NCBI GenBank assembly: GCA_026023565.1
Contig: JAPETS010000002.1
Span: forward strand, 1,426,001 to 1,477,223
Length of the DNA stretch: 51,223 bases
From: Cirrosporium novae-zelandiae
Lineage: Eukaryota
Direction of reading: 5' to 3'
Every line of letters begins with the position of its first letter. The first letter of the stretch is position 1. Positions 1 to 51,223 of the stretch are shown here, piece by piece. The notes beneath the pieces were generated by a model. The model searched no databases. It was given only the letters and a program-made list of their open reading frames with translations, and was not told the origin of the DNA. A program made the translations under genes and the position numbers.

Positions 1-2073
1 ACAAATGCCAGACCACTTTACTATGGGCGCAATTTCGCAATGAGTGCTGCTCCTGATCCAGAACCAGAAACAACTGCGCCAGGTTTCTTTCCCGCCATCA
101 CACACTTTACCGACGCGATATCCGCACTACCCAAAGAAGTGATTCGACATCTTTCTCTATTGAAAGAAGTCGATGCGAAGTCCTATAGCTCCGAGGAAGC
201 CATTCCTGGCTTGATTAACCAGATTATGAACTCCTCCTCGCATCCTCATTCTTCCACGTCTACTCTGAGATCCATAGATCCATCCGCCGTTTCTACACCC
301 GATCATTTCAATTCGAGTAATCATTCGACCACACAAGATGTTAACCCTATCTCGAGACTTAGGCTCGCTGTTGAAAAGGAGCCATTGGAGGATTTAAAAC
401 CGTTCAAAAACCTTCGTGATCTGATGTGCAATATGATGACAACACTGGATGAAAAGAATCATGTTTTGATGACCGCAAATTCTGCGCTCAACAAACATTT
501 GGTTCGGCTTGACGAAATACTCCCTCACGTTGAAAACGAAATCGCCGAAGAGGCACGGCTAGGAAGCCTAGCGCATTGGGCTTATTTAGACAAGTTAACA
601 GCGAAGGGAAATGGGAATTCGACAGGTGAACGAACCAGAAATACCGGGAGGGCTCATCATTCACCGGTTGGCAATAACACCACACATGACCACGAGGCAG
701 TTTCGAGGAGCGAAACAAGGAGGGAGGCATTGGCAAGGAAGAGGAATCACAACGGAGACCCCGACTTTGATAACCATGGATCCCACACCAAGCGAACAAC
801 AGGGGCGTCCAAAGCTCGCAAAGGTATTGAAGCCACAGCGGTGGCAGCCAGCGGCCAGGCCGGTCCAGCTACCACCAACACCACCACAGCACCTGCACCT
901 GTAAAGCGACGAAGGATCGAAAAGCCGAACGCCCATACTAGTAATGTTGAGCAATCGCGGAACCCACCGCAAAACAATGTTGGTAATACTTCTCAAGCTG
1001 CCGGCGGAAACCAGGCAGAAGTACCCATCCCTGAAGTAGCGAAGAAACGTGGAAGAGGGCCGAATAATCCTAACGCTTCCAACAAAAGAAGGTGTGCTGA
1101 ACCACCTCATCAAATCGTGTAGCTATTGCTAACTCATGCCTCATTCAGAAATGGCACCAACACGTCTGTGGCAGGCTCTCCGTTGCTCGCTTCTTCTCCT
1201 GTTATTGGAACTTTTTCAACCACGAGAGGAAGTCCCGCTGCCCCTCAACGTCCTGGTTCATCGAGAGTCCGCCAGAATTCTATCCAATCCGTACTCTCAG
1301 AAGCCCGACAGCGACCTCCTTCTCAAGCTTCAAACAAACTTCTGAATCCACTTGGGATTATGACATCAACAGCCGACCCTAATGCTATTGCAGGGCTGGT
1401 CCCTAACAGTCTTGTTGACATAAAACCTGCGACCAAAGATGTTTCAAATCCAATCAGTGAACAAATACCGGCAGAGGAGGAGGTTCGACCACAAACAAAA
1501 GTAGGGGGCTCTGTTTCTACCAATAAAAATGGCAACAAATCTATGAAAAATGAACCGACTGATTCCAATGGAGATCCAATGAAAGGTACCGAGACTCCCC
1601 CCGGAGTGACTGCGCGTGGAGTGAAGACGTCCAAGACATCGACACCTGTAAATGCTACATTTTCGGATTCTGCACGATCAAGACCTGCCCGTGGCACGGA
1701 ACCACTACCTAAACGGTCACACAAGAAGGGTCAAGGTTTAGCTGCACAGCGCCTTGCTGCCGTAGCAGCCGACGAAGAAGGGTCTTCGTTGCAAGGTGAT
1801 GATGATGACGATGATGACGAGAGCGAACCCCGTTATTGTTACTGTAACGGTGTGAGCTATGGAGAGATGGTTGCTTGTGATGCAGACAACTGTCGAGGGG
1901 AATGGTTTCATCTGGATTGTATTGGAATGACTAAACCTCCTAAACAAAATGGTAAAAAATCCACCTTCTCTGTTAGATTATGAAGCTAATATCGGATAAT
2001 TATAGTTAAATGGTATTGTAAAGATTGTAAGGAAAACCTGATGAAGAAATCAAAACCCAATGGTAATCGGTAA
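1..2073 (+). CDS. ING-family PHD-finger chromatin protein (Pho23-like); probably 5'-truncated by the window edge
   Basis: N-terminal ING-type segment (FFPAITHFTDAISALPKEVIRHLSLLKEVDAK) and C-terminal PHD finger (EPRYCYCNGVSYGEMVACDADNCRGEWFHLDCIGM...KWYCKDC). Introns 1092-1148 and 1952-2005 (GT..AG) join the ORFs; stop TAA 2071-2073. The frame is open from base 1, so the true start may be upstream of ATG 40. Confidence 0.9.
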
Positions 2074-2708
2074 TGGTGGGGAAGGAGAGGGAGATATACA
2101 TTTTCGAGATACCCATCGACTGTGGAATTTTGTGTTCTGATTCAGTTAACTTTGTTATAAAATACTAGACCATCGGTATCCAGTCTCTTTCGAAGGCTGA
2201 AATATTTTTTAGTTAATGTTGGGAGTTCTTGTAGGGATGGAAGTTTGATTTAAATCAATGTCCGGCTTATTCGATCTTTGCATTGAGGAGTATGGGAGGT
2301 TTCTAGGCAAAATATACGATTGGCTGATTCATTTGACGGCTACCTAGGTAAATATGAATGGCCGAGAATTGTATGGTGAATTTACTGTCAGGCATGATAT
2401 AGTGATGTTGATTCAATAACTACCTACTCACGGTATGAATTAGATTTTTTACCTGAAATAATAATAGTTGATAAATTGCAACTTCTATATACCTACATTC
2501 GATATAGGTACTTGTATCATAGTCGCATGAAGGTACTGTTATATATGTACTGTATTGTACTGTACTGTACATAGCTCATTCATAGCATCTTGACAATCAT
2601 TCAATGATTCCTCCTTCACCGTAGAAAACCCGAACTCAACAACCAAGATTCAATTTTAAAACGTCCAATCACTGGACCTCGGCGAAGAGAAGCCTGTGAA
2701 TGTTCATT

Positions 2709-3747
2709 ATGGGCTCTTACTATAATATCGATGCCATATTGACTGATGCTCAGGTTACTATCTCCAAAACAACTTTGCAACATGAGACTAACAAGTATAT
2801 AGAAAGTTCCATGTACATTTGAACTCAACATCCCAGGCCTTGGATACCTGGAAGGGAATTCCGGTAGCGATGTAAGCTGACCAGCCAATTCCTCAAACCT
2901 TGGTTCTTCTAACTTGGCTCCAATACTAAACACTCTGGCTGTTGACCTCAGATCAAATCCGGCACCCGAGTTGATCTCCCGTTATGGCTCGGCGAAATGC
3001 TCGCTGTGAGGTATGTACGCATGCTACCAGCTACCCAAATCCTCTCTCAACCTCCCTCTTTCAATCCCCCCACTACGTAACAACCAGAAGCCCAGTAGCA
3101 GTGCTAAAGCGTATGCATCCCCTTTCTTTCACAGCCAACGTCTCGGCGCTGCACCTAGCACTCTCGATTTCCCAGATGCACTTTCCCAACGTGTCCTGAA
3201 TGCCCTCAAAGCGGATCCCCGCACTGTCGATTTACGAAGCTTGGCTACACATTTCTATGCCTTGGCCGCTAGGATGCTAGATCTTTTTGAAGAAGAGGAG
3301 GTTGTGGATGTGTTGAGTGAGGTACGTAGACTTATTTTGGGGAAAGGGGGTTCTCTGGAGTTGAAAGGGTGTATTTATATGAGTGGAAGGAAATGCTGAT
3401 TCAAAAATACCAATATGGCTGCTATTAGACTTTTAAAAAAAGAGCCGCTGAAATTGCGGATCATGCAAACAATGCTCGAGGTGGAGGGATTGCCGAAGGG
3501 GTAGAGTTTTTGAGGGGTTTGGATGAGATGGAGAGGCAATGTATGTGTTTTTGTTTGTTCTACTACAGACTTTATCCTTATCCCAACCTTGTCGTCGTTG
3601 TGGCTAGTGTTAGGTGGCTAACCAGCCTTATTATCATTATAGAAGGGGTTTTTACTGATATTGAAATGTTATTATATAGTATTTCGAGCGGCTCATGATA
3701 CTGCGAGGGCAACGAGGCTGTGGATGGAGGAGGGTAAAAAAAGATGA
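2709..3747 (+). CDS. PSF3: GINS complex subunit Psf3 (multi-exon)
   Basis: Spliced translation MGSYYNIDAILTDAQ|KVPCTFELNIPGLGYLEGNSGSD|IKSGTRVDLPLWLGEMLAV...RVLNALKADPRTVDLRSLATHFY...FLRGLDEMERQ...FRAAHDTARATRLWMEEGKKR*. Introns include 2754-2802 and 2872-2951. Confidence 0.92.
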
Positions 3748-5321
3748 ATGAGGCACGCTAGCAGCCCATTTATATATTCTATAAACGGTTGAACTTGGTG
3801 TTTGGTTGGGCTTTTTATTTAGATCTAAGGTAAATGATTCCTTATCTTTGAACTGATTTCAATTTCCTTTATTTGAATTTGGAAGTCTATTTCTGGTCAG
3901 TTGTATTTTCTACGGAGTGTAAGCTCCTAACTAATGAAAGCCTATTTCCAAAATTACAGGTCTTCGTTCCTCTAGTGCTTTTTATTTTTCTGCTGTCTCT
4001 TCTAATAACGTTACCTGCTCTCCATTGGAAACTCTATATTTTCCAATATCACCTTGGCATCATTTATCTCATGGTAATACAGCTCTGCAAATTGCTCCCC
4101 TACGAGCATGTCCCCTATATATCGAAGAATGGTGTATTAGTGGTTACAACAATACAACTGCTTTTGAAATTCTCATGGTCAGTCCCAAACACATCCTTCC
4201 ACGGATCCTCGGTCAAGAGTGTGTATTCTTCATGGAGTCCACAAGGTACACCGTACAAATCTACCTCCTAAGCCTAGTTTGACCGCGATGGACTTCGTAT
4301 CCTCCATAAACAGAGGTTTAAGGAAGCATGAGATGAAAGCAAAGTTACCGAAAGAGTGAAAGTAATTGGGCGTAATCGAAGACTCAGCTCACCTGGTCTC
4401 TCATGCCTGGTTCGTGTTGACCTTTTTAGAGGACCGGATACTATGCCGTGTATGTCAATTAACCAAGGACATAAGAGAAGCGGCACACTCGACATATATA
4501 AGCAGAGAGGAAATTGCTGACGCGGGAAGCAATATAAAGTGATTAATCTTTTCCATAACCACACGGTAATGATAGCGGAACTAGGAATATGATTTCTAGA
4601 TAATTCGAACGTCGACATGACATTTGAGTGCGACAGTGTGGACGATTATAATTCTATGGAATAGAGTGAATGAACTATGGGGAGTGACAATGGGAGGTTT
4701 GTCAGGCTTATGAACTTTGACACGCTCTGGGCGTGGTCGGGTTCAAGCTTAGGGACAGCGGGGACCGCAGGACTTGAAGCTTAAGAAACTTGTACAGTAC
4801 ATCCATCTCCAGTACTACATCAGCTAATTGTGTCGCGTTATTAATATGCTCACCTCTTATCTATGGATGATCTCGGCCCTTTTCTTACATCTGCACAATA
4901 CTATTCGAGTAAAGGAGATGTCGGATGAGAAAAAGAAATCATGTTTTGTTTCTCCGTATGCTCCGATGGATCTGCAGGATCAAATAATCCCTGTCGTTGC
5001 CTGGAAATCGAAGGCTTGTTTAACACATGAGAGGATCTCGTTATCTGACTGGCTACAAAAACATGTAGTTAAATGATAGGTTGCGCTTTGCCGTTTATTG
5101 AGAACCTTGGAGGTCAACGGACGTAACGGTTATAGATAAAAGGTCAAGGTTCTGATCCATCTGATGAACCTCTCTTCCTTAGAGAAGACCTGAGGCATAT
5201 CGCAGACCGCCTACCTTTGCAATCTGGGACGCGATTCCAAAAATAATTTCCAATTGAAATATTGGAAAATAACTTGCAGTTGAATTGGACGTGTATAGGC
5301 AGGCTATTTTGCTTTCTCACC

Positions 5322-7122
5322 ATGACGTGGTCTTCGCTATTCCTTGTGCTGGGTAGCTTAGCTGAAGCTCACTACCTCCCACTTTATCCAAGGGAATTGA
5401 CTCTAACAACCAGTGTGACTGATGTCCCAGACTATTTCCAAACCGAAACCGAGCTCTATCCAGGTAGGTATTTTTAACATGGGGTTTTACAGAGCTAACA
5501 AAAGCATCATTAGGTCCCACTGCGACTGGCCAGGCACCTCTTCTAGCTGAGACGAATCCAGCACCTTTTGGTGCTTCAAGAACAATTGTTCCAAATGATC
5601 CACTCGAGACTGCTATTCCCATATCGGGTGAACCAGATGGTGCCAATATATTCACCATGATGGGACAATTGACGTGAGATGTTTCAGTAAATTACTATGG
5701 TTCCGTATCTAACTATTCTATTTCAGCCCATATCATTCCAGTCCCGGCTTTGGTGCTCAAGAGTATCCTTTACCTTCTGGTGCTGAGATATTTCAAGTCC
5801 ATATGCTTCACCGTCATGGTAGTAGATATCCAACCAATGGAAGCAGCGTCCAGTCTTTTGGCTCGAGGATTGAGAATGCGACTCAATACTATAATTTTAC
5901 CGGCGAACTCTCATTCTTAAACAATTGGTCTTACAACCTAGGATACGACATTCTTGTTCCCAAAGGTCGCCAAGAACTGTTTGATTCTGGTGTATTCCAT
6001 TATTACCAGGTAAGATTACAATTATTTTATAAGCATATTGAGACGCATATTGAGATTAATATATTGTAGTATGGCGGACTCTACAATACAAGCTCTAAAA
6101 TAATTGCTCGAACCACTACGCAAGATCGAATGATGAAGAGTGCCGAGAATTTTATGACGGGGTTCTTTGGGCTTGATTGGACTGACAATGCCACTTTAGA
6201 AGTGATCATCGAGGGGGACTATGGCACGGGAGTGTGGAACAATTCGCTGGCCGGCTACTATAACTGCGAGAATTCCAACCTATACCAGAGCCAAGGAGGG
6301 GAAAATGCTTCCGAGATCTGGGTAGCGACTTATCTTGCTAATGCTACCAAACGATTTCAGAAATTGGCTGGTGGATATAACTGGACCATCCAGGACACAT
6401 ACGATATGCAAACAATGTGTCCTTACGAAACTGTTGGCTATGGGTACTCTGCATTTTGTGGCCTCTTCACTTATTCAGAATGGCAAGGGTTTGAATATTC
6501 GATCGATCTGGATTTCTATGGCGACGATGGATTTGGCTCACCAACCGGGCGGGCTACTGGCATCGGATATGTCGCAGAATTTCTTGCTCGCTTGAAGCAC
6601 CATCTGATCACTTCACCTGTTGGACAGGACAACGTCACACTTGACAACAACACCGTGACATTTCCTCTTGACCAGAGCCTCTACTTTGATTTCTCTCATG
6701 ATACTAATATCGATAGCGTTCTAACTGCCTTTGGACTCACCCAATTTTCCCAGTACCTACCATTAACCGGACCACCAGAGAACCAACAAATGGTTGTTTC
6801 CCATCGGACACCATTTGGAGCCCGCCTTGATATTGAAATCATCAAGGCACCACAACCGGTATCGGAGTCTCGTTCAGCGAGTTCTCCATATATTTCGGGA
6901 AATGCTACGACCTATGTGCATTTCATCCTCAACCAAAGGACAATTCCACTTGGACGAAGCTTCTCAGCTTGCGGGAGCCGAGATGATGGTTGGTGTGAAT
7001 TGAGCGCCTTTATGAGTGTAATGAAGAATGCGACCGAAGAAGCTCAGTATGATTACTCTTGCAATGGCGACTATCCCTCGGAGGCTTGGGGTGCCATCCA
7101 GAATGGTCGACCCATAAGCTAG
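5322..7122 (+). CDS. Secreted histidine acid phosphatase / 3-phytase-like
   Basis: Hydrophobic signal peptide MTWSSLFLVLGSLAEA, RHGxRxP motif (HRHGSRYP), HD motif (FSHDTNI), many N-glycosylation sequons; short introns near 5465, 5673 and 6010. Confidence 0.92.
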
Positions 7123-7974
7123 GGATTATGCGATCAACGTGAGAGTAGATACCATGTATAAATTTAGGGTGGCAACAGCCATCGCGCAAACCATATAAAT
7201 ATATTCATGGATATGCTCTCGAAGGGGCAATCTAAAGTTCAATAGACAATGTAGAATCGTGGACATTCTCCTAAACGCCCATCAGAGCTTCTGAGGTACA
7301 AACGCTGTTGTTACAAGCAGTGTGGCCCATTTGTATATCACAATGCGCACCCGCCTACGTCTTCTTCTTCCTAGGCCCGGAAATGAGTGGATATAATCTC
7401 GATATATGATAATTGATGTTGTTAGGTGGCTGGTCTTTGGATTTCTAAGAGAATATTAGTAAATTGCGTCTATGCAAAGTGTTGTAGAAAGGAAATGGGA
7501 TATACCGGCTGGTCCATGCAAGCTCTCAATTGGGTTTCCAATACGACACAACCCTCAGCAGTATATCCCGAAGAAGCCCAGCAACCTTGAAAGAGAATAT
7601 TAGCAACAATTATTTTGACAACAATTCTTCCAACTTGTTAAAATGCTCGGACTATGGACGTACTGAGGAGTGAAGACATTATGATGGTACAAGGATTCTT
7701 CTTGGGTTTATTTGGTTGTCTAACTCGTACAGTAGGTAGTGGAGGCAACCGCCTAGGTGCTAGCTTGGTGGGGCCTTTTGGAGGCATAGCTGCGGTGGTT
7801 AAGTTCCCGCAGTATATGGAGGGTGAGGAGGGGAGTGGATGGAAAAGTAGTTGATAGAAATAATAGAAATAATTTCTTCGTCCAAGTAATTATCAAAGTT
7901 GATGAAGATGAAGTTCGGAGAGTCGGAGTCGGAGACGGAAAAGCCATTTCTCCGAGTCAATAACGTTTCACCGT

Positions 7975-8054
7975 GTAATCGTAATCGTGTACTTTTGAAA
8001 GTAATCGTAATCGTAATCGTGGTAATTGTCGTAATTGTCGTAATTGTCGTAATC
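7975..8054. repeat. Compound microsatellite (GTAATC)n/(GTAATTGTC)n upstream of YME1
   Basis: Directly visible tandem units; they generate the spurious VIVIVV / TITTIT ORFs. Confidence 0.85.
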
Positions 8055-8281
8055 TTCAATAGTCTTCGTCTTTCGCCCTTGGGATCAACGCTAACCCCGA
8101 GGATCCAAAGCTCGCCGCCAACCATTGCCATCCTCGAACAAGTTCAAGTCAACATATTTCTTTCTTGTATTGTGATATACAACATTAATCTACTTGGAAT
8201 AATCACATTTCCACTCTACAATACTTCTTCTCTCTTAGCCTCCTTTACCAATATTCTTGCGCTCCTGAGCGCTTCTTTGCA

Positions 8282-10931
8282 ATGGCGTTCCAGGTTCCCT
8301 TTAACATTTCGGTACGTATTCATCGGATGCTTTCGCAACTTAATGTCCTCCACTTTTTTTTTTGATCCAACAATGAATTGGATTATCCTGATTGAAGGCT
8401 TTGCCTAATTTATTTATATCATTGCTAACTTTCTTCTAGAGCATACCGGTGTCTGCGATTGAGCTACTCCCCGCTGCCACCTCCGCTCTATCTGCGCCAC
8501 TGAAAGCTCTCCGAACATCAGCAAATCGCCTAAAAAAGAAGTCATCCCAGAAAGATCAGGAGGAAGAGGAATTAATAACGGTGGCGAGAGTGGAATTGCC
8601 AGAATGTTTACAATCGTTACCAATATCCGCCTTGAGGCTCGAACTACCTCAAGGCCAAGGTGTGGTGGAGGGAAGGTTTGATGATGCTAAGACCATGTTG
8701 CTTTCAGTCACCCAAAATGGACTTTTGCAAGCTCGAAATGCTTTAAGCCGCCAGGAGCTTAGAAGATCTGCGAGATATTATTCAACCGCTACCCGCTATC
8801 GACCGAAACCCAGTATCATACCCCCCATACGTATACGATCTACCCCGCGGCGTACGTTCTTCAACCGTTCAGCACTAGTTCTACTTAGTAATCTGGAGAG
8901 TGCGGCGAACAACAACCCTGGGAACGCCAACTATCAAAGCTCATTCTATTCTGCTCTTCTTCGAGCAAACAAGCCCGAGATCTTAGTTGAGAGGTATGAA
9001 ACCGGAATATACGCTACGAATGCTGCCTGCGAAGCTTCGTATCAAAAAGCACTTGACCAGCTTGGATATGGAAGGCCAGATTCCGCACCCGATGCCAGTG
9101 GTTATTCCCAAAGAGATTTACGGGCAGCAGCCGGAGCCGCGGCGGCCAAACACTCAGGAGGGGATACTGCTTATGCTCAAGGCGGAGGCTCTGGTGCCAG
9201 GGTCACTCCACTCCATGTTGTTGTTGAGGAGTCTACACCAAGCCAGGTTTTTAAGTGGGCAAAAATGATTCTCTACTTTGCCCTTGTTGGTTACTTTTGC
9301 TGGGTGCTGCTTGCAATGGTTGCTGAAACTATTGGCCCACTTAAGAAGGTTGGTAGTGTTCAAAACAATGAAACACAGCCTCAGGAACAAACTGCTCGTT
9401 TCAAGGATGTTCATGGATGCGAAGAAGCCAAAGATGAACTGCAGGAACTCGTGGAATTTCTCATCAACCCTGATAGATTTTCATCCCTTGGCGGGAAACT
9501 GCCGAAAGGGGTCTTGTTGGTTGGCCCTCCTGGTACCGGAAAGACCTTGCTTGCTCGTGCTGTTGCAGGAGAGGCTGGTGTTCCATTTTTCTACATGTCT
9601 GGCTCTGAGTTTGATGAAGTATATGTTGGTGTTGGCGCAAAGCGCGTCCGAGAATTGTTCAACCAAGCTCGCGCTAAGGCACCTTCGATTATTTTCATTG
9701 ACGAGCTTGACGCGATTGGCGGAAAACGCAATGAGAGAGACGCAGCATATGTGAAGCAGACGCTCAACCAGCTTCTCACAGAATTGGATGGATTTTCTCC
9801 ATCTTCTGGCGTGATTATTATTGGTGCCACCAACTATCCTCAACTTCTCGACAAAGCTTTGACTCGACCTGGACGATTCGATCGACGTGTGGTTGTTCCA
9901 TTACCGGATGTAAGAGGCCGAATGGAGATTCTTAAACATTATATGAATAACATCAAAGTTTCTACCGAAGTTGACGCTTCTGTTATCGCCCGAGGGACCC
10001 CAGGTTTCTCAGGGGCTGAGCTCGAAAATTTAGTCAACCAAGCTGCTGTACATGCTAGTCGCAATAAGCAGAAAAATGTTACCCCAATCGACTTTGAATG
10101 GGCCAAGGATAGGCTTATGATGGGGGCTGAGACCCGCAGCCGGGTGATACGCGATGAAGACAAGCTTGCAACAGCATACCACGAGGTTGGACATGCTCTT
10201 GTTGGCCTATATACCAAGGGTGCAACTCCATTGTATAAGATGACAATCATCCCCAGAGGAAATGCATTAGGGGTCACCCACTCACTTCCTGAGATGGATC
10301 AAGTATCTCAATCATATGCTCAAATACTTGCTCAGATTGACGTTTCCATCGGCGGCCGAGTCGCCGAGGAATTAATATTTGGTCCAGAACATGTCACCAC
10401 TGGCATATCCAACGTAAGTGTTTTGCATTATCAATGTTTATAGTTTAATCTGCTAATAATTATTATTAGGATTTATCTCAAGCTACACACTACGCTCGTG
10501 CTCTGGTGACCCAAGTCGGCTACTCTGAAAAGCTTGGAAATGTCGATTATGATTCAGATTATGAGAAATTGTCCTCTGAAACAAAACAACTCATTGAACA
10601 AGAAATACGTCGTATCATTGAAGATGGACGGAAACGTGTAACGAAGCTTTTGACTGAAAGGCGATCCGAACTCGAGTTGCTTGCCAAAGCTCTTGTGGAA
10701 TACGAAACACTAACAAAACCCGAAATCGAGAGTATAATACGTGGAGAAAAACTCGCGAGATCACCAACTCCAAAGGACATTCCTATAAAAATCCCCGAAG
10801 TCCTTCTTCCAGCAGAGTTGGGTGGTACCCCGGGGGGATTACAAAGCACGAGCGCTACAGGTCCAGGTCAAAACCAGAAACGGAATAACAGGACCACCTC
10901 CACTTCATCGAGTGATCCGGATACGGCATGA
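8282..10931 (+). CDS. YME1: Mitochondrial i-AAA protease Yme1 (FtsH family)
   Basis: Single TM segment, Walker A GPPGTGKT, Walker [12 protein letters not shown] ([10 protein letters not shown]), HEXXH zinc motif (HEVGH). Exon 1 8282-8311 ([10 protein letters not shown]); introns 8312-8439 and 10414-10469. Confidence 0.95.
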
Positions 10932-12783
10932 AATGTGTAATTGAGACCAAGGGTTATAAGAATTAGAAAGTGAATATGACGCAAGGAACGGATTTTTTTT
11001 TTGCCGGACGTTTTTATTTTTTGTTTACTCCCCCCAAAAAGCCGTATGCTTGCTTTTTATCTATAGGGCTGGCTTACATTTATGTTGTGTACGTACGTGT
11101 ACGATGTCAAAACGTACGGGTACGGATTTCACGTGTTGAACCTTTTTAACGTTGGAAAGGCATGGGATTGATTGACTAGGTCTGACTAGGTCCTATGTTT
11201 TTTTTTTGTGGTTTGTGAGTTTTGAGTAGGCTAGGTAGTTAGGTAGCTTGATCGAGTCGGGGTACGTACCGTAGATGAGGTATTCTAGGGAATATGAATA
11301 GTGTGGTTTATCTACTACTGCAAGTATTGTAATTTGGGGCCTTGACATGTCTAGCCTGTGAATATATGATGTGATGTGATGTGTAAATGCTAGAGCAAAG
11401 CGAAGCGAAAAGGATATATTCAATCCAATCCAATTAGTATATACCTACCCACCTACCTACCCACTATACCAAGTCCTAGACTTAATCCATCATCCCCATC
11501 ATCCTCATTATTCCCATCACCCCCTTATGCCCTCAATACCCACCCAATACCCACCCAATCCTCAACAAAAATGCTACCATCCTAACCTCCCACCACAGTA
11601 GTACATACTCGAATAGGGGTGGTAATTAACTAATTGGCTACAACAAATTGACTAATTTAATGGAATGGATAAAAAGATGGAGAAGTAGGAAGTAGGAAGG
11701 TTGAGGAGAAGTAGATGGGGAGGGAAGGGCAAGGGGAAGGTTAAGGGGGAAAGATTGGAAGTAGATACTTAGGTGTTTAGGTATTTATTTGTTTATCTGT
11801 TTATTTGGTTGTTTACATGGAGAAGGATGTCCTCTCACGGGCTCTCTCCACGGGGAAAGGGGAGAGGAGAGAAAGTTTAGTGGTATTATATGTATATGCT
11901 CATTGTTGATGGTGGTGATGTGGGGGGTATTGTCGGGTATGATTGACTACCCGAGTATTATTTATTTATTGTGGTTGAAGTAAATAAAAATAAAAATAAA
12001 ATGCTAAAGGTGATGATAATGATGTGTGTAAGTATTCAGGTAGACTATAGATAAGCTATAGTTTATAAGATAACTGTAGTAGTTGGTGAAGTACCTAGGT
12101 AGTTCCCTAATTTCACAGAGTCACCTGGGTTTTTTTTTGTAAAAAGTTATATTACTTTTCGAATGTAGACTATAATAGATATAATCAAATATATATTTAC
12201 GCCATCTACTACTTCGCTTTCGCTTTTGGATATTTCTTATATCTATTGTTAGTATAGCTAGATAGATAAATAGATACCTAACTGGATGATGATGTATATG
12301 TGTGTGTGGGAAATATATCTCGAGATTTATTTATGTGGGTATGTGGATGTGGATGTGGGTGGTTATTTGTGGTGGTGGGTAGATGAAGTAATTAATTAAT
12401 TTCATAATTGCTTCAGTTTGTAAAAGGTATAAAGGTGTAAATAATATAATCATTTATATATTTACACTATCCACTGTTTCACCTTCGTTTTTGTTATTGT
12501 TATTGTTATTGATATTGTTGGTGGTATAGATAGATATGGATAGCGATTATTTATTCCTATCAGTTTTTCTTTCTTTCTTCCCATTAAAATGAGACTCTCA
12601 TATGTTTAAATATTTATTCAGTTATCATAGCTATTGCCCATACATATATCATTCATAAGTGTCATGTTTGTTGTGCCTTGTACTTTCTTCGCCTCTACCT
12701 TGTCCTCGCCATGAGTAGAGTTTATCTGCATGCATCATCCCCAGTGGGTTTCTTCCAATATCGAGCCAGACAAGAGGAAACAT

Positions 12784-14535
12784 CTACCTTCTATGAGCCC
12801 ATCCATGATGATCCTTCACAATCTTTTCAATAGCATCGAGCCCCTTTTCCAAAACTTCCATTTTGGGGCCATAGCTCAGCCGCACGAAATGATGGCACGG
12901 ACTGTCGAATAGATCCCTCCTGCGGCTTGGATTCAAGTCAAAGAAGATGCCTGGAACTACAATCACCTTTTCTCTCAGGCATGCTTCGAAGAAGTTTAGC
13001 CCGTCGCCGATGGTGCGTGGTAGGTCTGATAGGTCCAGCCAGATGTAGAATGTGCTGTTGGGGATGCGGTCGAACTTGAAGCCCATGTCCTGTAGACGTC
13101 CTACGACGTAATCTCGTTTGTCGCGGAAGTGTCGTTGCAGAGCGCGCATCTCGTTGATGACCTTTGGTGGGTCGAGCATTGGCACCGCGGCTTCCTGGAA
13201 GGGGACGTTGGCACCACCGTCGAGGTAGGACCCGCAGGACCCGAGTGCCTTGATGAATTCCTTGGGGCCGAGAACCCACGCGATGCGGAAACCTGGGAGA
13301 CGGAACCGTTTTGTGAGACCGTCGAGGATGAGGACATCGTCGTCATCTACGTCTTCAACATTGTCTGCCGCGCTGACGGTGGTGCCGTCGCAGTCGGAGG
13401 TGTAGTTGAACCCGCCGTAGAATTCGTCCATGATGAGTGTGGCTCTGTCCCTGCAGATGTCTTGGATAGTGGATAGTTCCGGATTAGTGATAACTTGTCC
13501 AGTCGGATTTCTGGGATTGGAGGTTAAGATTACGGAGGTACCACGGGCGATTTCCTCGGCGATTTTATCCGGGTGAATGTGGTAATTGTCTTGTTCGGAA
13601 AGGGGGATTGGGATGGTGGCAAACTAAGAGAATAATGAGCTGAGAGTTTTCAGGTAAGGTTAATGGGGGTGATAAATATACATTTCGGAATAATGTCAAC
13701 ATCTCATTGTATGCAGTGTAGTCGGGGATGAAGAATCCCAGATACGCATTGTTTAAGACAGCAGCAATTCGGATAAGCCCTGCTCGTCCTCCTGGGACAA
13801 TACAGACATTTTCCTATGAGATATTAATACCCTGCAGCATTTCTTTTGGGATGTTCTCCATACCCATGTGTATTGGCTTTTCTTTCCTTGCCTGTGGTGT
13901 TCGTTGTACATTTTTGCAACGGCAGTTCTCAGTGGTTTTATGCCAGCAGTTGGACCGTATTCCCTTGCGGCAAGATCAATCTCAATAGACTTGGGGCGTG
14001 GAAAGCTGCCTTCGATATCGTCGTCGGCATCTGGAGCCCCTTGGCCCAAATTTGCCCATTCTTCGGGAGAGTCGAGGTATCCATGCTCGTAGGCTCTTTC
14101 AGTACACCAGACGACACCTGTAGAGGATCTGGAAACAAATTAGACGATATAGTTGATGAGGGGATTAATATGCAAGAGATGGCTAGAGGATGGAGATGGT
14201 GCTCGGATAGGAAATGCGGGGAAGAAGATCTAAGCTTAGATCTTCAATCTGCCAGCCAAGGCCGAGTACAACGGCATCCTTAATGTTTACCAGGTTACAT
14301 ACCTTGCAGCATCCAAGCCGGCGTGGTTACGATGACCAGCCTGCGAGCGTAGGTTGAGATGGGCTTTTGAAGCTTGCTCTAGATTATGTCAACCTAAGAT
14401 GATTCTTACTGAAATTGAAGCTGGAACAATTGTCAACTTACCACTCTCGGCCGGCTCTCTGAAAGTAGTCTTGGAAGTCGACGATCGCCGACGATTGTGC
14501 GACACAATTGAGATTCTGCGTCCGGAAAAGCTCAT
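12784..14535 (-). CDS. PLP-dependent aminotransferase class I/II (aspartate aminotransferase-like), multi-exon
   Basis: Motifs NLGQGAP, SNPRNPTG, MDEFY, DGLTKRFRLPGFRIAW (PLP lysine), VVPGIFF, VRLSY. Start MSFSGRRISIV at 14535. Exact C-terminal end is uncertain. Confidence 0.88.
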
Positions 14536-15001
14536 TGTGAGATGATATTTTAAGGATTACTTTTAAATCCTAAATTCTTAAAGAGATAGAGAAAGGGAAG
14601 GAAGAGGTGGAAGGGGAAGTGGAGATGATGCGGTGAACCAGCTTGATGGAATCATCCAATTAGAGTCCGACTCTCCCTGCAATATTCCAACTGTGAAACC
14701 ATCAAACCCATGAAACTCAACCCGTCCCGATAGTTGGCTCTACTGTCTACCTAGGTAGTCCTTGAATATATACGGCCAATCCTTCTTACATTCTATCGAC
14801 TAGGTTACAGGATGAACGATACACAAAACCAATTATCAAAGCCCTGGATTAAAAACACTGTCTTCACCACCAGGCTTCAGGCGATAAGACGATACATAGT
14901 CAACTGTTTCCACGGAAACTCAATGGAAAACCAAGGAGTCGAGAGCTCCTTTATCCGAGCGCTCTTTTATCCGAGTAATTAACTACCCAGACGCTTGATC
15001 C

Positions 15002-17833
15002 TTACTCATCCGCTTCTAGAATAAGTTTGAAGCTAAACGGTTCAAATGGTACCTGGTTGGGTTAGCTCATGTTCTCATAGTTAGATCAAGTTTACTTACT
15101 CCATCACCCATGAAATGTTTGCTCATTGCTTCGACCCAATGTAAACGTAGACTGTGCAACATGGCACTGGTGCCTTCCATAACACAGAGAACCGCTATCG
15201 TAAGGACAAACCAGAAGTAGAATCCGCAAACGGTCGCAATCACACCCACAACACCTGTCATGGCAAATACATTGCCCAGGACCATATTCCACAACACGAT
15301 TGAGAGCTGTTGATGAGCAAGTGAAAGTGCCCACAGCCGCAGATAAGATGCCGTGTGAGATACACAATTCAGACAAAACTCTGAAACACGGTTAGCATAG
15401 CCCACACACATTGGGAAAATCAAAAGCACGTACCAATGGTGTGAATGGTCTGGTGGATCATGATTTCCGAGAATTCGAATTCCTCATGTTCCTCATCCCC
15501 AATGTCCTGAGTGATCATAGCAATGTCCTCACCATCGCTTCCCATACTATCCCGTCCTCCATTCATCGGTCGTCCATCAGTTTCATCATCTTCATCCAAA
15601 GCGCTAACCCTTTGTGTTTCTCCAATACCACGATATCCCTTGGCACGAGCCTTGTTGTGTTCATAGCGAAGGTAGAAGGGCTTCAAGAAGAGAAGGATAG
15701 GCACACAGCAAACCGCCAACAGCAAGAGAATAACTTGAACGCCGCCTTGTCCTGGATAGAGTTGCTCGTCGACCGTTCCAGGAGACAGGAACATATTGAT
15801 CAACATGTTGAGGAGACCAGGTGGATTGGCACCCTTGGCTTCCCAATCAACCGACCACTTGTATATAATTGTGACCACCAAGTATCCAAAGATCGATTGG
15901 AAGAAGATCATGCCAGGAACAAAATTTCCCCAGATGTCGATTGGCGTCTTGAAGTGGCGAGCGTTTACGAGCGAGTAGAACAGAGAGTATGTCATATGTG
16001 TCCAACCGAGAATGATACTGAGCTTCATCTTATAACTGTTGGTGAAGAGGAGGGCATTTTCTGTTTCATCCCAAGCCCAATCCAGACCAAATGGATATCT
16101 ATAACCCCCTTTAAGATGACCCGTAACAGTCTCACCCTCTTTGAAATCCGACGGCCATTCCCACGCACTTGGGAAGAATGTCAAGGGCTTCGAGAAAGCG
16201 TCGTTGTAAATCAGACCAGTGTATATAGAGAATAAACCGAACATGAGCATGATATAACGACCGTAAAAGGCCATGGAGAACAGCTCATCGAGTTTTGACT
16301 TGGATAACTTTTTCTCAAAAAATATCATAGCACAAGCTGCAGAGGTCATCAACACACCATGTCCGGCATCACCGAACATGACGGCAAAGAGAAAAGGAAA
16401 CGTGATGATGGTAGGAAGACCGGGATTGATTTCTTGGTATTTTGCTGTTCCGTACGCATCGATGATGGACTGAAAACCTTCGGTGAACTTGTTTGTTTTC
16501 ATGTAGGTTGGAGGAGTCCTTGACGTTTTGATCTGATTGACAATGGTAGGAACGGAGAGGCCAGCGCGATCATTGACATCCTGAAGAGTGGACTTGATGA
16601 GCGGAAGAGAGTTTGTAGGGCACCAGGCCTCAGCAATCAACGTCTTCCGTGCTTGGTCGTACGAACACTTGTTCAACGTCTCATACACTGCCTTTTCTTT
16701 CGTGATGATTATCATCCAAGCGGCCAAACTTCGCGCAATCTGAGTCAATTCAGCATCAAGAGTCTGCTTCGTATTCCGCAAAACGCTAGCAAGATCGGAA
16801 AGACGAGTATTGACTTCGTGGATCTGGTCCCGTCGAATATCACTGTTATCATCCACGCTGTAGAGGTCTGCTCCCAAAGATTCTGAAATCTTGCGAATCT
16901 TTGCAATAATCTCCTTGCCATGAGCAAAGATGACAAACACATTCTTGTGGATTTCCTCGTTGGTCGTAGGATCAATCAGGGGTTCCTCGATTTCTGATTG
17001 ATTCATGTAAAGATTTCCACGGAGAGTTCGCCATAGAATTCGTTCAAAGGCAGCGATCCGATCCCTACTAATTACACCCGCAACAAAACCAATGTTCATT
17101 ATAGCAAAGGATCGTTGGGTAGGGCCATCCTCGTCATTAATTCGGCTTTGTTGACGCTCCATATCAGCCAAGAGGGGGGCCTCATCACTGCTGTCAATCG
17201 ACTGACGGATTTCTTCGGTGTGACCATGCGCCTATCGTTGTTAGCTGTTAGCTAGGACCAATCCATATTTTTACATGTACACATACGCGATCAAAGAATC
17301 CGCCGGCTTCTCGGAGAACATGACGCCATTCGGTAAGCTCGACCTCCCTTTTCTTCAGAGTTTCATAACTTTCATTCAACGAAGCAATTCGCTGTTCCAA
17401 ACTTTGGCTTTTATCTGCAAGTTCATCGATCTCAGAAGCAGAAGGCGCAGCGAGGATGTTACCGAAATCATAACGCGATCGGATAGGGATGCCAGCTTTT
17501 TCAATCTGAGCTTGAAAATAACCTTGGCTTGGTTAGAAAAGTTTTTTAATTCATATCGAAGCCAACATACGAAGCTGTCTTTCAATGTTATCCAACCTTC
17601 GGATCTCGTTTGTAAAGGTTCGTTGAAACGCAGTAACCTCGGAATTAAGCTAAGAACTTGTAAATAACCGTTGTACAATACTGCGAGATTTAAATACTTA
17701 CGTCTCGAAATTGTACCTCACCCAGTTCACCAAGTGCACTGACAACCTCACGACCAATTTCATTCGCAATGTAGAGTTGGGTCAAGCTCATATCCGCCGA
17801 GCGGACCAGGGTATCTGTAGGGGATGCCATCAT
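15002..17833 (-). CDS. VPH1: V-type ATPase V0 subunit a (Vph1/Stv1)
   Basis: N-terminus [84 protein letters not shown], terminal [15 protein letters not shown]; several GT..AG introns. Confidence 0.96.
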
Positions 17834-18298
17834 GATGAGGAGGTGAGCAGCAGCTTTGTCAGGCCAGACGGAAAGGCCGCGGCTGCTTCTAATACAAAGA
17901 GCGGCGTAGTTGAGTAGATTAAAAAGAATATATCAAATATCCGAATACAAAAAGGAAAAGAGCTGTTGCCTCGAGTTTTCGGCGATGATGAAAGTGCTAC
18001 CTTAGTATGGAGCAAAGAAGAAGAAGTTGGTTGGTTTGATTTGCGGTTGGGCTGTAGGCCTGTAGCAGTTGATTTGCCGGACTTGAACTCAAGAGAGCTA
18101 GCTGCACGTGATGCCAAGGTCACGCCAAGCCCCCAGCCATACTGTAATTCCAAATCGTCGGAACTTGCTTTCTCCGAGACAGCTGCTGCTGCTTTGACCA
18201 ATCCATACCATAATTTAACCAATTTACCTGGTTATCATTTGTTATATAATAATATGGTATTCTTCATCATGTTGCGACCATGATGTCCATCGCAAATC

Positions 18299-19876
18299 AT
18301 GTGGTTGCCGTTAGCTTTACGGCCTCCCTTTCGATGGAGATGGAAATGGCCTTGGCAGTGGCATCCCCGCCGGCCATCCTTCTTTCGCATCTTTTATTCG
18401 ACTTCATTCACTGTGCTCTTCATCATCACCTTTCTCCTTTTGCTACTGACGCCCGCTGATGCTATCTACCAAGCCTACAAGCACAAGAATCTTGCCAATA
18501 TTTTTGTTGTTGCTGGAGTCTACATTACTACCTTTCTGATTGCTCTACTCATCTACGCAAGTCGACTTTTCACCAACCGACAAGTACTCGCCGGCATTCC
18601 GAAATCTTATATACCAATTGAGGAGGAAGATATTGGAAATGCCGTGCGCAAATTAATCACAAACGGACTGGAGAAGAGCGCATTGGTAGCATACCAAGTA
18701 CGACCTCGCGACCTTCGAGGAGAGCCAGGATGGAACAATCCAATCAGTCCCATTGAAGAATCGAGGAGTCCAACCGATACCACCCAGAATCGGTCCCAAA
18801 GATCCTCTGCTGAAAGGCAAGATGAAGAAGCCCCAAAGGTCCCTTCCTGGGGCATCATCTCACACCCGGGCTGGTCATCGCCTTCGTCTTCCGATATTCC
18901 TAACCTTCATTTTGAAGATGTCATTAGGGAACTTCCCAACCTCATTGAGGCAAAATCTGTTTCGCTCGCACCACAACTACCTCAACATCATAGCATGGAA
19001 GCATCCTCCTCCAGTGTCCGTCGACAGTCCCGTCCTCTTGCGATTCCCGACCCAGAAATCGTGGAGATGCTACGGCGCCCTCCAAACATGGGACTTCGTG
19101 AATACCTCGCCTATCTGACCAGCCTTGAACTCATCAACCCTCCCACCCTCGGTGAGGAATTTTTGTTCATATATGAAAAAGCGCGTTTCTCTACTCGAGA
19201 ACTTGATGAAAAGCAATTTCGCACTCTGATGGGAATTTTTGCAGAGATCCTCCGTGGTATGAAGCGACTCCCCCTTGCTCTTGGTGGGCAAGAAGAGTTT
19301 TCGTCCGATGAGGATGATACTACTACAATCTCACGTCCTAATTCTTCGACCTCTCTCGATTTATACAATAACGATGAATATACCCGCCGTCGTCCTCGTG
19401 GTAAAAAATCAACCATCACAATTACCCGACCTCGTCGTGATTCCTCTTCCTCTTCAGACACTGCATCCATGCGCACCGCCCCTCTTTTCCATCAACCCAG
19501 CAACGCTTCATTCTTCCACCGACCGCGCCCTCCCCCACGCCACCAATCATCTTCTTCCCTACGTATTACGACAACCATGTCCGGAGGCCGTTCCCAACCA
19601 TTGCTACACACCCCATCATCGATGCTATCTATCGGTCGCAACCAGCTTCGGGACCAGCTTCGCGTATCGAGCCAGGCAAGACCATTACTAGGGAGTAGAA
19701 CATCAAGTGTAAATTCACTGGGAAGAGTCAGAACAGGGCAGAGCAGCCAGAGTGGTGTTGGAAGTATTATTCGGTTGGCCGAATCTGCAGGGCCACTGGA
19801 TCTGCCATATACATATCGGATTCGGCCGGAAAGAAGTGAACCTATACTACGAAGTTCGCATGAAGTGCAAAGATGA
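18299..19876 (+). CDS. DLT1: Defect at low temperature protein 1-like membrane protein
   Basis: Two N-terminal TM helices (FFRIFYSTSFTVL...LLTPADAIYQ; IYASRLFTNRQVLAGIPKSYIPIE), WGIISHPGWSSP and MGLREYLAYL motifs, Ser/Arg-rich tail. Matches my recollection of Pezizomycotina Dlt1. Confidence 0.75.
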   Translation: MWLPLALRPPFRWRWKWPWQWHPRRPSFFRIFYSTSFTVLFIITFLLLLLTPADAIYQAYKHKNLANIFVVAGVYITTFLIALLIYASRLFTNRQVLAGIPKSYIPIEEEDIGNAVRKLITNGLEKSALVAYQVRPRDLRGEPGWNNPISPIEESRSPTDTTQNRSQRSSAERQDEEAPKVPSWGIISHPGWSSPSSSDIPNLHFEDVIRELPNLIEAKSVSLAPQLPQHHSMEASSSSVRRQSRPLAIPDPEIVEMLRRPPNMGLREYLAYLTSLELINPPTLGEEFLFIYEKARFSTRELDEKQFRTLMGIFAEILRGMKRLPLALGGQEEFSSDEDDTTTISRPNSSTSLDLYNNDEYTRRRPRGKKSTITITRPRRDSSSSSDTASMRTAPLFHQPSNASFFHRPRPPPRHQSSSSLRITTTMSGGRSQPLLHTPSSMLSIGRNQLRDQLRVSSQARPLLGSRTSSVNSLGRVRTGQSSQSGVGSIIRLAESAGPLDLPYTYRIRPERSEPILRSSHEVQR

Positions 19877-20251
19877 TATAGTTTGGATTCTGATTGGTAA
19901 TTGTACTTTAGCGAGGCGTTTTGAACAATCTGGACGGGAGGGATGGAAGTGTAATGGAATAACGATACCCGCTCTTCATGACGGTAAGAAGCTGGTATTC
20001 CCATGATATGAAAAATAGTGATAATACAATAAGTGATCTACCTAGGTATTCAAATCTTGGATTGAATCATGTGATTCCGAGCCTCTTCACAATGATAGTA
20101 TCAATCGGACCTCTCAGCTTTCAGTTTTCAATATGACCGTTGCATCCCGTTGCATCCTGTTGGGATCCTGTTGACATCCCCCCAGTGAAGGAGAACCACC
20201 AACTCTAAACCTTTTTCCTACATGATTTTACCTCTGCAATACATTTTCCCG

Positions 20252-21392
20252 TTACCAACTTATCACGCCCTTTCCTCGATCAAATCCACCTCTTAGCTGT
20301 CTCTCCGGCTTAATTACCTTTCCTTTTAGCACTGTGTATTTGATAAGGCCCTCGCAATCCTCTGGCCTTATTCTCCCTAGCCATATCCCTTGTGTCGCCT
20401 CTTCCTCGCCTTCTCCTCCAATTACCTTTTCGTTACTGTCAATTTTCCATTCCTCTCCTCTTCGATAGATTATGACATTTGCGGCAAACTTGTGGCCACC
20501 GACGTGGGAGATGAAATAGACTGCCACGCCACCAGGACGCTCATCGTAAGCGTCGCGATACAGGCCGTAGTGTCTTAAATGTCGTTCGAATTCCTTTTTT
20601 AGCAGTGGGGCAGATTGTCCACACCTTGCATCTCGTGTGCGGTGAGAGCATAACAGGATCACAGCCCGATGGGGACATTTCCGTGGTACCAATGGGGGAG
20701 AGAGTGTCTGAAATGTGGGATGCGGGGCCGAGACTGGGGTGGTTGTAGTAGGTTGTGATGAAATGAACCGTAGCATATCTGGCACGGTGGAGGGAGTGAC
20801 ATGATTTATAAAAGTCATGGAGGGGAGAAGAAGAACTGAAGTCGACTTTTCTTCTGTTATAGGAGCGGAGTCGTAGTGAGAGTCAGGAAGCGGCATGTTT
20901 GACGCACTTAACAACATTTTCTACATTAGTCTGTGGTTAGACAAAGACCCTTTTTTCTTCTTGAATCATAGAGATGCCCTGGTCACAAACCCCATTTTCC
21001 AACTTGCCCTCCTCTCCAAATTCTCCCGAGTTTAGTCCTGTTTGGATTGTCCCCAAGACTCCTTTGCCGTCTTCCTCTTCTGCGACATCTCTGACCCAAT
21101 CTGTCTTGCCCGTCGCGACCAGCAGCTGGGTCGCCCAGCCATTGACCCTACCATATAGCTGTTCCTCTTCATCTATACTCCAACTCTTGGGCAAATGAAT
21201 GGTACAGGTCTGACAGCTTTGGAGGCAATCGGGGCCATCAATTGAAGGATCTACTGGAGGAAAGAGGGATCGTTCATTGGGAGCTTTGCTGAATGTTTTT
21301 GCGGAAGAAGAGCTAAAAATATTTGGAGGAGAAGCGGGGCGTGAGGATGTGGGGGTGAAGGTGGACTTGATGGTCCGAAGGAGGGAAGACAT
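20252..21392 (-). CDS. APD1: Sucrase/ferredoxin-like (Apd1/Aim32 family) thioredoxin-like 2Fe-2S protein
   Basis: C-x8-C and H-x3-H ligand pattern (LLCSHRTRDARCG; ISHVGGHKFAANV), N-terminal DCLQSCQTC and VATGKTDW; intron 20921-20990. Confidence 0.85.
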
Positions 21393-22400
21393 CTTTTCCC
21401 ACTTGAGAGGAGATCTATTGATAAATATATGAAAATGCAGTGAGAATATAGCTAGATACCTAGATATATTATAAAGAAAGAATGAATCCAGTGTACGTAG
21501 TATTGTTAAATTTAATCAATTGTAAATATGGCATTGTGATTCGGGAAGATGGTCTCAATATATTTTGATCGGATCTGATAAATCCTGATTAAATCTCAGT
21601 CAGCGATAGGAACGGCAAATATCTCGGAGAAAAGCGGTTTCGGAAAGCTTTCCGCGCCAATCCTTGATTTTCCGAGTTACCGACCCGCATGTTTAACTTT
21701 TTCAACTTGCATCACACTGTCATTTCAGGTTGCATGACCATTACAGATTATAAAGACGACAACAAGTTTTCCCAAGCACCCCTTGACCTTTTCATGTTCT
21801 TTCCAAACTTAACCTGATAACCCACACGGACAACTCGGATTCCGAACCTCCTTTGATTCATCATGCATGAATATCCAAAGCTATTTTGATATAGCCGTCC
21901 CAGATAATGTTGAAAATATAACTGAGAAGACAAGAACGAGACAAAGAAGGGATATGAATAGGCGATGCAATTGAAGGGGGTGGTAGTATCTAAGGTAAAG
22001 GATGGGATGTGGCATCGGGGAGAAAGTTGGCAGCCTGGAAGGAGAGGGTGGATTCTGGTGCAGTACATTCATAGGTGTATAAGTTATGAAATTAGATGAA
22101 TTGCTTTCGATGAGTAGAAGTGAAAGTGACCTCGAGACCTTTAATCAGAATTCATTTGAATGATGATCCGATTTTACGTGAAGGCCTCCCCAATGCCCGA
22201 GGGGTGAAAATAAGCTTTTATCTATAACTGGTTTAAATTATACCTCTTTGTTCTGCCAATGCAATTCTTCGCTGATACCTACTTTTTAACTTTGCATCAT
22301 TTCAAGCTGTATTATTCTAACCATTTCCTTCATTCTCAAAACAGAGAGTTTAAGCCTTGAAGTAGGATTCTACTATTACTTTCCATCTCTTTCCTATTTC

Positions 22401-23111
22401 TCAACGGATGTTGGATAGACAGACTTTATGATATCTCACAGACAAGACATGATGGATGATTATTGCAGCATAAGAGATTATATCCTTCAGAAGGTCTTTT
22501 TCTTCCTCCTTCATATTATTAATTTCTAATTCTACTCTTTCATCAGTTGTAGAATACCCACGATCGATTGGATCAAGCCAAAGATTGTTGTCAACATCAA
22601 TGCTGCGAACGCAATCCAGAGCGTGGACCGGAGGACTCCTGATCTCTTGTCGTAGTACCACTGCCTAATGCTTCTGGGTTCAGCATTCTATTATGTAATC
22701 TTCAAGCGAAACATGCTCGCGCCAGGAGCTTGGTTCTATCATTAACCATAGTTGTACCGCAAACTCGATTGCAATAAGTGAAGAAGCGTTTATCAGATGC
22801 AACGGTATCTCTCGACATTCCTCTAACTCCCGGCGTATTACTTCAAGTGTTTTGTCTATTCAGTCTCTAACAAAACCCACAAGGGCCACAATGTCTTTGT
22901 GTATGAGTTTATGACCATCCTCCTCGGGAACTGGAGCTAGGGAATCAATGAGTGAACCATAATGCTGGAGGAATGTGTCAGATTGTTCGAAGGTAGGTTT
23001 GTGCGGGTATCCCCAAATACTTTCGACTAACGTAGCATGGAGCTGTTCTCGTGATGTGTTGAAATCATATATGCCGAATTGAAGGGAATCTTGACTATTG
23101 ACGACATTCAT
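22401..23111 (-). pseudogene. Disrupted gene of an uncharacterised fungal family
   Basis: One frame continues through in-frame stops at 22860-22862 (TGA), 22680-22682 (TGA) and 22665-22667 (TAG): ...HKDIVALVGFVRD*IDKTLEVIRRELEE...IAIEFAVQLWLMIEPSSWREHVSLEDYIIEC*. The 'AV.LWLM...W....SL' pattern resembles a widespread fungal hypothetical family. Confidence 0.55.
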
Positions 23112-23287
23112 TTTGGTTCGGAAGAGTGTCGATTGTGGTAAATGGTAAACGACTAAAATGTTGTCAGAGCCTTGCTGCAGTGTTGGTCGAGACCCAATTT
23201 CTTGTATGTTCTGCTAAGTTCCCCGTGATTAATTTTTGTATCTAATTTGAACAAGCATTAGGATTCTTGTGCAACGTAACAGAGACT

Positions 23288-25637
23288 ATGCTACTTCAGC
23301 TCCCAAAACCAATGTCTTGTCTTCATCATTCCACTGCTACAATAACGGCAACAATGATCCTATTTGACCAGACTCATTATTCTATTCTCCCGCCGTTGAT
23401 ACCTTCGAGGACTGTCTGGGGCAATTTTTCGGATGCCCAGAAGCGTTCTTCTGTTGACAGTAGAAGGCCTCCTAGAGATTTTGGTACTCAGCGGGGCTGG
23501 GGCATAAGCGGCGACCTTAAAGCACGGTGGGAGCAACGGCCGGGCGGAATCAATTGTCGGATTCAGCAATACTTGAATGATGATGGCTCCGAAATATTCT
23601 CTCATCAAAAAACTAGAAGTCCCGTGATACTTCATCTCTATATGGTTGGCGACGATTTAACAACAGCATATCCAACCCTAGTGGTTTGCAATGCAAAGCT
23701 TCGCCTGGCACAGAAAATTATAAATGTGATCAAAAAGGTTCCATGTCTTTTACACTTTGGACTTCGTCTTTTGGCTTGCAAAACGCCGGTATTCCAGCCA
23801 GGTCCAGGCATGAGTTCTACAATGGACCAGACTGAATATGATGGAGCCGGCGGAATTCCCATCATTATACCTGCGTGCCCATTCATACCCATCTCCACAC
23901 CACGCAGGGCTACGATCGGTGGTCTAATCTTGATAAACAATTCCTTTTACGGGCTGACTGTGGCACATCCCTTCCTTGGGCTTGATGAAGAAGCTAAAAA
24001 AATTACTTCCATACCTGCTGTCCCAGACTCGAAAGATAACCGGGGATCGTGGGATGAAATCGCCCCCGAAGAGGGAAGCGATACTACCGGGTTAGAAGTG
24101 GACTCTTTGGATGTCTTCGATGATATTATTACTGGGACAGATGTCATCCTAAATGCTCGCGCTCTTCCTCACATTATGAGCATCGAGAGTGCATCTGAAA
24201 TGTGTCAGAGTGTACTTACAGCGTGTACTCAAAAGATCGGCTATCTTCCTGACAATGACCTTAGTTCTGCTTCATCGATGATCTCCAGCAGAAACCTTAC
24301 CTCTCCCTGGGTGTGTCGATCACTAGACTGGGCTTTGGTCAGAGTTACTCATCCCGATTTTCTGTCTCCCCCCGGAAACCACCTGGAGAATAATGAGACA
24401 GTATTACCAGTTGATACTGCCCAAGAAATGCCTACCGGGAATAGAGAAGTGCTCATTAACCGGGCCGGTGATGGTCCTGTCAAAGCCACATTTTCGGGAA
24501 GCGTATGTAGCATTTGGTTACCTGGTTCTTCGAGCCTAGAAGAGGCCTGGTCTCTGAACTTTACATGTCGTATGTTCATGCAAGCACTTAGAATTTACTT
24601 GCTAAACTAATTTTACACTACCAGGCCCAGGAGACTGCGGGACCTGGATTGTCGACCCAGTTGATAGGACACTCTGTGGAATGGTAGTGGCTGCGAACCC
24701 TACTATGAACTTGACCTATGTTCTACCCGCTAAACGAATATTTGAATCTATCAAAGAACGATTTAGTGATGACGAAATTCAATTTCCCACCGAGCATCCC
24801 CGGTTTACCAACCCCATTAAGATCCACAGTGCCTTGGCCTCCACTATTATTGAGCCCTGGATCTGGTGTGAGGAACGCCAGAAGTATTATTACTTTGAAG
24901 GCAAAAATGGTAGGATGTCTAAAATTTCGTATGCTTAAGCAGGTGATAACAAGAATATAGGAAGGTACTTGAAGTACTATGAAGACGGCAGTATTGTTGA
25001 ATCCACCCCTCTGGATACTGTTAAAGCAGCAAATTACGAGGCTACTTCGAATGAGCCTAGAAAAAAGAGGCGAGATCCAAAACAACCAATCTTTTCTCCA
25101 GTCAAGAGCTCTCTCAAGGGCAAGCAACCTCGGCTTCTAGACCAAACAGCCAAATTGGAACACAATGTGCCACTTCGCCCGGCAGCCGAGGAAACTAGTT
25201 TACTACAGAAAGGGATGCCATTTAGTCTGGAACAAGAACCACTGATTCAAGGTACAAAAGGGGATAAAGAAAAGCTCGATCCTAGTAAGAAATGAGTATT
25301 CGAATATCTAAAAAATAAGATTAACTTCGATAGGCCTATCAGTATATACGGGGGTTAAGGGACACTAAAACCAGGTCTTAACCCAGGACTCCATGCAATC
25401 ATTCATATGGAAGATCAACCAGCACACCGCCGTCTGGAAGAAACCCAGATGGCTAAAGATCCAATTCAAGTGAGCCCAGCCAATCCCGTCCAGAAACTCG
25501 ATAGGATGTCTAGGCTCAATTTTGGTAAAGTTTATACAATTGAGCACAATGCGAAAGTGATGCATGTCGGAAAGGTTAATGACACGTCCATACTGAAATT
25601 AGTTGGATATTGGAACTATACCATGGCATGTACATAG
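23288..25637 (+). pseudogene. Trypsin-fold (PA clan) protease-like domain + WW-like motif + DUF6590-like C-terminus; nonsense codon in last exon
   Basis: ATIGGLILINNSFYGLTVAH (His), SLDWALV (Asp), and after intron 24570-24624 RPGDCGTWIVD (nucleophile position is Cys). Then PWIWCEERQKYYY and C-terminal PISIYGG*GTLKPG...HAII...KLDRMSRLNFGKVYTIEHNAKVMHVGKV. In-frame TAA at 25356-25358. Start codon uncertain. Confidence 0.7.
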
Positions 25638-26879
25638 CTGACGACTTACTACTATTCAAGATAATTGCCTGCTTTTATTTCCTGGTGTTGCAAAGTATGG
25701 GATTTGCTTTAATAAATTTCGATAACTCGGAAACCTATGCCCTCGGTCAAAGGGGCTTCTTTGCAGTTTTGGAAATAAGATTACTTCACTAGCCCCCCCC
25801 CTTCCTCCTAATATTATTACACAAACCCCAAGCATTTCCCATATAAAAAATTTCCCATGCCTGCCTGTAACATGTTGCCCCATTAGTTAGGACAGCCCGA
25901 AGCCCGATATTAGAATCTCCTCCCTAAATTTTCTAGCATTCAAAAAAAATCCGGTTGAAGTTGTTTTTTTGTATTTGTATTTGGTTTGGTTTTTTGCATA
26001 TAACTGTTTGCTTGCTCGCTCTATGAATATTCTTCTTCTTCTTTAAGGGTTTTTTTTGGTGTGGTGTGGGGTAAGTTTGATGGGAATGATGTTGGATTTG
26101 AGTGGAGATGGGGAGAGGGAGGAAGTAAGGAGGGTGTGCAAGTGAAGGGTTGGGTTGGGGGAATTGAATTTGGTGCTAAGGGGGGGGGGACACAGTGAGG
26201 TTTGTGATGGTTTGATTAATTAATAGCTTCTTCTAGATAGGAGAATTAGGGGCATTTGGAATTATATCTGGTCTGGTCTGGTCGGCTGCGGGATTGGAAC
26301 TTTGGTATTTTGGCTATGAAAATCTGGGGTTGTTTCATGTTAGGTGTTGGAGAGAGAGGACCTAGAGGAGTAAATCTTTCTAGGGATGATCATGATCATG
26401 ATTCATTTTAGTGTCTGTGTCGCTTATAAGCTATGGACATTGTCCTTCTAGGGATAGGGAGAAAGTGAACTTGACTACTATAGTGGGCCTGAGTTATTTG
26501 TCTTGGATAAATATCATTATCTGAACGAAGTTGGCTGAGCTAGGGAATAACTACTACAGTATTGTATAGATTAAATGTGGTTAATGGACTCATAAGAGTG
26601 ATAGAAACATGAAGCAAGGAACTGATATTTTGAAAGCTATAGTAGGTATCCCCTAGAGGGTGTGAGTGAATCGCTATGGGCTGGTGATTATTTGAAACAT
26701 ATACTAGGTGTTAAACTTGTGGCTAGTTTGTGAAGTTGATCTGGGGCGTGTGTCCGAAACCGTTGGTTAGGAATGGGTTGGCAAGTTGGGAAAGGTTCTG
26801 TAGACGATTATGATGATAGATGATGATGATGACGACGACGTAAGACTGTTATAGATAATCAAGGCAGGCTATGGCTCCT

Positions 26880-27811
26880 TGCAGGGGAGCTGACGCAAGT
26901 TTGATATAGGAAGAAGAAAGTTCTGCATGGCAAACTAATGTAAACGGGGTTGAGGGAAGTCAGGTATTGTCTTCGAGTTTGTGATCCAGGAACAGATTGT
27001 TGCACATTGTTGGAATCCTTTTGGAAGGATTTAGTGTTACGGGGTGGAAGGATGTTGTGATACTGTTGACAACCTGTCTTTGATTTAGCTATAGGTATTA
27101 GCCTACGAATAGTAGTGATCTTATCGCTCTCGAGTGCATTTAGCCAAGTTCCAGTACCAAGTACCAATTATTTTATGCCCGAGAGGCCTTTCGACAAAAT
27201 GAGCGGTCATTGGTTATTGCTCTCTTGTTTTGTGACATTGGTCTAGAACACCACCGACCTAGTTATGTGATCTCACTTCCTTCCGATGTCTTGTATAATC
27301 TTCCACATAGCTTTTGTATGATGTTATTAGCAGTAGAGGATAAGGGCTGGTCTAGCTGGCAACCTGAGGATGCGGGTAATGACATGGCTGAAAACCAATA
27401 GCAAGGGAAGGTAAGACATATAACTGGATACAAGTCTACCTTGATATCTTGATATCTTGTGATTTTCGTGGTTGAGATGCTGTATAGTGGTCGAGGTTGA
27501 AGAAGCAAAGTAAGACGTGGAAGGATTGTAAGACATGGGAGGATTATAAGACATGGGAGGATTAGCTGAATGCACATAGTATAACCTGGATGTTTTTTGC
27601 CAACACCAGTTGCTGTTCCACAAGTGACATCACAAAATGTGCAAGGGAAATGAAGAGGAAGCATTGGCAATAGCTGTTGGATAGATGGCTGTAAAGGATT
27701 GTGGAGAAACGTAGAGAAAATGAAGAGATGTGAAGAGATGTGTATAAATAAATGCCCTCCTACCACTTCTTTTATTGAAATGATATCTATTTGAAAGTCA
27801 AAGCAGATCAC
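26880..27811 (-). mobile_element. Possible degraded 5' relic of a MoTeR/CRE-like telomeric non-LTR retrotransposon
   Basis: Translation HLFIHISSH...SIQQLLPMLPLHFPCTFCDVTCGTATGVGKKH resembles my recollection of the N-terminal Zn-finger region of MoTeR-like ORFs (H..H...QL.P...PC..C...C....GV..H). It is followed by a low-complexity linker and a frameshifted IRRLIPIAK...LPPRNTKSFQ...NLFLDH segment. No RT domain seen. Confidence 0.3.
27510..27563. repeat. 18-bp tandem repeat x3 (RTAAGACRTGGRAGGATT)
   Basis: Units at 27510-27527, 27528-27545, 27546-27563. Confidence 0.9.
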
Positions 27812-27980
27812 ATAGTCTGAATACTTCCATTGTTACTTACCTTCTCCCTTTTCTATATTCTCCAGAGTAGCAGACTTGTTCCTCTATGTAAGTCATTGGC
27901 AGAAGGTTGCGCGTACTATTCTCAAGATATAGAGCTGACTACTACGAGTATAGCAAGCTTTAAGACGGAGTATACATATC

Positions 27981-28413
27981 ATGAAGTCTCTTACCTTTAT
28001 GGCCTGCGTCGCTGCTTGTGCAATTGTCCATGCCAAATCCGCTGAGAAGCGTTCTGACAGTTGGATTGCAAGCTTCTGGAGCGTATGTACTAAGCTTCTC
28101 TTGCCTTTTCCCGTTGTCCCACATCTATCCTACTAACTTGATTGCATCTGTATAAACTGATTCCCTTCATGAATAGGATAAATATTCCTGCGATGGTGAT
28201 AACCAAAAATTCACGGGCAATGGCGTCAGGGCTTGTAGTGCAATCTCGGGCGTGTACTGTGTAGATGGAAGTACTGATGAATACAGTGGGTTGACAATTA
28301 GAGCGTATGGGTCTTCTGACTGCACAGGCGATTATACCACCTCTGATTCGTACGTACTGTATGAAAATGGAGATGATCAGGAATTTAATAGCTGGGAGGT
28401 TTGCAGTTGCTAA
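27981..28413 (+). CDS. Small secreted cysteine-rich protein (112 aa, two exons; not in the ORF track)
   Basis: Exon 1 27981-28082 MKSLTFMACVAACAIVHAKSAEKRSDSWIASFWS; intron 28083-28176 (GTATGT...TACTAAC...TAG); exon 2 28177-28413 DKYSCDGDNQKFTGNGVRACSAISGVYCVDGSTDEYSGLTIRAYGSSDCTGDYTTSDSYVLYENGDDQEFNSWEVCSC*. Signal peptide, KR (Kex2-type) site, 6 Cys in the mature part. Confidence 0.8.
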
Positions 28414-29491
28414 GTAAACGTAACCCGAGATAAGGCATAATGGGTTCGATGCAGTATACTGGTACAAGAGAGAAATTAGCCATGACAAGTAGAAGTGCTA
28501 TGAGAAGTCATTTCAAACCTGTATTTATCGACTACAACAAAAGCTTTGTTACCATCATCCATAAATTCAGCAGACCTAGTGCTCTTTAGCTTTGATTGTA
28601 GGTTGTGCAGCCATAAGATCCGTTGATGTATGGATAGCTGTGGGTTTGGACAAGGAGATCGAGATAGTTCGGCTGAGCTATCGAGACCCTTCGACCCCTC
28701 ATCTCCAACAATCTTGTCCCTCCTCTTGCCAACTACCATCACAAGAGTGCACACTTGATCCTTAATGAAAACATAATTATGAACTAAAATCTCTACAGAA
28801 GAACACAAGGACCCATTTATGGCTGATGATACTTTCTTATCTCTCTAGTTTCTATCGCCAAAGAAATGTGGCAAAGATCTGTACCATATCCTCTCAAAAT
28901 ATCCTCCCACTAATTCCTTGACATTGTTCCACTCCTCATAAATTGTACTTCTTTCCTTTTCTAATAGTATTTGAAGCTAATATGTTAGTTCTCATGTCAC
29001 CTGTCGGACGCATACATCATATCTATCTATCTATATATATATATGGCACAGCCCATTTGAAGAATACAAGTTCAATTTCATAAGGAGCAACTAATCCCCT
29101 TCCTTTTCGGATTTTGTAACTTGTGCGTTTGCTATAACCGGACCATTGTTGAAACTCACCGATATGTGCGTCTAGCAGTTATAACTCATCAGTTAAAGGC
29201 TATAGCGGCTAAGCCCCACAGCAATCTGAGACCTCCCTATGAGCTTCACAGAACTACGATGGTCACCGATTTTTCTAACAGTACTGTGCATAGCCCTAGT
29301 GATACCGATTCCTGCATCTACTGCTTGGGATTAATCCTACCGAGATCAGATTGCGACCCACTACTGTGTAGTATCGGATACAAGACCCGTGAAGAAATTA
29401 GTCTGACTCAACGAACAGCTCGATGCCCCAAGGCTGGATGAGTCTGGATTTAGCACACCTGTTAAAGATGAAGATCTAAAACTACGTTATT

Positions 29492-29527
29492 CATAACAAC
29501 GTCCATAACAACGTCCATAACAACGCT
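29492..29527. repeat. 12-bp tandem repeat x3 (CATAACAACGTC)
   Basis: Directly visible. Confidence 0.85.
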
Positions 29528-29746
29528 CCATACTGTGAAGGTCTTAAAACAGAAAGCTATATACCTGAGATCTAAGTGCTTAATTATAACTAGTTCTTGT
29601 AATAGGCCGATGCTGCTCGTATCGAAGACGGAAGTGGAATATTTATAATTGATCTTAACTACAAAGCTCTCTAGCAACCCCAGACTATGAACATGAATAC
29701 CCATGGAAGATCTAAGCTGAGTGGTTGGAAATGATGCTAGACAAAT

Positions 29747-30768
29747 CTATGGAATGGAACCAGGCAACTCCGATGCCTCCCCATGCATTGCCTTGAACAA
29801 TGGTTCCCAAACTGTGGTTGCTCTCTTGGTAATACGACCATTTCTTGCTGTCGGCAGCTCATAAAACAAAAGTTTTTTAGCTGAACACTCGAGTGCTTTC
29901 CCTATCATGGTATCGTCGTCAAGAAATTTGTCAAAAGCCGTCAAGACTGTCGAAACAGGTGTGATACTGCAAGTCTCCATTAGCCACTTTCTTTTCATCA
30001 TCATTATCTTCTACTTCTGCTTATAGAGAAGAAGAAGAAGCAAAGCCACGTACCATTCGGGTGTTACAGCAGCTATCATCTCGGGAGGAACGATGGGCGT
30101 CGCCACGATACCAGGCAAGACAATATTGACCGAGATATTATCCTTGGTCTTTAACAATGGAGCAACACCTCTCACAAACTGTATCACAGCTGCCTTTGCT
30201 CCACAATATTCTGGATAAGCCCTGTGTGGAAATATTCCTCCAATGCTGGCGGTAACAATCACCTTTCCTCCAGGAACCTTGTTATGTCGCATATAATGGA
30301 TTGCAAGCTGCGTGCCATATACCACACCTTTATAATCTATATCTGTGCATGAAAGATCTGGCTCCGGAGGAACTTCCTCCACACTCTTTCCCCTCCAGTC
30401 GAATAGGTATATAGAGCTGCGATCCACTATCCCAGCATTTGCACAGAGAACATCGATACGACCCCAAGTTTTCCACACGTTACTGAACATTTGTGCCTGG
30501 CTAGCATAGTCGGATACATCTGCACGGAAGAATTTCGCATTTCGACCTAGGGAGTCGGCGAGCTTTTCACCTATTTCCTTTCGACGGCCCACGCAGGCTA
30601 CCTTCCAGCCACGAGAGATGAGGTGCCTAGTGAGATCAACTCCTATGCCGGACTGAATAAATATACATAATCTTGTCAGTGTACTTGAACTTCAGGTATC
30701 GATTAAGCATTGGCAGAGCTAACCGTTGCACCTGTCACAATTGCAACCTTTTCTGGTATTGGAGTCAT
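29747..30768 (-). CDS. Short-chain dehydrogenase/reductase (15-hydroxyprostaglandin dehydrogenase-like subgroup)
   Basis: MTPIPEKVAIVTGAT|SGIG (TGxxxGIG across an intron), GRIDVLCANAGI, catalytic YCGAK (YxxxK), VNIVLPGIVATP; final exon ends at 29747. Confidence 0.92.
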
Positions 30769-31849
30769 TATTTATCGTGACCAAAGCACTTTGAATTATG
30801 TTAAACGAACGATGAAGGAGATTTTCTATATTAGTAGAGACACTCGTGAGCAGGAGACAATTTCAACGAGGAGCCGAGGATGGACTAGTTGCAATATTCA
30901 TTCCTATGATTAGGAGCAACAACCCAAGAAGACTAGATTCACAATGCCGCGGTCCTGTACTGTACTGTACTATCTAAGGTATTTCGATCATCTCCTGAAA
31001 TCTGTGGATTAATGACCTGGGTCTAACAGTGCACATGTTGTATAGCGAGACTGGAATTGTGGAGCCCGAACGGCACAATGTGCAATGATCTCTTGACTGC
31101 TTTGTTAAAGATTGTGGGCAGATTACAGAAGTTTGTTCATGGGATTTATCAGGAACGAGTGAATACGCACTGGATAGAATTAGTGGACCCGCTACTACAA
31201 GGATTTTCTTACGTTCACCATGCATATCACGTCGCGCACATACCTCGCATACTGACGAGTGCGGTCCACATAGGCTTTGAAGCCTGACTAAAGAGTAGCT
31301 TAAAGTATAACCCTGGTCCAACCACCCGGATCGTCCCATACCAAGACCCGGCTAGCTGGACATCCCAACCTAAAAAGAAACGTCCAACTTTACTTTGCCG
31401 CAGCCCCTAGAGCTCTACGAGACTAGAACCGTTGAAACTTATCAGTACGGTAGATTTGTTGCCAAAACCGTTAGGAAAACACGAGGATACATATTGACCA
31501 GCGAGTCGAACTGCATGATATCAAGTACAACCTTGTATCGTTAGCGAATAGTAACAACTCCTTACCGAGATCTCAGGGGCTTCAGCCTCAAGCTTGCCGA
31601 GCTACCGCTTATGTTACAGTGACACCGGTGACAGCCGCAGCGCAGTAAGTTCTACCGTGTTTGCTGTTACTTTGCGGGCTTGCCGTTTGATAGTTGAGTT
31701 TTACAATGACGGGATCGATAGCCTTTAATGCGGCACATTCAGTCAACCTTATTATATGGAGTATAATTGTATAAGACTTTGCCGCTTAATTACATAATAC
31801 CTATTCTACTCCACTTCCCTTGATCCCCTTGATCCCACCGTGACCCCAG

Positions 31850-31891
31850 TCTAGCACGTCTAGCACGTTTAGTACATCTAGCACATCTAGC
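31850..31891. repeat. Imperfect 9-bp tandem repeat (TCTAGCACR) x~5
   Basis: Directly visible. Confidence 0.8.
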
Positions 31892-32708
31892 TATCAGTCC
31901 ATCTTTCTCGAATGCTCATCTATGATGATTCCTACAGGATTTAAAATACCTAGAAGCTAAATAATACCTTGCATGAACCCCAGAGTAATAGTGCCTAACT
32001 GCCGTATTTCTGGCCACGTTGGGCGCTTGAATGCTGGTGCAAAGTGTAAACTTTACTCAACATCTATCCGATACAATACCGGCCTGTCCTTGCTATTAAT
32101 AACAGCTTTGATAATAAAATCGTTGAAGACTGTTCATCACATTGATATTGAAGATGGCTATGCCTATCTTGTAGTGGTGTTGCTATCTGCAATATCTTCA
32201 TCACGTACTATTGCGGAAGTGATCATCTTTACACAACCATGGCGTCTTGTGTCTTGCACTGCATCTTACGCATTCGATGCAAGCACTTCAACACTGCAAG
32301 GGGAGAAAAGGGGAAGACCTAGAATGAGTTTCGGACGATAACGCCAATTTCACTGCTTTGATCCACATCTTGATCCATTCGTGGGTAATTACGAGTCCCA
32401 TGGCTCAATCACAATGCATCGATCCTATCACCATGAACCTGAGAACCTCTTCACCCGGCTCCCAAGGGGGTCCTTGCTCTGAAAATCTGTGGATAATGGT
32501 ACCTGGTATCACTGAGCCCTAATCTATGCAAAAGGACCTCGGCTTGTGGAGGGTGAATTTGACAGATTTTCGCCATCAAGTCCAACACGGGAGAACCTAT
32601 ATGAGTCCCGACCTTCTAGATGCCCTCTTCATGCTTCATTGTTCTCTGCAACCAGTTGTCTGATAATTTTTGACATATGAGTCCTGGAGGCTTTGGGTCC
32701 CTGACATA

Positions 32709-34292
32709 ATGACTTATTCTTTAACAGCAGAAGTTTTTGCTGAATATGGCATTGGCATAGCAACTTTGCTATTGCGTTTCTATGCTCGGTTTAGAGTGGT
32801 CGGGATCCGAAATTTTGGATGGGATGATTTCTTTACCGTATCTGCAATTGTCTGTCTAAGCATATCATCTTTACCGAGAAGCTTACTGACCTGGAATTAT
32901 CCAAGTAGATATTTTGGTCACTCCAGAGCGCTTTTATACAGTTGATGGGTACTATTAATCCACCCCTAACCCACTCCAATTCACCCCAATTCACTTCAAC
33001 CCACTGTCTTAATCCATTCTCCTACTATGTTGTTGCTGTATACCGGACCAGACTAATATTTATTTCCTGGGTAGGAATATATGGGACTACCATTGGTCTC
33101 ACCACAGAAACTGCGGAGGAGGTTCCTGAAAGCGAGGTTCCAAACCTACGGTTAGGCGCCAAGTTTGCTTTTCAGAACTGGCTGTACTATTTATGCCTCA
33201 TCTGGTCCCTCAAGGGGATACTTTTGGTTTTGTTCACCAGACTCACGTATGTTTTATCTACTCTTCCATATCATTTCTTGTGTCTCGAGACTAATCATTA
33301 TAGGCTGGGTCTATGGCAGCATAAGATGGCCAACATTATGAGATATGTCGCTATATTGACATGGCTCACTTGCATGCTATTTCATATATGTCTATGCACT
33401 CCAGCCTACAGGAACTGGCAAGTCAAGCCTTATCCAGGAGGTAAATCTGCAACCCACGGCCAAAACTTTACCTAGAGATATTTCGCTAACTGAAACTTGA
33501 GTGAAGACAACTGCACTTTACGCAAACCGAATTACGTTGTTATTGCCGTATTGAATATTTGGTGAGTGATTGCAGTCAATGAGAACCGATAATACGTCGA
33601 ACCCGGCATTGTGGCTAGAGTAGCTGACAATGAGACCAAGCACCGACCTGGGTATCCTTATCATCCCATTCCCTCTTCTCTTTGCTGCCAAAATCCCACT
33701 CTACCGCAAATTGATTCTGGGTGTTCTTTTTTCGTCTGGTGTCTTTGTCATGATTGCCGTTATTCTCCGCACCTATTATTCTCTGAGAAGCATCGAGGAC
33801 CTGAACACCGCCCTGGGATGGGCATCACGGGAAGTTCTCGTCTCCACCTTTGCTGTATGCGTACCAGCAATCAAACCACTCTTCAATACGAGTCGCTGGA
33901 TCTCGTCTAGCAATAAGTCTTCAAAGAAAACCCCTGGCTATGGTACTTCTGCACGTTCTGGGAACATATTCCCATGGTCCAATCCCAAAAGTGGAAATAC
34001 CACCACCATTAGTGGTACCGATGATCGTGGCCGACAATTCGAACTCGGTTCCGTTGGATGGTCTAGACGACAAGGTAACCGGCGTCTTTCTTCTGTAGAG
34101 AGTTCGGAACGCATCATAAAGACCGAGGGGACCAATGAAACCGCATTCACCGAAAGCAATGATCAAAAGATTCATGTCACTACTGATGTCAGCCTTACTA
34201 CTGACGATGGGAATGATGGAAGTCCCCAAGCTGTGGAGAGGCGTGAATTTATCGGATCAAAATATCCGGGTCACCCACAGGATCAAGTATGA
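32709..34292 (+). CDS. PTH11-like / fungal rhodopsin-domain integral membrane protein without CFEM (multi-exon)
   Basis: LLLRFYAR...FGWDDFF, LIWSLKGILLVLFTRL, LCTPAYRNWQVKPYPG, TDLGILIIPFPLL...RKLILGVLFSSGVFVMIAVILR, GWASREVLV...VCVPAIKPLF; Ser/Gly-rich cytoplasmic tail. Confidence 0.88.
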
Positions 34293-35932
34293 GTTTAATG
34301 ATTTCAATCATATCTTTTATATTTCTGGATACACAATTGGGTTTGGGGAACATGAAAATGGAAGGCATGGAAGGTATGGGAAACATGGGATGTGAAGTGC
34401 AATAATCAAAGTGCTTCGAAACCGATCTTTTGTACAAATTAACTAGTATATATATATTACTTTGTCCTTTTCTTCAAGGAAACGAAAATAGGTCATAGTC
34501 TTGTTATCATTTTTTCTACATTCCATGATATCTGGGGCCGTTTTGACATTTCGTCTATGCTGGACTTGGCTCTCTAAGTCTACACAACCACAAGTCATGA
34601 TAAATGATAGCATTCAACGTTGATTACATGTCTAGTGTCAATATCCTTGTTTGACTTTTTTTTTTAAAAAAAAACAATGGCTCTAGGAAAGTATCGAATA
34701 TCGTCCTGATCAAAATAGTAAGAACCGAACTACTTGTAATTTTGGTAGCATAATATGCATTATTCAATTGAAATATATCCAGGATACTTACAGTAGTTGC
34801 ATGAATGAAGGAAGTTGGGTTGAAACTTTGAAGTGCATACAAGAATTTGGGACGGGCTTGAGGTTACTGTGTACCCGGCTTCCCCGTAAACGAGATGTAC
34901 TGTACCAATGGGAGTAAAATGCTTCCTCGGTAAATGGAAATGAAAACGACCCAGACCAAAACCAAGACCAGACCAAACGCAAAGGTGGAACCGGAAAATG
35001 CGTGATCTTGGGGCGGCAGAGAGAATTGATTTTTGATAACCATTTAATTTGAAGGCCTTACTAAAGCCGGAGGGACAAAAATTAATTGTAAATATATATC
35101 AATTGATTTTGTTGGAAAGCTTCCCTAAGGTCAATTTTTTTCTGGGTTCGTTTTTTTTTGGGTCTAGTTACTTTTATTTTTGTTTATCGAAGTAGGTTTA
35201 CTAGACTATCAGATTTATTAATTAAAGTGAGCGTGAAGTTGCCCACAGTAATTAGGAGGATTTGACATGGGCAAAAAACCATTCCCCACAAAAAAAAATA
35301 ACCGTGCATCCGGATCACAACTACTCGAACACTTAGTACACATTAGTGTAATATATTAATCAAACGACCAGGATCAATTCACGTGCTTGTAGCTCATTAC
35401 CCTGATAAGTAATTTCCTTACTATGTTTCGCTTTCTAACTTTGATCCCTACTTCTTACGACAACCAGCGTGCTCGTTGACTTGGAAATTTTAAATTCACA
35501 ATCCTAACCCTTTCAACCCGCTTCTGTCTTCCTCCAGCACCTGGGTCCACTGAGATTCCATGCCGTGCACCGGCTCGTGCTATTTGGAATGTATAGCTAG
35601 ATTCATAGTTAGGCCATGCAGTAATAGTGCACAGCAATAGTGCATAACAATAGTGCATAGCTATGGTATAATAGAGCACACTATTCTTCTAATACAGGCA
35701 GTATTACCCTCAATATCAGGTGTCCCGATAACCTAAGGATATCTGTTCCAAATGGGAAAGAGAACTGAATGCGGGGCCTATCCCCATACTGTTACTGAAC
35801 TCCCCTGATAGTCTTGCTATCAAAACATGCGCATATCCTAGTAATCAAGATCTTACTTATGACCCTCTGACCCTGCTGAACCTGTAAACCCGAGGCTCTT
35901 CAAGTTGAACACTCGTTTCTGAACCTCACAGG

Positions 35933-38350
35933 ATGGCCGAAACAGGACAACACTCGTCGATCGAGGAGAAGGTTATTCACGACGTTGAGTCTGAGGTGAA
36001 GACTCCAGGTTCTGACAGCAGCGATGAGAAGGACCTGGACCCTGTCGTGACTTTCAAGACGTGGGTAGTCGCCATGGTCAGCAACCGTCAACACCCACAG
36101 CATTAAACTGTCCTCGCTAAGTGTTAATAGATCTTGTCAATTGGTTATGGTCTATCCTTTTGGCCCATCCCAACAGTAGCTGCTATTGGAACCATGGTTT
36201 CTAGCGATATGGGACAGCCAAGTGGCTATATCTGGTTTATTCCGGTATGACCTCTAGCCGATGATCTCCTATAGATCTTGTTCAAGGCTTGATGCTAAGT
36301 TTTATCTCTCAGGCTTGGACCATAGCGATCACGATAGGCTTTATGATATTGTTGGTGTCATCGACTCTTTTTATTTCAATTGACTAACTTGGTCTAGCGG
36401 TCCAAACACTGATCTTCTTGGACGTCGCTGGTTCCTGGTCCTGGGAAATTTGGTACCGATTCTTCGAATCCATTTTATTTCACAACCGTTGACATTGATA
36501 GGTTTGCACAGTTGGTCATATTGTGGTCGGGGTCTCAAAGAATACCAATACTATTATTGGAGGGCTAGCAGTTGCCGGTCTCGGTGCAGCCAATTCTCAA
36601 GTTTGTCTTCTCATGACTGATATTTTGTATCCTGCTGAGTGGCTATAGATGGTAGCATTCGCCCTACCTGAGCTTCTCCCCAACAAGTGGAGGCACATAG
36701 GTGTTGTCATTGCCGACGCTACTGTATATGTTGCTGTTATCGTCGCCCCAGTCACTGCAAGATATGGGTATGAATCTGGTACTTGGAGATGGAACTTTTA
36801 TGGTCCAGCCATTTTTCAGTTTCTCTCTTTCGTCGGTTTATTGCTTTTTTACTTTCCTCCTGCTCATCCGTAAGGTCCTATCTTGTCGCTAATCCCTTTA
36901 CGCTTCTGACACGTACGACAGTAATGGCTTGGCTCTCTCACAAGTGATTAGAGAGATTGACTATCTTGGTATGTATCCCTCCTTTCAGTGAATAGCAAAT
37001 GGAAAATAGCGAATAGCGAATAGGGAATAGTGGATAGTGAATCAGTCAATCATCAAACTCATACTGACGCCTTGATATAGGCGCTGTTCTCTTTATGATC
37101 GGAGCGGTTCCAGCCCTGATGGGTATTGTCTGGGCTGGGGTCTATTCCTCATCAGATGCACATGTGGTTGCTCCACTCGTAATTGGATTCTTCTTCCTGA
37201 TCTGTTTTGCTCTCTGGGAGACCTATGGAGGCGCCAAACACCCGCTGACACCAACTTATATCTTTTCATCCTCGTGGGGGAGAGACTTTACTGCCCCTGC
37301 AGTTGCGCTTGCAGTTGTCAACATGTTTTATTACTCCAGTAGTATCCTTTGGCCTTATATGATCACCTACCTCTACACCAACAATGGTGTCAATTGGAAA
37401 TATTCAATCGCTCTGTCATTGCCTCAGGGCTTTGCTATCTTGTTTGGGGCCTTGCTACTGTCAGCATTCGGTAGCAAACTAAAACATTGGCAATGGCAAC
37501 TGACTGGTTCCGTCTTTGTCATGGTGCTTTTTGGATCTCTCCTCGGGATTGTTACCCCTAACAACAAAGGAACCATGATTGCATTCATATTCCTATGCCA
37601 AACAGGTTTTGGGTATGCCCTTTACCTCAGTATCGCACTTTGTCAGATGGGTGTCGAACAAAAGGACCTTGGACTTAGTGGTGGTATTTCGGGAGTCTTT
37701 CGCTTTGCTGCAGGAGCTAGTACGTTATTTCATTGTTTCGTTATTGATCTCGTTCTTCGTTTTTCTTTTGTCATTTCCTCCTGTCCCTCCCTTGCTTTGC
37801 TTCTACATCCATTCCCTACACGCGCCCCCCAAACTCTTCTTCCGACATGGGTTCCTAACAATGATGTAGTTGGCACCGCTGTCTATACCACTATTTTCAA
37901 CAACAAACTCACCGAGTGGTTGGCCAAGCTAGTTCCAAAGGCAGCTATTGCAGCCGGTCTCCCTGAGTCCAAGGTTACCGATCTCATGTCTGCAGTTGGA
38001 ACTAGCGCACTTTCCACTACTTATAGCTCCAAGGTTGTTGCTGCAGTAGACATGGCTGTCAAGAATGCTTACTGTAAAAGTTTCTAGTAAGTTGAGCCAT
38101 CTGTCAACTGACAATGATGTATCTTACTGACTTGCATGCCACTAGCGTTGTCGCTCTCGTCTCAATGGCATTTGGTATTGTCGGAATCATTGCCTGCTTA
38201 TGCTGTAAAGATGTTGACAAGAAGATGAACAACAAGGTATTATATCTTCACTTTGTATCCCTTCAAGTTTCTTGGCTGATCCACTCCCTTTGCTAGATCG
38301 AAGTCTATCTCGAGAACACCGAATTGGCCGACCGGAATAAGTACCATTAA
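35933..38350 (+). CDS. MFS transporter, fungal trichothecene efflux pump (TRI12)-like family, many introns
   Basis: DPVVTFKTWVVAM, LSFWPIP, TDLLGRRWF (MFS motif A-like), LPELLPNKWRHIG, WRWNFY, EIDYLG, C-terminal CKDVDKKMNNK|IEVYLENTELADRNKYH*. Confidence 0.9.
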
Positions 38351-38610
38351 TCATGGCAAACATGGGTAACCGAACGCTTTACGTTGTGGAGGAATGGGTT
38401 CTTGTCATATAACCTTGTATCCTTGCAACATTCCGATAGACGATAATTGAACTTATAACTTGGGAATCTGTCCGAACAATATTGAGCTTGGTACAGCCAT
38501 TCCATCTTTGCACTAATTAGTATTAGAAGCTATAAGACTTGGGACTGTGTGTCAACTGACCTGGGCCGAGATTATAAGATGTCCCGTATGGTTGAATGAA
38601 AACGAGTTGT

Positions 38611-38744
38611 AAGCTTGTGATTGAGACGCTCAGGCTATGCTTTTCGATCCCATCTTGAGTGTCAGGTATATTTCGAACCCATTTGCATCATGGTCTGCAA
38701 AGAGCAGGAAAAGAACATCTTTTAATGTCTCGTCGCGGCTGAGA
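38611..38744 (-). pseudogene. 134-bp dead fragment of the Spo11-like TOPRIM exon
   Basis: 125/134 nt identical by manual alignment to 47382-47515, same orientation. Translates LSRDETLKDVLFLLFADHDANGFEIYLTLKMGSKSIA*ASQSQA (W to stop). Confidence 0.92.
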
Positions 38745-39512
38745 GAAACGATCTATCCGAGGATCACTCTTTTATCATTGGTGCAAATCCACAAATGTTC
38801 CATGAAAGTGATCAGTCGATCCATAGAAGTAGACAGGATTTGTATATGAATTCCCATCTCTTTGTTGTGTATCTAAGGTTGTGTAGTCAAGATTGTACAG
38901 TCAAGGCAACGAGGTCCTGACACACTGGACTCGAGAGATTGCTCATACCGAGCTTGTAAAGGCTTGCGGGAAGGCTTTTAGAGGTATACGGAAAGGCTAG
39001 TAGAAGGACTTAGAAAGATTTGTTGGAGACCTCGGTTCTTACACCTTGGACATGATTGAAATCTAGGCTTTCAGGTCGTCAGCTTGGCAACTAGACCTTA
39101 ACGCGAACAGCACTATTAATGTTTGAACTAAGTGTACCTTGTAACTACTTGGATTCTCAACAAGTTCATAATTCTGATGCTCTAATAAGCACGTTCAACT
39201 TAGAAAGGCGTGAGCGTTGGTCAATTTTAATCGGGCTCGACCAGAAAAGCCGAGTTTAAGAAATAAGAATCAAGATTGCCAACTAAGTCGTAGTCTAGGG
39301 ATTGTCAAGGTGTGGCTTAACGATCGTGCTATCTAAAAACAGTGTGAGGTGCAATCGAATCAATGGTCCAAGTCTGTGGTCTTATTTGTGGTCTCATTAA
39401 TTCAGTGCAGTTCATTAAGCCAACACTCTTCACATGGGCTCGCTTTGGTTTCAGCTCTTAGATCATGCGGTGTTGTTAATTGTGAGCAATGGTTCTCAAT
39501 GAAGTGTAATCA

Positions 39513-41097
39513 TCAGTCGAGTTCCTGAACAAGCCATGGGTCTTCGAGTAGCTCCTTGGCCGTCTTCCTATTTTCTGGAAGCCATTGAAGCATCTTCCTT
39601 ACGAAATTTAGAAAGAGCCGTTTATCTTCTCCTTCAAGAGAAATGACCGAGTCCTGCAACGTGACATGACTTGGAATCAGATCATTGTACATGAACCCAT
39701 CTGAATTGAGAGGTCAGCATTCACTTGTTCGTAAGTGCGGCACGTTTGTGCGACACTTTTCTTTGATAGCCTCGGGGAAGCTTACCTTTGGAGTTGAAGA
39801 AAGGTCCTCTATAATACTCGCGAGGGGTTTGGCAAAGCTTCCCCTCTGGATTTGTAACAGGATGACTCCATTTGATCCCACTTAACTGTTTTTCTCGCTC
39901 AGGGAGTATTTTCGGTGGAGGTCCTAGTAACGCAATCATCTCCGCAAGATGTGCTCGAACGCTGTAGGTTCCTTTGCTAGAACGAATATGTCTGAACAAA
40001 TCTTTGCCTTCTATCATGTTCCAAATCTATATGAGGTAAGCAAAATTCGAGTATATGATAGAAGCTGTATACCAATACACCGAAGTTCCAAATGTCTGCA
40101 CTGTAGGTCTAGCCGGTGCCTAATAGGACTTCTGGGGCATGGAAAAGAGGTGGCTGAATAGGATGTCTGTGAGGTTCCGAACAATTTCCTAATTGTGCCA
40201 TTCCAAAGTCTGCTATTTTCGGTAGGATGCGGAATGACTGAAGTCGTCCAAAATCGTTCTGTGATAAATAGATCGATCGGCCATTATTGATTTTTCGAGG
40301 CATTGGATGTGTAGCGTATCTTTGAACAAAAATTTCAATCACAGATGGGTCCTCGAATCCCGTCAGGATATTGTCCAGCTTAAAATCTAATAAAGTGAGT
40401 CTTAACCAACATTTTAACCAACAGCGACATTAAGCCTAGCTTCAACTCACCTGTGTGGATTATGTGACACTCGGAATGAAGATGGTCGAGCCCCCTCAAA
40501 ATAAATTTCAAATATACTTTGAGAACCACTGGCGGCAGTTTGCCGTTTTCCCAGCGCCGTTGAAACAGCCAGAAAGGCTCTCTCATCGGCTCATAGACGA
40601 GACATACGTGCGTAGCATCTGGCCCCGTAGCTTTGAAACTGTCGAGTAGAGTCCTCACGAACCTGAAGCCATTATGGGATGGATTTGTTCCAAGACGTCG
40701 AGTGATGTTCCGCTCGTGTTTTGCCGCATCTTCGTCGCAACCAGAGATGATCTTTAGAGCTACGTAACGGTTAGAGTTCCACCACCATCTGTAGCAAAGT
40801 TAAAGGGTACGCTTCTAGTCGGCTTAATACATACCTCCAGGTATCTCGAGCGAGCCATACCGTAGAAGTAGAACCCCATCCGACCTTGGCCACAATCCTA
40901 TATCTGCTGTTGAGGAGATCACCTGGGTTAGCTGGATAGAAATATTTAGGATCGTAGCCAGGAATCATCTCCCCTTCTATTGGGACATTAGTTGGGATGA
41001 TCGTTGGTGATTGACTTGCGGACATGGCGCCTATTGGTGTAGGCGGTCGTCGAAGAAGTTGGAGAGCACGGGTGATGAAGAACTTGGAAACCGACAT
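39513..41097 (-). pseudogene. SRPK-like (CMGC) Ser/Thr kinase with a nonsense mutation
   Basis: KVGWGSTSTVWLARD, YVALKI, HTDFKLDN, KIADFG, HAPEVLLGTG*TYSADIWNFG (conserved W position is TAG at 40109-40111), AHLAEMIALLGPPP, RKMLQWLPENRKTAKELLEDPWL. Confidence 0.85.
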
Positions 41098-43387
41098 GAT
41101 GATACGGTTGAAGTTGGTATTGCTTAAAGATATAACTTTCGGCGTAGGAGGGGAAAATTTTTGGCTGGGCGTTTCTCAACCCTAGAAATGAGGTTCTAGT
41201 TACCTAGGTACCTAGGTGCCTGGTAAAATCAGCCTCAACTCGAGAAACATGGAACCAACTTACCGCAGGTAGCCAATTCACTGGTAATCATTCTCCATCT
41301 CGGTTGGATTTATTCATTTCAATTAGATCTATCCATCTTAGGCATGTCCACCATTAGGTTGAATGACTCACAATCTCACAATCCACTGTTCATACAGAAT
41401 CTTTAGATATATCCTCGCTTCAACTTCAAGCCACAAACTCCAAATGACTCCCATGCTGATATCTTGACGAAACAATTCAAACTGATCGAAATCATTACGT
41501 TTTGGCTGATGAATTCACAGATATGGCATGGTTTGGTGAATGACTAATATCTTGATTGTTTTAGCCATCTCTACAGAATGCGAGACTATTCAGCAGTGCC
41601 AAACACCTCCCCAGAGACCAGCCAGAGACTTGAGCACATCTCGGTGAGAGTATTATTGGTACAAATGGATGCTTGGGGAATTGGATGTTGCGAGCTTAGG
41701 GGAAGCAAGGGTAAGCAAGCTTCTAGATATATAGGAACTTACTGACTTTGACTCTTCATGTATTCAGATCCTTTACCCTTGGTGTCTAAATCCAAATTTG
41801 GCCTCGAGTTCTCGCATACGATTTCTATATTACAATTGCGAAGAGTTTGGGAATTGAGGGTAATCAGCAGCAGAATGCCGCATGTCTAGGTACATGTACA
41901 ATGGAGTATGTTATCTTAGCTCTTGTGGTATGCCCAACTAGCTAGCTAGGGTATGTCATTCTAGCTAGAGGCCGGCTTCCCAACTACTATAGCTAGATAG
42001 TATTCTAGCTTTTATAGCATAGCTAGCTGGAATGTCGCTGGTAGGATAGGAAGATTAGTGAAAATCATCGTCGGAATTTTCTCCAAGACCCTAACTTATT
42101 ACCTAGGTAATTATTTACTGGCCAATCAAACCTCTGCTCCATCATGTCACCAACCATAGACCAACCAGACCAAGGATATCAATCCAGTCAATCTAATCAA
42201 CCTAATTTATTCCCTTCCCTGTCTAATCTCTCTTCCCAATTCTTCGAACCACAACCTTATGGCTACTATAAATGGTTAGAAGGCCGTCCTGTTAGATGGT
42301 AAAATATGGATATCTTCGATGTCAGGGTCGGCTATGTCCTTGGATCAAGGACGCGATATGGAATGCTAGAGAGAAGGATGCTGAGATGAAACACAATGAC
42401 GCTGATGAGATATCGTGGTTATCTCATATGTTCTCATGCTCTTCATCGAGATTGACGTTCAGCCTACTTGTCGCAACATTCGATTCATCCCATATCAAAT
42501 TGTCCTTTCACTAATCCCTTGCCTATTATCCATCAATCTAACAAAACCTCCCTATACATATACATTGTAGCTGGAAGACTGTTCATTATCCCATTGTCCA
42601 TCTTTGGGTCTATCGTTTCTGATTGGCCATATTCCCAAAGGTTCCTGTCTGAAAGGTCACCATCTAGTCATTGTCTGGCTTCTCGGCGTTGGGTCGGTTG
42701 CCTTGTAGTCGCTCGTTATTAATGGTGTCAAGTGGAAACCACTCTCTCCATCGAATAAGACGTCTGCCATCCACATTTATTGGTGTCATAGATATGTAAG
42801 ATATGCTCACTCGGCAATTGAAGAGTAGGGTTTGTAGTGAAATATCAGAAGCTGAGGCTGAATATTCCGAAGGACATCACAACGATAGGCAATCAATACT
42901 ACTTTGTATCTAAGAATCAAAATATTGCCCTCCCCGTAAAGGAAGGCGGAGTGACAGGTCATCACATTGCTGAAGATAGGTGAGATAATCCTGAACTTGC
43001 AGACGATAGCGTTTCGGTTCAACGAAGGTGAGGGAAAAGTGGGATGCAGCTGCGGCGGCAGACATGATTGCAGAGAAAAGAAGGTTGTTGGATGGCAGAA
43101 GAAGACCAGAGTCCTACGTAATAGTTTATCTAGTTGCAATCCGCCTATAGATCTCCTTGCAAAGCTCCATTACCTTTACTAAGCAAAGTAAGAGGTTTTA
43201 TCAAAGACTTCCTTATTCCTCATTGGCAGGCAGATCAAAGAAGTCACATTTTGAACAGAGTTGATGGAGATTGATACCACAACTGTTTCCCTGATGGAAG
43301 GCATTATCAAACTAATCCTTCTCTATTACTCTGAAAAGGCCCCTTTAGGTCTTCTTTCTCTACTCAGGTCAGATATGAACTATGATA

Positions 43388-44820
43388 CTAGGCGTCTACG
43401 TTCACCATTTTCAACACTACCAGAATCAATAGTACATTCGCAGGAAACATGGTCCAAACGAGGCGTTTCTGTTGATCTCGGATCACCTCATCTGCGAGCT
43501 GCACTCGACGATCGAGTTCGCTGAGATTGGCTCGGGGAGGAGGAAGGCGTATTACTTTAGATGAGGGAATTGGAATTTTCATGGAAATCGCTATCATCGT
43601 TGCCTTCAATCGAATCTTCATCTTCAGTAGTCGGAGACTGTAGCCAAGAAGAGCCGTAACTTTGGGGAATATTCCAAGATATGAGTTAACTAAGTATATT
43701 TATCGGTCTTGTCCAAGGTTCTATACAGCTGTATCCCGACGCCATGTTCAACCAGTTTGAGCTATTTCCAGAGTATGTCGGAATATTCGATTTTCAGCTG
43801 TCGCATGCGGAGCTTGGGCATTTTGGCGCCAATGGTATGGCCATTGATAGGAGTAATACGCGAAGCGTATGTCCATCGCCAGAGAAATTTCTCCTAGATT
43901 TTTGAGATACGTTTCCCTTGGATAAGTGCATTAGGTTCCTTCGTAATGAGGTTAGGCACTGCGGAGTAGGTCAATATCAGTTCTGCTGCCGGATACTTGG
44001 CCTCTAACTCAAGGGATTGTCGAACGTCAGTTGATCTTTGGACGTGGTAGCAGCGATATCGTCAGACCAATTAGACCTTGGACAATTAAGGTCTGGTTGG
44101 CTTATCAAAAAGCTCCGTCTGGTCGGTCTAAGGTCTATAGACCGTTCATGGTAGACCGTCTATTTGATCCAGTCTATTGCCAACACTGGTTGTCTTCACG
44201 GGCAAGATATGTGTGGATGATAATATAGTCAGAGAATGTCACATATTTAGCAGGCTTAGAAAAAATATGCCTCTTATTTTGTCTTTCTTTTTTGACTGTA
44301 ACGGGTGCTATTCTAGGCGATTGTAGTTTTAGTGGTAGTGGGGATGGCTTGTGTAAAGCCTGTTTTGGGGGACGAAGAGGTAGCAAGTCTATTATAGAAG
44401 CTGGACTGCTGAGTGAATGATGCTGAGTGAATACATAGTCTTTAGTTTCTAGCAAGCTACCCGTCTAGACATCATTGACAAACGTCTATCAGGCCAGAGA
44501 TTATTCCTTATCCTGGTATTCAGAAATTGGAGATGAAGGGATGGACCGTTGAGAACTGGGAGATTTCGGGTTTGGGGATCTTCTTCATTCCCCATCCATC
44601 TTGTCATTCACTGCCATCGGGTGAAGTCCGGTCAATAAAGCTCGGAGGTTACTATAGTATTTCGTTCCTGAATCCTTTTTATCTCTGATAGACTTAACCC
44701 TGGAACGTTGGTGCTTGCATGGTCTTCCAGGGTATCTAAAGGGTATAATGGAGCGACGACAGGTTCAAGGATTCGGCGACAGCCCCATGAAAAGTTTGAG
44801 TGTGAATATGGACAGGGCAT
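43388..44820 (-). pseudogene. Heavily degraded coding relic(s) of unknown family
   Basis: A protein-like frame around 43690-44040 (RSTDVRQSLELEAKYPAAELILTYSAVPNLITKE...RISKI*EKFLWRWTY...ILWK*LKLVEHG) carries in-frame TAGs at 43894-43896 and 43762-43764. Upstream is an MPCPYSHSNFSWGC start-like segment. Boundaries approximate. Confidence 0.3.
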
Positions 44821-46427
44821 TGATGTTGGAAGGCTTTGGATTATTCGACATCTAAATACAACAGTTATTTAGTATAAATGATGCAACGTACCGATTTCAT
44901 TTCTTTGAGATCTTGAATAGGGAGGATACGCTCACAGTGCTCATCTTAAAGTGTGACAATGTGACAATGTGAAATGTATTTGTAGGTATTGGAGTTAGAA
45001 AAGACCTGCAGCAAGTTCATTCTGTTGCGAATAGTTATAATCATCGGATGGCATAAATACTAAGCTTGCTTCGACTATTAAGAGCGATAATGATTGGCCA
45101 TAGTGGTATCAGCGTTCTTCTCTGATGATTTGGGTTGTAACTCATGTTAGGAAAGGGACTGGCCAAAGATTTGGCTGTAACCTTGTACCAACACACTCTT
45201 ATCAGATCATGATTTTCCCTATTTCAGTTGTAATATTCACCAACCGTGAAGAAGGATGGGTCCTACTTGTTAACAAATCAAGATCCTGAAGAGAAGGATG
45301 TAGAGAGTAGAGGAACGTACTGAACGGTCCAGTTACAAGCTCACATGCCACATCGAAGCTCCCCTCAACATGTGTTTAAGCCTGGTCTAGCGATTAGAGC
45401 TTCTTGAGGGGATGAGAGAAATACCTGGTTTTGCACTCACAGCGGACTTGGTCTCCAGCATTTCTTCCAATAAACTCTGATGCAGGAGAACGTTATAAAT
45501 CATCACTGATCAATCCCATATCCTAAGACTCTAAAATCGACTGCTACCCAACTGGAGCACCCCAACCCAACCAAAACACTTTGACCTGACTTTTAGTGAT
45601 CTCCAAGATGCAATATCTAGTACCCGCCTTTGCGAAAGACTTCATTTGACAGTGTCCCTTGGCATGCTGATCCGAGAGCCTACCAAACATGGCCTAAGAC
45701 TGGGATCTTCACTTCAACCAGGCATCTCGAACAGCACAGGTTACCGACCTTCGCCGGTGGTATTCTGGTTTAAGCATCTTGAGTTGCGAGGTCCAAAAGT
45801 CTAGGGAGCAGGTTGACGAAGGGATGCAATTGATATGTATTGCTTTGTGAAGTTCTCTTCTAGTTCAGATGCTTTCCATAGAAGTGAAGGATATTCCACT
45901 CCAATGCCTTGGCACTCCTTGGGTCATGTTCTTCGTATAACTTAATATAATGTGTCCTCATGCTATACTAAAGTTGTTTGCTGTCAGTCTAAGAAGAGAA
46001 TCCCTGCTTGCAAAAGCTATATCAACCACATGCAACTACTCAGCTTTTCAAACGAGCCTTCTCGAGTCGCTGGCCAGATTCATCTCATACTGTCTTCTAG
46101 GACAGTCTGGATGGACGGTAGATGGCTCACAGCCTAAAGTTTGCCGCGTGCGAGTCGATCAATCTCAATTGCTCTCGGAGATCTGGACTCGAGAGGTATG
46201 GAGACAAGTAGTTGGGATGGAACCCAAACACCCATTATAGAGACGAAGACAGCATTATTTAAAATAACGCTCAGCGGATAAACTCTATATTAGACTTGGA
46301 TGAAGTCTTTTTATCGAGGAATAAATATTATGTGTCGATCCTTGCTGAGCTCAGAGCTCAGTGAAGATCCTTATCCAGAATAGAATGTGTGGTGCACGGA
46401 CCGCCTGGCAATTATAACAATTTGGAT

Positions 46428-46664
46428 GAAGTTCTTACTTTTATTACAGAAGTTCCATATAATTGCGGAAGTTCCGTCTTAGTCTATACCGGCCACCTAT
46501 GCAATGTTTTTTGGAATTCCAAATAAGAAGAAACTTTGATAAAAATATCGCGAGAAATTTATAATACTCAAAGATCATGAAGTTTTGAGTTTTTGAATTA
46601 TTTTAACGATTTCTATAATGGAACTTTCACAAAACACGGAACTTCCATACTGGAACTTCCGTGT
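46428..46664. repeat. Cluster of GGAASTTCC-like quasi-palindromes with a 31-bp hairpin
   Basis: GAAGTTC at 46428, 46449 and within CGGAAGTTCCG at 46466; palindrome TTTGGAATTCCAAA 46510-46523; GGAACTT(T)C at 46620, 46638, 46652; hairpin ACACGGAACTTCCA-TAC-TGGAACTTCCGTGT 46634-46664. Confidence 0.75.
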
Positions 46665-46698
46665 AAAAACTTTTATCTGTAAGCTAGGTTATATTTTA

Positions 46699-48344
46699 TC
46701 AAATAATATTCCTATATATATGTCGAGCTCTTTTTATGGCTTGAAGCCGTTCTCTAACTTCTTCTACAGTCGCTATTGCTCCTGACATCATCGAGGGATC
46801 GACTTCCTCAGATATCACGGGTGGATCGGGAATTGCAGCCACATTTAGGAGAGCATTCTGCCGGGGGGTTACATGAGCCATTGGTGTATTTTCCATTGTC
46901 ACCACGCTTGACAAAGCATCCATCGCCTCCTGCTGCGAGTAGGTCACGATCTCCGGCATGCTATTCGTCATGGGGACAGCAATCAGCTGTGAGATGCTAT
47001 GTACGAAGAATTGCTCAACGCCGAATTGTCTATGAGCCCAAGTGAGGGCGGCGAGTCCATATGCCTGGTCTGGTCAGCCCTATCCACAACTCCATCATTG
47101 GAATCTAGGAATATTAAGCCTGTGATAACTTACACCATACTCAGTGCTAATCATTGTCTCGACTTCCAGTGCCAATTTTTCTTCGTTCTGGAGTAACCCA
47201 TCTGCTCTGATCCGTCGTAACACTTGCAACCCTTTTGGAAAGATCCGGCAGCTTTGAGAATTGCTCGCATATTTTCGAAACTTTCGAATCGTTGCTACTG
47301 GGTCTGTGCCTTCTGGGGCCATTCGAGTGATTGAGCTTTCGATATCACCCATCGTTGGCCCAGCGTATGTGAGCCGCCCACAAGCTTGTGATTGAGACGC
47401 CCAGGCCATGTTTTTCGATCCCATCTTGAGTGTAAGGTATATTTCGAACCCGTTGGCATCATGGTCTGCGAAGAACAGGAAAGGAACATCTTTTAATGTC
47501 TCGTCGCGGCTGAGACAAACAAGAAACTCTCGTGTGGCCTGGTCAGGGTATCCTGCAGTCTGCACATCTTGTCAGAACCATTTAGGAGGGTCATTTAATC
47601 AGAGAGCCTTACCATGACGAAGATGATATCTCGTAAACAGTTCTCCCCCTTTGCCACTCTATCCAATCCTTGCTTGATATTTCTGTGCTCTACTACAACC
47701 ACCGCAACAATTGGGCCGCGATAGCCCTTGGCCCGCCGCAAAGTGGTGCTTATGGTCGGCATTGGTATTTGCCGTCTTTCTGTTAGGGTCTCCACCCTTG
47801 TCCCACCCCCCTCCCTTGCCGAGTATTCAAATACATTACTAATGGTCATTGCCGCGAGTTTCCATCCTGATGGGATGGACACTTCCCCTTGACTTTCTGG
47901 TATGACACCTAGGGAAATCGGGTGAACGCCTATGGTGATTGCAATATCCTTGAGAAGCTTATTTGCTCTCTCTGCAGTTAACCCAGGCCGACGGAGCTCG
48001 TATCCGACCTTTCTTTCATTCTCCTGTGCATGATATGCCAGGCGAGATAACATCTGCCGTATGACGACAATTATTGTCGCCCAGTACTGCTTTTGCTGCT
48101 GCGTTTCTGTTCCTTTTTTACAGCCTTTTTTATATCTTGCCCAGATATGCTTTTCACCGTTCTCATCATCATTGTTTGCTTCATCCACTTTCACTAATCT
48201 AACCATTCCCTTTGCCTTACTATCAGATATTTCAATCATGGCAGACCCTTCTCGATCCAGCTCTGTTAACAACCTATGTAGTTTGTTCACGAGAGTGGTA
48301 GATTGGGTTTTGGTCCTCCAATCAATTGAAATTCTTGCCGACAT
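46699..48344 (-). CDS. Divergent Spo11/topoisomerase VI subunit A-like protein (~507 aa, 3 exons)
   Basis: Exons 48344-47613, 47559-47134, 47064-46699 with canonical introns (GTAAGG..TCTGAC..CAG; GTAAGT..GCTGAC..CAG). Winged-helix-like ERKVGY...ANKLLKDIAITIGVHPISLGVIPESQGEV (cf. RDIYY...IDDIA.TLGV.R..L.V....KGLV). TOPRIM VVVVEH (cf. VLVVEK), TAGYPDQATREFL (cf. GKGYPD.ATR.FL), FFADHDANGFEIYLTLKMGS (cf. DxDPxG.EI..TYKYGS). Confidence 0.85.
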
Positions 48345-48806
48345 TGTAAAGATAGAAAGTCACAGAAAGTAATAAGCTGAGAGATGAAATCTGAAGAGTT
48401 ATTTGAAGAATTATATAGTTGTAAAGGAGATGAACACAGCCAGAAAACGTTGCGTAGAGCATTTGGGGGATTACGTAAATCTAATGAGGGAAGCCCAACA
48501 AAATCTTGTAGGGGATGGATCGCTATGAAGGCAGCAAGGCCTACTGTTTTAAGGTTTCGGAAGGTTCGCCAGGTCGCTTCAGCCGTTGGGTGGCAAAAAT
48601 ATCCCTTTTCCATTAGAATTATTAATATCTACTGCAACGGGAAGGAGCAAACCAAAGACGGAAGCGACAAAGGCAAGTAGAGTAGTAAAATAGGCCCAGA
48701 GGGCATGTAGTAATAACAAATCAATCAAGTTCACTGCGAGAAAATTGTACCAGTATCTTGCTAACTTTTTTTCTTCTATTAATCTTTGCATACCCCTATC
48801 CTCAAA

Positions 48807-50445
48807 ATGGCAGCTAAGCGTACACTTGATTCACAATTCACCGACCAAGCTGCCAAACGGCAGAACGTAGGAGATTCTTTCAATATATACACTGCGGTGT
48901 CCGAGGACCAGCAGCTAACCGACCTCTGGAACCTATGGGCCGCACCAAGAGACCCCTTGACCTGGAAATGGTGGAAAAGGTGGTATGATGTAAGAGAACC
49001 GTCGGAAGAGCTCCTACAAAGATGTCGAGAAGCTAGTACAAAGCCATCTACTAACCTGTATGTGACCCCGGAGAGTTTCTTGCTGGCGAATGCTGATCTG
49101 GAATAGTATTTCATTCGACACTGCCTGTGCCTCTGCTATTGCGTTTCGAGATATACGCACCGAAGCAATGACCGCCATCCCACCCCAACATGCCCTAGTC
49201 ATCGAAGCGGCGAAACGAGAATTGGATTACCTGACCTACATTTCTTGCCGAATCCCCAAGAAGATGATACTAGTACCAGATTTTCATGGAAGTGTATATA
49301 CCATCCTAAGGCTCTTGGAAACGGAAAAACAAAAAAAAACTGGAAATCGAAAAATTATGGCTATGGAAAGAGTACACAATTCTGAGTTATATAACGATTT
49401 CAACAAGGACGAGATGATAAATGTAGTGAACTCATGCCGAATCTTACCGGAAAACGAAAACCAAGTCTGCTGGAACGATGTTGTAGGTATGGAAGAAGTC
49501 AAGATGCAACTCACATCCTTTGCGTCCAAAATCACGTTTCAGCATTTGACAAAAAATTTCCGTGGGGGGAGGACAGGCCATCTCCTCTTTGGCCCCCAAG
49601 GCACTGGAAAGACCACCGTAGTTAAAAGTTTTGCTGCCCATCAGAAACTGTTGCTATACGACATCCCCATTAGCAAAATACTTTCGAAGTACGTCGGCGA
49701 CGGTGAAAAATTCATCACAACCATGTTTGACGTGATAAAACAAAATTCCCCTGCGGTATTACTGATAGATGAGATCGATGGTCTTTTCCGAGAACCAAAT
49801 GACACTTCCGTGGCAAGCCTCCACACTATTCAGGCGGAACTTAAAAAAAAATGGAGCGACATCATGGCCACCAATGAGAAGATCCTGATTATAGGAGCCA
49901 CAAATAAACCATGGAAGATTGATCTAGACGGCTTTGGCAGAAGGTTCTCCTCAAAGTCGTACGTTGGCCTTCCTACGCGCCAGGGCCTGATGGAGATATT
50001 TTCGCGTGTACTTATAAACATCAACCATCGGTTAACACCATCTATGGTGAAGTGCTTAGCTCACCTCGCCCACCAAAAGGGTTTAACCGGAGCCGACGTA
50101 GAAATGCTGGTGGAAAAAGGAATTGAAGTTGCAATCGGTCGTATAACGTCAAGCCACTTCTTCAAGCGTGTAAGTGCCACCTCCTTGACCCTACTACCTG
50201 ATGACTAACAACACTGGTTACAGGTTGAGTGGAAAGAAATGAGCTACTGGGCTCCATGTTCAGAGTCCGACCCAGATGGTGAGAAGAGAGACTATGAAAG
50301 TTTCTCCGACATTAAAGCCTTGTGTTACACAGCGGTAAGGCTCCCGGAGCTGTATAAGGTTGTCAAGGAGACAACGCCGTCCGTAAATAAGGATATGCTG
50401 AAGAAACACGAGGAATGGGCTATGACACAAGGGATTAAGATATAG
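48807..50445 (+). CDS. Divergent Vps4-like AAA+ ATPase (~511 aa, 3 exons), no recognisable MIT domain
   Basis: Exons 48807-49057, 49107-50169, 50224-50445. VCWNDVVGMEEVK, Walker A GPQGTGKT, pore loop SKYVGDGEK, Walker B LLIDEID, IGATNKPW..GRRF, GLTGADV. Vps4_C-like tail HFFKR|V...WAPCSESDPDG...TTPSVNKDMLKKHEEWAMTQG. Confidence 0.88.
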
Positions 50446-50780
50446 CATTTATACCATGAGTCTTGTAGAGTACCATGAAATGCATATAAATTGTCTAGTG
50501 GGGAAAGAAGAACCTGGCCTCTGAACTGTTTCACGATCTTAACCTAGCACTTATAAAATCAGCCATGGTTCTATCAATGATATTTAAGACCGATGGTAGC
50601 TATAAAGTCGCATGAACCATCCCTAACTTTTTATACAATAATGTATAAGTACGGAAGTTTCGTCTTTCCGGATATTTATAGACAAGAGCTTTTTGATAAG
50701 TTCTGTGGTACTTGATTATTATTCACAATGCAAGAGAGAAACACTTTAGAGAAGATGACAGAGCCCCTTTGAAATAAATT

Positions 50781-51100
50781 TCAATGTGCAAAAATGTAAT
50801 CAGTTAGGAGCCGGATTAACTATAATAATTTCCATGTCAATTAGTTGTGCAAAACATCTGAATTGAAGTAATAATAACCTTTCTCGGGAAGGCATGTTCT
50901 GCCACTTTTGCCCTGACTGTTCGTTGCCGCCCATCCGCAAACAAAACGCCATATATGCCTCTATGGCGATTCATGAACCTCAGTCCCACCACCTGGTCCT
51001 CCCATTCCCCAGGACCAGGGTCCGTATATGCTCTTCCTTTTTTATATTCGTCTTTGTCTTCTTGTTCATCATGGCTGTCTACTTCGTCACTATCGCTATT
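50781..51100 (-). pseudogene. 3' remnant of an HP1/Swi6 chromo-shadow-like gene truncated by the telomere
   Basis: A minus-strand frame runs straight out of the telomere repeat with no ATG: NSDSDEVDSHDEQEDKDEYKKGRAYTDPGPGEWEDQVVGLRFMNRHRGIYGVLFADGRQRTVRAKVAEHAFPRK|intron 50820-50878|LIRLLTDYIFAH*. Compare fungal HP1 CSD PP.GSWED.V....L.W.NG.KT......YK.CPQKML.FYE.H. Confidence 0.55.
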
Positions 51101-51223
51101 TAGGGTTAGGGTTAGGGTTAGGGTTAGGGTTAGGGTTAGGGTTAGGGTTAGGGTTAGGGTTAGGGTTAGGGTTAGGGTTAGGGTTAGGGTTAGGGTTAGG
51201 GTTAGGGTTAGGGTTAGGGTTAG
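51100..51223 (+). repeat. Telomere (TTAGGG)n, chromosome right end
   Basis: 20 perfect TTAGGG units plus TTAG to the end of the window; G-rich strand runs 5'->3' toward the end. Confidence 0.99.

What the first reader, a model, noticed from the sequence alone, without database searches (positions are those of the whole stretch)
46699..48344. Non-canonical Spo11/Top6A homologue that keeps the putative catalytic residues
Seen: a Tyr in ERKVGY at the position of the second (catalytic) Tyr of RDIYY, the TOPRIM Glu (VVVVEH) and DxD (ADHD) are present. Other near-invariant residues are changed (EK to EH, GKG to TAG, DP to DA, no KxEIE motif), and there is a ~120-aa C-terminal extension. The intron before TAGYPD falls where I recall eukaryotic SPO11 genes having one (..IT|GKG.PD), which would indicate origin from host SPO11 rather than prokaryotic transfer. 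Inference: a still-active DNA-breaking enzyme that may have escaped normal meiotic partners.
Basis: partly seen in the sequence, partly recalled or inferred. Interest (0 to 1): 0.85.

Follow-up and report, generated by a model that had tools for sequence, protein, structure and literature searches.

The report
Second, divergent Spo11-like nuclease family in fungi
This fungal gene near a chromosome end encodes a divergent relative of the meiotic DNA-breaking enzyme Spo11 that keeps the catalytic residues and belongs to a previously undescribed gene family, separate from ordinary SPO11 and often linked to a Vps4-like ATPase gene.

Summary
A three-exon minus-strand gene (46699-48344) encodes a 507-aa protein identical to an NCBI model from Cirrosporium novae-zelandiae. 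It matches the Spo11/Top6A Toprim domain (Pfam E 1.8e-14). Its AlphaFold model superposes on the whole Topo VI A subunit (Z 29.8, 340 of 359 residues). Profile alignment puts R111/Y115, E219 and D276/D278 on the catalytic Arg/Tyr, Glu and DxD of fungal Spo11.

It is not a lone oddity. An exhaustive HMMER search found 205 relatives. All 18 named ones are Pezizomycotina, mostly lichen-formers and black yeasts. The catalytic residues are nearly invariant (Tyr in 60 of 62).

The family forms one long-stemmed clade outside canonical fungal SPO11 and has two copies in some genomes, so it looks like a paralogue, not the orthologue. A canonical SPO11 in this genome could not be checked.

New context:
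- The gene lies about 2.8 kb from a TTAGGG telomere.
- It sits head-to-head with a Vps4-like AAA ATPase gene.
- The same ATPase subfamily lies near family members in two other divergent lineages.

Activity, partners and the intron argument remain untested.

The parts
47613..48344 (-). Exon 1 of the Spo11-like gene (residues 1-244): N-terminal region, 5Y-CAP-like domain with R111 and Y115, and the first Toprim strand with E219-H220
   Evidence: Translation; identical to P0004; hhalign register
48000..48002 (-). Codon of Tyr115, aligned with the catalytic Tyr of Spo11/Top6A
   Evidence: Tyr in 60 of 62 family rows that cover the column
47688..47690 (-). Codon of Glu219, the Toprim Glu, followed by the family-specific His220
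   Evidence: Glu in 78 of 79 rows and His in 77 of 79
47560..47612 (-). Intron 1 (53 nt, GTAAGG..GTGCAG), phase 0 between M244 and T245
   Evidence: matches the NCBI model; same position in L012, absent in L001/L004/L008/L009
47134..47559 (-). Exon 2 (residues 245-386): Toprim core with TAGYPD, D276-H277-D278 and KMGS
   Evidence: Pfam PF21180 E 5.1e-13 on this exon alone
47458..47466 (-). Codons of D276-H277-D278 (the DxD metal-binding motif)
   Evidence: Asp in 58 of 61 rows at each Asp position
47065..47133 (-). Intron 2 (69 nt, GTAAGT..GACCAG)
46699..47064 (-). Exon 3 (residues 387-507 plus stop): last core helices, a disordered linker and a C-terminal amphipathic helix (486-506)
48345..48806 (.). 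462-bp intergenic region shared by the two divergently transcribed genes
   Evidence: Coordinates; promoter role is inferred
48807..50445 (+). Vps4-like AAA+ ATPase gene of 511 aa. Exons 48807-49057, 49107-50169 and 50224-50445
   Evidence: PF00004 E 5e-26 and Vps4_C E 1.8e-9; open spliced frame with GT..AG introns; same subfamily next to family members in L001/L004/L010 and L012
51101..51223 (+). Telomeric repeat array (TTAGGG)n running to the end of the window
38594..38752 (-). Pseudogene fragment of the Toprim exon (residues 257-309): 93% nt identity over 139 nt, with an internal stop
   Evidence: seen as a separate contig end

Best explanation
The gene encodes a member of a distinct, fast-evolving Spo11/Top6A-like family. 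As far as named members show, the family is restricted to Pezizomycotina.

Shown:
- It has the complete two-domain architecture of the type IIB topoisomerase A subunit (5Y-CAP plus Toprim).
- The catalytic Arg-x3-Tyr, the Toprim Glu and the DxD are conserved family-wide.
- Family-specific signatures (E-H-R/K-N, T-[SAG]-G, D-H-D) replace motifs that are near-invariant in canonical Spo11.
- The family forms its own clade, is multi-copy in some genomes, and is under purifying selection.
- This copy sits 2.8 kb from a telomere.

Inferred:
- It is a Mg2+-dependent DNA-cleaving transesterase. It would attack the DNA backbone with Tyr115 and form a covalent 5'-phosphotyrosyl intermediate, most likely as a dimer with hybrid active sites as in Top6A/Spo11.
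- It is a paralogue with a role other than ordinary meiotic break formation.
- It works with the neighbouring Vps4-like AAA+ ATPase. That ATPase has intact Walker A/B motifs, a pore loop and Arg fingers, and the same ATPase subfamily is linked to family members in three divergent lineages. Plausible roles for it are loading, regulating or removing the nuclease.

The biological role is not established. Candidates are subtelomeric recombination, genome conflict or defence, or a selfish module.
For: Homology and architecture:
- Pfam PF21180 E 1.8e-14.
- phmmer hits to S. shibatae and M. jannaschii Top6A, E 1.6e-5 and 2.5e-5.
- AF2 model with pLDDT 86.9 and pTM 0.81.
- Foldseek top 10 are all Top6A or yeast Spo11, best E 8e-16.
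- VIA-align Z 29.8, rmsd 3.1 A over 340 of 359 residues of M. mazei Top6A; yeast Spo11 Z 22.8.
- hhalign against canonical fungal Spo11: probability 99.8, E 5e-28.

Catalytic residues conserved in the family alignment: R111 59 of 62, Y115 60 of 62, E219 78 of 79, D276 58 of 61, D278 58 of 61.

The family is real and separate:
- 205 hits at E<=1e-3 among 1.84 billion representatives.
- 155 of the 156 sequences held score higher on the family HMM than on the canonical HMM, by at least 20 bits.
- In the tree, 22 of 22 family rows form one clade (SH-aLRT 100, stem 2.27). The 24 canonical Spo11 follow the species tree, including Eurotiomycetes and lichen MAGs.
- 18 of 29 family clusters looked up carry names, and all 18 are Pezizomycotina.
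- Two paralogues each in Sarea resinae and Pyrenula ochraceoflavens. At least two distinct loci in each of three metagenome assemblies.

Selection, L001 against L004:
- Nuclease dN/dS 0.26 (229 codons, dS 0.41).
- ATPase dN/dS 0.18 (425 codons, dS 0.57).

ATPase linkage:
- Divergent neighbour in the window.
- Within 0.8-1.1 kb in L001, L010 and L004.
- 6.7 kb away in L012, with a homologous N-domain: 36% identity over 276 aa to L004.
- Weak collinear N- and C-terminal similarity to the window ATPase. The best window ORF for the N-domain HMM is the ATPase's own exon 1, E 0.006 among 1002 ORFs.

Literature: passages of the Brinkmeier et al. preprint state that opisthokonts have only SPO11-1.
Against: - No biochemical or expression evidence exists for any member.
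- Residues near-invariant in canonical Spo11 are changed: Lys after the Toprim Glu, Lys of GKG, R118 and K128 in P0132 numbering, and KxEIE. DNA binding or chemistry may therefore differ.
- One full-length member (Capronia, P0027) has Ser at the Tyr position, and one fragment has Phe.
- Pfam TP6A_N does not match the N-terminal domain.
- A canonical SPO11 in Cirrosporium, or in any other family-bearing species, was not demonstrated. No genome is held, and only 120 of 595 canonical hits were listed.
- The attachment point of the family in the tree is unresolved, and the tool warns of long-branch attraction.
- ATPase linkage rests on three lineages only. It is absent within 10 kb in the L006-L009 locus type.
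- Similarity of the window ATPase N-domain to the others is weak.
- Telomere proximity is shown only for this window. None of the 15 metagenome loci holds telomere repeats.
Confidence: 0.6

Rival explanations
1. It is simply the SPO11 orthologue of these fungi. It would have evolved unusually fast, and canonical SPO11 would be absent from the genomes that carry it.
For: No canonical SPO11 could be shown in Cirrosporium, because no genome is held. One member is annotated 'putative meiosis-specific topoisomerase spo11' in Phaeomoniella. The catalytic residues and whole fold are kept.
Against: - The family is one clade with shared derived motifs across four classes, including Eurotiomycetes. Other Eurotiomycetes and lichen MAGs carry canonical SPO11 that follows the species tree.
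- Two paralogues occur in Sarea and in Pyrenula, and at least two loci in each of three metagenome assemblies.
- Passages of a Lepraria/Stereocaulon study report spo11 found with standard toolkits in Lecanoromycetes. These are different species, so the support is weak.
Confidence: 0.08
2. It is a Spo11-derived protein that no longer makes covalent Tyr-linked breaks. It would be either a hydrolytic Toprim nuclease in the manner of Wadjet JetD or a non-catalytic DNA-binding or scaffold protein.
For: - Lys of EK, Lys of GKG, R118, K128 and KxEIE are lost.
- Weak JetD_C/DUF2399 matches occur across the family. Examples are P0023 at 40.5 bits against a cut-off of 22, and PADLOC JetD at E 2.4e-6 for the window protein.
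- Capronia has Ser instead of Tyr.
Against: - Tyr115 and Arg111 are kept in 60 of 62 and 59 of 62 rows. Such conservation is hard to explain if the Tyr were unused.
- The fold match to Top6A covers both domains (Z 29.8). The match to JetD covers only the Toprim part (Z 12.9, 170 residues).
- S. shibatae Top6A carries T-S-A-G instead of GKG in the alignment. That it is an active topoisomerase is recalled, not taken from a call.
Confidence: 0.15
3. It is the nuclease of a selfish or mobile module, meaning a homing-like or transposon-like element or a killer element, and not a host housekeeping function.
For: - Patchy distribution, many divergent copies and long branches.
- Positions near contig ends in several loci.
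- A pseudogene fragment 8.8 kb away, and short 82-87% similar pieces of the intergenic and ATPase 5' region on three other contigs of the same data set.
- Neighbours typical of accessory regions: an NLR-like gene, Ulp1 protease ORFs and a chromodomain ORF.
- The ATPase gene is inverted between L001 and L004.
Against: - No terminal inverted or direct repeats bracket the pair in the window.
- Only one full-length copy at 80% identity or more exists in the source data set.
- No integrase or transposase domain is linked.
- Purifying selection on both genes is equally expected for a host gene.
Confidence: 0.15

Closest known systems
Canonical fungal Spo11/Rec12 (eukaryotic SPO11-1 orthogroup)
   Same: Whole architecture (N-terminal helix region, 5Y-CAP, Toprim). 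Catalytic R-x3-Y, Glu and DxD in register. Sequence similarity is greater than to archaeal Top6A: P0132 scores 48.4 bits, and pairwise BLASTP gives E 6e-16.
   Different: - Separate long-stemmed clade.
- No Pfam TP6A_N match.
- EK to EH, GKG to T[SAG]G, DxDPxG to DHDxxG, and no KxEIE.
- An extra C-terminal tail of about 87 aa.
- Multi-copy in some genomes.
- Linked to a Vps4-like ATPase.
- Subtelomeric in this window.
Archaeal/plant topoisomerase VI subunit A (Top6A)
   Same: Best structural match: M. mazei 9o0g_A at Z 29.8 and rmsd 3.1 A over 340 of 359 residues. This includes the N-terminal part that contacts the B subunit. S. shibatae Top6A also lacks the GKG lysine.
   Different: No Top6B-like GHKL gene is seen nearby. 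Sequence identity is only 13-20%. Topoisomerase strand-passage activity needs a B subunit, and none is known in fungi (recalled; the Brinkmeier passages report no BIN4 or RHL1 in fungi).
Plant and protist SPO11 paralogues (SPO11-1/-2/-3)
   Same: Precedent for several Spo11/Top6A paralogues in one eukaryote genome (passages).
   Different: Those paralogues date to early eukaryotes and keep the canonical motifs. Among named members this family is confined to Pezizomycotina and carries its own signature.
Wadjet JetD and other ATPase-plus-Toprim nuclease systems (OLD, Gabija, PARIS)
   Same: A Top6A-like Toprim nuclease genetically coupled to an ATPase. Weak JetD_C/DUF2399 profile matches. JetD is the next structural hit, Z 12.9-13.0.
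   Different: The ATPase here is a classical Vps4-like AAA+, not an SMC/ABC type. The catalytic Tyr is conserved here; that JetD lacks one is recalled. The system is eukaryotic, with introns, and has no JetD N-terminal domains.
Mini-A and Topo VIII of prokaryotic mobile elements
   Same: Stand-alone Top6A-like proteins outside canonical Topo VI (named in the abstract shown).
   Different: None of the 150 listed hits scored as anything other than family or fungal Spo11. The motif scan of prokaryote genomes found no true relative.

Membership tests
Spo11/Top6A superfamily (type IIB topoisomerase A subunit) | Toprim domain of the Top6A/Spo11 type with the conserved Glu and DxD | tested here: met
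   PF21180 scores 54.5 bits against a cut-off of 24.1. E219 and D276/D278 align to the invariant E178 and D234/D236.
Spo11/Top6A superfamily (type IIB topoisomerase A subunit) | 5Y-CAP (winged-helix) domain carrying the catalytic Tyr, preceded by Arg | tested here: met
   hhalign aligns R111/Y115 with R87/Y91. The structural alignment covers model residues 12-415 against Top6A 10-368. Superposition of the Tyr side chain was not inspected, because no coordinates were available.
Spo11/Top6A superfamily (type IIB topoisomerase A subunit) | Match to Pfam TP6A_N (PF04406) at the gathering score | tested here: not met
   No hit for P0004 at E<=10. Among 39 relatives scanned, only the canonical P0132 passes. 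P0010 reaches 16.9 bits against a cut-off of 26.
Spo11/Top6A superfamily (type IIB topoisomerase A subunit) | Mg2+-dependent DNA cleavage through a covalent 5'-phosphotyrosyl link | not testable with these tools
   Needs biochemistry with a Y115F control.
Canonical meiotic SPO11 orthogroup of fungi | Branches inside the fungal SPO11 clade in line with the species tree | tested here: not met
   22 of 22 family rows form a separate clade (SH-aLRT 100). The 24 canonical rows stay apart. 'Quick' method, long-branch warning.
Canonical meiotic SPO11 orthogroup of fungi | Near-invariant motifs: E-K, G-K-G-Y-P-D, D-x-D-P-x-G and K-A-E-I-E | tested here: not met
   E-H, T-A-G-Y-P-D and D-H-D-A-N-G are found instead, with no KAEIE counterpart.
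Canonical meiotic SPO11 orthogroup of fungi | One copy per genome | tested here: not met
   Family level: two copies in Sarea resinae and in Pyrenula ochraceoflavens. In the window's source data set there is one full copy plus one fragment at 80% identity or more.
Canonical meiotic SPO11 orthogroup of fungi | Meiosis-specific expression and requirement for meiotic breaks | not testable with these tools
   Needs RNA-seq across the life cycle and knock-outs.
Wadjet JetD / DUF2399 nucleases | JetD_C or DUF2399 profile at the gathering score, plus JetD N-terminal domains | tested here: not met
   JetD_C scores 15.5 bits against a cut-off of 22 for P0004. The structural match to JetD covers only the Toprim part, 170 residues, Z 12.9.
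Vps4-like (meiotic-clade) AAA+ ATPases, for the neighbouring gene | AAA domain (PF00004) followed by a Vps4_C domain | tested here: met
   PF00004 at 92.1 bits. PF09336 at 37.9 bits against a cut-off of 21.3.
Vps4-like (meiotic-clade) AAA+ ATPases, for the neighbouring gene | N-terminal MIT domain as in true Vps4 | tested here: not met
   No Pfam family on exon 1 or on the N-terminal part of exon 2 at E<=0.1. The fold is unknown, because the model was too poor to use.

The most novel reading that the evidence does not exclude
The Spo11-like protein and the Vps4-like AAA+ ATPase form a two-gene DNA-breaking machine that acts outside ordinary meiosis.

- The nuclease would make Tyr-linked double-strand breaks.
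- Its conserved C-terminal acidic amphipathic helix, behind a disordered linker, would recruit the ATPase. The helix resembles a MIT-interacting motif in this copy; that consensus is recalled.
- The ATPase would then thread and strip the covalently bound nuclease, or gate its dimerisation. It would take the place of the GHKL B subunit.
- Such a module at chromosome ends could drive subtelomeric recombination and gene diversification, or act as a fungal conflict system (defence or killer element).
Probability: 0.15. Interest if true: 0.9.

Novelty: new variant of a known kind. Interest (0 to 1): 0.66.

Why it matters
Fungi and animals are described as having a single Spo11 (passages of Brinkmeier et al.). 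A second, conserved Spo11-like lineage with intact catalytic residues means some fungi carry a potential DNA double-strand-break enzyme whose regulation and purpose are unknown.

- The family offers a natural experiment on which Spo11 residues are needed for cleavage. The candidates are His for Lys after the Toprim Glu, the loss of the GKG lysine and the loss of KxEIE.
- The repeated linkage to a Vps4-like unfoldase suggests a new way of controlling or removing a covalently bound topoisomerase-like protein.
- The position next to a telomere raises a possible link to subtelomere dynamics.
- Several carriers are culturable black yeasts, so the questions can be tested directly.

Tried and rejected
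- **Homodimer prediction** (residues 1-425, two copies, collected): verdict 'no answer', score 0.00, and the alignment was not used. It says nothing for or against dimerisation.
- **RNA evidence:** no RNA holder was listed for 46600-50500, so expression and splicing were not checked.
- **ATPase structure:** the L004 ATPase was folded with a 4-row alignment. pLDDT was 44.4, too poor to search, so the N-domain fold is unknown.
- **Whole genome of the window:** not held. Presence of a canonical SPO11 in the same genome could not be tested.
- **Word-based homologue searches** with exon 1 and with the full protein found only the protein itself.
It was repeated with a 12-row alignment.
- **Intron-position test:**
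  - The canonical Spo11 loci recovered (L013-L015) are intron-less genes of an AT-rich eukaryote and uninformative.
  - A literature search for SPO11 intron positions found nothing usable.
  - The DOI of a recalled 2002 paper is not held.
  - A look-up in PMC8430568 gave 0 occurrences.
  - Scanning canonical database proteins for ORFs that break at the GKG motif was uninformative, because my pattern was too narrow.
- **Prokaryote motif scan:** one hit (L016), lying antisense inside a 715-aa ORF whose product (a Tex-like transcription accessory protein) I named by eye; no family scan was run. Spurious.
- **Repeats:** no terminal repeats bracket the gene pair.
- **Earlier findings of this scan:** three look-ups returned nothing.
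- **Literature:**
  - Searches for a described fungal Spo11-like paralogue found none (listings).
  - PMC11302465 has 0 occurrences of fungi, fungal, Ascomycota or intron.
  - The SPO11 passages in PMC6652019 concern the alga.
  - The MIM1 consensus was not in the passages read from PMC11218997, so it remains recalled.
- **Supplements:** none were opened. Supplementary tables of Brinkmeier et al. may list fungal sequences that bear on the 'single SPO11' statement.
Full report
**What is there.**

The finding's coordinates hold a three-exon gene on the minus strand:
- exon 1, 47613-48344
- intron 1, 47560-47612
- exon 2, 47134-47559
- intron 2, 47065-47133
- exon 3, 46699-47064

Both introns are GT..AG. 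The translation spliced by coordinates is identical to a 507-aa database protein named 'MAG: hypothetical protein M1834_003124 [Cirrosporium novae-zelandiae]'. That species is a Pezizomycotina fungus of the class Xylobotryomycetes.

- ERKVGY, with Y115
- VVVVEH, with E219
- ADHD, with D276-H277-D278
- TAGYPD directly after intron 1

**Is it a Spo11/Top6A homologue?** Yes.

- Pfam gives TOP6A-Spo11_Toprim at E 1.8e-14 (54.5 bits, cut-off 24.1). There is no TP6A_N match.
- phmmer against PDB sequences finds only S. shibatae and M. jannaschii Top6A, at E 1.6e-5 and 2.5e-5.
- An AlphaFold2 model built on 85 relatives is confident: pLDDT 86.9, pTM 0.81. Only residues 420-424 and 440-483 are disordered.
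- The ten best Foldseek matches are all Top6A or the yeast Spo11 core complex, best E 8e-16.
- VIA-align gives Z 29.8 and rmsd 3.1 A over 340 of 359 residues of M. mazei Top6A (model 12-415). Yeast Spo11 gives Z 22.8. The next unrelated families score far lower: a C. glutamicum nuclease and JetD at Z about 13, covering the Toprim part only.

So both domains, including the N-terminal part, have the Top6A fold.

**Do the catalytic residues align?**

A profile of the family (85 rows) aligned with a profile of 30 canonical fungal Spo11 proteins gives probability 99.8, E 5e-28 and 338 columns. The correspondences are:

| This protein | Canonical Spo11 (P0132 numbering) | Status in canonical set |
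|---|---|---|
| R111 | R87 | 90% or more |
| Y115 | Y91 (the RDIYY tyrosine) | invariant |
| E219 | E178 | invariant |
| D276, D278 | D234, D236 | invariant |

S. shibatae Top6A also has T-S-A-G at the GKG position (alignment). That particular loss therefore need not inactivate the enzyme. That this archaeal enzyme is active is recalled, not taken from a call.

The tail beyond the Spo11 core is about 87 aa (421-507), not 120. It consists of a disordered linker and a terminal helix at 486-506.

**It belongs to a family.**

- Word-based searches found only the protein itself.
- An exhaustive HMMER pass over 1.84 billion cluster representatives found 205 proteins at E<=1e-3, 95 at 1e-10 and 23 at 1e-30. 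The best 150 are listed; 55 were not seen.
- Of the 156 sequences held (150 hits plus 6 cluster members), 155 score at least 20 bits higher on a family HMM than on a canonical-Spo11 HMM. The single exception, P0132, is a canonical SPO11.
- Of 29 family clusters looked up, 18 carry names, and all 18 are Pezizomycotina. The other 11 have no name. The named members are:
  - lichen-formers: Teloschistes, Variospora, Pyrenodesmia, Caloplaca, Gyalolechia, Ramalina, Bacidia, Pyrenula
  - black yeasts: Capronia, Lithohypha
  - Phaeomoniella and Sarea
- 33 of the 38 family members scanned match the Toprim profile (the other 5, all incomplete or mis-modelled sequences, matched no family), and none reaches the TP6A_N cut-off.

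Within the family alignment the catalytic positions are nearly invariant:
- R111 in 59 of 62 rows
- Y115 in 60 of 62
- E219 in 78 of 79
- D276 and D278 in 58 of 61 each

The family's own signature is equally fixed (H220 in 77 of 79). Exceptions include Capronia P0027, which has Ser at the Tyr position.

Between two related metagenome copies (L001, L004) dN/dS is 0.26 over 229 codons. This indicates purifying selection.

**Orthologue or paralogue?**

Canonical fungal SPO11 is a large, separate set. There are 595 hits at E<=1e-10, of which 120 were listed, and all of those carry both TP6A_N and Toprim. The set includes Eurotiomycetes and lichen MAGs of the same sequencing series.

In a maximum-likelihood tree (47 rows, 394 columns, 'quick' method):
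- All 22 family rows form one clade with SH-aLRT 100 on a stem of 2.27 changes per site.
- The 24 canonical rows reproduce the species tree.
- Family members from Eurotiomycetes do not sit with Eurotiomycete SPO11.
- The attachment point of the family is unresolved, and the tool warns of long-branch attraction with the only outgroup.

Copy number also points to a paralogue. Sarea resinae and Pyrenula ochraceoflavens each have two members. Three metagenome assemblies each hold two or more distinct loci.

Together this makes a paralogous lineage much more likely than a fast-evolving orthologue. The direct test is a canonical SPO11 in the same genome, and it could not be run.

Passages of Brinkmeier et al. 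say opisthokonts have only SPO11-1. My four literature searches listed no paper describing a second fungal Spo11-like lineage.

**Origin.**

- A canonical fungal Spo11 (P0132) is the only non-family protein among the listed hits. It scores 48.4 bits, against 26-27 bits for archaeal Top6A.
- A motif scan of one genome for each of 185,579 prokaryote species returned one hit. It lies antisense within an unrelated gene.

This favours descent from eukaryotic SPO11, but the evidence is indirect.

The only canonical loci I could fetch are intron-less. Within the family, the intron at M244|T245 is shared by L012 and probably L011. It is absent from L001/L003/L004 and from L005/L008/L009.

- The window ends in (TTAGGG)n from 51101. 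The gene lies about 2.8 kb from the telomere and is the second-last gene.
- The last gene (48807-50445, plus strand, three exons, 511 aa) is transcribed divergently, 462 bp away.
- It is an AAA+ ATPase with a Vps4_C domain: PF00004 at E 5e-26 and PF09336 at E 1.8e-9.
- By inspection it has an intact Walker A (GPQGTGKT), Walker B (LLIDEID), a YVG pore loop and the Vps4-type RRF arginines. No MIT domain is detected.

In the 15 metagenome loci recovered with family motifs (12 are family, 3 are canonical Spo11):
- An AAA gene lies 0.8-1.1 kb downstream in L001 and L010 (convergent) and in L004 (tandem).
- An AAA gene lies 6.7 kb downstream in L012, behind a chromodomain ORF.
- The L012, L001 and L004 ATPases share their non-AAA N-domain: 36% identity over 276 aa.
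- The window ATPase resembles them weakly but collinearly at both ends. An HMM of their N-domains ranks the window ATPase's own exon-1 ORF first of 1002 window ORFs, E 0.006.
- The L006-L009 locus type has no AAA gene within 10 kb.
- L002, L003, L005 and L011 are too short to judge.

The ATPase is also under purifying selection (dN/dS 0.18).

Three divergent lineages with the same ATPase subfamily nearby is more than I would expect by chance. My rough estimate is about 1% per adjacent gene for any PF00004 gene; this is my own arithmetic, not a tool result. The sample is small.

**Signs of local turnover.**

- A 139-nt piece of the Toprim exon is duplicated 8.8 kb away at 93% identity, with an internal stop.
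- In the contigs of the probable source data set, short 82-87% similar pieces of the intergenic region and of the ATPase 5' part lie on three other contigs.
- No second full-length copy at 80% identity or more is seen there.

**How it most likely works.**

Shown: the fold, the residues, family conservation, selection, the linkage and the telomere position.

Inferred: the protein cleaves DNA like Top6A/Spo11. The Glu/DxD site would hold Mg2+, and Tyr115, helped by Arg111, would attack the phosphodiester to give a 5'-phosphotyrosyl link. This would probably occur in a dimer.

The invariant His220, and the loss of several basic residues of canonical Spo11, suggest altered chemistry or DNA recognition.

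The adjacent Vps4-like unfoldase is the best candidate partner. Many family members end in a short acidic-then-hydrophobic helix behind a low-complexity linker (judged by eye). That helix is a plausible docking motif.

The biological role is open.

**Verdict.**

- The feature is a new variant (a distinct subfamily) of a known kind of enzyme, with an unexpected conserved partner gene and a subtelomeric setting.

Noticed in passing
window 51101-51223: The window ends in about 20 TTAGGG repeats, so it reaches a chromosome end. The Spo11-like gene and the AAA ATPase are the last two genes.
   Followed up: yes
window 38594-38752 (minus): A fragment copy of the Toprim exon (residues 257-309) at 93% nt identity over 139 nt, with an internal stop. 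The source data set breaks a contig at this repeat.
   Followed up: yes
window 44064-44188: A short stretch with summed contig depth of about 8181, against about 390 for its surroundings, and many partly matching contigs. It looks like a piece of a high-copy repeat.
   Followed up: no
window 48625-48752, 48942-49024, 49194-49308: Three other contigs of the same data set carry pieces of 80-130 nt that are 82-87% similar to the intergenic region and to the 5' part of the ATPase gene. They may be relics of further copies of the module.
   Followed up: partly
P0004 residues 484-507 and the C-termini of family members: Many full-length family members end in a short acidic-then-hydrophobic helix behind a variable linker (judged by eye). 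In this copy the helix resembles a MIT-interacting motif of ESCRT-III proteins; that consensus is recalled. This is notable because the neighbouring gene is Vps4-like.
   Followed up: partly
window 40383-40799 (minus) and 41200-46700: A weak protein-kinase fragment (PF00069, 28 bits, below the cut-off) is followed by about 5.5 kb without any recognisable ORF. This is a gene-poor subtelomeric stretch.
   Followed up: no
L004 2286-4019; L012 8201-8788 and 11839-13137; L008 19203-20597: Neighbours of family members elsewhere include an NLR-like ORF (NPHP3_N plus ankyrin), Ulp1/C48 protease ORFs in two unrelated loci, and a chromodomain ORF. These are typical of accessory or transposon-rich regions.
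   Followed up: no
L001 1-1032 and L004 7655-8686: A 1-kb element is 99.5% identical between two loci whose genes are only about 85% identical, and it sits at different distances from the gene. It is probably a young repeat.
   Followed up: no
L001 12603-13952 (minus) and L004 12413-13798 (plus): The linked ATPase gene has opposite orientation in two loci that are otherwise 80-85% identical, so it was inverted in one of them.
   Followed up: no
L013-L015: These are canonical Spo11 genes of an AT-rich eukaryote, intron-less. They carry D-H-D-P-x-G like the family's DHD and were picked up by the family motif.
   Followed up: partly
P0027 (Capronia coronata, locus tag A1O1_00005): This member has Ser at the catalytic Tyr position. 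Its low locus-tag number suggests it lies near the start of a 4.6-Mb scaffold, so it is possibly also near a chromosome end.
   Followed up: no
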